Under the pieces are notes generated by a model. The model did no database searches. It was not told the origin of the DNA and worked only from the letters and a program-made list of their open reading frames with translations. Shown here piece by piece: positions 1 through 64,000 of a stretch of DNA of 64,000 bases. A program made the translations under genes and the position numbers. Origin of the DNA: Neophaeotheca triangularis (Eukaryota); contig BAAIJX010000068.1 in the NCBI GenBank assembly GCA_054600435.1, positions 1-64,000 of the forward strand, given 5' to 3'. The stretch's first letter is position 1; each line of letters opens with the position of its first letter.

Positions 1-120
1 CCCTAACCCTAACCCTAACCCTAACCCTAACCCTAACCCTAACCCTAACCCTAACCCTAACCCTAACCCTAACCCTAACCCTAACCCTAACCCTAACCCT
101 AACCCTAACCCTAACCCTAA
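1..120. repeat. Telomere, (CCCTAA)20 = TTAGGG-type chromosome end
   Basis: 20 perfect CCCTAA units at the start of the window. Confidence 0.99.
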
Positions 121-835
121 ATAGCAAATTGCTACCTCTTTCTAAATTAAACTACCCCTCTAGTTAAAATTTAGCGCTAAAATCCTTACCTATTTTAAAT
201 TAAGTTACTGTAATTTAGTCGTAGCATTATAGTTAGATAATATAAGGAGAGAGAAAAGAGAAAGATAGGAAAGGAAGAGGGAGAAACATATATAGTAGCC
301 TATTTACTCCTACCTTACTATCTATTAACTACTTCTCTATTAAATACATTTCTATTAGTTACTATTTATTAACTACTTCTCTATTAACTACTACTCTATA
401 CTACTACTAGCTAATAATTAAATAAGCTAGTCCCTAAATTGTCCCTACTAGCTTTAAAACTTAAAGAATACTAACTTTTTTTAGAAATTTATAGCTATCT
501 TAGAAGTTACTTAAACACTTTTAGATTATAGGTTTAAGCTTGTTTATAGCTTAGATTTATATAGTAGAAGTTTTAAGTTTTAATAGTATTGAAGTAAAAT
601 TGCTAAAAAGCCTTAAGATACTTTTGAAAAAAAGATTACTATCCCTATTAGCTTTTAGCCCCCAAATCTTTACTAACATTTATTAGGATTAGGGCATTCT
701 AATCATGACATTATAGTTAGGTAGAGTCGAGTATTATTACTAGGTGTTTATGTTATATGTATAGTGTAAATACTGATCAAGTTTATAACATAAAGTCTAA
801 CCCTTATAGATGTAGATTTAAACTCTAACCCTCGG
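121..835. repeat. AT-rich subtelomeric sequence with RIP-like signature (decayed repeat)
   Basis: Very AT-rich, TpA-rich and CpA/TpG-poor by eye, no ORFs; abrupt switch to ~50% GC near 835. Confidence 0.75.
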
Positions 836-925
836 CTTAAATTCGGCATAAAAGGCACGCTCGGGCTCTATGCTTAGGCGTCGCCTACTAGAGATCCATA
901 TTCTTCTTTCGAATTGTATAGCACA

Positions 926-2449
926 ATGTTAACAAACCGAGAATGTGAACGTCTCTTACCTCTCGGCGCGGTCAGCAAACCCGATGCCGATATATCCGGG
1001 ATTGGCGTCCTTCTTGCTTTTCTCATCAGCGCCTACGGTACCTTCGCCGCAGTCCTCGGAGCGTACGTGCTCGGCATGGTCGAGCCAGAGCAATTGGCGC
1101 CGGTCGACGAGAGAGTCATGCGCATTCGGTCGCGTGTAGCGCAATACCCAAGTCTGCATCGCGCATTACGGCAAACCATCTTGGTCGTGAGCGACCAGCA
1201 AATCGTCACCGGGATTGCGATTATGACGGCGGGCTTCGTAGGCCTCCGCAGCGGCGACATGACCGTCTATCACTACCAGATTGTCATCTACCTCGCCTGG
1301 CTATCTAGCTCGGTACATCTCTCCGCTCTCACCCTCCTACGACCACATCTTCGCGACCATCCCGGCACTCGAGCGTGGCGTCTGCTCGGTATGGTGGTGC
1401 TCTTCATCATGCTCGTCGTTGGCCTAGTTCCCACAGTGAGTTACGACTGGGGTATCATCAACATCGCGGACCCGACCGACCTGACGGTTGACTTGGGTGA
1501 GCGCACGGGATGGGGCCTACCGGCGTCCTGCTTCTGGGGACGAACGTATCAAGATGGTGTCAACAACGATGCGCCTATCGGCTACCTCCTCTTGTTCGTG
1601 AGCTACGTTTGGAAAGTCGGCGACATGTTCACGTCAACGCAAAGTGTCTACAGCGCCTGGCTCCGAGTTCCATTGCGGAGATTTGCGCATAGGGTGCTGT
1701 CGGCGCCAGCGAGGAGATACCTCCAGACAAGCCAGAGGAAGTACCTATGGTGGTATCGTCTCTCGCTTGCTCCCATCATCCCAATGATTGCTTTTCTCGA
1801 GTTTCTCGCTTCATTCTCTGCTTCTCTATGGCTTTCGGCTCTCGGGCTCGTGTTTGGCACCATTCAAATCGTCGTGCCTCGCTATCAGAACCTTGAGGCT
1901 ACGGGGTCACAGGAGGACAAATGGGGCTTCGGTCAGCTGGTGCCCCTTGTACTGCTTGTGCAGCCACTAGGTGCAGTCTCGGAGCATTTATGGCCCCGTC
2001 TATGGTCGCAGTCAGAGAAACACGAGACTGAAAAGGTCAAACCAAGCAAGCCCGCCTCGGGCATTACATCTGGACCCAGGAGAGTGTCGCATCAGTCGAG
2101 GGCCAATTCGATCACTCCTAGCGTACCACAGAGACACGATGTTCGGCTGATAGAGATGCTCGGCCAATCGCCCGATGCTTCAACCACACGTACAGGCGAT
2201 CATGACCACTTCGTTGACATCCTGCTCTCTTCGCGGACCTTCGGCGCGCTGGTCGTCTTGGTACACATTACACTGCTCGGGGGGGGATCCATCATCATGT
2301 ACTTCGACGCTGAGTCGGTCGGAATTATGAGGGGCCAGAATTGGCAGTATGCTCTAGTTGCAGTCGCATTCTACGTCGCATCTTCTTGGACGGTGGTACT
2401 CTTTGCTGGGCCCTTCAGCCGGATAGGGAGGGCGATGATACGAACATAG
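926..2449 (+). CDS. Uncharacterised multi-pass membrane protein (fungal family with D-x-DI-x-G-x-GV N-terminal motif)
   Basis: Uninterrupted ORF from ATG at 926; many hydrophobic segments; motifs DADISGIGV, SDQQIVTGIAI, YHYQIV, WGFGQLVPL. Confidence 0.8.
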   Translation: MLTNRECERLLPLGAVSKPDADISGIGVLLAFLISAYGTFAAVLGAYVLGMVEPEQLAPVDERVMRIRSRVAQYPSLHRALRQTILVVSDQQIVTGIAIMTAGFVGLRSGDMTVYHYQIVIYLAWLSSSVHLSALTLLRPHLRDHPGTRAWRLLGMVVLFIMLVVGLVPTVSYDWGIINIADPTDLTVDLGERTGWGLPASCFWGRTYQDGVNNDAPIGYLLLFVSYVWKVGDMFTSTQSVYSAWLRVPLRRFAHRVLSAPARRYLQTSQRKYLWWYRLSLAPIIPMIAFLEFLASFSASLWLSALGLVFGTIQIVVPRYQNLEATGSQEDKWGFGQLVPLVLLVQPLGAVSEHLWPRLWSQSEKHETEKVKPSKPASGITSGPRRVSHQSRANSITPSVPQRHDVRLIEMLGQSPDASTTRTGDHDHFVDILLSSRTFGALVVLVHITLLGGGSIIMYFDAESVGIMRGQNWQYALVAVAFYVASSWTVVLFAGPFSRIGRAMIRT

Positions 2450-3611
2450 CCGTATCGAGGTATTCTTTCGTGGCTAAAGGAGAGGCGTGGGCCATCAAGA
2501 ATGGTAGCCAGGATACGGAGGAGGGTGCACCAACAACTGAAGGTAGAGGCCGACGACTCGCCAGTTATACTCCCCACGTCCGCCACTCTTTTCAAAAAGA
2601 CCGCCATACAATGTGCGCCACAATTACTCGACCAACTCTTTCGCTCGCGGTATGTCCATACAGCACTCAACAACATCGCATGACCCGCATCCGCCCCGCA
2701 CTGATCGGATAGAATCTTTGACTCGCCTTATCTACAGTACACATTACCAGGATGCTGCTCCGTTCGTGGCTTCCACAGCATGAACTTGGGCAGAATCTGT
2801 GGACGCTCCACCCCCAGTCACGGATTGCTTTGGGAATTGGGGCTTTATCTGAGCGCTGCAACCGAGCTCAGCAGCGCGATTCGAGGCAATCTCATTCATT
2901 TCATACCACGAAGAAAGAGCCAATCTTGATTTGCGGCGCTCGTACGCCAGCCAGAAACTGTCGAAATCCTTATCAGCGAGTCTGCACCCGACTAGCGACT
3001 GCAGCATGCGGAACAGCGCCTTTCGAGTCAGAGAGCCGGCTCGTCGGACTGTACTCTGGCGATTCGATGATACTGGTCCGGTGTTTCGCATCTCGACGAC
3101 TACACGATGGGTCGAAGAAAAGATGAACGCGGGTTGAAGGCCTCGGAGGTAGATGACAATCGATGGAGTGCGCATCTCGGTCTATGGAAAGTAATTCGTT
3201 CGTCGCAAACTGCAGCCGCAGCTACCATGTACCGAGATGGTATTGAACATCTGTTACCATCGAACGGTGTCGCAGGTACAGTCTTTCCTTCTCACGATGA
3301 GGACACTACCGCGAGCCGGCCTGCCAAGCAACCGCTATTTAGTACGCACGCTAGGTTCAGCAATCTTAAGACTTGCTCTCCGCGACGGCAAGAGGGTGCT
3401 CGCGGGGCCATTGATACCGAGCGTGGACGAAGACAAGTCCCTCTGAAAAGATGTTTGAGATTTCGGGGGATGTTAGCACTACGCAACACACTTGCAACTC
3501 TTGTTGGCTTGAACTCATGCTGCCCCAGCTTCTACGATCTCCTTCCAAGTCTCCATTGATCCGCGCAATCCAGATTTTCAATTACTGTAGAGCCGCTGAA
3601 GACCTCCACCT

Positions 3612-6230
3612 CTAGCTAGTCTGCTCCGGCCTCTGCAAGTAACTGCAGCTTTGCCAATCACAAGTATCCTTGTGAACCTCCGTCCCCCACCACGAAAAGT
3701 TGTCCGCAGCACCCGTATAGAAAACGGAGAAGAAAATTACGATACCGGCAATGGCAACGGAACAGTCGAGAGCGGAAGAAAGCACGAAATTGTACCTGCG
3801 CCACCAGTGCTCCTGCTTGCGCTTCACCAACAAGCCGAAAAGCAGACCCACGATCGCCCAAGAGCCGTAGTTGGTTCCAGATGCCGGGGGAATGTAGTTG
3901 AGGCCACCGAGAAAGAGCGGGACGTGGATCTTCTTCATCCAAGCACAGTTGGGAAAGAAGCGGCGACGCACGACGAACACTGCGGCAGGCAGGAGAGCGC
4001 CGACGAGGAAGAACCAGAGCAATGGTCGGTACCTCGCGCCTTCCTCAAAGAAGCGGCGAGGGCCTAGCGCGCCCCAGACCATGCTCGTGTTAAAGTGGGT
4101 ACGCGAGAAGGGGCATTGGAATCCGTTGACGGCGTCGAGCGTGCAGATGCCGTCGATGTGGTTCAAAGCCCAGTTGATGACGGAGACTTGACCGAGAGTA
4201 CCGAAGACAACACCCACGAGCTGGACGGCGAAAAGCTTGCGCGGAGGGATGTTGGTGTAGATCCCGAGCTTGAGGTCTTGGGCGAAAGCCAGACCCTTGA
4301 TGAGGCTGATGTATCCAAAGTTGAAGAACCAGATATTGGCGAGGACCTTGCCTTCCCAGATGTAGCCCGCCACAATGCGGCAAAAGATATCGATAGAGAT
4401 TTTGACGTTGGTTGTGGCATAGACCCAGGCAAGCTGCGGAGGTGATATTAGCATTTGTAAAAGCGTCTTGGGAGCGTTAGGGTGTACTGACAGGCACGAA
4501 GAAGACGGCAGAGATCACAAAAGCCAGGATCACGCCATACCAGTGTAGCTGCACTGGATAAACCTCAGAAAGGACGATTGCGATGATCACTGCGGCTGCA
4601 AGCGCTATCCAATACCACCACACTGGGACATGTCTGTAGGCGGAGTTTGTGTGACGTACGGGCCTGGGCGTCCTGGTCGCCAGCGCATAGAGACCGGATG
4701 CTTGGAAAGCGTGCTTAAGGTTGTCCCTCTTCTCGAGTGCCAGCCATACGAATAGAGATGCAATCGAAGCAAAGCAGAGACCAAAGGTGTTGAGTGCATA
4801 GGTGGTTGGAAGGTAGATCTAATCAAAGGTTAGCACAATATATCCCCTGATGAGGTTGACGCGGACGGCTTACATCGGAGTACTGGCGGTACAAAGTTTC
4901 GTTGAAAACGAAGCCCTCACCTTTGTCGATGACACGAGATACGTTGAAGACCTCGCCCGTGTTGTCGTAGATGGAGTTGCTCTGGATCGGCATGTATGCA
5001 CTGTCCCAGGTGTTGGAATAGTACAACGCCGGCGAGACAATATAGATCCAGAGCACGAGTGACGCCAGAATGTTGAGGATAGCCCAAGCAGGTACAACCA
5101 GAGGAGAGCCGATGTAAGCGATTTGACTCCCTGTGGTTGTCAGCTATGGCCCGTTTGAACGCCATTGCCATCATTGGTGGATCGACCTACAATCAAAAGT
5201 GACTGGAATGATTCCAAGTCCACTCTTCATGCCGAACAACTGGTTGACGACGGCGTCGTTTGGTGAGATCCAGCAGATCCAGGTAAAGTAGCCCAGGGCA
5301 GGGAAGATCAGGTCAGGGAACCAGTACCAGCAGAAAGACGCCATGAAAGCCATCAAGAAGAATCGGTAGCGAGACATCTTCCACTTGGAACTGTGAGGCT
5401 GTCAGCAAAGGAATTACCGCTGGGGATCGCTTAGCGGGATTTGGGCGACGTACGAAGTATCACTCTGATCTTCCTTCTTGCTGACGTGAAGCGCAGCGTT
5501 GAGAGCAGTGTTGCCCAGTACGCCAGGCCACACGAGAGATTTTGGCTCGACGACAAGAGTGTAGCTGATACCAGCAAGAGCGAATCCGAAAAGCAAAGTC
5601 GCCGCAGTGGTGAATATCTCAAAAGCCCAGCCAAGATCCAAGCCATAAAAGACACGCTGCTCGGTGAGGACGTCTGCGCTAAGACGGGTGAGGAAACTCA
5701 GGTTGGCCATGATGTAGACGAGCATGTTCTCCTGTAGTTGGCGTAAGCATAATGAAGTATCTATTGAACCTTGCGGAATTGCTTACCTTGGAGTTGAAAG
5801 GTCCCGGGTTGGTGTTGACCTTCAGGCCGAGCAGTGAGAACTCCCATTCCGGCACGGCCAAGTACCAGGCTTTACCAATGGGATAGGCGAGGAACTGGAT
5901 CGCCGACTGCGAAAGGGTGATGGAGGGTATCCTGAAAGTGTAGAGCGTGTTGACACCGCTGCCCAGCAGGCAGAACCCGATCCCAATCACCCACATGCGG
6001 AGGGTAAGGCATGGTGTTTCTGGATTGTCCTCGATGAGACCAACACCCGCAGCGTAGAGGATTTCGCTTTGGGAAGATTCCTCGGATGGACGCCTCTCCT
6101 CTTCCTGGACCGTGGGCGTTTTCGCCCCTTCGCCATCGATGTTGTCCGCGTCGGTTCGCCTGGATAGGTCGGTGAGCTCAGCAACGCCGTAGGCATCGCT
6201 AGCAGTGGCATGAACGCCGTTCGGAGCCAT
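3612..6230 (-). CDS. Oligopeptide transporter, OPT family (multi-exon)
   Basis: OPT motifs DNPETPCLTLRMW, NPGPFNSK/EH, WYWFPDLIFPAL, WGALGPRRFF, WWRRYNFVLSSALD; exons join through GT..AG introns with CTRAC branch sites and appear intact. Confidence 0.93.
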
Positions 6231-6251
6231 CTCGAGAAAAGGTCCGGAGGT

Positions 6252-7182
6252 ATCAGATAAGATGTCGACTGAGTGGAGGGAGTAACCGAATATCAGATAA
6301 GATTTTGGGGCGCCTCAAATTTATATACTTCTGCTGTCCATGTGCTAGCGACACCGGGCACAAGAGCGATTATTTTGTCCGTATTCTGCCGATAGCTTTA
6401 GACCCATAGTGATTCTTTGGCATCATATTTGGGCCTGAAGGTGCTTTGTTGAGCCCACGAAACGACCGTCTTACGATTAATGTCCGGCATTTAGCCCAAA
6501 ATTGGGGATCTTCAAACCAGTAGAGAGCCAGTATGCACCGTCCGAGCGTCCTGGTAGCCACTTTATCAGATCAATCGGATCAAGAAACGCTTGCAACGGA
6601 GTGGAAGCACTCAAGAAAAAAATAGAAAGAGGTAAGATGCTGCAAGACTTGGAGCAGGGTCCTTACAGGGCTGGTTGGAAAGATATGCGAAGCTAGGCAA
6701 AGACTACTTCCAAGCTTTTTAGCACATCCGGAACCCGCTGGCAATGAATCAGTCTTCCTTCGATTGCCGTCGCTAAACAGGAGTACATGCTCACTGTAGC
6801 GGTAGGGCTGTTGTTATTTGTCGGGCTGAAAGTGAAATGGTTAGTAGACACAAGTACAACCTGTATACCGTTAGGTTCGCTTCTAACAAGCCGTCTCGCG
6901 AGAGACCTTCCGAGACTCTTGATCTGATAATGTAGTCTACGCACTACAACATTTATGGTATTCCTTTCGTAATAACAAGGTGGACCACTAAACGACGGGC
7001 GCGAGTGGAGGCTCGTAGGGCTGGACAGTGGACACGTAAGGCTGGGAGGAACTAGTAACCACCCCAACCAAAGCCCTACAGGGCTGAAGTATGGACCATA
7101 ACTAAGACTTGAATACCAAGGGACGAAGTCCATCCGTTATCGGCCCGCCGACAAAAAGCTTTCTGATCTTTTGATCTGATAA
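6252..7182. promoter_or_regulatory. Five ATCWGATAA (SreA/Sre1-type GATA) boxes upstream of the OPT gene
   Basis: ATCAGATAA at 6252 and 6292; TTATCAGAT (reverse strand) at 6563; ATCTGATAA at 6922 and 7174; TATA-like TATATAAA on the minus strand at ~6320. Confidence 0.75.
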
Positions 7183-7539
7183 CAGCATCCACCTTGCATG
7201 GAACTTCTCAACTAGTCTAGACAACCCATGTCGAGCCATCCGCAGAGCTCGGCTGTCTCTACCCAGGCAGTTACTACTAGCAACAAAAGTCGAGGAGGCT
7301 GCGTTGAAACTTGTGGAGTGATGAAGCCACCACGTAAAGCCCCCGCCGTTTTCAAGTTTTCAATTTTCTCCGGGATCCGTTTATTCTCGATGAGCGGAAT
7401 CAATTCCTCAAAATTTGTAAACGACCACCTTTAAAGCGCTTGAAAAAAAACAATTGACTTTTGTCGTTCGCACGAACCTCGTCATCTCTATCGAACGCTC
7501 ATAGCCTCCCGTTAGTACGGTGTCCGCGGGCTCCGTCAT

Positions 7540-9160
7540 CAATGACGATCGATATTAACAAGAGGTTAGAGCTTGAGATGTGCGAATAGCGTGGCGTGTA
7601 GGGCAGACGAAAAGTGATATGCTGTATGAGCGGGGAGAGGACTGTGAAGACGGAGCATTCGATTCGAAGGCGCTTAATGGCAAATAGTAGCTAGGCGGCG
7701 CTAGCTTCGTCTTTACTAGGATGAGGAGGGCCCTAAGAAGAAAATTCGCTCAAGCAAAGTTATTAGATAAAAGGCCAGTGCAATCGACGTGTATCTACCG
7801 GCATACGATATTAAGCAGTTGTGAATCCTAGCTGTCGAGTGCAACGGTTGCTAATCGTAGTGGAGGTTACAGATAACAGCTTTGTTGAGGAGCCGGCTAT
7901 GTAGTCTAAGTTCTTCCCCTTTCTTACCTTCTAAATAGCTAAGTGAAGGAATGTAGATTGTAGAAGTCATGCGTGATCTGGCTGCAAAGTGACGTGCGAG
8001 GGTGAGACCTACATGTCGATTTTCTAAGACTGAGGTGAAAGTGTAAAGATGTCCTACGAAGTTCCGATTGTCGACTCCAACTCGCCTTGGACGCTGGCTC
8101 GAAACGACGCCCTAAGAAAATCTCCGACACCATTAGGAATCTCTACGTAGAGCAGTCTGTCGGCCTCGACGCGGGCAAGAGGCCCTATAGTGGCTGTGCG
8201 GTCTTCTTCGCCAGTCTAAATGCGACGATTTCATTGCCGCCGGTCGTCAGCGGTCTTATCCTGAGGTGAGAGCACCCGTTCGAGTAGTGAGTTGTAGACT
8301 ATACCACAGCATTGCATTGACAAACTGCGAACATAGCCGGAGGAAGCAAAGCCTCGACCGCAAAAATGTCTGTCGTGTTCGTACAGGTACTCTTAAGAGC
8401 TTATTTCGAAGCTAGACGGCAGATCTTGACAATCGCTTCCGCCAAACAATGTTCTGTGTTACTGCCGATGCTCGCTGGACTTTCCGGGCGCCTTTTCTGT
8501 CAGTCTCGTCATGGTCAGGTTTTCCAACGACGACATGGCCCGTCATGACCTCGCTCTTCTTCTCGAGATGCGAAGCGAGTCTACTACTGACGGCGGTTCA
8601 CCCGCCGAGGAGAGTTTCAAGTGATAGTATTGAATCAGCGAGCGCGAGCGCCAGTCGTGAAGTCAGCCCGGTGAGGGGATGCGAATTTCCTAACCCGAGT
8701 GTTCGAACGACCAAGTCCGGAGAGCATCTGTTATATGGTCGCGCTTCTAGATTGTCGACGAGGAAAAAGTCTAGTATTTCCTTCTTGCGGCAGTATAGCG
8801 AGGGTTTGGTTTCGCTTAGCAGTTTGAGGTCCTAAGACGAAGATGGAGCAGGTATGCAAAAAGATTTGGAACGGTTCCTCGTAAAGGTATCGAGGTGGGC
8901 GGAGGCCGTCACGCTCGAGGAGGTGTCGCTAGAGTGGAAGATGCATGCGGAGGCAATATCTAGCTACCTTGCATACCGTCGTAATGGTAACTAGAACCGT
9001 GGTCTTTAATACACGGAGAATGGTCGGACGAGGTCGGAGAAGCACAGAAGACGGCAAAAGCCGGGGGTTGCCGGGGCAAGGCAAGGAGATTGATAGTACG
9101 GATCTGGCCGAAAGTTCCTTGAGAGCGGAGGCTGAGGCGATAGAAGCTGAACGGCTTAAC
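7540..9160 (+). pseudogene. Probable decayed gene with in-frame TAA/TAG stops and a frameshift
   Basis: Protein-like fragments (ITALLRSRL; LGRWLETTP / KKISDTIRNLYVE across a 1-nt shift; ORF 8449-8835 continues past TAA as DEDGAGMQKDLERFLVKV...), many stops compatible with CAR->TAR changes. Confidence 0.35.
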
Positions 9161-9168
9161 TAGAAAAG

Positions 9169-9177
9169 ATCTGATAA
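9169..9177 (+). promoter_or_regulatory. ATCTGATAA SreA-type box upstream of the solute-binding protein gene
   Basis: Exact consensus, ~370 bp upstream of ATG 9545. Confidence 0.65.
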
Positions 9178-9544
9178 AAGCCAAACGGACAATCAATCAT
9201 CATTGATTGTTTTGGATGTTCTGAGACAGTCGATCCACAGCGGAATCTCTCCTCGCCTGCTCTGTTCCAGGTTACCTGAGTAACATCCAAGGACGGCCTT
9301 TGCGTTATGATGTGACGCGGCATTGTACAATTTGTGAAACCTTGACAGCAAAGGTAACGTTAACTTAATCAAAGTTACCAAGCTATGCTTACAAAGGAGG
9401 GCAGGGAGGCTTTCCGCGCCATGAAAGAGCTGGATACGTATATAGCATTCGTTGCAGCTCGTAGGTAGTAGGTAGCCGCTTCCATACGTCTTCAACCACA
9501 GCAACACCTACCTTTCATCACTACTTCACCATCTCCAAGACAGT

Positions 9545-10699
9545 ATGAAGCTCCAAGTAGCTTCTCTCGGCCTCGCAGCCATCGGTGCCAGCGCTCAATG
9601 GCAGCCTACAGTCCCGGTCGAGACGAGGTCCCTCGAAGACATCTACGCCGCCGCACAAGAAGAGGCTGCCACCAACGGCTCCAACCCACTCCAAGTCGCC
9701 TGGGGCGGCGATGGCGGTCGACAGGGCCAGGGTGTGCGTGACATGTGGGCTGCCCGATTCCCCGACATTCCCCTAAACTTGACCGTCGACTTGAGCAAGT
9801 TCCACGACGGCCGCCAGGACATTGCTTTCTACGAAGGTCGTCACAAGAACGATATTGCCGTCTTGCAAACTTTGCAGGACTTTCCTCGATGGAAGGCGCA
9901 GAACAGGCTCATGTATTACAAGCCTAGAGAGTTTGATGATATCTTCAATGGCGAGAAGGATCCCGATGGTGCTTGGTTGGGGCTGTTCAACTGTAAGTCC
10001 ATTGCCCACTGTGTCAATGCCGGTCACGGGTACTAACAGTGGACAGACAACTTCGGCCGCCTGGTGTACGACAACACCAAACTCAATGCCTCTGCGGTCC
10101 CCACAACCTTCGAAGCCTTCCAAGACCCGGCCTGGAAATCAAAGCTGATCCTAACCTATCCCAACGACGACGACGCCGTCGCCTACCTCTTCGCCCTCAT
10201 CGTCTCCAAATATGGCCACTCCTGGTTGGAGAATCTAGCTAGAAACGACGTCCGCTGGGTTAAAGGCACGGGAACACCCGCTTGGGAGATCGAACGCCTA
10301 CACAATTCCACCGACGCCCATTGCTACCTGACCTTCACAACCGGCGACGCGGGCAGCGAGACCTGGTGGGGCAACGACGAGCCCAACGACCAGTTCGTAA
10401 CGTGGGCGCAAACGGGCGCCATTTTCGCCAACACGCCGCGCCCGGAAGCTTCCAAGCTGTTCATCTCCTGGATCACGAGCCCGGAGTTCCAGCAGTCGCA
10501 ATCGAGCACGCAGTACGGCTTGCACACGGTGGAGACGAACCCGCTGCTGAGCAACAGGACACAGTTGTCCGGGTTCAGGCAGTTTGAGGAGACTCGCGCA
10601 ACTGTGGAGTGGTGGAAGAACCAATTTGAGGATGTTTTGGGCACGCCGCAGGGCCCTTCGCCGTTGGAAGTTTACCCCAACCCGCCTTATCAGGCGTAG
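9545..10699 (+). CDS. Secreted periplasmic-binding-protein-II-like protein (bacterial ABC Fe3+/AfuA-type substrate-binding fold), ~366 aa, 1 intron
   Basis: Signal peptide MKLQVASLGLAAIGASA; intron 9993-10046 (GTAAGT..TACTAAC..CAG) restores frame; SBP-like motifs LEDIYAAAQEE, DIAVLQTLQDF, FQDPAWKSKLILTYPNDDD, AIFANTPRPEASKLFISWITSPEFQ. Confidence 0.8.
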
Positions 10700-11062
10700 G
10701 GTGGAAGAGATAGACCTCTCTTCTTGAAGAAAGTTCTTAAAGGGAGTCAACTTGAGATTGATCTGCTCCCGAGCGATCCTGCTTTCTGTTTAATCTAATT
10801 CGAATGTGCCGTCAAGAGTCGTTGTATTAAACCGTGTCAAGGCTCAAACTGTTTACCGCTTGGACCTTTCTCCTCGAAAAGAGAAGAAAAGTAGCGTATT
10901 CGCGCATTTCCAAAACGTAATGCAAGATACTTCGATTAGAAAAAAAAAGTATCTATGGAGGTCCTGAACAGGTTCTCTAGTCATTGAACCTTCGGCGTAA
11001 GTGTGGGGATACAGGCAGTGACTAGTTACCCATCTAGGAGTAGTGTTTGGGAAGCCAGCAGG

Positions 11063-11071
11063 ATCTGATAA
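11063..11071 (+). promoter_or_regulatory. ATCTGATAA SreA-type box with an adjacent second GATAA
   Basis: GGATCTGATAAGATCGATAAG at 11061-11081. Confidence 0.5.
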
Positions 11072-11230
11072 GATCGATAAGAACTCGTATCTACTAACCA
11101 ATGGGCCTTACTGTTACCACTTCCAAGCATTGGGGACTTACACATAATCACTTTTAACTACCTTACCTTACCCAAAAGCCCAGACTTCGATTTCACTCGC
11201 TTGGTCAAAACGACCGCGCAAAGGCGCCAA

Positions 11231-13342
11231 ATGCAATGCCGGAGCGCCCTGAGGAGGTCAAAATGCCACAACCGTCGAGCATATAACCCAGCATTGGCGC
11301 TATCGTCCACATTCTCGACCGTCTCGTCTGGCAGGGCGCAGCAAACACGACCGTCGATACGCAAAGCGGACGGCCATTATCCGACCAAAGAGCAGGTGAA
11401 TCACTATGGTCATGGTTACTACACAAAACACGTGTTGAGTGCGCAGAGAAGGGAGCATCGATTCGAGGAGAAAGATGTTGGTGCCGAGGAGGGTTCGTTG
11501 GCGGAAGGCGATGGTTCTTTTGATCAAGGCAACTCGTCGCAGATGGGGGCGCAACAAACAGCCGGTGTGGGTATTGCTGCAGAGACTTGGGGAGAAATGG
11601 AACAGACAGCCCGCGGAGAAGATGCTGTTGCTGAGGGGACCGAAGGAATCGAGGGCGAAATGCTTGATGGTCATCCTGAGTCACTAGCCGATACAATAGA
11701 TACTCAACTACTTACGGGGTGGAGGAAACAAATGGCTGAAATACGTAACCAAGCAAAAGCATGGAAAAGCGTCGCGCTTCCCGACGATCCGACGGCATTG
11801 CAAAAGATGAAGGATGCCCTTGACTACGAAGGCGAAGCTCTCTCGCCGGACGAACAAGACATCCGTACTAAGAAAGACGTCCGTACATCGAAAGACACGC
11901 TGTTGGAAGCTTCTAGTTCGGCTGTCAAGTACTGCCCACCTCGTACCATCTTGCGCCAGGAGATCAACAACTTTGCCCATTTCTGCAAGATGACAGATGC
12001 CGAGAGGAGAGCAAGATACGCTGTTGCTTACGAAGTAACCGCCTTCATGAGGCGAGCAATACCGAATCAAGGGGCCAGTGTAGAAGTTTATGGCTCCGAG
12101 AAAACTAGTCTGGCCTTCCCTACCTCCGACATCGACTTTCGCCTGTTTCGGAAGCAATCCAAACGTAGGAGCCAAACTGCCACTACAAAGCTCCTACCTC
12201 TGGTGTACGACAAGATGAAAGACGACCCAACCTTTACCTCTGTAATTTTTCGCCCTATGGGCAAACACCCCATGCTGTGTGCACAACACGCCGCAACGGG
12301 CATAGACATTCAAATCACCCCGAGCTCGTCAAACATAAACCAACAAGTGCACATTAAAGCCCTACTGACCGAAATCCCGGCACTTCGTTCCGTCTACCGC
12401 CTCTTGCACGCCACCCTCAGTGCCCGCGGTTTGACCCAAGTCTATCACGGTGGACTCGGAAGCTACGGCTTGCTGATCCTCCTAGCCGCCGCACTGAGAC
12501 GCCGGGGCTCAAAAACCTCTTACCGCGACCAGCACTGCGGCGTCCAACTCCTCGCCGCCCTAGACTTTCTAACCAACCACCTACCCCTCCACCTCCACAC
12601 TCGTGGCCTCACCGCCCACCCCGTCTCCAAACCCTTCCTCAAACACGACTGGACACGACCCCAATTCTCCTCCAACCCAGCAAACCCACCCACCCCAGAA
12701 GACCCGCCCATCCCTCAAACAACCACAACCCCCAACCACCCAGTTCCAATCCCCAGCACCCTAATCCGCGCCGCCCTCGCCCGCACCGATCCCGTAAGAG
12801 CAGGGCAATGGTTCATCTCGACCCTCAAACCACTGCAACCGTACCTGCTCAGCCTCCAGGACCCAGACGACCCTCGCAACGACCTAGGTCGCAACGCGCA
12901 CGCCATCAAGCATATTCTAGCCACTCTCACCGCGCTGCGGGAGAAGCTGCTGCGGGAGATGGAAGAGCTTGGGCAGCGGGAGGAGGGCGAGGAGGCTGAG
13001 AAGCGGCCTGGGGAGGGTTTGCGGACGGAGATGAGGCAGCAAGGGCGGACTTTATTGCGGGATTGGGTCGGCACGGGGTGGGTCAAGGCTTTCAAGGAGA
13101 AAAGGGCGAGGATTGAGGGGTACGGCGTAGAAGTCTCGAGGCGAATTCGGGAAGAAGTCTCGTTGGCCGAAAAACCGGGGCAGGAGGATGGCGGGAGTGG
13201 AGGTCAAGACATGGAGGAAGGTGGGGGAAAGAAAGGAGAAGAAAGGCCTGTTAAGATCAAGTACCAGGCGGTTGCGGATGTCAAGGACACAGAAAGGAAA
13301 AAGTTGAAAGCAGGGCCGTGGCTTTTCACTCACCCGCATTAA
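11231..13342 (+). CDS. Non-canonical poly(A) polymerase / terminal nucleotidyltransferase, Trf4/Cid14-like, possible mitochondrial presequence
   Basis: Pol-beta NTase motif YGSEKTSLAFPTSDIDF, GGLGSYGL, PAP-associated LSLQDPDDPRNDLGR; Arg/Ser/Ala-rich, acid-free N-terminus from ATG 11231. Confidence 0.82.
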   Translation: MQCRSALRRSKCHNRRAYNPALALSSTFSTVSSGRAQQTRPSIRKADGHYPTKEQVNHYGHGYYTKHVLSAQRREHRFEEKDVGAEEGSLAEGDGSFDQGNSSQMGAQQTAGVGIAAETWGEMEQTARGEDAVAEGTEGIEGEMLDGHPESLADTIDTQLLTGWRKQMAEIRNQAKAWKSVALPDDPTALQKMKDALDYEGEALSPDEQDIRTKKDVRTSKDTLLEASSSAVKYCPPRTILRQEINNFAHFCKMTDAERRARYAVAYEVTAFMRRAIPNQGASVEVYGSEKTSLAFPTSDIDFRLFRKQSKRRSQTATTKLLPLVYDKMKDDPTFTSVIFRPMGKHPMLCAQHAATGIDIQITPSSSNINQQVHIKALLTEIPALRSVYRLLHATLSARGLTQVYHGGLGSYGLLILLAAALRRRGSKTSYRDQHCGVQLLAALDFLTNHLPLHLHTRGLTAHPVSKPFLKHDWTRPQFSSNPANPPTPEDPPIPQTTTTPNHPVPIPSTLIRAALARTDPVRAGQWFISTLKPLQPYLLSLQDPDDPRNDLGRNAHAIKHILATLTALREKLLREMEELGQREEGEEAEKRPGEGLRTEMRQQGRTLLRDWVGTGWVKAFKEKRARIEGYGVEVSRRIREEVSLAEKPGQEDGGSGGQDMEEGGGKKGEERPVKIKYQAVADVKDTERKKLKAGPWLFTHPH

Positions 13343-14707
13343 GGGGCAGTGAAGCAGACTACGGAAGGGTGGATAGCCAGAATCGTGTAAGGAAATCAAG
13401 ATTCCCAGTTTACGAAGGTCCCCCAGAGACCGACTCCTGAATGCAAGTCCTTCGAGGGACGAATCTGCATCACCAGCGCTCTTTCTCCTCCCCCTGCTGT
13501 GACACTTGCTTTCTGCTCCGTAGATCAGTAAACCTAATGCTGTAGGCGATAGGGCAAAGACCAAAAACGTGCCGGCCCAAAAGCTCCCAACCAGCTGAGC
13601 TCATCAGCGACACCATTACTAAAAGAGACCCAAAGCACAAACAACAGCACCAAAGTCCCAACCCCTCGCTCCCTCCCCATACCCCGCCGAGTCTCCTACA
13701 TAAACACCCCGAAGTATCAAAGTCCACTCCGGCCGGACACGACAGACTCTCACCCCTCGTACCGAACGCTCGCTTGGCTTGCTCTCGTACTTTCAGCGCC
13801 CCGGCCGAGCCGAGCCCCAAGCCGTGTCCCGCCCGACTCGAGAGGTCCGATAGGCCAAAGTCACTCGCCGAGAGTGGCTTGGAAAGCAGAAGTGAATGGC
13901 AAAAGCCGCTTGTTGTCACAGTGACACACACCCACACAAGTCCAGCAGTTCTCGGCCTCTTTACACCCAAACCCTACAGAACTGGTGGGCAGAAACGGAT
14001 GTCTTCTGGGCGAAACAGCGCGGTTTGCTGTAGATTGAGAAGGAAAGTGGTTCGCGAGAGAGGAATTGAGACGGAGTACGGTCTTCGGGGGCAGATAGGT
14101 GGCTGACTATCTAGCTAGCAGCACAGCTAGGCACAAAGTCGCTGGAAATGGAGGCTACCAGCAAGCAAGAGAACACATCCCTCGTCCTTCTTGGAAATGG
14201 AGAGACATACCCTACTGCTACCGACGTAAGTAATACTTGCTCGGCGACCACCATCACTCGCCTCTCGAAGCCCGCATTGTAGTGTCCATCCCACGCAACC
14301 GTGAACTTGTCTTTCCGCGTTCGCAGTATCGACACCATCCGCCCATCCATCAATTCTTCCACCCTCGTAAAAGCCGTCCTCGCAAACGCCGCGTCATGCA
14401 TAGTGGTCTGTAAGAAATGCTCTATAACCCTTTTTTTTTTGTTGACCGCTTATTCATCCGCCCAGACCGATTCAAATCGTTCGCAATGAAAACGCCAACC
14501 ACGCTTATGGTCCGAAATGTGAAAAAGAAAAGGAGGAGCACACCGAATAGCCCCGGAAGTCGGAATCCCGCAAAGCTTGTAGCGTAAGGTAGCAGCACCG
14601 GAGCAACCACTCTCTGAAGCCTCAATACTGCAGAGGGGACTCCATGACCAGAGCCCGAGCGAGAAGTAGGTGGCCTAGCCGGCGAAAGCTACGGTCTGCG
14701 CACCTGC

Positions 14708-17700
14708 TCAGGAATCCACACCTTCAACCACGGCCTGCGCGCCCACATCTCCAGCATCCGCTGACCCATTAAGCAAAGCGAGAGTGGAAATGACATCAGC
14801 GGGCTCGAGCAAGTGATAGGAAGCGAGAGTCTGCTTGGAGCTAGCGCCGACGGTGACGGCGAAGACGTGCTCGTCGGGGAGAGCCGAGGCAGAGAGGCTG
14901 CGGAACATGTCTGGAACACAAACAAAGTTAGCGAGACTCTTTTGAAAGGTTGACTGGGGGATTCGAAACGTACCTTCATCCGTGAAATCGTCACCAAGAC
15001 AGAGGACAAACTCCGGCGCCTGACCGACTTCCTGGCCGTAAGACTCGACGAGCTTCTTGGCAATCTCGCCTTTGTTGACGAAACGGGGGCGAACTTCGAG
15101 ATTCGCTTTGCCGGCCATGACTTCGACGTCGAATTCTTTGGCGACGGTGTCGTTGAGGTGTTTTTGACAATCGTTCGCTTGGTGAGCGCCAAAAACCGGG
15201 TCCGCCCTACGGTAATGCCAGGTTAGGGCGATCTTTTTACGTTCGATGAAGGAGCCTTGAGTGCGCTCGCTGTACCAGTTAAATACATCGATCACCTTTT
15301 GCTGCCAGCTCATGTCGATTTTCTCCGTCAGGTTCTCCCATTGCGTGCTGTGGGGCATGCGGATGAAGCTGCCGTGTTCAGCGCTCAGGCCGAGTTCGGG
15401 GATGTGGCCCATCCACTCGTCGAGGAAGGCTTGGTCGCGGCCGGAGATGATCCACACGGCGTTGCGGTGGTCGGAGGCAAGGGACTTGAGAGTGCGGATG
15501 ACGCGGTCAGACGGCACGGCAGCTTGAGGGTCTTTGACGATTGGCGTTAGGGTGCCGTCGTAGTCGAACATGAAGAGCCGGCGGCGGGAGGCACGGTACT
15601 GTGAGAGAAGCTTCACGCGGTCGAGGGCGGGAGTGGCGGCAGATTGCGAGAAGGAGACGAGATTGGTGAGGAGGCGCTTGAGGTAGTTGGTAGTCCAAGA
15701 CTGAATCGTGTTGCGGGTGACGTGCTTGTAGAGCTTGTTGTGAGCCTGAGACTTCTTGTCTTCAGACATGACGAGAGCCATGTCGATCGCATCGGCAGTG
15801 CCACCGAGATCCCATGGGTTGATGTGGATAGCATGCCCAAGACTTCCGGCAGTACCAGAGAACTCGGAAATGATGAGTGGTGAGTGGTTGTCTTTTTGGC
15901 AGATCACATACTCGAGCGCAGTAGTGTTCATACCATCGCGGACGCTCGTAATCAAGCCCAGGTCGGCCACACGCAGCAAAGCGAAGTACTCATCCTGACG
16001 AAGATACTGAGGGTAATGCTGGACAGGGGCGTAGCTGAGATGACCGAAAGTGCCGTTGATGCGTGCAACGAGATCAGAGATTTTGTTGGCAGTCTTGTCG
16101 CCCTTGTCGTCGCGCTCCTCAATGCTAGTAGGGCTCGTGACTTGAATCAAGATGACCTTCTCATGCCACTCGGGGTGACGCTCCAGGAAGATCTCGAAAG
16201 CCTGCAGCTTCTGCGCCACACCCCTAACGGTGTCGAGGCGGTCCCTGCCAACGATAATCTTCTTCCCAGCGTGCATGTCGCGGATGCCCTCCATCTTCTT
16301 GTCGATGCCCTCCAGATTGAAAGCCGACTTATGCGTGTTTTCAGCATTGATACCGATAGGGAAGACGTCCACAGCGACGTGCGCACCATACGCGTCGACG
16401 CCAGCAGAAGAAGAGTCGAAGCCCAACACACGAGTGCAGCAAGAGGAGAAGTGGCGGGCGTAGCTCCAGGACTGGAAACCAATCATGTTTGCGCCCAGCA
16501 TGCCCTCTAGAATTTCCTTGCGGCGGCTGAGGCAACGGTAGTATTCGCTGCTGGGGAATGGAATGTGAAGGAAGAAGCCGATGTAGACGTTAGGCAGGCG
16601 CTGACGCAGCATACTGGGAAGTAGGAGAAGGTGATAGTCGTGGATGAGCACAATGTCCCCGGGCTTGTACTGACTGACGATGGTGTCGGCGAAAGCGCGG
16701 TTCATGCGGTAGTAGTCGGCCCACGCTTTCTTGATAGCGCGACCATCGGTTGGCTCGTTCTGCTTGTAGTGAAAGAGGGTGAAGAGCTCGTGCTCGCCGT
16801 AACGACGCCACTTTTGTTGGTTGCGCAAAGTGACGTTCTTGTCGGCGTCAATCTCATCGTGAAGCCAGACGGGAGTCACGCGACCGCCGTGATCACGGGA
16901 CAGCTGAGCCTCAAGAGCGTCGCGATCATCACGGGTGATGTGCAGCTCGGCAGCATCGTCGGAAGGCTGCTTGGGTTTCGTGTGGGAGTCGATGGGAATA
17001 GGTGCGGAGGCTTTGTTGAGGGGGATAGCGTCCATGGACGAGCCATTGACAGTAGTCTCAACGCCCGAACTAGCAGCCTTTTCAACCTCACCAGTCCAGC
17101 CAACCAGCGTATGCTGCCATGGCGACTCGGGAGAAGAAAGGTATGAGAAAGAGTCAAAGAGAGCAGAGGTGCCACGACGGCTTTGGAGCTCCTGGTTATC
17201 GTTAGCTGGGAAAACTTCTTCTGGTTGAGGTTGGGTGGTGTGAAGTACCCAATTCGCTCCGGGTTTGTAGCCGAGCTTGTAGGGAACACAAAAGGTAGCG
17301 CTGATGACGTGACCGCTGAGGTTGAGACTTGCGTGGGCCGAGCGAGGATCTGTCTCAGCAATCTCTGGCTTCTTGGGGCGCTCGCCTGTCAGGCTCAAGC
17401 GTCGGAGGAGGTCTTCAGGAGATTGCGCGCCACGGGCGGCGTCGGCAGGCGAATCTGGTCTGTGGTCGTCGTCGCGGGATGAAGGGTCTCTGCCTGAAAA
17501 ACGAACGCTTAGTCCCGTGTAACCATTGTCATACTCGGTGTAGTAAGAGCTACCTTGCTCATCGCCAGAGGCCTCGGGGCTTGGCGAACGCTGGTTGAAG
17601 GGGTCCGGGTTGTCGTGGATACCAGGGGTGACTGGGACACTGATGTTGTCTTCATGAAGGGCAGGATTGATGGAAATGAGTCTGGGGTTTGGGGGGCGAC

Positions 17701-17734
17701 GCGCATCTGACGGCGCATTGTTGGAGTCTCCCAT
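14708..17734 (-). CDS. TPS2: Trehalose-6-phosphate phosphatase subunit (GT20 + HAD domains), ~968 aa
   Basis: HDYHL, GFFLHIPFPSSE, RDGMN, FDYDGTLTPIV, GDDFTDEDMF (after splicing); introns 17192-17248 and 14911-14973; ATG at 17734. Confidence 0.93.
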   Translation of the reverse strand: MGDSNNAPSDARRPPNPRLISINPALHEDNISVPVTPGIHDNPDPFNQRSPSPEASGDEQGSSYYTEYDNGYTGLSVRFSGRDPSSRDDDHRPDSPADAARGAQSPEDLLRRLSLTGERPKKPEIAETDPRSAHASLNLSGHVISATFCVPYKLGYKPGANWVLHTTQPQPEEVFPANDNQELQSRRGTSALFDSFSYLSSPESPWQHTLVGWTGEVEKAASSGVETTVNGSSMDAIPLNKASAPIPIDSHTKPKQPSDDAAELHITRDDRDALEAQLSRDHGGRVTPVWLHDEIDADKNVTLRNQQKWRRYGEHELFTLFHYKQNEPTDGRAIKKAWADYYRMNRAFADTIVSQYKPGDIVLIHDYHLLLLPSMLRQRLPNVYIGFFLHIPFPSSEYYRCLSRRKEILEGMLGANMIGFQSWSYARHFSSCCTRVLGFDSSSAGVDAYGAHVAVDVFPIGINAENTHKSAFNLEGIDKKMEGIRDMHAGKKIIVGRDRLDTVRGVAQKLQAFEIFLERHPEWHEKVILIQVTSPTSIEERDDKGDKTANKISDLVARINGTFGHLSYAPVQHYPQYLRQDEYFALLRVADLGLITSVRDGMNTTALEYVICQKDNHSPLIISEFSGTAGSLGHAIHINPWDLGGTADAIDMALVMSEDKKSQAHNKLYKHVTRNTIQSWTTNYLKRLLTNLVSFSQSAATPALDRVKLLSQYRASRRRLFMFDYDGTLTPIVKDPQAAVPSDRVIRTLKSLASDHRNAVWIISGRDQAFLDEWMGHIPELGLSAEHGSFIRMPHSTQWENLTEKIDMSWQQKVIDVFNWYSERTQGSFIERKKIALTWHYRRADPVFGAHQANDCQKHLNDTVAKEFDVEVMAGKANLEVRPRFVNKGEIAKKLVESYGQEVGQAPEFVLCLGDDFTDEGTFRIPQSTFQKSLANFVCVPDMFRSLSASALPDEHVFAVTVGASSKQTLASYHLLEPADVISTLALLNGSADAGDVGAQAVVEGVDS

Positions 17735-17995
17735 GGCGACTTGACTCTGGAGGTGGAGTGGCTCCGTAGAGCAGCGAGAATTGACGGTGCTGAGGCGGTG
17801 TGTTAGCGAGCGCGCGCACCTGTGATTGGTAGTGGTCGTGACAGCGGATGGTGGTGGTGGTGGTGGCGGTGGTGGTGTTGTCAATGTTGGTGGAAGAACA
17901 GTGCATGCAGTAGGTGAATTGCGGAAAGCAGGAAAAAGTAGTTTGCGACGGTGGGGGTTAGATTGATTGGTAGGTGGTGAGAATGAAGTGAAGGC

Positions 17996-18074
17996 AAGTG
18001 AGGTGAGGTGAGGTGAAGTGAAGTGAAGTGAAGTGAGGTCAAATGAGGTCAAGTGAGGTGAGGTGAGGTGAGGT
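17996..18074. repeat. Imperfect pentanucleotide microsatellite (GTGAG/GTGAA)n upstream of TPS2
   Basis: ~15 tandem GTGAR units. Confidence 0.85.
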
Positions 18075-18940
18075 TGAGAAGATGGAGGCCGTTGAACAAC
18101 GACGACAGGCCGGCCTGCCCGTCATGTCCTGCCCACGTGGGAATCAGAGCAATATGGAATTGAATGCCGCTTACCGAAATAACGCGACTGCCTCTTGCGC
18201 AACACAAACAGTACAAGTAGGTACCTGGCAAGATGCTCAAAGTAGAAGGCACGTCTCCCCGTCGCAGGTGGTGGTGATGATAATAATAACGACGAATATA
18301 GTAATCAACCCGTTTCGTGACGGTGACCTCGGCGCTTCTCCCAGAATGGAAGTCTGCAGGTGGTCTGGCCTTTGGAATCAACCTTTCGGCTTGGGGGAAG
18401 AGCGTGAGTTACCGTTTCACTGCCGGCGAAGAAGCAAAGGAACCCGGGGCATAACACAGGCAACAACAAATCGAGTGAGAAAAACAAGGGTTTTTCGAGT
18501 TAACAAGGGACGGGAGGGAGGTATTAAGTTATTGACAATGGAAGAAGACGAAGTGAGGTGCTTTTCGTAGAGCTTACAGGTACTTACCTTACCTGCCGGC
18601 TTCCACTACTGACGAAATGTTGAAGCAATGCCGCTAATGCAGGAAACATGCGGCTGGTCCCGTGCGAGAGAAGATCTCAGGGGAAGACGCGGAGGTCTAG
18701 ACTTTACACCAATCGGGCTGTATTGAATATGTATAGCATATAGCAGTACTTAGGTGCAACTCACACATGCCATTTCGACAAAAGGGACAGGTTTGTCTTC
18801 TAACGGCTTCAATCTCAAATTACTACCAAACTACAATGACACTTCATCTTCCACCTCCACTCTAACCTCCAACCCCAAAGCTATCCACTAACCAAACCCA
18901 CCTCGCCCAAACCCCCTTCATCACTACATACTCCCAAACA

Positions 18941-21583
18941 TCACGTCTCCACCTCCCCCTCCTTCGCCATCCTCACTCTAACATTCTCGCGATGCAGCTT
19001 GTTACGCAAATGCACCTCGAAATCCGTCTCCACCCTACCAGGCAAAGCCGTGTACAACTTGGTAGTGCAATCCCAACACCTGATGCGAGGCAGCCACTTG
19101 ACGGCGACGCCATCGGGAGGCGGCGAGCCCGGTTCGAGCGGCGGGAGGTTTTTGGGATTGATGGGGAGGAGGGACGAGGGCGAGACCGGGTAGGGTTTCA
19201 TGAGGTAGGTGAAGGACGAGTCCGGATGGGTTGCTTGGAGCGCCGAAATTGAGCTTGCGAGCCAGGGCGGTGGCGGCGGCTGCGTAACAAGGGCTTGTTA
19301 GTGGAGTGTGCTTTTGGAGGGGGGTCTGAGGAGGAGACTTACGGCTTCTTCGTCTTCGCGTGGCCAGTGGTCGGTCGAAACGCGGCCCTGTTCGTCGTAT
19401 TCTATTGGTTTGGAACTCTGCTGTTGGGTCTGCGACGTCTCTCTTGGGCGCGTGGGTTTCGATGTGGTCTGTGGCTGTTGCTGTGAAGCACTACCAGGTC
19501 TGGGAGTAGAAACGCCAGAGGCCGCAACAGCGGGCGTAGCAGTCCCGGGCGCTTTCGAAGGCGTGGCAACTTGCGAAACCGCGCCTGCTAAACTCCTCGG
19601 CGCCTGCGCGACCGGCTGCGAGGCGTAACCTGAGAGGGGGAATGCTTTAGCACGTTTCTGCGCGCGGTACGTCTCCCACCAGGACTTCAGCTTCGCTTTC
19701 CCAATCTTCAAACGCACGAGAAGGGTTTCGCTGGCCTCGGCCGTTTCGCCATCACGAAGCACGCTAGGTCGAGGGGCGCGAGCTGTCGATCTTGGCTGTT
19801 CGCCCGTAGCCTGCAGGAGTTGGGCGTCAGGCGTCGTCGACCGGCCAAAGTTGGCGCGCATGGCTGCTTGTGCTGCGGAAGCCGCTCCACGCATCCCACG
19901 CGTACGCGCAGTGCCTCCAGCGTTAGCATTGAGCATCGATGGCGCGGGCGAATCGACACCAGACTCTTCACTTTCGCCGTCATCCGACTCCGCATCGCCC
20001 TCGGTACCACGAGCGCTCTGCCTTTTGCCACCTTTCCCGCCTCTCCGAGTCTTTGGAATGCCAGTCGTCTCAAAAGTCTCCACGCCACCCGGAATGACAG
20101 AATGCACAATCAATGAGCGCACCGTCCGCTGCCTATCCTTTAGATCCGGCAGGGCGGGTCCTCCACGACGGTTCAATTGCCTCTTCTGCGCTCTATGCTC
20201 GCGCATCATTGAAACCTCGGTCCGCTCCAGCTCTGCCTCGCTCATTTCGTACAAGTATGGTGTCCAATCCTTCTGCGCTTGCACTGGCCGGAAAGCGCTA
20301 TGGATCGGTGTCTGGAGGAAGCTATCGCGCAAGTCCGCGTCCTCCACTGGTCGGCCATCAAAGCAATGATTGGTGAGGTATAAGCTTTTGGTGTATAGTT
20401 GACTCTGCTCGCGAATGGAGTGCGCGATAGCCGTAGTGAACTCTCCGCTAAGCGCATTTTCCCACGCCATCTGACGCGCAAATTCTTCGGGGGAATTGTG
20501 AGGGTTGTTGATGTCCCACTCGAACTGATCGACGAGTGTGATGCGGCCTATGGTGATGTTGAGCTTGATCTGTATCCTCATCTCATCGTCTTTGTAATCG
20601 CTGTAAGGCTTTCCCGGCTCCAACGGTCCGTCTTCGATTACAATATGCGGGTAAAAGTTGTGAATCTGATCTTCCATCTCCGCTTTCACCTGCTTGCTAA
20701 CCTCATATAGAGCTTCGGGTGGTAGTTTGAGGTCTTCCAACAAGTAGTCCGTAAATGTGTCGCGCGAGATGAGCTTCTCGTGCAAATTCCAGGTGAAAGT
20801 GTCGCGCAAGCGCAGCTTATCCAATTCAATGTCCAGCCGAACAGGTACCAACTCTTCATGCTGCTCAGCTTGCTGCGCATTGTCCTTCCGCGTATGCCTG
20901 ATCTCCTTTGTTCGCCGTCCCTTGGGAGGTCTGCGACCAGCAGAGTAAAGGATCTGGCTCTTGTTCTCCGTGATGCCATTGCCATAGCCCATGTACCCAT
21001 AGCCAAAGACCGACCCGGGGTTCTGCTGCCTTGCCGCGCGCATTTCGCCCATGTAAAAGTCCCGCTCGGCGGATTTCGCAGCTATCAAGTCGCGCGAACG
21101 CTGGGCTTGGTCGTTCATGGCGGCCGCATAGTACATGTCGCGCTGGATGTAGCGGTCGAGCAGGACTTCGTTATGCGCCGGATCGCCAGTGGAGCCCTCG
21201 GAACGCACGTGAGGCTGAGGCGGATTAACGGGTAGCTGTGAGCCATCCCGCGACCGTTTCCTGCTCAGTTGGGAACCTCCATTAGACTGCGCGGAGCCAT
21301 TGGCTGGAGTCGCGTTGGTCGGTGTTCCGCGATCGGAATTGGTGGGCCCAACACCGGCAGCAGCTATGGCCTCCTTTGCTCGGTGCTTACCCTCTTGTAT
21401 TGCATTAGGGTTCTTGCCGCTGCTGCCAGGCGCGTTCATGCTATTGGCAGTGGTATTGCCGAAGGTTGGCTGAACGGCGCCTGGGGTGCCGGATGAGGCG
21501 CCATTCCATTGAGGTGGGGTGTTGGAAGGGTGGTGTTGGTATTGCTGGCCATTGTATTGGGGATGATGGCTTGGCGTGGACAT
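18941..21583 (-). CDS. SNF5: SWI/SNF complex subunit Snf5
   Basis: LVPVRLDIE, LRDTFTWN, IKLNITIG, DQFEWDI, PEEFA, EFTTAIAHSIREQ; intron 19280-19342; last exon has a CxxC..H..H motif. Confidence 0.93.
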
Positions 21584-22604
21584 GATCGAGTGGTGGAAGA
21601 GGAGGCTGGGAGGAAGAGAAGCGGTGGTGGTGATGGTCGGTCGCGTCGCGTCACGTTGGCATCGACGGTAGCTAGTTTGATCAACGATAGCTGGAGGGTG
21701 TCAGCAGTTTCTTGGTAGTAATGTGGGAGCTGGCGCAAAAAGTCTCGCATAGCGCGTCGCGCGTGGGTTGTTGTGAGGTAGGGAGGAGTAAGTGGGTGAG
21801 TGAGCGGGGGAAGGGTAGGTAGGGTTGGGTAGGGCAGGGCTGGGGGAAGTTGATTGTGAGGCAGCGATACAGCAGATGGCGAGCTATCCCAAAGGGGAAG
21901 GCATGTCGAGATAGGAAGAGCAAAGGAGACTGCAGGTGGCCAGTACATACCTCACGATCGAGCCGGGAATTGGATGGAGTAATCGATAGGTGGTACTCGC
22001 GCCTGTTCTCCCGAGGCGAGGCACGTCAAAGCAAGCCCACCAGCCAGCACCACCAGCCAGCCTCGAGACAGCTAGACTCCCGTGGTTTTCCCGGCTGGAC
22101 ACCCGATCTCGGATACCGCATCCAATCAGGGCACGTACCGTAGGGGCATTGTTACAATCGACATGACTTCCTCTTGTGGAGCTACATGTTGCCATACACC
22201 CAAAGGCCAACGTAACATGAGAGCCGTTGGAAGTGACAATTCTGAAGATTTCCGCTATTCAAAAATACCCACACTAACGACAAAAAGGCCACGTGAGCTG
22301 CCCTAGTCGACTAGCCTCCTCCCGTACGCCAGGTACGCCTCGCCATGGAAAACGACAGAGTAGGCCGTCACTGTAGATACTCCTCCCAGACGGCCAGATG
22401 TTACGAAGACCGTCGCAGTTGTCTTCCATGTTGTTCCCCCATCATTTGACAACCCACCAGCAACCCCTTGAGTACCAGCCACCTCCCGTAGTGTCAGGTA
22501 AGGTAGCGAACGGGCTTTTTAACTCGCAGTACCCCTCGTGATCGATCAGGCCCCCGCAGGCATATCAGATGGTGGCACTATCCATCACTGCAATATCAAT
22601 ACGC

Positions 22605-23901
22605 TCAGAGCAATGAGTCCAGTCGCGTAAAGACGCTCAAACACGCAGCAACGACCTGCAAACATACCATTGTCAGCAAATCCCATCCTCCATGCCACTT
22701 CTGCTGCATTCCGACAGACACAAGGATATTCTCCGCCCGGTAAGACTCCAGAGAAAAACTCACCTCAAGCTGCAACTCCCGATCTTTATTAGCATTAACC
22801 TCCTCCCGAACAACCTGATCCAAATTCGCCCCAATGGCCGCCGGCCCACCAGCCCTCTTCCCAAAAGGCCACTGCGAGTATTCGGCCAAGAGCTCATCGA
22901 CCTGCGCAAAAGCCCTTTCCCGCGCCTCATGACCCAAACTCGTGAGAGCATTCTCCAGCACATTCGCAGCGTAAGCGCCGCAAAGCATGGCAATGGTCCT
23001 TAGATAGCGGAACTCCATCTCTTGCGGTAAGAACTGCGAAGGCGGCAGGACAACTGTGCGGTTGGTGAGGACGTTGCGGACACGGCGGCGGATCTCGTCT
23101 TTGGCGCCCGAGTCGACGACTGGGTGGGTGGCCATGTCGAAGAGGAAGAAGTTGCGCTTTTCCGTTCGTAGGATGCCCTTGTCCACTAGGCCCTTGGCTA
23201 AGCGCTCGCGCACTTGTTTCAGTTGGTAGCCGATTTTCATCAGGTTCCATGTCTCGCCTGGTTCGATGTTAGCAAATTTTAACCCTTACGCCCTCAATCC
23301 CCTCAGCCCACTTTCTACAACCCTCGATTCAAGCTATTCCAGGGGTCATAAGTAAAGACCTACCACTCATCAAATCAATCCAACTAGCCACGCTCATCTT
23401 CTCAGAACTCTTCATCATCTTAAGCGCCTCGTCCAACAACACCTCCCCAGTCAAAGTATCATCCACAACCTCAATATTCCTCTCAGCTAGCGGAAACCTC
23501 CTCCTTCCCGAATCCCTCTCCATGCTCACCCTCCCCCTGAAAGCCAACTCCAGCACAATACACCCCCGCAGCGCATACGAGATATTATCGTTCCAGAAGC
23601 TGAGATAGCCCTGCTTGTCCTTCAAACCCATGAGCAAGATCTCTTCCATGAGCGTCAATTTGGGCTGTTTGCTACGCTCGGCCGATTCCGAAATGTCGCG
23701 CGGGTCGAAGGCGATTTTGTGCCCGTTGGCGCCCGACTCGTACTGCGTTTCCGGGGAGCGGAAATCATTTTCGTTGCGTTTGGGAGCGGGTGAGGAGACG
23801 CGAGAGGTTTCCGCGCCTGGGTTGCTGTTGTCGTTGGCTTCGTTTGTGTCGGCGGAGGCGCCGCCGGCACCGCGTCGGCGGGTGAGGCCTGAGGAGGCCA
23901 T
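22605..23901 (-). CDS. VPS74: Golgi phosphoprotein 3 / Vps74
   Basis: GLTRRR N-terminus, [37 protein letters not shown]; introns 23258-23363 and 22656-22763. Confidence 0.95.
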
Positions 23902-24508
23902 GATTATGGAGTTCCTTAACGGTGGGGAATGTTTTGGAGGTGATGTTGGAATTGGTTTGTTTTAGAGGTGCGTAGAGCTCATGTGTCGGTTGCGCTGGTG
24001 TGGGTTGGTGGTGAGCGCGCGGCTGGCGGAGAGAGCTGCCTTGGCCCTTGCTTGGAGGGTTTTGGTGCTAGGGACTTCGAGGTATACGCGCAGGAGACTT
24101 TGGTGGTTGCTACGCCTCCTTACACTCCAGTCATGCACAGCGTAATTGTTGGAGATCGACGAGGTAGAGTGAGGTGTTTGTTGACACTTGGATTTCTGAG
24201 ACAACTTCAGCACGAGGTACGACGTTGACAGCAAGCAAGCAAGCAAGCGGGATCGCCCTCAGCTTTCCCGACAGGCGGACATGTACGCATTGGCTTGTCA
24301 TTGGGTGAACGATAGGGACGACAGGATAGAAGAATAACTCGAGATAACCGCAACATGTTTGGTTTTGGAGAATAGTACAGTGTATTTAGAGCACCTGGTC
24401 GCCGGAGCCCGATATACACATTGGGCGCAATTGCTTTCCCCTATGAAGCCTCCAGATACCACCCTCACAACCCTCATCCTTCTCTCTCACACTCTCGAGA
24501 TGTCTAAC

Positions 24509-25208
24509 TTAGTGCGCTGGAGTCCTGTCAGTATTGCTCTTGAGGTGCCTATTAGCAGTGTTACATACCATCAGGCTGCTTCATGATGTAGTCCACCGCT
24601 TGGTCGACTTCGAGCATGTCAGCAATAGTTCCCTTCCACTATCCATACAGCCAGCCAATACTTACCGCTGTGAATGGCGTCGGCCTCCTTGTCCGGGATC
24701 TCGATGCTAAACTCCTGTTTCAAAACATCAGCATCCTCCAAACACATGTTTCTATCCGTATGTCCCTACCTCCTCAATCGCCATGACAACCTCAACAGTG
24801 TCCAAGCTGTCCAGACCGAGGTCATTTGTGAAGTGCGAGTTGGGCGAAAGCTGTATCAACACATCAGCACACTCCTCATCCTCCTGCTACCCAACATCAT
24901 CTATTCGTACCTTGGAAGCGTCTGTGACCTGTAATTAAAGTGGTTAGCCTTCAATCCCCCAAAGCTGGCTGTCCTTCCCATCATACCTTGTCAAAGTTCT
25001 TGAGCAAGTCCAAAATACGGCCCTGCACGGCATCCTGCTGCAGACCACTGCCGGAAGCGTAGCCCCTAGTAGCAGCGATGGAGAGAGTAGGCGTGGTTAT
25101 CCTTTGCGCGACGAAGGGGGCTGCTCTCCTGGCGACGGCGGGCTGGTATGATCGTGTGCTGGCTTGCGCGAGGCATCGTGCCGAGCGGGAGATGGCGGTG
25201 CGGAACAT
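24509..25208 (-). CDS. ACP1: Mitochondrial acyl carrier protein (6 exons)
   Basis: Presequence MFRTAISRS..., [20 protein letters not shown] phosphopantetheine motif, ends QPDAH*; five GT-AG introns including an 18-nt exon and an 8-nt exon. Confidence 0.93.
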
Positions 25209-27959
25209 TGTGGCGGATGGAGAAGAAGGTGTCCGTGTGTTGTAATAGGGTAGTAGAAGTCTGGCAATGTGGTGGTGGTTGTTTCGCTGGTCGGTGGTGA
25301 TGTAGATGGACTTGTCTCTCTTTCGCCTGCGACTGGCGAAGCTCGATGGTCCGAATCTGGAGCGGGAGGCCGGGAGCTTCCGTGCCAAGACATATGCTCA
25401 CTTCACTTCCTTCGTCGACTCCACCTCTTGTCTAAGGCACCTAGATGTCTTCCGTCCTACTACGAGACATTCGAGCATGTCCTCGAGCGCTATGTGGTAT
25501 ACTGCGTGTCATGCTTGACCACTTCTCTCTACACGCCGTCGCCGCGCTAAACAGTGGCTACTAAGGTACCACGCGCCAAAATTCAAATGACGACCTCGGA
25601 ACTCATGCTACTCCGATAGCAAGAGAAGATCCAGGAATATCTCCCGAACGACAAGTACCGCGACCACACGTACTCAGAAAAGGACTTTCCGCAACAATGC
25701 TCCACCTCCCGCACCCAAAGCCAACCATGCAGATTATTCCATCTTCACAGGCGATCCGACAACTCCATCAAGACGATCCGCTCTATCTGCATCTCCCCTA
25801 TACCATTACTACACAATTCGATAGGCATTGCGTTCTCTTTTTCACGCTGAATGTCAATTTGTCGTTGGTACTTGGCCGGGCCATCCTGTTTGAAATCTAC
25901 GTACGCACTCTGTAGATTTGCGTGATCGTCAAGGTCTGATGCCATTGAGAACACGTCGGATCTTGTTGGAACCTGCGAATCAAGCTTTCTATTCTATACT
26001 CAACTATGCCTTACGTTATTCCGTTTCCTCCTGTTTCTCTTTTGCTGACCTGTTCCTTCTTGGATTATTAGCAGAAACAGTATGTATCTATAAGCCTCTG
26101 TCCACTGACGGGCCTACAAGCAGGACAGAGACACCCAGAACATACTTAAACCACGCTATCGCCACCTCTAGTAACGCGATAAACCGACTGTAACATTTGC
26201 CACGGGAGTAGATTGAGGCATTACGCATGCTTTGGCCCTCGCCAACTCGGCATTTTGCTGTTGGAGAATGCACAACATGGCTGGCAATTAACTCTGGCAT
26301 ATGCTGTCGAAAATGAGGGGCTCCAAAACCTCTGACCGTACCAACACTTTCTCACGTGGCAGAAGGGACGGTCGGGGTAGCTTCCATTACACAACCTAAC
26401 GTCGACCTCATTCGTTGCCTAGTTGTCGGATTGGACGAACGATTTAAGCGTGCCCCGAGGTCCGGTTTCAACAGCAGCAGCTCCCGTAAGTAGGGGAAGT
26501 ATCGCGCCTAAGCCTTCCGCGCCCGGGGACCGTAGGCTTCGTTCTAGACCGGCTATCCGATATCTTCTCGGCCACCGTTGATTGGCAACTTCTGTAATTC
26601 AGGTTGCTCTTGGCCGCGACCGACTATGACGAAAGCCTTTGACTCCTTCTCATGGATCGTTGCGAAAGCGGAGAGGACCAAGTCCCTAATTCTCCCCTTT
26701 CGCGGATGCTTTGTCTGATGCTCGTCGTAGAAAATGCCTGTCAATTCATGTTGCTTTCAACTTGGCTAGAGCTTCGGTCACATGTCCGTTTACTCATCGA
26801 AGAAAGCATTGTGGGACCATCTAGAACGAGCCAACGGCGAAGTCTGCTAAGCAAACAAGACACAATCCCCGCCCAGCCAAGCCTTATGTGGCCTCGCCTC
26901 ACCGCAAACACGGCTCAGTATTAAGAAGCGCATAGTTCCGATTCCAGACTTCCAATGGCGAGCATTCACACCACTAGTCAGCAAAAGGTTGATCGACGTA
27001 CTTGATCCTACCGCCGGTCTAGGTGGTCTTTTCGGGGTGAAGACCTGAGCTTTCAGGTGTCAGGTGACTGGACAATCTGATTTAGAAGCTTCCGCGCTGG
27101 GGGATATGGTAGCTCATTCCACTCCGGCAAATCCTCATACTCTCGGCAAGGCCAGTGCGCTGAGCCCATCGTCCAAAGAAAGACATCAGCGGCGAGATTC
27201 GAGACAGCGTGAATCAAGCAGAGGAAGAGGAACTTCCCGCCCATCTTCGCGCGCCACGAAGCCTCTGCCATGGTTGTCGATTAAAATGCTTCGTAGACTG
27301 CTGGTGAAGCCTCACCCCACGAAGCTTACATCACTGCCATATCCCACCTACATCTACCACTAGCTTTCAAAGCCAACTGCCGGTTCAATACTATCATTAG
27401 ACTTGAGCCTGAGGAGCTCCTCCGCAGCCTCTGGTTTGTGAGAAATCAACGCGGAGGCCGAGGAGCGGGTCTCGCTGGTTGCGAAGGAATAATAAGTCTG
27501 GATACAAGTTAACTTTCGTCGAGCATTCTGGTATTGAGCCCGCTGAGACGAAAGGGAAGAAGTATATAGCATGAAGGAGAGATTTGGCGAAAAGGAATCC
27601 AGTCGCGCGGGATAGGCATCCCTTTGTTGGCAAAGCAAGCAGAGCTGGCGAAGTTGCTAGTTGCTAGTCGCTGCGCTTATCAAGGAGGGTCATAGCTCAG
27701 GCGCGGCGTGTGCAAATGAGGCACCATGGAAGGAAACCTCTTTAAACCGACAGCGGCGTCGAGGACATCACAGGCTGACGAGCGGGCGAGAAAACATAAT
27801 TCGAACGGGGCGATAACACGATTCGCTCGTTTTCCAAGTACATTTTGTTTATACGTCCCCTTCCTCATCGCCCCATCGACCCCTTCTGCCACAACGGCCA
27901 AGCCATTGTTCTCCACCTAGCTCCTTCCCCCACCCAATAAAACGTCCGACATCAGCAAT

Positions 27960-29138
27960 CTAGTAAAACGGCGGCAACCAAAACGGGTACCCGCCGTTCT
28001 TGAGCCTAAAAACGCTGAGCAAGAAACTGTACATGCCCAAAAGAACGGCGCCCCAGACGAAAACGGCGATTTGCTGAGAGCGCGGGTTTGTCATGCGAGG
28101 GACCTTGAGAGCCAGGCTAATAGTCGCGAAAGAGAGTACACCGTCTAGCAAGTAAGCAAGCATTAGTACCTAGCAACCCTCTTCTCGACAGGGAAAGAGG
28201 AACTTACACATTGCAGCCACAATCTGCGTCTCGAGGCCAAACTGGTTTTGAAAGCCTCCGGAGAAATAGCTGACCCCGCCCTTGCCGTCGGCGGCTACGT
28301 AGGGTACTTTGCGGATGTGGTTGAACATGTGGCCGGAAGTGAATAGCAGGACTGCGATCAGGGAGACTCCGGCCCAGAGGTTGCGGTTCTGGATGATGGG
28401 GAGCACGTAGGGGTAGGCGACGGTGCCAAAGGTGAAGAGACCAAGGACTGCGGTTGTCGTGATGATGATTTTAGTGTAGTTTATGGGTCGCACGATCTCT
28501 GGGTGGGGGATGTTGGGGAGTCGGCGGGAGAGGAAGGCGTGGACTGTTTCGGCGCGCTCGGAGCTTAGAGGGGAGGGGGCATTAGTTGGTAGTGGGAGAA
28601 GGGGGGTTGGAGATGTAGTATGGCTTACCCAGTTGCGAAGTCGAAGCGTTTGGGTCCGGGGTCGGATTGGGCATTGGGGCCCGTGGTGGGCGCAAAGACT
28701 AGGAGGACGGGAGCGGTTTGGAGTTGCATCTTGGGAAGCGTTAGTACGGGTTGTCGCGGTTCTTGAAATATCGATATCGTTTCATACGCTCTGGAACACG
28801 CTCTTGCCGTCCAAAAAGTCCAAAGTACCAAAGATGAGCCTGCCCTCGCTCTGCTTGTCCCCCTTGGACCAACTCCTCGCCAGAACATCCCATTCCGGTT
28901 GAAATTCATGGCAAAGCGCGCATCCGAATCGAGCGTCGAGGGCGGTGAGCAAGACTGCTACCGAGTAGTCTCTTGGGGTCTTGACGAGTTCGGCGTAGGA
29001 AGGGTCGTCGAGGGTTACGGCCTTGCCAGCGGAACGTTGCTTGTCGTTGTATGTGGTAAAGACGTCGCCGGAGGTCTTTTTGGCGGCGAGAGTGGTCAAT
29101 GGCAGCAAGGCCGCTGTTAGGAGGGAGAGGAGCTTCAT
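27960..29138 (-). CDS. Oligosaccharyltransferase subunit OST3/OST6 (MAGT1/TUSC3 family)
   Basis: Signal peptide, thioredoxin-like CALC, SGHMFNHIRKVPY, QFGLETQIVA, FRLKNGGYPF; multi-exon. Confidence 0.92.
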
Positions 29139-29441
29139 TGTTCGAATCCAACACTTCCAATGGACTGTGGAAGATGTTCAGAAAGACTCTTGAATCTTTC
29201 GACACGCTGGACGTCACAGCTTCAATCCATCTCGACGTCGACTTGGGTTACCTTATCTCAAGCTGTCCTCTTGGCAAACGTCGTCGGAGTTTCGGGCGGT
29301 CCCGCGCCGACTGTTGACATCCGACAACAACAACAACGCGACCTCATGTAACTTAGGAGATACCTTGTCCACATATTGATGTATTGATACCAACAACTCG
29401 ACAGCATATACCACACGCAGATACACGCACATTCGCCTACA

Positions 29442-31589
29442 ATGGCACCCATACCAAAGCCGCAGCCTACCTCAGCAGCGCTACTCGAGCACAGCCTCAG
29501 CACATCCGCAGCAGAATTAAAATACGAACGCAGCACCAACCAAGTCTCGCTCATCACCAAAGACGAAGACATTCGCAGACTGCGCTTCGACATCCATACC
29601 ATCGAGGACGACAATGACGAATTGCGCGATTTACTAGCACAAGAAGAAGACCGCTCCGATGCTTTCGAGAAGCTCGTCAATGAGAACCTGGCACGGGCTG
29701 AAGAGGCCGAGGCGCAATTGCAAGCTATTGAGAATGGGTTGAGGGGGAAAGAGCAGGAACTCACGACTCTACAAGCCGAGGCTGTCGCGCTGAAGCATAC
29801 GACTGCGGATGCAACGGCCGCGCTGACAGAGAAGCTGGCGCTGACGAGGGAGTTGTCGGTACTCAAGCCTGAGCTCGAGCATCTGAAAGCGCAGGCTGCG
29901 AGCACCGAGGCGCTGATGACGGAGAAGCTGGCGCTGCAGAGGCAGTTGAGTGAAGTTCAATGCGAGGTCGAGAACGCCAAGCGCGATACCAAGCGTGCCC
30001 TTGCGAAGAGACGAAATACCGGCGTGGAGATTGCGCAGGAGGAGCAAGTTGAGGAATTGAGGCGGCAGCTTGCAAAAGAAAGGCGGGCAAGGCAACGCGC
30101 TGAAGAGGCTGCCGAGTCTGTGCAAGGCGATGGTCAGATCGATGATGTGCGCAAGGAGCTCGCTCGCGAGAAGCGCGCCAGGCAGAAGGCAGAAGAGGAG
30201 CTGGAGGCTGCGCAGGAAAATACGCAGGTCGAGGATGTTCGCAAAGATCTGCTGAAGGAAAAGCGAGCGAAGCAGAAGCTCGAGGAATCTCTCGAGACAG
30301 CGCGGATGGAGTTGGAGAAGGAACGTAAAGCTGTCGCGAAGGCTGCAAAGAAGGCCGACAACGAAAGCGCATCCGATGACCAGACGGAAGCACTCCGACA
30401 AGAACTCGCAACCTCGAAGAAAGAAAGCACGAAAGCCGAAAAGGCCGCTCAAAAAGCCTTCGCTGAACACGAAGCGCAAAAGTCTGTCCTCGAGGACAAA
30501 CTCAACCAATTCCGCACCAAGCTCAAGTCAACGAAAGAAAAGCTTAAAGAGACCGAAGCCGAACTCTTCTCTGCACGTGAGACCGCAGAAGCGGCGGCCT
30601 CCAAGCCAAACAAAAACGCCAGCATGCCTCCTCCTTCCCTCCCAGCAGCCGCCCAACAACCCGCCAACAAAAAGCGCAAAGCACCCCAACTCGACCCCGA
30701 AAGCACCAACTTGGGTACACCAGGCGATGCACCAGCAGTCAAACGCGGCCGCAAAGCCGCAGCAGGTCTGGGTGACAAATCCACCTTCTCCATCACTCCC
30801 TTCCTTAACAAGACAGTCGACGTGACGGGCGATGACCACGACAACCACAACACCGACAACAACCCAGTCGCCAGCGACGATGAAGACGCCGACGTAAACG
30901 AAGCGGAGGCCTCCCCAGCCGCCAAAAAGGCCACGGCGAAACAGCCCCTAGCGCAACAACCCGCCAGCAACACCAACATCCAGAAACCAAAAAAGCCCGC
31001 CCAGCAGCGCAAACCAAAGACCAAACCCGCATTGGAGATGATCACCGAAGAGTCTCAATCTCAATCCCAGTCCCGATCCCAAGGGGACAAAGAAAACGCC
31101 ACCACCGCAACCAACGGCGGCCAAACCCTCAAGATCAAAACAAAACTCACCGACGGCGAAAGCCACGACAGCAGTGCCGCCACGGAAAAGTCAAACAACA
31201 AGAAGAAACCCCGCAAATCCCTCGTGGATTTCAAATCCTTCGCCAACGAGCCCGAGCCAGTCGAGCGCCACGCGCAAAAGACTAAGAAGCGCAAGCTCGG
31301 CGGTTTGGGGAAGACACTGTTTGATGAGGAAGAAGAGCCCGCTACGAGGGGTAAGGGGCCCCTTGGGGGTAAGGGGTTTGTTGGGTACGGAGCTGGGGTT
31401 GGGGGAAAGAAGGCTGGGGGAAGCTTGTTGGGCGGGAGAAGTTTGCTCGGTGTGAATGGTGTTGGTGGCGGTGGTGGCAGGAGTGGGGTGGGGGCTAGTG
31501 CTTTGTTGAGTGCCGGTGATGGAAGTGGGTTTCAGTTCTCGCCGCTTAAGCGGTCGAGAAAGGGGTTGGATGATACGCTTAGGGGGTGA
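29442..31589 (+). CDS. Long coiled-coil protein with low-complexity basic C-terminus (STFSITPFL and FSPLKR motifs), function unknown
   Basis: 715-aa ORF, heptad-rich E/K/A N-terminal half, NLS-like clusters. Confidence 0.8.
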   Translation: MAPIPKPQPTSAALLEHSLSTSAAELKYERSTNQVSLITKDEDIRRLRFDIHTIEDDNDELRDLLAQEEDRSDAFEKLVNENLARAEEAEAQLQAIENGLRGKEQELTTLQAEAVALKHTTADATAALTEKLALTRELSVLKPELEHLKAQAASTEALMTEKLALQRQLSEVQCEVENAKRDTKRALAKRRNTGVEIAQEEQVEELRRQLAKERRARQRAEEAAESVQGDGQIDDVRKELAREKRARQKAEEELEAAQENTQVEDVRKDLLKEKRAKQKLEESLETARMELEKERKAVAKAAKKADNESASDDQTEALRQELATSKKESTKAEKAAQKAFAEHEAQKSVLEDKLNQFRTKLKSTKEKLKETEAELFSARETAEAAASKPNKNASMPPPSLPAAAQQPANKKRKAPQLDPESTNLGTPGDAPAVKRGRKAAAGLGDKSTFSITPFLNKTVDVTGDDHDNHNTDNNPVASDDEDADVNEAEASPAAKKATAKQPLAQQPASNTNIQKPKKPAQQRKPKTKPALEMITEESQSQSQSRSQGDKENATTATNGGQTLKIKTKLTDGESHDSSAATEKSNNKKKPRKSLVDFKSFANEPEPVERHAQKTKKRKLGGLGKTLFDEEEEPATRGKGPLGGKGFVGYGAGVGGKKAGGSLLGGRSLLGVNGVGGGGGRSGVGASALLSAGDGSGFQFSPLKRSRKGLDDTLRG

Positions 31590-32778
31590 TCACGATAGGG
31601 GTGATGCGGTATAGGAATTGGGGTTGGGTATTGGGGATAGGGAGAGGTTGCTGGGGGATATGAGATTTTTTTCTGGTTTTGGCGTTGAAAGGTTGGAGGA
31701 GTGGGATGGGATACCCAGGGGCGCTATTCCCTTTCCTAGCCTTGTTGAGCTAGAGAAGATGCTTTCGTACTCCTCGTCCTCTTGTCCAAGTGAACGGTCG
31801 CTTATGCTCTTTAGTCGTGTAAGAGAGAATCGCCAACAGATTGTGACAGGTACTCCTAATGTGGTAGATAATGTGGTAGAGAGAGAGATAGAGAGAACAC
31901 AGGCCAAGTCGGCCTATTACTTCGTTTTCTTGTCCCTCTCCGACTTTTTGGCCGCCTCCTGATTTCTTTGCCTGGTGTGCAACGTGACTGAGCCAAGTGA
32001 GGCTCCGAGGTATGCGATGGTCGAAGATGATAACACTATCTATTTGAAAACTCTCCGCAGCTCTACAGGCATCTACAAGTACTAGGGCCTTGGGTAATTG
32101 AAAGCATTTGTACTACCTGGCCTTATCCCACCGATCTTGACTGTCACTACATACTACCCAGCCAGGTTGAAGTATACTGCATGGTATCTTGGAAAGGTCT
32201 TGCTTTCGGGGGGCATGCACCCCTCTCCTCCCGTTCCGTGTGTTCGGCAGAATTTCCAAGACTTCATGTTGCTTAACATGTATCATTGTGATGATGCCCC
32301 TCGGGCGCATTTCCACCACTCGCAGTAGATTCCTCCGAGGACTCCTGACCTCAGACACCTAGAAGTGTACCTAGGTATCTGCATAAAGCACAAAAGGGCA
32401 GAGATGATTCGACGCACCAGGTTGATTTAGACTTTGTATACGCGCCAAGTCGGCCTACGACCTTGCTCCTCCTTCCAACTTCTGTTCTTTTACTTGCCTT
32501 TTCGGGTAGTCCTGCTGCCATTAGGTTGCCTAGCATGGATGATGATCAGTCCAAGCAGTACCGATCCCTGACGTTGATGAGATGAGATTCCAAGGCATGT
32601 ATACCTGGTCGTTGGATCCAATGTTCGTGTTAGCGCAGCTCCAACTTCTCTAGTATAGACGTGCGAATATAAAGGTCGGGATTGCGTCTCTTTCATTATC
32701 TCATCTACATTGGTTCTCTGTCCCTTCTCGTACACAACCCGCTAGGAAATAGCCTTCTACAACCAAGTGATCGACACC

Positions 32779-33381
32779 ATGAAGACGATTCACCAATACG
32801 CCGCACTCGCAGCCCTCATAGGCCTCACACAAGCGCAAGACGACAATGCCGGCGACGAATCCATCACCTACGTCAATCCCTTCCAGTCCACAACAGTCAC
32901 CAACCGACTCGTCACAACGCTCGACCTCCCACCAACCTCCGAAGTCGTGCCCTCGTCCATCGCCTCCCTCGACCCAGTCTCCTACATCAGCTCCCAGCAA
33001 CAAACCGCAACCAACACCAACATAGGCGAAGTGACGACTCTCACCGCCACAACCCCCTACATCTCCTACTACAACCCCGTGCAAAGCACCTGGGTCACGA
33101 ATCCCGTGGTCACGACGTTCGACTTGCCGCCTCCGTCCGCGACCTCGGTGGCCTCCGTCGACGCGCCTCCCGATAGCGATCCGACTTGGCACATCCCCAT
33201 CAGGCCGTCGGGTTACAACGGCACCACCGTGGCGACGTCGGCACCGGCTCCCACTGGCACGGGTGCGGGCGCCGAGGACGCGGAACCGGCGCCTTTTGAC
33301 GGTGGAGTTGGCAAGGTTGGGGTCGCTGGGGGTGCTTTGGCTGCGGTCGTGGGGGTTGTTGCGGTGTTTGGGTTGTGGTGA
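32779..33381 (+). CDS. Ser/Thr-rich secreted, probably GPI-anchored cell-surface protein
   Basis: Signal peptide MKTIHQYAALAALIGLTQA, duplicated NPxQSTxVTN..VTT.DLPP motif, hydrophobic C-terminal GPI signal; TATA box at ~32668. Confidence 0.8.
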   Translation: MKTIHQYAALAALIGLTQAQDDNAGDESITYVNPFQSTTVTNRLVTTLDLPPTSEVVPSSIASLDPVSYISSQQQTATNTNIGEVTTLTATTPYISYYNPVQSTWVTNPVVTTFDLPPPSATSVASVDAPPDSDPTWHIPIRPSGYNGTTVATSAPAPTGTGAGAEDAEPAPFDGGVGKVGVAGGALAAVVGVVAVFGLW

Positions 33382-33861
33382 GGTGGTGGCTAGAGAGTGA
33401 GGGTTTTGGGGAGGGGACTGGGGTGGCTGTCATGGCTGGATGATGAAGTGGCAGACTCGTGTCTTCGTGATGTTTTTGCTTTGTATATAGTTGACGCACT
33501 GGACCAGGAAAGGGTTCATCTCATTTGCAAATGCTGCGTGTCGCGACCGGAAGAGCAGAGTCATGTCACACGTGTGTGCTACATAGGCTTAATTCGGCCG
33601 GTTCTGCGTTTCTGCCAACGGCTGTACAAGAGTTTCATTTTCATCGGTCGTAAGATGGAAACGGTGTTTGGTAAGGTTGCCGTAGGATTTCTTGAGGTCT
33701 GGTGATGATGATGATCTTGCGGGGTTGCGGCTCCTTCGTGTGCTTCGCCACGGTAATAATAATAAAGGAAGTACTTCCATACATGTATAGTGGGAGGAAG
33801 ATTACATATGACTCCAGATGGCTGCCCGATTCCTCATCACACCACCGTCCAAACCAAAAGC

Positions 33862-34503
33862 ATGGCGACACAATCTGAAAAAGCAGCCATGATGGATGCC
33901 GAGAAGCAACTCGACGACTTACAGCCTTCAGACGAGGACATATCCGACACCACTCCAAGTTTGACACAGCGCCTGCTCGACTCGACCGCACAATGGGCTC
34001 GAAATCACAAATGTCAGGACGAACAATAATGAAACGAGCCGATAACAGAAAGCGAGCATCCTTTGCTGACTCCAACAGTGCTTACAACAAGCATCTCGCT
34101 AGCAATCATGGGCATCGCAAGGTCAGCAACCGGCCCTCCACCCTCGACACACAGTACAGCCCCTACTGACCACCGTCACCCCACCAGCTTCACTCCCCTC
34201 AACAGCCCAATTTCAAAGCTCTACGCCGAATTGCTCTCCATGACCAACACGGAGCGGCTGATTTTCCTGACGTGCACACTCCCCTTCACCGTCACCATGT
34301 TCGTGCCCCGCTGGAGAGCCCAAGGCGTCTCTTTTTGCCAAACGGTCGTTTTCGGCTCTGGCTTGGGCCCGACACTGCTGTATTGGTACAAGGGGGATGC
34401 GAAGATGGCGGAAAGATATTTGGCCACGACGCTCGCCTATGTGCAGTTTGTAGCGTGTGTTTGGGCACCTGTAGTTGTTTTGTTGATGGCTTGGGGGTTG
34501 TAG
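33862..34503 (+). CDS. Small hypothetical membrane protein (2 exons)
   Basis: ATG 33862; intron 34013-34078 joins two ORFs in frame; hydrophobic C-terminal segments. Confidence 0.55.
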
Positions 34504-35721
34504 GGGCTGGTTGGGGAAGAAGGGGGTCGTTCGCTTTGTAAGGCACGGGACCGCTGGGACGGCTTGGTCGTACTCGCAGATTCTATGGTGGCGACTGGAA
34601 GAAGGAGCACCTAAGGGAGGTCGTCTCGTAGTATGGTATGCCTGCTACCGAATGTGGATTTTTGACCGGTGTTGGCTCACTCGGTCAGTCCTGCGTCTCG
34701 ACCAATGGCTATGCAGAAGTCTCTTCTCACCGGTCGAAGGATGCATTTTGGTTTGTTGTAGGAAAAGATGCGTCGTACGCAAACTCTGACCCTAGGCAGC
34801 CTCAATCTTCCGACCTCTCCACGATAGCGACTGTACGGCATCTTCGGCATCTTACTACGGTACATCTTTGTTCGACACATGATAATATGGGGTCCAAAAC
34901 CAAGTCATTAGTAAAATAGCATAAGGCAGTTCTCAAGCATTTTCTACCTAGGGAGGAGCATCGAACGTCTGAACCTGCGAGTTCAGTCTCTACGCAGGCC
35001 TTCTCGTCCTCAACGGAGGGTACCGCCTCGACTATGAAATGGTTGACACGAACCAACAAGGGTATCCTCTGTGCTCAAATGGATTACCCAAGCCTCAAGA
35101 TGGAGCTTACATCCCAGGATGATCCGTCTCTCGCAAACCATCCAAACTCATCTCGCTCCCTAAACAGCTGGATCATTAACAACCCCGGGTCCTAGTGCCC
35201 CCGCCTCCTAAGCCTTACCTTCGATCACGCGCGCTACTTTAAGTTGACGGTGCATAGGGCTCAGGGTTGGGGATTCGTTTCCGCAGTAGGTGTTGTAGGG
35301 AAAGAGGGGTACAGCGTGATTGAAATGCGATCGAATGACTGTCGGGCGACGCTAGGGTTCGTTCGTCGGAGGTTTCATTGCCCGAGAGTCTGCCAACCGT
35401 CTAAACATCTTAGTCTGTTTCCTCGGAGTTTGTTCTGTTCGCCACTCGTTCATTTTGGCTTGTCAGCTTGGCAGCCAGTACATAGCTCAAGACTGATGCA
35501 ATCTTCTTAACCTCCAGTCTACTAGCCACAAATGTCGCACAGATCGGAGACCGAGAGAAAGATTTTCTCATGGGCCACGTTCGACTTCCCTGTCATCACC
35601 GACAGGCTACGAGCATATAAATGTGAGAAGTCAGTCGTAGTAGAACCTCAACAGCAACTGACTCAAGATACTTCCAGGGATAACTACGATCGTAGCACTC
35701 GTGATTTTCGGTCTAGAGGAT

Positions 35722-36261
35722 ATGAGTACCTGGTACAATGGCCCCAACGACACCACAAGATCATCTGTTGACAAAAGCCCTTAACAAAGGGCCCTTGTTC
35801 ACGACAACCCGCGCTTCTTCATATCATACCTCATCACCCTCGTGGTCCTGTACCCGCTAGCCGTTCCGCCGATTTTCTTCGCTCTCCAAGCTCCGAACCT
35901 CGCGACCTTCTGGACCTGCTGGCCTAGAATGATTTATCTCTGCGTCAAAGATGGCGAGTGGTCTCTCGGTAGTCTCGACGAGGCGGTTGGACTGGAGCTT
36001 CAACTGAAGATCGGGACTGCTTGTTTCGTGCCCGCCGCTTTGTTGCTTTCGGCGTGGAGCCCGCGGGAGAAGGCGCAGTGTTGGGAGGAATATAAGATGT
36101 TTTTCCGCGCAGGATGGACGGGTGTAAGACGGCTTCGGGAAGAGGCTGAGAGGGCAGGGGAGAATGCTGATGTGAAGCATGATTTGATGGAGAAGGGGGC
36201 CCATGAGGTGGTGGAGAAGGGGGATAAGGAAGTGGCTGAGGTGCAAGCACGTCCGGGTTAA
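35722..36261 (+). CDS. Small hypothetical membrane protein
   Basis: ATG 35722, a short intron gives MSTWALVHDNPRFFISYLITLVVLYP...; two TM segments; TATA at ~35616. Confidence 0.5.
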
Positions 36262-36907
36262 GTGACTTGTGGTTGAGATGAGGGAGATGTCGAATGTCGA
36301 ATTGTTTCCCGGTGTTCTATACTAATATCATACCCTGTGCTTGATTACTAGGAGGTTAGAGAACATGGAACATCCTGTCCTTAGATCATATGCTACGAGG
36401 TTGGCGAAGTCGTGACTCGAAGCTGAGATCTCAAAACATAAGCGAAGAGTATTTTTACCTGCTAGAGATAAAAGCGTTGTTTGAAAAGAGCTTTAGTGTG
36501 GATGCACCTTTGATGCATTTGATACACTGAGATTGGAAATGTTCTTGTGGGACAATATATCTATATGGCTGAGGTGGGTTAGCACATCCCACTACTCGCG
36601 CATGATGTAATTGACCAGTAGAAATGGAATGTTCAGAGGTAAACTCTCAATCGCGGGTACTACCTTGCCTTTTAGGTAGGGTGAGGTGGATGTGAGGTGG
36701 TCAATGAGGTCGATGAGGTCGATAGTGGGGAGATTTGGGCAGCGTTCTTTCAAAGCCCCCCCCACCAAAGCGCGGGGTTTTTTTGCTCCCTCTCCCTCCC
36801 GCCTCTCCTGGCTGGCAACGCACACGACAGGAGTCCCTCCTTTTCGTTACCACCAGACAATCACAAAACCAATCACTGACGACACCACCACAACCCCCAT
36901 ATCAAAC

Positions 36908-38329
36908 ATGGCCACCGAAGAGGCCCCTCCGGACTACACCCTCTCCAACCCGGACACTCTCACAAAGTACAAGACCGCCGCTCAGATCTCGCAAAAGGTC
37001 CTTGAAACTGTTTCAGGTACGTACTGACGAGGCGGCCCTGCTTGCTCTCACAATACACACCTCTTCACTTGTAATTTGAAACTGACCTCACTACCTACTC
37101 CAGGATGGTGCACCGAGGGCGCCAAGATAGTTGAGCTGTGCCAGCGCGGTGACAAGCTGCTCGAAGAAGAGGTCGCCAAGGTTTACAAGGGCAAGAAGAT
37201 CACCAAGGGCATTGGACACCCCTGCACCGTCTCGCCCTCGTCCTACATCACCCCCTACACGCCCCTCACCACCGACGCCGACGAGAAGGAGTCCAAGCTC
37301 AACGCTGGCGAGGCCGTAAAGATCCAACTCGGTGCCCAAATCGATGGATTCGGCTCCATAGTCTGCGACACTGTCTTCGTGGGCAAGAATGGCGAGCTCA
37401 GCGGCCGGGAGGCTGATCTCTTCCTCGCCACCTACTGGGCCAACGAGCTGCTGCTGCGTATGATGATGCCACCGGGTCTGCTGGCCACTGGCACCGACGA
37501 AGAGAAGCAAAAGGCGCAGGCGGTGAAGCCCTACAACCAGGGAAAGATTACGCAGCTGTTGGAGAAGCTCGTCAAGTCGTACGACTGCAACTTGGTCGAG
37601 AACACGACTTGCTGGCTCTTCGCTCGCAACGAGATTGAGGACAAGAAGAAGATCATTCTCGCACCCGGCGAGGGTGTCAAGGGTGAGGGTCTTCCTGAGG
37701 TTGGTGACGTCTGGGGTGTGGAGATGGGCGTCAGCACTGGTACCGGCAAGGTCAAGTCTCTGCCCAACCGCGCTACGCTCCACAGGAGGACTATGACTAC
37801 TTACGGTCTCAAGAGGCCGAGCTCGAGGGCTACTCTCTCCGAGATCAAGAACAAGTTTGGCACTTTCCCCTTCAGTTTGCGCCAGATGGAGGACGAGAGG
37901 GCTGGCAAGGTCGGCATTGTCGAGTGTGTGCGTGGTGGCGTTGTTAGGCAATACGAGGTCATTGGCTCGAACGACAACGAGCCCGTTGGCCGGCTTTTCA
38001 CCACCGTTGGTGAGTTTTTTCCGGAACAGCAGAACTCCTTCGTAATGTCTTGACCGTGCTAATACTCCCTAGCCATCACCAAGAACGGCCTTTCCAAGGT
38101 CGGTGGCCCACCTACACCCAACCTTGACAAGGTCAAGTCGGACAAGAAGATCACCGACGAGGAGATCAACAAGATTCTTGAGCAGCCCCTTGGCAAGCCC
38201 CCGAGCAACAAGCCGAAGAACAAGAAGAAAAAGAAGAAGTCTGCGAAGAAGGCCGCGCCCGCCGGCGACGCCAAGAAGCCAGCTGCGGACGAGGAGAGCA
38301 GTGACGAGGAGAGCAGCGATGACGAGTAG
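36908..38329 (+). CDS. Curved DNA-binding protein Cdb4 / Ebp1 (PA2G4)-like, non-peptidase M24 fold
   Basis: LTKYKTAAQIS, VKIQLGAQIDGF, YGLKRPSSR, FGTFPFSLR, Lys-rich tail; two introns. Confidence 0.88.
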
Positions 38330-39046
38330 GAGGGAAAGCAAGTGAGGGAAACGATGAGAGGCCTGAGTACGGTAGATGTTGTCACTGCGGCCAGGCTCAC
38401 CGTCTCAACGCGGATGATGATGATGATGGCGAAGAAAGTCGGTGGCAGGGGGGCTGAGTAGAGTACGAAAAAGTGAGCATCTGCGGTGGCAAATGGTCTA
38501 CTTGCAGCGATAACAGCAGCGATCATAGCATAGCTTGAGATAGCATGAGAAAATCACGTTTATGAGAGCGTCTCCTGGGAATTGTCCTGTGTACAGCGTG
38601 ATGGCGTCTTGTGATTGGGGGCTCTACTCTCACTTTAGTTTGGCCACTGAGGAAGAAAGCGGTTCTGACACTCCTCCACTCTGATGGGAAGCAGTGACAG
38701 TAAACGGGCACGAGATTATTGGTATTACCTGTTGAAAAAGAGGCAAAGGCATGTTGTTGGGAATGGTTTTGGTATTGTGAGAGTACCTCCTAAGGGGCGA
38801 ACCCGAAGTCTCGGTCCGCCGACTCGCGGGCTTCAACGCGTATCTCCACGAAGCAAGCCATCTTCAACTTGCTTCACAGAACCCGCCCCTACACACTTCA
38901 GCACAAGCCGTACACTCCTCACCCTTCACCGCAAACCGCCCTGGGTAAGTATTAAATTTGGAAGAATGATTTTGCAAATTGAGTAGAGATGCTGACAATA
39001 CCGCAGAGGCGCTTGCAACCCCCGTACTCGAGCCCGCAGGCAGACC

Positions 39047-42000
39047 ATGGACATTCGAGACCACTTCCGTCACCGGTTCGGCGCATCCTCAAACTCACAA
39101 AAATCTACAAAGTCGCATGCGCAGAGTAGCAAGACGGAGAAGCAGGCCCCTAGCAAGATGGTGGGAGCGGGCAAGAAGGGCAGCGGCTTCGAGGAGCCCG
39201 AACTCGCTGGAGCGGCGTCTTTTGAGGACCACGGGGGGCAGGCATACGGGACCACTGAAGACATGCAGCCACTAGGCGAACGGCCGAGCTCCAAGGTCAA
39301 GCAGCGTGTGAAGCATGAAGCGCCGCGCAAGAGTGCACTAGGTCGCAATTGGGCTGCTGTGAATTCAGACGTTCAGGAGACACCGGACAGCACACCGGGC
39401 CCAGCCACAGAGCTGGAACCTTTGTCACAACCACTACCCGTCATCAAGGACGATGACAATGATCGCGACTATGCGCCCAAGGTGAAGAGTAACAAGGCAC
39501 CGAAGAGGGAGCGGGCGCAGCGCGCGTCCAAGTCGAGCCGCCAGAGCACCACGCCGGCCGCACCACCCTCCTCAGCCTCGCGCGTCTCCAAGAGCGGAGC
39601 CATCAAGAAGCCTTCAAAGTCGCCATCACAGTCACCTGTGGATGACCGGCAGAAGCTCGCACGTGTCGCCGAAGCTGCCAAGGAGCGTGCAATTCAAGTC
39701 GGCAAGCCTGAGCTCGCTGCGGCCGTTCACGAGATTTACCAACACAGCCTGACGGACAGCTACCTCACTGAACTCTTAGGCGCAATCCTGTCGCAAAAGG
39801 CCACACCTGTGCAGACTCGCGACTTTCAGGGTTACGTGAAGCGTGCAAAGCAAAAGTTGAAGGACGCCAAAAAGAATAGGGATTCCGTGGGTGTCGACGC
39901 CAAGACCGAGCCGCTGGCAAACGGTGCAAGCCGCCGGCAGTCGATTCCCCTTCGCTCCCCTTCCCATCCAACACACCCGTCACCGACACCGGCTTTTGCT
40001 ACCGCCGCCACGACCACCGCCATACCGTCTACCGAAATCACCGATACCGGTCTCTCCAAGAAGAACAAGGATATGCCACCGAAACAACACCAGCCAAAGA
40101 TGACCCCGCCACTGGATGACCGCGCAGACGGCAACGCTTCGGATTCTTCACTCACGGAGCTCGAGTCGGATGGTGAAGGCAACCATGTATCAGAAGACGA
40201 CGAACTTCAGAAGCCCACCGCCGCCACCGTTCGGCCACCTGCCGCCACGCACAACCGGAAAGATCATGCCGCCGAACGAGGTACACTCGCAGCGCCAAAG
40301 ACAGCAGGCAGCAAGAGGCCATCAGCAGAGACAGACGCTCTGGACGATGAGTATGAGCGCGCCCTCTTATACAAGAAGCAAAAGCTCGAGCAGAGTATCG
40401 TCCGCGACCCGGACCATCAGTATCAGGAAAGCAGCGTGCGACCTATCCTCGAACCGCCTTCTGCTTCCAGACTGCGCAGCAATAAAGTAGCAGCTGTTGT
40501 ACCACCGCCGCTCAAACTATCCCTCAAAACCAACGGCAATGTCCATGCGACTAGAGCCGCCAAGCGACCATCCAGCGATGCGGACTCACCTCTCTCCGAG
40601 CTCTCTTCCAGGGAGGGCTCGCCAGCGCTTTTGGAAGGCGGACCTCCTGTGAAGCGCGCGAAAACAAAGACATCGTATGTATCTCCCTTTTGCATTTCCC
40701 TTCACCTCACATGCGATGAAAGTGCTGCCACGTGGCAGCGGGGTGTCAAGGCATTGTGAATGCTATTGTCGTGCATCTCTATTGCGACGACAATAGCACT
40801 TTGAGTGACAATACGCTGCCTGGCTTCACTACTATGACCTTGCACTTTCTTCTGCTTTCTTTGTCTACACTACATCACCACCTTTCTGCACCTTTGCGAG
40901 ACGGCCACCGCAACAAGACCAACGCACTCTTGCATTCACACACTACACTGCGTCGCAAACAGAACCCGTCACTGACAATGGCTCCACGCAAAAGGCCCGA
41001 GAAAAAGAAAACAACGGCACATGTTATCAGTACAACGGGCGAGCGTGGCAAAGAATCTTGGGCGAACGCCAACGACAATGATTCGGTAAGTCTTGGATCC
41101 TGCGCTAAACCCCTTTGCCCACTTCCCCAGCAACTTTCCGCGAACTCAACTCGCGCGCAAAACATCATCATCAATTCCAGCAAGATGCTGTTTGCAACAC
41201 ACTGCCAACCATCACTGGACTTTGCTTACATGCTGTCTGCCAAGCACAAACCACATCTAACACCCTACCCACAGGACACTGAGAACAACGACTTTTGCAC
41301 CGCATGTGGCGGCAGCGGCTATCTGCTCTGCTGTGACGGATGCGACCGTGCCTTTCACTTCAAATGTGTCGACCCTCCCCTCACTGAAGACTCCAAGGAG
41401 CTGGACGAGCCATGGTATTGTGCCGTGTGTCAGGATCTTACGCGAGCGTCGCAAGGCGAGAAGAAGTCGCGCGGCCTGTTCGCACCCGCCCTCAACGACC
41501 TCAAGCGCAAATTCACCACCCTTTTCGAGCTTCCCCAAGACATACGCGATCATTTCCACGGCACCGGCGCAGATGCTGATGGCAACTTCATCGAGCCCAT
41601 CGCCGCCAGAACGACTAGAGCTTCCGGTCGCACTGGCTTTGTAGATGTCCCCGATCTCAAGCGCACCAAAGACGCGAAAGGCAACAATGTCTACTGCTTC
41701 TCCTGCAACCGCTCCTCCGAAGGTCGTCGCGAACTCACCGCCTGCGACTCGTGCGGCACTTACTGGCACCTCGACTGCCTCGACCCTCCAGCCGCCAACC
41801 CACCTCGCAAGAGCGTAGATGGCAAAGTCATCTACGAATGGCTATGCCCTCTACACATCGACCACGACCTCCGCCAAGTCGACGTCGCGATGCTGAATCC
41901 GCACAAACGCCGACGCACCATCCACCTCCGCAAACCCCGCAACGCCAAAATGAAGGAACCCGCCCTGACGCGCGGAATGCGCAACAACGGCATCATCGAA

Positions 42001-42732
42001 GTCGTCAACGACGAATCCGACACCGAAAGCGAATTCTACGACGAAGACCGCGATGAGAACATCACTTACAAGATGCCTTCTTCCGGTATCAAGCTCGATT
42101 TCCTCGACCGCGTGAAGCGAGGCCGGATCCAGGATCTCCATACTCGCGCCGTACAACGGCAACTTTTCAACGAGGCCGCGATCAACAACGCTGCTGCGGT
42201 CAATGCTGTTGCTGCCACTGCCGCCGCCGCGACTTTCCCGAGTGCAATGGAGCTCCCGAATTTCGCCAACCGCTCTTTCAGCGAGAAGCAAGTCGCGCTA
42301 CAGCTCGCACAGCTTGCAAAAGGAAATCTAGATCTCAATTTCGGCGCGGGGAGCGTGGAGAACTTAGTCGGCACGTTGATTGTAAGTAGCATCACTGCCA
42401 ACCAAACCCCCAGACGGTAAAGAAAGACAGCTTACTAACCTGCTACGAACCCACAGGCCGAAGCTCCACCCTCCGTCTCCGCAGCCATGGCCGACGCCGA
42501 AGCCACCGCCGCCGATAACACCACCAAGACCTTCACCGAGGCCGATGCTAAACCCAGCGATCTCGATACCAACATGTCTGATTCTGATGCGAAAGACACT
42601 GCCAAGACCGCCGGTGCCGCGCCCCCTTCTCCCCCCACTTCCGAGCAGATTGGGAGTTTCTCGGCTGCTGAGGAGCGGAGACAGCTTCTCGCGTTGCAAG
42701 AGTTGATTAAGCGGAGATTGGAGGGGATGTGA
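39047..42732 (+). CDS. Double PHD-finger chromatin protein, Rco1-like (Rpd3S subunit-like)
   Basis: PHD1 NNDFCTACGGSGYLLCCDGCDRAFHFKCVDPP..WYC; PHD2 CFSC..CDSC..WHLDCLDPP..WLCPLH; RNNGIIEV; introns from ~40675, ~41086 and ~42382; 5' end uncertain. Confidence 0.8.
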
Positions 42733-43061
42733 GGATGTGAATGTCTGAGGTTTTATGGCTGGCGAGGAGGAAGTGGAGTTTATTTTTGTCGCGGGGTGAG
42801 GTTCCTGTGCCTGGTGGTTGAGAGGTGCAAGCAGATGGGAACGTGAGGCGGCGGGAGTTGCGAGTGTATTAATTAAGAGGTTTCGTGTAGGCTGGATGGA
42901 TCGAGCACCGAGGGATGCGTCGGCTGTTGAAGGTTAGGAGTGGACTCAGTCCGGTGGCGGGGCTGTGGGGGGTTTTGGAGAATTGAGAATTGAGAATTGA
43001 GAATGGCAGTGGCGAGGCGGGGCTGATACTTCTATATTATGAATGAATTCTCTATTTAGGA

Positions 43062-43155
43062 CTGGTGTTGTTGCTGCTATTGTTGTTGCTGGTGTTGTTG
43101 CTGCCGGTGCTACTGGTGCTGCTGGTACTGGTGTTGCTTCTGCTTCTGCTTCTGT
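43062..43155. repeat. Low-complexity trinucleotide tract (GCT/GTT/GGT)n
   Basis: Degenerate tandem trinucleotides. Confidence 0.7.
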
Positions 43156-44558
43156 TTCTGCTACTGCTGCTGCTATCGATCCACTCAATGTATTGTCTCG
43201 TGACATGGCTCGACCCACTGATTGGCAGTGGCCGGCCATCAATGCCTGTTTGTGGGTCGGGTGGCAAGATAGATTCCAGCGTACATGGGCAGATGCCTCC
43301 TGCCCTTCTCTACTGACCGGATCTCGTTTCCAAGAGTGCAAGAAAAAAAAAGAAAGGGCTGAAGAAGGTCGAAACATGTCATCAGCGAGCTCCCGGGCCA
43401 TGACGTCTGAAGAAACAGCGCAACATAGTCGGGCTCAAGATACTGAGGTGTTGGTTGAGAGGGGCACACCACTCCCGCTCCCCAGTGGAAGGAGCGTGCT
43501 TACGCTGAGGATGATGGCGGTCGATTACCAGAGGCAGCGGTCCGTAGCGGTTCGAGGTCAAGACTCGTGCTATCAGCATCTGGGGCATGTTAAGCGGAGC
43601 CGGGGGGCATTGAACGGTCGTAGAATCAGGGTATCTGCACCTGCCGGAGACACGCGGGCTAGGGCAGTCTGAGTTGTTGAAGTAGATGAATCTACTATTA
43701 AGAAAGGGCTTAGGAGAGGCTGGAGATGGCTTCTTATATCCTGCTCTCTCTGAGAGTTACGGTTCCTTCCCTTTGCCTCATATTCCCGAATCGACGGTGT
43801 TGCTTGTGAAAGCCCTTTCACCTGGAAGTCCTAAGTACGGTTGGTTGTGGCCAGCTGCATATTCAGCGAGTAGGTCAGAAATATGATGACTGGCGTTGGT
43901 TCACAGATCCTGCCGTTAGCAATGCTATGCTACAATATGGGAGCAGCGCCGAGATGAGCATAGCTAGATGCGTTGAACTTCGAGCTCTGAGTCCCGGGCA
44001 GCAGCAGTTCACAATGTCTACTGCAGCGCTTCTTGTCCATCGGTAGGGTGTCCGGGTCCGTAAATGGGGGAGCGGTGTAGAGTAGTTTGGATTTCTTTTC
44101 GTTTCAATGCCGGGGCTAGTTGGGTGGGGTTTTGACGGTGGAATAGGGCAAAACAGCTCGTGAAAGCTCTCACAATGGCTCCAACCGCTTGGCCGAATTG
44201 AAAACTTGCTCTGGACAAGATCAGCGTGACGTAGGCATCGACTGTCGGTGCATTGGATGTTTGCTGGCATACGCGCCCACGCTCTGTCCGCGTAGGTAGC
44301 CTAGTAAAGTCAGATGTAGAGAGTGCTCCAGTCAGAACGCGGACCCGGGACGAATAGCCATCCACTGGGAGTCTCTTGAAGTATTCCAGGCGAGCGAAAG
44401 AGGCCTGCGAGCTTCCCGGCGACAGAGGCTAGCCGCTTGAAGTACGTTAGGCTCGCACTGCAGGAATGCGTGTATTTAGTTTTCCCACATAAGTCAGTGT
44501 TGAAGGAAGTAGGAAGTCCTGGCCGGGTTATCTGAGCCCTTGGGCTCAGATAATTCCA

Positions 44559-44646
44559 GGGACCTTCTCCAATTAACAGGGTTGTATCCACAAGCCAATG
44601 CTAAGAAGATGTTATACCATTAAACCAAACGACCATTGCTTGGTGA
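44559..44646 (-). pseudogene. Truncated inverted duplicate of the tRNA-Ala gene (5' flank, D arm, anticodon, intron; no canonical T loop or 3' acceptor strand)
   Basis: 88-bp reverse complement of 44772-44859 with one mismatch (44632). Confidence 0.85.
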
Positions 44647-44783
44647 GACTCGTACTATGTAGAGAGGGTGGTACTTTCCTACGATTGTTGAGAGCCGGTC
44701 GCGCCTTCCTTCTTTCGAGATCAGGTCGCGCCTTCCGTTTTTGAAAATTCAGTATGATTCCGCTCTCGTCATCACCAAGCAAT

Positions 44784-44882
44784 GGGCGTTTGGTTTAATG
44801 GTATAACATCTTCTTAGCATTGGCTTGTGGATACAACCCTGTTAATTGGAGAAGGTCCCCGGTTCGATTCCGGGATCGTCCA
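44784..44882 (+). tRNA. tRNA-Ala(AGC) with 27-nt intron (44820-44846)
   Basis: GGGCGTT/ATCGTCCA acceptor with G3:U70, anticodon stem TCTTC/GGAGA, AGC at 44816-44818, T arm CCCGG-TTCGATT-CCGGG, downstream T-run. Confidence 0.93.
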
Positions 44883-45295
44883 CTTATTAAGTTTCTACCC
44901 TTCTGTTTTTTTTTGACTTCGAATCTTTTACTCTTTTACTCTTTTGAACTCTCAGCAATTATTGGTCGCTACCTATCCATTTAATGCAAGAGCGCACATT
45001 CAACGTATACATGTTAAATAGTTTTTGCCTCCTCCACACCCTCGGCAGACTAGCATTTGATCCTGTGGCGGGACGTTTAAAGCGTCCCCCAGCTTCAAAC
45101 TGCACGCTCGCTGTTAAAAGAAGCTGTTTCTTTGGCACCCTCGCTCCTTTCGAGGCCGGGGAGGGATAATAACACTAAAGCAATCCAGCATAGAGAATAA
45201 GCATGTGAGCTGCGAAAGAAAATAGCTGAAATTAGAGCAAATTGTATCAATATGTACATAACCCCCAACACCTATGCCATGCTAACACCCCATCA

Positions 45296-45475
45296 AACGA
45301 GATCGTAAAACGGCAGTCGTCGGTCCATTCGTGTCAGAATGACGAGAGATCGTAAAACGGCCGTCGTACGTCCATTCGTGTGAAAACGACGAGAGATCGC
45401 AAAACGACAGTCGTACGTCCATTCGTGTAAAAACAACGAGAGATCGTAGAACGACAGTCATCCATCCATTCGTGT
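45296..45475. repeat. 47-bp minisatellite, ~3.8 copies
   Basis: Units start at 45301, 45348, 45395 and 45442 (GATCGYARAACG..GTC.T...TCCATTCGTGT). Confidence 0.92.
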
Positions 45476-45617
45476 TCCAAGATACTCATGAAAACCGCAG
45501 GGTATATCAATCTCTTCTGAAAACAGCATGTACAACAAGTCGAAACATATCCAATCCACCGACACCTTCCCAAGCCAACCTCGACACCCTTACCTCCGTC
45601 CTTTCCCCTTTCCCAAT

Positions 45618-46623
45618 CTACTTCCCAGCCAACCAGCCAAACTTATTCCTCTTAACCCTCGGCGCCACACCGACAACAACCAAGACACTCGCGACGACAA
45701 CGGCCCAAAGCTGCATACCCAAAACATTGACGTTGAAAGTCGTAAAAGTCGCGGCGCAAACCGTCGCCAACATCAACAGCAGCGTCACGTACCCGCCGAC
45801 ACGATGGTACTTGTAAAGCCGCTTGGCCTTTTGCTCGCCACCGTACAGCGCGGGCGCGAAGAACTGCGTGATGCCGACGATGGCTTGCAGGAAGAGCAAG
45901 AGGTAGGTTATGAGGCCGAGGATGGCGTGCGGGGACTCGAAGTGCGTGCCGCCGTGTGAGATTTTGTTGTATTCGATTACCACCAGCCCGGCTAGGCCGG
46001 CGGATAGGGCGAGGTTGTTGAGCGCGCTGTGGGTGTAGGTTCCGCGTTGTTTTTGCGTTGCCGTGTGGGTTGGTTGGAGGACTAGGATTGCTTGGGTTAG
46101 GAAGAGGAGGAGGGCGGAGTTGAGGAGCTGTGTGGAGAGGGGAGGGTTAGTTGTTTGCATGGGGTGGGGGTGAGTGGGGGGGGGGGGGGGGGGGGCCAAG
46201 GGGGATTCGTACGGGATGCGCGGAGAATAGGATCAGGTCGTGGCTGAAGACGGCGCCCCAGACAATAGCCGTGAGCTGTGGGTAAGGTAGGTGTCGTCAG
46301 TATACCTGCGCGTTTCGTCTGGTGTTGGGGTGGAGGGGGGGAGCTTCGTACAATCCAAACACCAGCTTGCGCGACAACGCCCGTTCCTGAAGAAGCCATT
46401 GTCAGTGCCCGTCTGGTCGACATCTTGGGAGACAGGATTCGTTTGTGTAGAAGAAAGAGGGAGAGGATGAAAGCTCACCAACGATGAAGTTATGGTACAG
46501 CGGCTTGCCCTCCTGCTGACTGGCGTCTCCGGCTCTTCCTAGCAAGGGCTCGTCTTCGCCCATGCCCGGGATGCGTTGCTGCTGCTGCTGCTGCTGCTGC
46601 TGAGGCTGCTCTTGTTCGGACAT
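45618..46623 (-). CDS. Cytochrome b561 family membrane protein (4 exons)
   Basis: HP/LLNS, H-x-ALN, HFESPHAILG, YKYHRVGGY heme-ligand His pattern; N-terminal polyQ; three introns. Confidence 0.85.
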
Positions 46624-47538
46624 CTTGGTGGATTTTCTCCTCTCGTTGTCCAAGTGATTTGTTCAAGAGCGCGTTGTTGTCGTTGTTGTTGTTGCGACGA
46701 GGATATGGATGATAAAAACCTCGAGAGTATCGTATTCGTCGCCTTTCGCAGCTATCATGAAATCATAGAAAGGCAGCCAGTCGGGTTGCGGGGATTACAA
46801 AGCGGATCTGTATACCTTAGTACCTGAGATGTCGGGTCGTTGTAGACGCGGGGTCCACTTTTGCCATGTGATGCGGATATAGGGGTCGAGGGCGTTCACG
46901 TGGCCGTTGCCATGTCTCACTCGGTTCACTTTGAATGAGAAGATGTCGTCTCGTCTGTGCAAAGTATCTTGAAGTGTATTGCAATTAATCCTGAGGTGAT
47001 TCGAGGCTGTACATGGTCGTATGGAAGTCGGCCACGCACAATTCCGCAGCAGCCGCATTGGCCGAGCTCAGGGGCGGAGAAACATTAAGGTAGCGCAGTA
47101 GGAGGTACTGCGTGAACGAGCTTGCTGCTATATACGTAGGTATGCAGCTGGACAGCTTTCGTCAGATGAGCTTACAAGCTCTGTGAGTCCTTCCGACCTT
47201 TGCAAAGGTCTTGCCAAATCCATCTTCGAGCTGCTTTCCCATGTCAGACCGCCTCCTGAAGCCCCCACACCCCGGCCGTCCCCATTCCCCGCCCTTTCCC
47301 ACCCACTTCCTCATCCACCTATTCCGCATGACCGTGAAGAGATGTCGTATAATCGTCGCACGCAGCGAGGACAGCAGTGTCGCGGGCCAGCCACGCTCGT
47401 CCAATCTCTCAAGCAAGCTGGCGCACTCCCTCGGCGCTTGCGAGAACGCAACAACAACACAGTAGCTTCTGTCTCTTTGACCTTCCTTCCGAGGTAGCCC
47501 AAGTATAGTTATTTTCACCAACCCATCCCAAGTACACC

Positions 47539-47826
47539 CTAGAAAACCCTAGAAACCCTCTTCTTCACTCCACTAGTAGAGAAAATCTCCGCGACCTTGA
47601 CATTCGGCAGCCTCTTCCCTGCCCAACTGCTATCGCTCTGGTTGGATTTCGTGCTACTGCTTGGAGATTTTGAGGGCGGTGACATGGGGTTCGTGTTGTA
47701 GACGTATTCGCCGTCGATGTATTGGGCGCCTGAGATGAAAGTTGTGCGGTTTTGGCGTTTTGTGTAGCGCTGTTCGAGACGGTAGAGTTCGTATTTGGCG
47801 CGGAGATTTTCCATTAGGTTGCCCAT
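47539..47826 (-). CDS. Small conserved-looking fungal hypothetical protein (95 aa)
   Basis: MGNLMENLRAKYELYRLEQRYTKR..TTFISGAQYIDGEYVY, a motif recalled from Pezizomycotina hypotheticals; coding-like composition. Confidence 0.7.
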   Translation of the reverse strand: MGNLMENLRAKYELYRLEQRYTKRQNRTTFISGAQYIDGEYVYNTNPMSPPSKSPSSSTKSNQSDSSWAGKRLPNVKVAEIFSTSGVKKRVSRVF

Positions 47827-50199
47827 GGTCGCGGGTTGCGGTTGGAGGATGAAAGATGTGACGGTGTTGGGTTGCTTGTGGTGTTGGATCTCGATTGATG
47901 AGGTAGTTGCCCGGGTATTGGAGGTAGAGTGAGATTATCTGGCGTGGATTCCAGGTCGGGGCACGTCGTGAGTGTTGGTAACGAGACCTGGAAAGGCGGG
48001 TTCTGGTCGCCGTGCTTCGGTCGAGTTGTAGTCAATGGCACTCCGTTTGCTTTCTTCCGGCAACGAACGAGTCTGTTTAGTGATTTCGGTATTCAAGACA
48101 AACGCGATAGCAAGTGTATAATGAGCGTAGAGAGTTTGTGTGTAACGAGAGACAGCGGTGAGATAACAAGCAACTAATAGAAACGAGCACAACAGTGATG
48201 GCAACCTACCTCGATCGTAAGCGAAGAAGAAGGAACTGGGAGGCTTGTACCTAGGGAGATAGCCTTGCAGCGTCGCCCTCGCGTAAGACCATATGCAGAA
48301 TAGCATGTGGAGCCCGCGTGGCCGGAACTCGTGTCGTGGGAGAGGTCAATGCCACGAGGTATCCCTGCTATTGCGTTCATCATGCCTCTTCTGGCCAAGT
48401 CTCCCTAGGGCAATCTAAGGATGAAGCTGGGGTCGGTTGGGGGCCGCATTGGCGACGTCGTCTTGAATTGTCGGAGGAATGATAACGAAAAATGCCTTGC
48501 GATGTCCTCTCTGGTGAGGGAGGCTGGGGACGACATGAGATGGTGGCCACGTGATAGAAAATCCCTTGCCGACTCTCTTCTTTTCGTCGTCTTTTGCCAT
48601 GGCTTGCCCGAAAGCCATTTCAATTGTACATACAGAAAGATGTTGGGAGGGAAATGTCGAGTCGGGATGTGGATGAAGGCGTTTCTTGTCGCGGATACAT
48701 TAGCTTCATCGGCTGTCAGGAGTCGCTAGAGCCTAGCGTACTCGGCAGATCCGTGGGGCTTTCATTCAGGGGTGCCACATTCGACTTCACCCTACTACCT
48801 ACTACCTAGGTACGCAGTAATAACAGGTACGTTGGGGATGCTTCCAGAATTCTTCCTCACGGGTGTTCATACTTTATCAATGCTTCGAGGTAAGGTGTCA
48901 AAGCAAAAGTGTCTGAAGGAGAGCGTTCTCGAGAACTTGACCGGCGAGTAGACGTTCTCTTGACTTGCAACCCCGAGGTAGAGGGGCTCTCCATGCAAGT
49001 ATAGCACATACCTCTCCCCACCCTTACTTCCTAGTATAGCAAACTGCCCTCGCCAGCCGGCGGACGTGAAGCAAGGGCGCGGTCAGCATGCCACAACGAT
49101 GTGCATTTGTTGAAGCATCCGAACTCCACCGAGACCTCTTCTAGCTCCCATACGCCAACACATGCCACAGTCGAACTCTCTTTGCCCCGGATTGTCCTTC
49201 ACGCTATGAAGACGCACGACGTCGACGTGAAGAGTCTTCTCCATGTTGGCAGCTATCAGCTCAATTCGAAGACGGCACTCGTGTCCAGTTCCCTCCGGCT
49301 CAAACCTCAAACATGACTTCTAGAGCTGCAAAGATGATGACCTTGTCTACTGCCATCGGGAGTGCATCAACTGGCTGGTCGAAGTCAACGGTAGCCTCAA
49401 CCAGGAATTCCACCCCTTAATAAGAAACTCGTCCCGCACCACGAGCACTGGGAGGCAATACAGCTCATCGAAAGCCTTGCACCGAACTTTTACACTGGCG
49501 TCTGCGCCTTTCTATTATAGTGCTCAGTTTATTCTCCAGGAACGGTTCAACTTCTGCTGAATACTGAGTTGGTGGTGTGAAGATATATCCTTTCGCCCAA
49601 CACCCCGCGATGATGATATATCTTTCTTGGCTCGTGAAGACATCATGGCTCACCGGCATTCGCGTCTTCTGCCTGATCCTTATCTAGTTGGACGAAAGTG
49701 ATGGGGACTTGGGTTTTCCCCCTGTTATTCAAGGGGGCGCTGGGTATGATGAAGCTTGTTTGCTCGTCTTCTCACAATGTCGATTTTGATTCCGACGAGG
49801 ACGAGTGTACTGCACCGGTGGTTATCTCCACTTTCCGCTTCATCTACTCTAGCGAGTTTCTCGTAGTCATATGGCTTTTCCATCAGACCCCGTAAGCGAG
49901 AGCCGTGTAAGGGACCGCCACACCTACCAGTAGGCTACACTCTAATCGAGCGAGAATTGTAAGAGTTACAAGGGTAGTGGACTATGTTGGTTGGCAGGCG
50001 GGTACCAATAGAGCTGCTAGATTCACTGGAGCCTTTGAAAAGACGTCGGTAATTGTGCGGGATCGCTTGGTTCGGTTTTCGGATAAATGTAACGAGCTGT
50101 TTTAACCCACTCGCCTCTGATTTTCAAAGGTCTCAAAAAGAAACTCCATCTCGTCTCGTTGCATCGTATCTCATCAATCGTAAAAGCTCCGCCACCCAC

Positions 50200-51083
50200 T
50201 CAAGTCCCCGCCCTCTTTCTCTCAGCAACCGGACTCCACCCTCTCCCATCATTCCTCCCAAACTCCCCCTCATCCAAACTCTGCTTTCCTCTCCCACCAC
50301 CGCCTCCACCACCGAACTCCTCGACCTCCTTCTCCTCCACCAACCTCACCCCACCCACCCTCGCTCTCTCCTTCTCCCCTTCCGCCCTCTTCCCCTCAAC
50401 CTTCCTCCTCTCAAACTCCGCGACAAGATTCTTAAAATAAACCTCGGCAGCCACAGTCTGCGAATAAGCCAACGGCGTCCAATCGCTCAAATTCTTCGCC
50501 AGCGGATTGGCACCCACGCTCAACAACAACCTCAACGCTTTCAAACTCCCACTAGCGCTCGCGTGATGCAACGGCGTGTTGCCCTCATAATCCCTCCCGT
50601 GCGGGCTTGCGCCATGCTGCAGCAACACAGGCATGAGAGCCACGGACAAAGGCGTTTGCGCGCAGATCGCCAGCGCGTCGAGACCTTCGCGGTTCACGAG
50701 CGCGACGCATGAGGGTTGCCGGCTGACTAGTAACTCGCCGACTTCGACGTGGCCGTTGCGGGCGGCGAGCATGAGGGGGGTTTCGTGTAGGGCGTTGCGG
50801 CTTGTTTCGCCGGTGTGGATTTCGTGGCCGGCGGAGAGGAGGAGGGAGACGATTTCGAGGGAGCCGAGGCTGGCGGCTAGGTGGAGGGAGGTGTTGGATT
50901 TGTTGGAGAAGTCCGGGTTGGTGATTAGGGTTGGGTGGTTGCGGATGAGGCGGTTTACTAGGACTGGGTTTGAGAGGTGGATTGCCCGTCGGAGGCGGGT
51001 TGGGGCGTCAATCCTGGGGGAGGGGGGAGGTGAGTGCTTGGCCGTGGGGAGAGGGAGGGTGTGAGGAGGGTGTTTACTTACAT
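50200..51083 (-). CDS. AVO2: Ankyrin-repeat protein, TORC2 subunit Avo2-like (~271 aa)
   Basis: MIDAPTRLRRAI..LVNRLIR..ITNPD..NTSLHLAA resembles the yeast Avo2 N-terminus; several TPLH/TPLM ankyrin repeats; intron 51014-51081 splits the ATG. Confidence 0.75.
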
Positions 51084-51733
51084 GGTTGTGGTTTTGAATG
51101 GAAGATGGTGGCTTTTGTGTTAGGCATGGCTGTTACGCTGTACATGCTTTACTCTGAATATGGCCAATGATCAAGCAGTTCATCGTGACTTTCAATAACA
51201 TAGCATATCAATGATATGATTGCATTTCGGAATGCGAGGGATGTGCCTTGGTAGTTAGTTGTTGTAGTTCAATGCACACTCTTATCGATAGAGATAAGGT
51301 TTATGCTCATGCAGGGACCCGTTGCCCGGCTTGCCTTAGGCATGCACTAACTTCCTATCTCAGACCCCTACCTTCGTAACTTATGATGAAGATGTAGCTA
51401 ATCCTACCTAAATATACCCAAGTCCGACCACTGATCAGCACCGAGATCAAGACAATACGACCGAGGCATATCCAGGAGAGAATTGATCATAATCCACCTG
51501 TTACTTTGTATACTCGCAACAACATCACCTAACCCGCCTTGAGGTTATCTTACAGATCAGAATTACCCGACCAGGACCCGCTATCTTCAGCAAAAGTCAC
51601 GCTACAAGGTACTTCGTCAGCGAGCATTACATGTTTCGGCCAGATCAGCAGCAGTAACTTCAACTACTTACCCTAGACCGCATGGGTCGGTCGTCCTGGA
51701 TAAATCCGCAGCCTCTACAACCTACCCTCCATC

Positions 51734-53983
51734 ATGTCAGCCAACAGCAATAACAAGAAACCCCCGACCCCAGGAACAGCAGCCAAACGTGCCAACTCTT
51801 CTTCCACAACCTCGCCCGCACCGGCCTCGAGAAGTCCCAGCAGGATGAACAGCGATAATGCAGCCAAGCCTGCTACAGCTGGTGTCAGTCGTACGAAATC
51901 TGTCAGGACAGGTACACCCGTCTCGGCCAAAGCAGCAGCCCGTAAGCCAGCCACCAATGATAACACCCCTGATGTGGAAGAAGTGCGAGCGGAGATGCAG
52001 GCAAAGCTGGACGAAATGCAGGAACGGTTGAATCAGGCCGAAGCTGCTACCCAAGAGCACGAGAAGCAGAAGGCTGTTTTGCAAGTCAAGCTTGACGAAG
52101 CCTCCAAGGAGCAGGGGGTTCTCGAGGATAATGTTCAGGAGCATATTGAGCGCATCGAAGAGCTTGAGAGGGAGAAGAAGGAGAGTTTGCGGCAGCAGAG
52201 GGAGATGGAGCACATTTACGAGACTGAGCGAGCGGCTGCGATCAAGGAGAAGGAAGCAGCTGCCGTCAAGGAAGAGGAGATGCAGGCTTCGATGCAACGG
52301 ATGAGAGAGACTTTGGCGCAAAAGGATATGCGGCAGGGTTTGGATGATGAGAAGAGGCCGAGTGTTAGCAGGAATTCCAGCTGGAGGAATAGTGCGAATG
52401 TCTCGCCCAATCTTGAGGGAGGGCAGTTCGCACCCCCTTCCAGCATTCAGCGCAGCGATTCTAGGAGTTCGTCGAAGATTGTCAATCAAAAGGATAAGAT
52501 CATTGAGGGGTTGCGACTCGATCTCGCCGAAGCGGAGTTTAAGCTTGTCGAAGTTGAGAATATGGGTGGTGGTAGGCTGCAAGAACTGCAAAAGACCGTT
52601 TACGATACAAAAATGCAGAATGCAAGGCTAATGGAGGAGAACGAAAGTTTCCAATTACTACTCCAGGAGAAGACGCTGAACGGCGACTTCTCCATCGGCC
52701 ACGGCAATCTCCTCCGTCCGGCATCCAACGCAGGGTCTCGCCCTTCTTCCCGGCACCACACAGCAGTCAGCGGCACAACCCTCGCAGACGAGCTTGAAAG
52801 TCAAGCCGACGACAGCGAACTCGTCGAAGCCGGTACAGAATCTGACCGACGCTTGCAAGCCGAGATCAACAGCCTGAAAGAGCAAAACAAAGCGCTTACC
52901 CTCTATATTAACAATATCGTCTCGCGCCTGCTGCAGCACGATCAATTCGAGCACATCCTCGACAAGACCCCAGACCTCATGTCGTCGAGCGGTTCTCCCG
53001 CGCCAGCCAAACCCGCGCCTGCGAAAACGAACCCTTCCTCGGATAAAGACTTGCCTCCCCCACCCCCTGCTGAGAAAGACAACCCTCCCGCTCCCATTGA
53101 AAAAGACCATTTACCACAACAAGACCCCCCTCAGCCCGAACAACCGCAAGGCTTCCTCCAACGCGCCAAAAGCGTCGTCGTAGGCAGCGCAAAACGTCCA
53201 CGTCCTCTCAGTCAAGCACCCCCACCCGCCACCGACTCCCAAGACGCCAGACCCACCGAAAATCCTACCACCGCGCCAACAATCCCCCTAGCTCGCGCAG
53301 GTAGCAAAAACAACACCAACCGCCTCTCCAGCCACCGCCGCGCGCAATCCGAATGGGCGCCGGCCAACATGTTCAACAGCCTCCGGGGGGCCGGCGCGAC
53401 AGCAGCAGCACAAAACGGTCCCACAACCCCAGGCAGCGGGCCGCTGAGTCCAAATCTAGGCTCTCCAGGACAACGGACGAGCTTCTTCCCCTCGCCTTCA
53501 CAAACCCTACACTCCCCATCGTCACAAAACAACCACACCACCAGCGGCAACCGCTCCGCCAGCGCCGCTTCCGCCACTAATATACCCTCCACCATCTCCG
53601 AAACCTCGATCCCAAAAGAAAACCTCCCCCCTCCCTCCTCCGCGACCTCCAACCCCACAGCCCTAGCAGCCCTAGACCCAGAGCCCGCTTCTCCACCCCG
53701 CAGCACCATCTCCTCTTCCAGCCAATCACACTCAAATGACGGCACGACCGGCCCTAGGGACGGAAGAGTCAATAACCCCATCATGATGGGTAGTAAAATG
53801 CGACCTCTGCGGTTAGTACAGGATGCCGAGGCTGCGGAAACGAGGGAGCGGAAGAGTGCGAACCGCGGGAGTTGGTTTGGGGGGTGGATGGGGAAGAATT
53901 CGGGTGCGGGAGGGGGACAGGGGCTGGGAGGGCAGGGGAGGAGCGCTAGTGGGAGTGGGAATGGGGGCGAGGAGGGGAGCTGA
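51734..53983 (+). CDS. Coiled-coil protein with a candidate Rab11-FIP-like binding motif and Pro/Ser-rich tail
   Basis: 749-aa ORF; coiled coil; NARLMEENESFQ..TLADEL..NKALTLYINNIVSRLL. Confidence 0.75.
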   Translation: MSANSNNKKPPTPGTAAKRANSSSTTSPAPASRSPSRMNSDNAAKPATAGVSRTKSVRTGTPVSAKAAARKPATNDNTPDVEEVRAEMQAKLDEMQERLNQAEAATQEHEKQKAVLQVKLDEASKEQGVLEDNVQEHIERIEELEREKKESLRQQREMEHIYETERAAAIKEKEAAAVKEEEMQASMQRMRETLAQKDMRQGLDDEKRPSVSRNSSWRNSANVSPNLEGGQFAPPSSIQRSDSRSSSKIVNQKDKIIEGLRLDLAEAEFKLVEVENMGGGRLQELQKTVYDTKMQNARLMEENESFQLLLQEKTLNGDFSIGHGNLLRPASNAGSRPSSRHHTAVSGTTLADELESQADDSELVEAGTESDRRLQAEINSLKEQNKALTLYINNIVSRLLQHDQFEHILDKTPDLMSSSGSPAPAKPAPAKTNPSSDKDLPPPPPAEKDNPPAPIEKDHLPQQDPPQPEQPQGFLQRAKSVVVGSAKRPRPLSQAPPPATDSQDARPTENPTTAPTIPLARAGSKNNTNRLSSHRRAQSEWAPANMFNSLRGAGATAAAQNGPTTPGSGPLSPNLGSPGQRTSFFPSPSQTLHSPSSQNNHTTSGNRSASAASATNIPSTISETSIPKENLPPPSSATSNPTALAALDPEPASPPRSTISSSSQSHSNDGTTGPRDGRVNNPIMMGSKMRPLRLVQDAEAAETRERKSANRGSWFGGWMGKNSGAGGGQGLGGQGRSASGSGNGGEEGS

Positions 53984-54307
53984 GGTTGGATGTTGATGAA
54001 GGCGGAAGAAGGGGTTTGGGGCTTGTGACGACTGCAGTGTTTTGCGTTCGCTTGCCCTGGTTGGCGGCTTGATTTTTGGTTATGTCTAGATGTCTGCGTA
54101 GAGCAGGGTTTGGTGGCTGAGGTTTCTCCGACCTTTTCTGATCCCCCGCGTCACAGGACTGGCATACTTTTGCGTGTGTGCGATTGGCTTGGTCCTACGA
54201 CATGGGCTCGATTTGGATGGTGGTGGACGATACCCTCTAGCCCCCCCTTGCTTTCGGATTTTCAAACTCTTCCAAGACTTCCAATTTCACTCTTTCTTGT
54301 CGCACTG

Positions 54308-54350
54308 CTCTCTCGCTCTCTCTCTCGCTCTCTCTCTGTCTCTCCGTCTC
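54308..54350. repeat. Imperfect (CT)n microsatellite
   Basis: CTCTCTCGCTCTCTCTCTCG... Confidence 0.75.
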
Positions 54351-54768
54351 GCTCCGGCTCGCTGTTGTTTATTCCCCGTCTACTCTCTATTCAAACCTAC
54401 AGAGCCCAACTCGATAGCAAGTGAAATTCATCTACTCGAGGATACCAGGAGCAAGTTCCTGAGAGCTATGTTTCCGTTCTATCAACCATTTGACTTTCTT
54501 CTCGCATGCCGCTTTGCCGCACAACACACAAGTAAAAGAGGTTTTAGGTGGGGGACGGGGCTGGTCTAATTGCGAAGATTGGGTGGATGGCTGTGTGGTA
54601 GCGTTTGGTGGGGATTAGCTGCTTGCGCGTACAGGGTCGAGGAGAAGAGAGTCATTGCACAAAAGGAAAGCAAATTACAAGCGTCTATTCATATCCGTGA
54701 AGGCCCTGCAAGCACCAAGCAGCAAGCAAACCCACTCCTATCACCTCAAAAACTCACCTCAATGACCT

Positions 54769-56548
54769 CTACAACCTCGCCTTCTCCTCCCTAACCACCA
54801 TCCCCCTAACCCCCTTCCTTTCCAGATCCCGGAGTACCCTCCTCAAAATCTTCCCACTAGCACTCTTGGGAATCTCCCCGACAAACTCCACCTCCTTGAC
54901 CCACTTATACCTCACCTTCTTCTCCCTCACATACCCCAACAACTGCCTCCCTACGCGATCACTCCCCTGAACCCCCTCCTTCAAAACCACAAAAGCCTTC
55001 GGGACCTCCCCAGAATACTCGTCTTGCACGCCGAGCACGGCCACATCCTCAACCATCTCATGCCCCAGGAGCAAATCCTCCAATTCCGCAGGCGCGACCC
55101 CAATACCCTTGACTTTCACCATTTCCTTGATGCGATCGGTAATAGTCACGCGCCCCTCGGCATCAATCATAGCCTGATCGCCCGTATGCAGAAACCCGTC
55201 CGAGTCAAAAGTCTCCCGTGTCGCCTTCTCATTGTTCAAATACCCCATCACCACTTGCGGACCTTTCGCCAATAGTTCTCCCGGTTCGTTGAGCCCGCAC
55301 TCCTTGCCTTCCTCGTCGACGATCTTGATAGTCGTGGAAGCGCAGACTGTGCCAACGGTGTGCGCGTTTTTGTAATCGTAGAGATGCGGGGGGTGCGCGG
55401 TTATGCAACTGCAGGATTCGGTCATGCCGTAGCCCTGTTTGAAACCGGTGTTGGGGAATTTTTTGGCGAGGAGGTCGAGGATTTCGGCGGAGACTGGGGC
55501 GGCGCCGGAGGAGAAGCGGCGGACGCTGGAGAGGTCGTAGGAGTCGACGATCGGGTCGCGGACCATGCGGATTAGGATTGGGGGCACGAGGAGGAGCTCG
55601 GTGAGTTTGTAGGAGGCGATTGTTGAGAGCATTGAGGGCATTGTGAAGGTGGGGAGCATGATTACGGTTGCGTTTATGAGGGCCGGGAGGTGCAGGGCGT
55701 GGACTAGGCCGGTGATGTGGAAGGCAGGGAGGACGGCGAGGGTGCGTTTGAGGTCTGGAGGCGTTATGGGCGCGATTTGGAGGCATTGGGCTATCACGTT
55801 TTGGTGGGCGATCATGACCTTGGGGGGAGGATTAGTCGGGGCGTCCTAAGTGCGATGTGAAAGAATGCTTACGTACAGCTTTCGGCAACCCAGTCGTGCC
55901 GGATGAAAAGCTCAAGAAACCACAAACGTCCATATTCGTTTTGCCCTTGGGTATACTAAACACCTCCGCCTGCTCTTTCTGCTTCCTCCCCATCTCCACC
56001 AACTCTTTGACAGTCGTATATCCCTCCAACTCCCCCTCTAGCAAAAACAACCGATTCTTCGGAATCCCAACCTTCTCCGCCGCCGCCGTAGCAACCTCCA
56101 TACTATTCGGATGCGTCATGAGGAATTTTGCATCCGCCGTCTTGAGCGCATAAGCCATTTCCTCGACATTATACGCCGGACTGGCGCCGGAGACTTTACC
56201 CCCGACTCGCAGTGTCGCGTGCATGGCTACGGGGTACCAGATAGTGTTTTGGCTGAAGAGGGCGACGGTGTCGTCGGTCTGCAGGCCATAGTTCTTGACT
56301 AGAGCGGTTGAGATGAAGGTCGCTGCTTCTTTGACTTGCCGCCAATTGAGCTTTTCTTTCGTTAGGCCGTTCTCGTAGCCGCCTAGTTCGGATTCGGGGA
56401 AGCGGTGGATGGGGGAGTATTTTTTGGATTCGAAGAGCCATTGCCAGGTTGTTAGGTCCCGGGGGACTGTTGGGGGTTAGTGGTATTAGGGTGGGAGCCT
56501 CGAGGTGAACCTACGATCAATGTCTGGCTGCAGGCTCTTGTAAGGCAT
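54769..56548 (-). CDS. Peroxisomal 4-coumarate/phenylacetate-CoA ligase-like AMP-binding enzyme
   Basis: FSSGTTGLPKAV, QGYGMTE, GELLAKGPQVVMGY, LHTGD, PKSASGKILRR; C-terminal PTS1 -ARL; introns 56467-56514 and 55819-55876. Confidence 0.92.
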
Positions 56549-57140
56549 ATTGATAGAAGAAAGGGAAGTGGCTCGTCTGGTTTGAGACTGATAAAGGTGA
56601 TTGAATGATGAAAGGGTTCTTCCCTACCTGGAAGTCGAGTTACTGGATACTCTTAAGGTGTTTGAGCTCTAGTTGTCCCCGCTCGCGATCCGCAAGATGG
56701 AGGTACTCGATGCCCTCGGTCAAGAGAGAGCGGGAGACATGGATGGCTTATCTTATCCCCGGCTATGATATCCACGGATGGGTGGGGTAAGGTAAGGTAG
56801 CTCGAGAGAGGGAGGTGATGTCGGTAGCTGGTCATGGTCATGCGGAGTAGGAGAAAGCCCAGCGTGGCGCTCGGGTCGTCTCGGTTTCTCTTGACTCCTT
56901 TGGACTTCACCCGGCCCTGCCTTATCGTCTCTTCTCTGTATTTGGCAAAAATATACACCTCCCAAGAGCCGCTCAAGGTTGGCATATATCTAAACTCAAG
57001 TCTCCAATAGCTGCTCGAGGTAGGTAATCATATTTATTTTCTCAAACGCTCAAAGTAGCGCGGAGAAGCTGTCGTCTTGCTTCACCCCTTTGACTCCATC
57101 AATCGACCCAATCTCTCTTTTCCAAGTCAGGAATTCGACC

Positions 57141-58097
57141 ATGGCATCGACCGAAGCGCAATCGCCGGTACTGCCCAGCGATATTCCCACCCGCGTGACA
57201 TTGATAGGCACAGGAACCATTGGCCTCTCATTCGCCGCGCTTCATCTCGTCAAGAGCCCCAACAGTACCGTAACCCTCTACGACACCCGACCAGACCTCC
57301 AGAACTACATCGCAGCCCATCTCCCCACCTACCTGCCAGCGCACTTCTCCCCATCCAGTCGTCTCCGGATCGCTCTAACTATCGAAGAAGCCGTCTCCTC
57401 AGCCCAGATAATCCAAGAACAAGGCCCGGAAAACATTGAATTCAAACGCAACCTCTGGCCGGAAATCGAAAAGTACGCTCCAGCTTCCGCTCTTCTTTGG
57501 ACAAGCACAAGCGGCATCCCAGCTTCAGCGCAAGCAGCCGACATGAAGGACCCCTCCCGGCTGCTCGTCGTCCATCCCTTCAACCCGCCTCACATCATGC
57601 CCTTGCTCGAACTCGTGCCCTCGCCGTCCACGGCTGCGGAAACTATAGAAGCTACGCTCAAATACTGGCGAGCCCTCGGCCGGAGTCCCGTAGTCCTGAA
57701 AAAGGAATGCACAGGCTTTGTAGCGAACCGGCTCGCTTTCGCGCTCTTCCGGGAAGCGTGCAGTCTCGTCAACGCCGGCGTTGTAGGTGTCGAGGATTTG
57801 GATGAGATTGTGACGAGTTCCATGGGACCTAGGTGGGCGGTCGCGGGTCCTTTTAAAGCTTATGCGGCTGGTGGGGGTGAGAAGGGGTTGGAGGGGTTTA
57901 TGGAGAAGATTGGCGGGACGGTGGGGGAGTGTTGGGAGGATTCAGACAGGATGGTAAAGGATGGGGATGTGAGGGTTGGTGGGGAGTGGCAGGGAAGGGT
58001 TTGTGAAGAGGCTGGGAGGGTTTATGGGGAGATGGATTTGGGGGAGAGGGATCGGAAGACTAGGAAGGTCTTGGAAGCTGTGGATGAGGGTGAGTAG
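57141..58097 (+). CDS. 3-hydroxyacyl-CoA dehydrogenase family (lambda-crystallin / carnitine dehydrogenase-like)
   Basis: GTGTIG Rossmann motif, QEQGPE, STSG, HPFNPPH, GFVANRL, MGPRWAVAGPF. Confidence 0.9.
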   Translation: MASTEAQSPVLPSDIPTRVTLIGTGTIGLSFAALHLVKSPNSTVTLYDTRPDLQNYIAAHLPTYLPAHFSPSSRLRIALTIEEAVSSAQIIQEQGPENIEFKRNLWPEIEKYAPASALLWTSTSGIPASAQAADMKDPSRLLVVHPFNPPHIMPLLELVPSPSTAAETIEATLKYWRALGRSPVVLKKECTGFVANRLAFALFREACSLVNAGVVGVEDLDEIVTSSMGPRWAVAGPFKAYAAGGGEKGLEGFMEKIGGTVGECWEDSDRMVKDGDVRVGGEWQGRVCEEAGRVYGEMDLGERDRKTRKVLEAVDEGE

Positions 58098-58401
58098 AGG
58101 GGGATGGAGATTGAAAGACGGAAAAGGAAGGAGAGTGAAAGAGGAAGCCTGGAAAAGAGGTCTCATGCGTACCGGTAAGTAGACACGTAGTCGAAGACAT
58201 TTCGTTGAAGGTGCCATGCATCTGGCGCTTGCGCACGGTGGAAGGTGATGTGAGGTGAGCAAAAGAGAAACACTACCTCATCTCTGTGCGAGCACAGCAG
58301 GCCATAGCAGCAACCCGCCGGCCGCCATCTTCAAGCGAGGCCACGCAGCAAACAACAACCCAGAATATAAATACAACAAACCGCCCAGGCTCAACGCCTA
58401 C

Positions 58402-58523
58402 GGGCTTGTGGTCAAGTGGGCTTAAATATTGAAACGAACGGAAAGATTAGCGTGCCACCCGGTCCGGCACATAAAATAGGACTCGGGCTGTCCCAGGGCG
58501 TCGGTTCGATCCCGATTCCCTAG
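58402..58523 (+). ncRNA. tRNA-like RNA polymerase III element (pseudo-tRNA, SINE head or other Pol III RNA)
   Basis: TATAAATA ~30 bp upstream, A box TGGTCAAGTGG (58409), B box/T arm GTCGG-TTCGATC-CCGAT (58500-58516), downstream T-runs; acceptor and anticodon stems do not pair canonically. Confidence 0.5.
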
Positions 58524-59703
58524 AACAAGCAAAACACCTTTCTTGAATTGGAAGTGGGTTTTCTTTCCCTTCTCCGGGGGGGACCTGGAGTTGGGTGGGT
58601 TTCTTTTTTGTTGGTATTTGGTCCATTGTTGCTGGCGACTGGGCGGCGAGTCATCTTTTGTCTCTAATACCTGATACCTTTACTGCTTTTGCTGGGATGT
58701 CCGAATATGTGAGAATACAGAGAAGGCAAGCACCCTTTGTGCGAAATGCGTTACGCTCTGCAAAAATACTTAGCAAGATCTACTCCGCTAATCCAATCAC
58801 TTCAGGAAAACCCCGAGTAGACACTACAAAGAGGCCTTTCAGGTTTGAATCGGAACATTTTTAAAACGCAAGTACGCTATCTCGCCTATTCCGGTCTCCC
58901 TATCTTCTACCGGATTCTCCTTGAAGGCTCCCGAATCTCCATCGTTTTGAGCAGACCGGTATCGATATCCATCCTCAGCGGTCAGCCTCCCGAGCAGGCT
59001 TTGTCAATGGAGCCCAAGATCACTGCAGAGGTATTTGGCGCTCTACTCGTCGTCCGCAAGCAGAGTTCATACCTTGGGGGAACGTTCGATTTTACCTAGG
59101 AGTCACGGTCGCATCGCTATCGGCTGCCCCAGCCTCTTCCCATGCTATGCGCCAGAGTAGCTCGTGGCGGTTCGGAGGCTGGAAGGCTTATTTTCTCACG
59201 CTGCCCGAAGATCTATCGATCACCTGTGGAGAGTTCCCAGCACTAAAGATCTTTCGAAGGCAAACGCGAGAGGGACCCAGCCCCTGGATTTTCACTCAGC
59301 TAAAGCTACAGCATGTCTATCTATGTATCGGCCGACAAACTCGACTCCATGCTCCAATTCAATGCGTTCGCGGAACTCCGGACAACTTCAGCCTTCTCCC
59401 AATGCATGCAAGAACAGCTTTGAGCCCCTGCCGCCGATGCTCAAGTACGCAAACCAAACTCCTGATACCGAAGACGCCGACAAGTCACTCCCGAACAAGC
59501 TAACGACACCGATAGCTAGCACTCTCTGGCCTGATTCTCTTGAAGCTTGCTGCCCTCGTCGTGCGCGAAGCCGGTCTTCTCCAGGGAAGTCGCGGTGAGT
59601 ACCCGAAGAATTGTGAGATCGCAGCGGTAGAACCGAGGTGCGAGACCGTCCAACCGGAGAATTTGAACAGGCAAACTCGGGTTGAGGCTGCTCTGGCGCC
59701 GCT

Positions 59704-62700
59704 TCACTTCTTTTTCTTCATCCAGCCAAGTACGCGGTCTCGCTTCCTAGTCGCGGGGGCCATTGCTTCGGTTGCGGCTTGGTCGGCTGCACCGGCAACA
59801 GCATCTTCCTCTCCCTGCTGCTCCTCTACTCCAAGTTGCTCGTGTGCTGCTTGTTGCCTGTCTTCCTGCTGGAACCCGGTCTCTCGCAAAGCGTCAGATG
59901 GATGGCCGTGTGCGAGATCGTGACATGTGTCCTCCGCGCCATGTTCGGTGCCGTCAATGTCGATGTCACCGAGGGCAAGTACCTGTCGTAACCATGCGAT
60001 GTCCTTTTCATGATCGCCTTCGAGCTCCTCATAGCCTGCTAGCGCCCTTGCAAACATCGCGCGCGCTTCGACATCCTCCCCTCGGCGTCGGTGTAGCAGC
60101 CCTAGATTGTAGACGGTGCGAACACTGTATGCGTGCTTACGTCCTAAGGCCTCCTCGTACCCCTCTAGCGCTCGTACGAACATCTCCTCTACCTTCTCGT
60201 ACTCGCCCTTCGTATCGTAGAGAGTACCGAGATTATTTACTGTGTCGAGAGTCGATGTATGCTTCGGTCCTAAGGCCTCCTCGTACCCCTCTAGCGCTCG
60301 TACGTACATCTCCTCCGCCTTCTTGAGCTTACCTTGCCTTACATAGAGAAGGCCGAGATTATGTACTGTGTCGAGAGTCGATGTATGCTTCGGTCCTAAG
60401 GCCTCCTCTTTCCCCTCTAGCGCTCGTAGGTACATCTCCTCTGCCTTCTCGAGCTCGCCTTGCGATAAATAGAGATTGCCGAGATTATTCACTATGTCAA
60501 GAGTCGATATATGCTTCGGTCCCAAGACCTCCTCTTTCCCATTTAGCGCCCTTACGTACATCTCCTCTGCCTTTTCGAGCTTATATTGCCTTTGGTAGAG
60601 AATGCCGAGACCATTCACTATACCGAGAGTCGATGTATGCTTCGGTCCTAAGACCTCCTCTTTCCCCTCTAGCGCTCGTGTGTACATCCTCTCTGCCTCG
60701 CCTAGTCTGGCTTGTACACAATAGAGGGTACCTAGTGATTGGAGACTGTCGAGGATGCCTTCCGATTCCCCTGCGTCTTCGTACATCTTCAATGCTCGCA
60801 AAAGAAGTTGCTCCATTGTGTGCGAGCTCTCCCAATCCGACAAGAACCGTGCAAGGTTATATAGCTCGCGCTCTAAGCCCGCGGGCGGCAACTTCAGATG
60901 CTGAGAGGCTACCGTTCGCGCGTGTGGGAGGAGTCGTCTCGCCAGAATGTAATCCTCGGTATGGGTGAGTGGCCATGGGTTCATCTGCGATACAAGACCG
61001 ATCGCTCGATTGCACAGCTGTTGCTTCGCTTCCGTAGTGGTCAGATTGTGCAAACACCAGGCGTGTACCACGGGGTGGATGGAAAAGCCCTGACCTTCAG
61101 CTTTCGGTGTAGCTAGTGAGTATCTCGATAGTATGCCAAGGATATCTTCGAACTCGTCTTCGCTGGAAGCAATACACGCTTCTTCGTCGGATTCGAATGC
61201 CAAGAGCTGATACCAGAGGTCTGCTGGAGAGAGAAAGGCCCAGAGGTCCAGCAAGTCTGCTGCCTGATGCTTGACCCTACGAACTTGTTCATAAGACATC
61301 TTCCAGGTCGTTAGCAGTGTTCTGTCGGATCTATGGGGGGAATGGAAGCTTTGTGAAGTCATGAGGTCCGCCCACGTTTTATCGTAGCGCTGTATGTATC
61401 TGTCGATCGAGATGTTGGTCGCCTTCAGAAACGCCCCAGCCTGAGCCAAAGCAAGGGGGAGACCTTCGAGTTTCTCCAATAGCCGTTTGAAATCTGTCAC
61501 AGCAAGTTAGATGAATCACTCTAATAGTGGAGCATAGGGTGGGGGAGTCTGGATATTACCTGGCGGTGGTATCTCTGGATGCTTCCCGACGATCTCTTGT
61601 CCGATATCATCGCTGACGCCTTGCAGGCGGAGGCTTGCTCCTGATCTTTGTAAAGATGCGAGGGACAACAGTCGAGTGGTGATCAGAAAGTTTCCGTGAT
61701 TGACTTCCTGGAAAATCTTGCTGTAATCGTAAGCTTGTTCATCTGCGCCCTCTACTTGCCAGTCGAGGTCGACGTTGTCGAGAACCAGAAGCCATCTACT
61801 GTTCTCGGCCTCGGTGAGCCATCTGAGAAAAGCGTTGGCGTCCTTGGCGACGTTTTGGGAGTCTGCTGATGGCTGAGCTTGATCGTGCGTTGAGCTGCTC
61901 GAGACACTCCTGAACGCACCAGCAAGAGACTGCCGCAGCGCAGCTATTCCAGAACCATCGAGCCAGAAAACGGCAGTGAAGTCCGCTTCGTGTCTTCGCG
62001 CATAATCGACACAGAGCTGTGTTTTGCCGATTCCTCCAATGCCATGAACAACGAAAATTCTTCGCTGCTCACGAGCACGAGGGGACTGAAAGAACTCCTC
62101 GAGCGGCCTCATGTCTTCATCGCGCGGCACAAAATTGTCAATTGCAGGAACTCCCTTCAGGCTGAAAGGCACATCGTAATCTGGCATTTGTTAGATACGC
62201 GGACCATTAATTGCAAATAGATAACCAAGATGACGTTAAAACAAACTACTTACTATTCCCTGCCAGTTGCATCTCTTCGACACCATGTGGATCAAGCTCG
62301 CCTAGAAGCTCTTTGGCGTAGCATGCAGCTGTCATGGCCGCGTAACGCTGCCACCGCTTGTTCTTGTGCGAGTCGGCGTAATCACAGACCCCTCGAATGA
62401 CGATACAAGGAAAAGAGTCCATCAAGCCAGCCGCCTCCATCTCGAAGCACAATATTCCTTCTTTCCGTGCGATGCGATCTCTCGTGGGAGCGTCCTTCAC
62501 AACTCCGTCGCCCGAAGCTATGTTGCCGTAATGAATCCTAGGCTTGTCGTTTTTTCGGCCTGGGGAACGCTTAACGAGCCGTGAGCGATCGCATTGCTGG
62601 CATGTGCCGCCTTCGGGGTGACTGTAGCTCGCCTCAAACAGCTCGTCGTTCTCCAGTCCCTGGTAGTCGTAGTTCTGTTCGACTAACGGTGGATGTTTGG

Positions 62701-63223
62701 TGAAAGCATCTTGCAGGTATTGGCCGACGTTACTGACTCTCAAGTCGTGCTCTGACTTTAGACTCTGCACCGCGTTCAGCAGCGCACGAGGTGGTTTGTT
62801 GAGCGTCCCCGTTTTCCTGAATTCCCCATTCTTCTCCATCTTGCCAAAATCCCACTGTACCACGCCGCCATGATCACCTTCCGGCTGGCTCACCACAACA
62901 TCGCCCAGCCTGATGTCTCTCTGTTCGCTCCATACTCCACCGCAGATACCGACCATGAAGCCAGCCTTGATGGGAAAACTGCGCATCATGTCTTTGGCGA
63001 CAGCGGTTGCCGAAACTTTCCCCATAACACCAGCCGGGAGGGATGCAACCACGACATTGTGCTCGCCGATTCTACCAAATGCGTAGACGTTATCGTCGCC
63101 TCTCGGCTTGCGCGGTCTTGCATGGCGAGCGTCCAAGACGGCTACCACTGCTGTTCTTTCAATGTCGAGCGCACAGATAATCCCAACGTTATAGGATTCG
63201 AGGGGATGAGTGGTGCTAGACAT
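59704..63223 (-). CDS. Fungal NLR: PNP_UDP effector - NB-ARC - TPR (~1126 aa, 3 exons)
   Basis: PNP_UDP motifs VGIICAL, DIRLGDVVVS, CFEMEAAGLM, IRGVCDYADSHKNKRWQ; P-loop GIGGIGKT, Walker B WLLVLDNVD, GLPLALAQA; introns 62181-62253 and 61494-61559 keep frame. Confidence 0.93.
60120..60700 (-). repeat. High-identity 126-bp (42-aa) TPR tandem repeats inside the NLR
   Basis: RAGAGTCGATRTATGCTTCGG recurs at 60247, 60373, 60499 and 60625. Confidence 0.92.
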
Positions 63224-64000
63224 CGTTCCGTCTCATCTTCTGTTGTCATCAAAGAAGCTGGAAAAAAGAGATGAAAAAGCGATGGAGAGCCCGTGGGCGC
63301 GTTAAGGTCTCTCGCCTCCCAGATCACGCATGTCAGCTCTCAAGCGTAAGCCTCAGCTGAGGGGAGCTTTGCATTATGCCCAAAGGCTTGCAGTCGAAGC
63401 AGTAATTGGTTTCCAAGGCGCCTAGGCAACGCCACGCAGGATGCGCTCATGAGAACTTGCAACAGCTGGGTCGCAGCGCTTATCAAGATCAAGTTGCCTT
63501 CCTTGGCATGGGTTCGCATCGCCCTTCGAAGATGGCGGCCCCGATCACGTCCTATCGATGCCTAGAGCCGCCTGTGGATCCAAAGTCGTGACCACAGTGA
63601 AGAGAGAACCTTTGAGCATCCTTTTCTTTGAAGTGCTGTGAAGTCGATGTATCGTAGCTGGCTCGGTTCTAGCCCTGGGCGAGTTTTGCCAGCCACCATG
63701 CGGGGTGCTGCGAGGGTGTGTTGGCACTGGCTGGTTGATGCATATCGTTGCACAGCTCGCCATCAACGCCACATTACAGGACACACCATCTGGGCATCCA
63801 CGTGGAAAAGCGAATCCTCAGCCTGGTGGCCTGGTGCCCGTGTGCCTCGAGGCAAGGCTGGAAAGTAGCGCCGTCTTCTGCCGCCCACCTAGCCAGCTGT
63901 CCTGGTGGCCGACACTGGCAAGACGACGACCGGCTTGTGCACCCCATAATGGAGTGTTTCCTGACATATGGTATTTGAGGACTAGAAGAAGGGAGCACCG

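Follow-up and report, generated by a model that had tools for sequence, protein, structure and literature searches.

We found that all seven exact copies of ATCWGATAA in a 64-kb window of Neophaeotheca triangularis DNA (the whole stretch analysed, 64,000 nucleotides of contig BAAIJX010000068.1) lie around two divergently transcribed genes, one for an OPT-family transporter and the other for a secreted metal-binding protein of the Ibp family, so that both genes are probably switched on when iron is short. The reading we favour, with moderate confidence, is that an SreA-type factor represses the locus and iron starvation induces it, with the OPT gene as the main target and the Ibp gene probably co-regulated. 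This would link Ibp and an OPT in silico to iron starvation in a black-yeast-type fungus, an interesting lead that is as yet unproven.

The boxes all fall within 6252–11071 (Table 1), at the seven positions given in a preliminary description of this DNA, and no further copy occurs on either strand of the 64 kb. For the segment 6231–11221 (4991 nt, both strands) a first-order Markov model predicts 0.058 boxes, near the earlier estimate of 0.07, with a Poisson P(≥7) of ~4e-13; dinucleotide-preserving shuffles of the whole window contained 0.60 boxes on average, and seven were reached in 0 of 100. ATC precedes WGATAA at seven of ten sites inside this segment versus none of 33 in the rest of the window, and five of the seven boxes have the longer form GATCWGATAA. 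Density of the HGATAR core is 4.2/kb in the 3.3-kb intergenic region versus 2.1/kb in the window, and on subtracting the six intergenic boxes from its 14 matches the remaining eight amount to 2.4/kb, a background level; what stands out is therefore the extended motif specific to SreA rather than a general abundance of GATA sites. As had been proposed, ATCWGATAA corresponds to the published extended SreA motif, which is 5.4-fold enriched in the A. fumigatus SreA regulon, where HGATAR is barely enriched, and which agrees with the in vivo sites at U. maydis sid1 and at S. pombe str1 and fio1–fip1 (PMC2610380).

Table 1. Features of the OPT–Ibp locus (positions in the 64-kb window).
Feature	Position	Strand	Remarks
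OPT-family transporter gene, six exons, ~775 aa	3612..6230	-	Splice model and Pfam PF03169
3.3-kb control region between the divergent OPT and Ibp genes	6231..9544	.	Six boxes
SreA-type box ATCAGATAA	6252..6260	+	-22 of OPT ATG; between TATA element and ATG
SreA-type box ATCAGATAA	6292..6300	+	-62 of OPT ATG; between TATA element and ATG
TATA-like element, OPT promoter	6320..6327	-	TATAWA matches at 6320 and 6322
SreA-type box TTGATCTGATAA on minus strand	6563..6571	-	333 nt upstream of OPT ATG
SreA-type box TTGATCTGATAA	6922..6930	+	692 nt upstream of OPT ATG
SreA-type box TTGATCTGATAA	7174..7182	+	944 nt upstream of OPT ATG
SreA-type box GATCTGATAA	9169..9177	+	368 nt upstream of Ibp ATG
TATA-like element, Ibp promoter	9439..9444	+	~100 nt upstream of Ibp ATG
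Ibp-family secreted metal-binding protein gene, 366 aa	9545..10699	+	Spliced model, IbpS homology
Putative signal peptide, residues 1–17, A-S-A end before Q18	9545..9595	+	Sequence read directly
SreA-type box GGATCTGATAA then GATCGATAAG	11063..11071	+	364 nt past Ibp stop

Six boxes lie between the two start codons and two of these between the OPT TATA element and its ATG, both as first described. The six are unevenly split, five near the OPT ATG and only that at 9169 near Ibp, with a box-free gap of ~2 kb (7183–9168) between them, so the Ibp gene has a single box within 1 kb upstream. No gene was detected inside the intergenic region (a Pfam family was matched by 0 of 16 ORFs of 60–147 aa), nor any Rfam match at E ≤ 0.1. 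The seventh box is ~150 nt upstream of the first usable ATG of the next ORF (11222–13339, plus strand), which matches the MTPAP-like nucleotidyltransferase palm domain (E 5e-11), and may belong to that gene rather than to Ibp. Elsewhere in the window, a scan of 24 further long ORFs turned up only housekeeping or unrelated genes, all without a box in their vicinity and none of them encoding an ABC permease or ATPase.

The OPT gene model comprises six exons on the minus strand (6230–5787, 5731–5454, 5390–5191, 5130–4874, 4818–4492 and 4433–3612). All three exons tested matched Pfam PF03169 (E 1.2e-52, 3.1e-16 and 8.7e-13), covering profile positions 1–68, 297–399 and 401–623, and the spliced model is 72.6% identical over 751 residues, with four gaps, to a 765-aa Colletotrichum OPT. 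Its nearest relatives are in Colletotrichum and Fusarium (~72% full length), and the peptide-type proteins of these genera and of Aspergillus go by the names isp4, glutathione transporter 1 and small oligopeptide transporter. We found no tested substrate for any member of this sub-clade, and no solved structure matching the protein by sequence; in plants, YSL and OPT3 proteins are metal-chelate carriers.

The second gene consists of two exons (9545–9992 and 10047–10699) separated by an intron (9993–10046) with a GTAAGT donor and a TACTAAC branch site, and exon 2 has a 100% match in a 366-aa protein that the database assigns to N. triangularis. Its N-terminus has a basic start, a hydrophobic core of 12 residues and small residues at -3/-1, and in the AF2 model pLDDT is 84.6 overall and below 50 at residues 1–18. 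Residues 13–355 match both IbpS structures (6HHB, E 2.4e-54; 6FJL, E 2.8e-52), and the top Foldseek match of the model is 6fjl_A (E 5e-32, TM 0.79/0.83, 34% identity). Seven of the eight iron-cavity residues of IbpS are identical (S86, K87, Q110, T111 and D191–D193), the eighth, M334, being E; across 22 fungal Ibp homologues S84, K85, Q108 and D190–D192 are invariant and T109 is conserved in at least 90%. Pfam matches are to SBP_bac_6 and SBP_bac_8, and ferric-binding proteins cover only part of the sequence (~residues 115–231, E 6e-5 to 1e-2). Thus, the preliminary description was right about an OPT-family (PF03169) protein and a secreted protein with an SBP fold, but we reject the FbpA/AfuA type that it assigned to the latter in favour of the full-length Ibp match. 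The Ibp family was described in 2019 from IbpS of Dickeya dadantii and BcIbp of Botrytis cinerea (Liu et al., 2019, PMC6813330), and a 372-aa P. fijiensis homologue is placed in class I, that of BcIbp, in Supplementary Data 2 of that paper. Fe- and Cu-NTA resins retain both of these proteins; the Fe3+/Cu2+ site of Ibp has low affinity and lies outside the canonical cleft, and the role proposed by the authors is metal sequestration rather than transporter feeding (PMC6813330).

The motif cluster, the gene identities and the published SreA motif, all of which stand from the earlier interpretation, together make regulation by iron through SreA a well-founded inference. The boxes with their statistics and placement, the two gene models and the family memberships are shown directly, and we infer that the repressor binds, that expression depends on iron and what the OPT carries. 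In iron-replete cells, an SreA/Fep1-type two-finger GATA repressor would sit on the ATCWGATAA boxes and shut off the OPT gene, which has five of them within 950 bp; the two in the TATA-to-ATG interval fit OPT repression, as repressor bound there would block initiation. The Ibp gene, flanked by the box at -368 and by another a short way downstream, would probably be shut off too, and both genes would be derepressed when iron is scarce. Secreted Ibp might then hold Fe3+ (and Cu2+) loosely outside the cell at its conserved acidic S-K/Q-T/D-D-D site, and the OPT import a small solute, for instance glutathione or a peptide-like metal chelate, that helps the cell when iron is short. Both products are in keeping with metal physiology, and they would act in parallel within one regulon rather than dock with each other. 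We consider it quite likely that the boxes are functional SreA-type sites; if they are, the OPT gene is almost certainly a target, and the Ibp gene probably one, with less assurance. Activation by HapX with the CCAAT-binding complex would use CCAAT sites, and a single CCAAT occurs in the 3.3-kb intergenic region (1.84/kb across the window), so that there are few sites for it, which counts against the iron reading, as do the single box upstream of Ibp and the box-free Ibp loci of relatives described below. The published Ibp model also points away from it, with a proposed sequestration of metal that lowers uptake, and ibpS of Dickeya is induced under non-limiting iron (PMC6813330). The nitrogen control of OPT genes in other fungi, taken up below, weighs against it as well.

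Comparison with relatives was limited in extent and yielded neither the boxes nor the linkage. None of three metagenomic loci with Ibp homologues 67–76% identical contained a box; one of these has ~1.2 kb between the upstream gene and Ibp and another 930 bp downstream. The sole related locus with usable flanks (L003, homologue 67% identical) shows no OPT gene in its 1.2 kb of upstream and 1.4 kb of downstream sequence, its upstream neighbour being a Fungal_trans_2 transcription-factor gene. By locus tags, Ibp and OPT-clade genes were adjacent in neither of two comparable species, the tags being thousands apart (ETB97_000868 versus ETB97_007489 in A. alliaceus; N7529_000020 versus N7529_010672 in P. 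soppii, Ibp versus OPT clade). Among the best 120 OPT matches, only three of the 20 named Ibp-bearing species (N. triangularis excluded) recurred.

These data bear on the proposal in the preliminary description that the secreted protein captures an iron complex and docks with the OPT, in a binding-protein-dependent secondary uptake, which we regard as distinctly unlikely. To our knowledge, fungi lack ABC importers able to use an SBP, and bacteria do have SBP-dependent secondary transporters (TRAP and TTT) that could serve as precedents; these are a functional analogy only, an SBP feeding a non-ABC transporter of unrelated family. The Ibp authors also allow for a different ligand or metal complex in vivo (PMC6813330). 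Nonetheless, the only link between the two divergent neighbours is their proximity and the exact boxes near each, and even so the genes are 3.3 kb apart with the boxes split five to one. The missing linkage and scant species overlap in the few relatives compared argue against a hand-off, as do the differing nearest relatives, in Mycosphaerellales for Ibp (53–58%) versus Colletotrichum/Fusarium for the OPT. Moreover, IbpS has no canonical ligand cleft, is closed-like when free of ligand and has a weak iron site near its dimer interface (PMC6813330), in all of which it is unlike a delivery protein.

A narrower regulon, in which the OPT gene is the sole target and Ibp an unrelated neighbour whose two boxes are coincidental or act on the nucleotidyltransferase gene that follows, strikes us as somewhat unlikely. 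The crowding of five of the seven boxes at the OPT start, the gap of ~2 kb before the lone -368 Ibp box, the lack of a box at all three related Ibp loci and the position of box 11063, nearer the start of the next gene than the Ibp promoter, are what it would explain; however, two exact boxes within 1.9 kb, one on either side of a 1.2-kb gene, have a chance probability of ~2e-4 (Poisson, ~0.01 boxes/kb), and iron control is functionally plausible since Ibp belongs to a metal-binding family. Every box also contains the HGATAR core and could be recognised by a different GATA factor such as the nitrogen regulator AreA, the locus then being a nitrogen-scavenging pair for peptide import. OPT genes in other fungi are classic nitrogen/GATA-regulated genes that respond to nitrogen limitation, and raised oligopeptide transporter expression under such limitation would be in line with this. 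It is mentioned as a possibility in PMC3757043. Enrichment at this locus is, however, in the 9-bp extended motif, which and not HGATAR also marks the A. fumigatus SreA regulon (PMC2610380), and we hold this alternative to be unlikely. As for a chance or non-functional cluster, for example of repeat remnants, the statistics make it very unlikely, and neither a longer repeat nor a mobile element accounts for the boxes, which occur in both orientations and with differing flanks that share 15 nt at the longest.

The iron-repression reading that we favour places the locus beside the SreA, Fep1 and Urbs1 regulons of A. fumigatus, S. pombe and U. maydis, whose promoters carry the same ATCWGATAA, here present in several copies in a divergent intergenic region. 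As in those regulons the products are plausibly iron-related, with binding and iron response putative here, but the genes are not for siderophore biosynthesis, a SIT-type siderophore transporter or a ferroxidase/permease, and the terms 'oligopeptide', 'periplasmic' and 'binding protein' are absent from the main text on the A. fumigatus SreA regulon (PMC2610380). Ibp resembles D. dadantii IbpS (6FJL, apo; 6HHB, Fe-bound) in full-length homology, fold and N-terminal secretion signal. It shares the class II/cluster D Venus-flytrap fold with the bacterial ABC ferric-binders FbpA, FutA1/2, HitA, SfuA and AfuA and the metal-citrate binder MctA, at Foldseek TM values of 0.52–0.65 and only 12–16% identity, and IbpS, unlike these, lacks the central helix and iron ligands (PMC6813330). 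The published Ibp model is one of metal sequestration and ROS protection rather than the iron-starvation response read here; we found no mention of an OPT neighbour or SreA boxes in that paper, where 'iron starvation' is absent and 'transporter' appears once (PMC6813330). Unlike Dickeya and Botrytis, the present host is not known as a necrotrophic plant pathogen. The OPT is like the peptide-transport-type OPTs of Colletotrichum, Fusarium and Aspergillus, with PF03169 throughout and ~70–73% identity end to end. Among iron-starved eukaryotic microbes, Chlamydomonas FEA1 and the diatom phytotransferrin ISIP2a are iron-capture proteins that offer a functional analogy only, as secreted or surface iron-binders of families unrelated to Ibp that are induced by iron shortage.

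An exact search of both strands of the 64-kb window for ATCWGATAA, the extended motif of the fungal iron-responsive GATA repressor SreA, yielded seven boxes, at 6252, 6292, 6563 (minus strand), 6922, 7174, 9169 and 11063, which are those listed in the preliminary description and the only ones present. Its assignment of the motif to SreA fits the available text of PMC2610380, where ATCWGATAA is 5.4-fold over-represented in the SreA regulon and is matched by the in vivo binding sites that SreA orthologues use in U. maydis (sid1) and S. pombe (str1 and fio1-fip1), and it also fits the use of the same motif in work on Cladophialophora (PMC10382037, likewise in its available text). Shuffling the whole window produced a mean of 0.60 boxes, with seven reached in 0 of 100 shuffles, and an analytic first-order Markov expectation for the local 4991 nt gave 0.058 boxes, for a Poisson P(≥7) of about 4e-13. 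Moreover, WGATAA was preceded by ATC at seven of the ten sites in 6231-11221 versus none of the 33 in the rest of the window and, with the prefix confined to this segment, the signal is that of the extended motif. Five of the seven boxes have the form GATCWGATAA, and three have TTGATCTGATAA in common. An origin of the boxes in a repeat or mobile element was considered and rejected, the longest similarity around any pair of them being 15 nt.

The boxes fall into two sets. Five lie 22, 62, 333, 692 and 944 nt upstream of the start codon of the OPT gene, and the two nearest (6252 and 6292) are located between its ATG and a TATA-like element (6320-6327) about 90 nt upstream of that ATG, as the preliminary description had pointed out. 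About 2 kb free of boxes separates this set from a box 368 nt upstream of the divergent Ibp gene, and the remaining one is found 364 nt past the Ibp stop codon. In the box-free middle of the spacer between the two genes, the sole near-matches are two overlapping one-mismatch boxes on opposite strands, which make up the near-palindrome TTATTAGATAA at 7760-7770. No gene was detected in the spacer (6231-9544), where none of 16 ORFs matched a Pfam family, nor did it give any Rfam match. Within 11063-11084, the box at 11063 is directly followed by a second GATA element (GATCGATAAG) and, being about 150 nt upstream of a nucleotidyltransferase gene, might control that gene rather than Ibp.

Coordinates of genes and ORFs in the window
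Feature	Position	Strand	Description
OPT gene	6230-5787, 5731-5454, 5390-5191, 5130-4874, 4818-4492, 4433-3612	minus	six-exon splice model, about 775 residues
Ibp gene	9545-9992, 10047-10699	plus	two exons, 54-nt intron, GTAAGT donor, TACTAAC branch site; 366 residues
MTPAP-like (poly(A) polymerase / Cid-type) nucleotidyltransferase	11222-13339	plus	PF22600, E 5e-11
Cytochrome b561 domain ORF	45621-46232	minus	Pfam E 3e-15
NLR-like gene	59707-63232	minus	

Elsewhere the window is ordinary, with genes for a trehalose-phosphate synthase/phosphatase, SNF5, GPP34, OST3, a PHD protein, an ankyrin protein, an acyl-CoA ligase, a hydroxyacyl-CoA dehydrogenase, an NLR-like protein and a cytochrome b561, and the 64-kb search placed no box at any of these. 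Apart from the locus itself, a possible link to iron was seen in the window for just one gene, the cytochrome b561 domain ORF, and there is no SreA box close to it. The NLR-like gene combines an N-terminal domain of the nucleoside-phosphorylase type (PNP_UDP_1), an NB-ARC/AAA NTPase and TPR repeats, an architecture typical of fungal NLRs.

That the transporter gene belongs to the OPT family, as proposed earlier, was borne out by matches to PF03169 in all three exons tested (E 1.2e-52, 3.1e-16 and 8.7e-13). Residues 27-775 of the spliced model align with a 765-residue Colletotrichum OPT at 72.6% identity over 751 residues with four gaps. Its 120 listed relatives, among which its own protein is absent, are all named or Pfam-typed as OPT and carry mostly fungal organism names (several are nameless and one is labelled Lupinus), and from these names we infer that it belongs to the peptide-transport clade. 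No solved structure was matched by sequence. The OPT of this Dothideomycete is closest to those of the Sordariomycetes Colletotrichum and Fusarium (72% over its full length to a Colletotrichum protein). A quick tree placed it in a group of 18 rows with 99% support, comprising Sordariomycete proteins and three from Pleosporales; other Dothideomycete OPTs (the Didymella group, Aplosporella and Aureobasidium) fell outside this group. Such an affinity suggests paralogy or fungus-to-fungus transfer in the history of the gene.

Ibp proteins form a family of bacterial origin that has spread to fungi, oomycetes and some animals. Exon 2 of the window's Ibp gene is 100% identical to a 366-residue database protein named as a hypothetical protein of Neophaeotheca triangularis, and the best PDB matches of its product in phmmer were 6hhb_A (E 2.4e-54; query 13-355, chain 20-360) followed by 6fjl_A (E 2.8e-52), that is, the Fe-bound and native forms, respectively, of IbpS from Dickeya dadantii according to the available text of PMC6813330. 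An AlphaFold (AF2) model built from 22 fungal homologues (pLDDT 84.6, pTM 0.82) likewise had 6fjl_A at rank 1 in Foldseek (E 5e-32, TM 0.79/0.83), with later ranks (MctA, HitA and FbpA) at E of at least 3.8e-16 and TM of at most 0.65 (TMq). The preliminary description had called this protein an FbpA/AfuA-type solute-binding protein (SBP). What holds of that is the predicted fold, which in Foldseek is that of SBP class II/cluster D with IbpS as prototype (cluster-D binding proteins gave TM 0.52-0.65 and 12-16% identity to the model); in the PDB the full-length match is to IbpS, and the match to ferric-binding proteins is partial. FutA2, FutA1 and FbpA matched over about residues 115-231 only (E 6.4e-5 to 1.3e-2; TM 0.52-0.58 and 12-16% identity to the model), and on this partial match the protein was judged not to be a canonical ferric-binding SBP of the kind that serves ABC importers. 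The Ibp gene has OPT and the nucleotidyltransferase gene as neighbours rather than an ABC permease or ATPase, and none of 24 long ORFs examined along the window matched an ABC transporter family (14 had other families and 10 had none).

IbpS has an unusual, non-canonical iron site of low affinity, made up of S86, K87, Q110, T111, D191-D193 and M334 (PMC6813330, available text). In the phmmer alignment the protein encoded here shares seven of these eight cavity residues, while M334 aligns with E330; S84, K85, Q108 and D190-D192 are unchanged in all 22 full-length fungal homologues, and T109 is kept in at least 90% of them. By inspection, residues 1-17 form a putative signal peptide, with a basic beginning, then a hydrophobic core, and A-S-A ahead of Q18; residues 1-18 have pLDDT <50 in the model, and a hydrophobic N-terminal start was seen in all 22 aligned homologues. 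Together, sequence match, fold rank and metal-cavity residues indicate that the predicted protein is a new member of the described Ibp family. A profile search collected 814 proteins at E ≤1e-10, of which the 120 listed come from Dothideomycetes, Eurotiomycetes, Leotiomycetes (including Botrytis and Sclerotinia), Sordariomycetes and some basidiomycetes. One homologue found here, from P. fijiensis (P0024), has the species and length of a 372-residue entry that, in the available part of Supplementary Data 2 of PMC6813330, is marked SignalP YES and assigned to class I, like BcIbp of Botrytis cinerea; its class I status is only probable, since a second sheet of the same file seems to put it in another column.

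In the available text of PMC6813330, IbpS is described as secreted and dimeric, and IbpS, IbpP and BcIbp as binding Fe- and Cu-NTA resins. Added IbpS lowered intracellular iron signalling and protected against H2O2, and virulence was reduced in Dickeya and Botrytis ibp mutants. Dickeya ibpS is induced under conditions in which iron is not limiting, and the authors propose that Ibp limits iron entry, in a model of extracellular metal buffering; they allow that the real ligand in vivo might be a metal complex or something else. In the main text of that paper, so far as it was available, 'iron starvation' has no match and 'transporter' has one, and neither SreA nor an OPT neighbour was seen.

The preliminary description had held that its reading would be refuted if neither linkage nor boxes proved conserved in relatives, and the comparisons that could be made, all of them weak tests, were each negative. 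A metagenome scan recovered three loci (L001, L002 and L003) with Ibp homologues at 67-76% identity, and none of the three had a box or either of the 8-of-9 sub-motifs TCWGATAA and ATCWGATA in the short flanks searched (for L001, 86 nt upstream; for L003, about 1.2 kb of upstream intergenic DNA; for L002, 930 nt downstream). In L003, the sole locus with usable flanks, an OPT gene was absent from the 1.2 kb upstream and the 1.4 kb downstream of the Ibp homologue, and the upstream neighbour is a Fungal_trans_2 transcription-factor gene on the same strand (116-619). Downstream of this homologue, an ORF at 3912-4406 has a hydrophobic stretch at its N-terminus and matches no Pfam family, and the Ibp neighbourhood is wholly unlike that in the window. 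Ibp and OPT locus tags were adjacent in neither of the two species compared, A. alliaceus (ETB97_000868 and ETB97_007489) and P. soppii (N7529_000020 and N7529_010672), where the genes are far apart; orthology of those OPTs, which have about 64-66% identity in the last exon, is assumed. The two window genes also differ in affinity, Mycosphaerellales for Ibp (its closest named relatives among the matches listed, at 53-58%) versus Colletotrichum/Fusarium for OPT.

Two further DNA data sets bear on the locus. In X2, which carries the same organism label, the locus is present at a few percent divergence, and one contig over 6161-6498 has five differences, none in the boxes at 6252 and 6292; this sparing carries no information, as chance would give it about three times in four (about 76%). 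Over 3612-11071, X2 supplies 79 short contigs, 20 at ≥99% identity, 39 at 95-99%, 14 at 90-95% and six below 90%, and in places overlapping pairs differ sharply in divergence (with 6 versus 38 differences in 8702-9075, for example), a pattern suggestive of either two diverged haplotypes or a strain that is hybrid or heterozygous. The other set, X3, has short OPT-like and Ibp-like pieces on separate contigs (69.5 and 88.7 kb) and is uninformative on linkage, because only about 1.4 kb separates the Ibp-like piece from the end of a contig, and the piece resembling OPT may be a paralogue. On present evidence, all of it in silico, the arrangement may be lineage-specific.

We see Ibp and OPT as co-regulated rather than docking. 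When iron is sufficient, an SreA-type repressor would occupy the boxes, its main target being the OPT promoter with five of them, two between the TATA-like element and the ATG; the Ibp gene would be a probable second target, since two exact boxes flanking a 1.2-kb gene are expected by chance at roughly 2e-4 (at about 0.01 boxes/kb). When iron runs short, the two genes would be switched on, with Ibp holding Fe3+ loosely outside the cell and OPT importing a small solute. That the boxes are functional SreA-type sites seems to us quite likely; if they are, OPT is almost certainly a target, and Ibp a moderately likely one.

Several observations count against this co-regulation. The boxes are absent from the three metagenomic relatives, and the published model of Ibp (PMC6813330, in the text available) runs in the opposite direction. 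HapX-type activation would use CCAAT sites, of which the 3.3-kb spacer has a single one; counted on both strands, this is 0.30/kb versus 1.84/kb window-wide, a depletion. Nitrogen regulation, under which OPT genes of other fungi stand, is another GATA-linked explanation and also weighs against an iron-responsive OPT. With the six intergenic boxes left out of the count, HGATAR occurs eight times in the 3.3-kb spacer, at 2.4/kb versus a background of 2.1/kb, which argues against a general nitrogen-type GATA cluster.

Beyond co-regulation, the preliminary description had the secreted protein hand an iron chelate or other ligand to OPT. We consider a physical hand-off from Ibp to OPT very improbable, and it is just as hard to credit the fuller proposal that a horizontally acquired, secreted Venus-flytrap Ibp is the capture arm, and OPT the membrane arm, of uptake in iron starvation. 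A weaker form, in which Ibp proteins are iron-capture proteins induced by iron starvation but do not dock directly, is possible though still rather doubtful. Were it true, and Ibp part of the iron-starvation response, the published sequestration/ROS-shield model, with Ibp as mere iron exclusion limiting ROS, would need revision. With Ibp and OPT set among seven perfect boxes, the locus offers a concrete and cheap test of the role of Ibp in iron starvation, and should expression prove independent of iron, it would show that a motif cluster as dense as this one can still mislead.

ATCWGATAA, Ibp proteins and OPT transporters are each already known, and their combination at one locus is new as far as the literature searched shows: among open-access papers and bioRxiv preprints we found none connecting either a fungal OPT or a protein of the Ibp type with SreA, HapX or iron starvation. 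As far as that literature goes, this would be an SreA-type locus of unprecedented gene content, a proposal with in silico support. IbpS itself differs from AfuA and FutA in being without the central helix and the iron-binding residues (PMC6813330, in the text available). The fungal iron regulon has to date comprised siderophore, reductive-uptake and regulatory genes; if the proposed control is real, an OPT-type transporter would be newly added to it, and if the capture-arm route existed as well, it would be a binding-protein-assisted form of eukaryotic import, distinct from both siderophore/MFS and Fet3/Ftr1 uptake.
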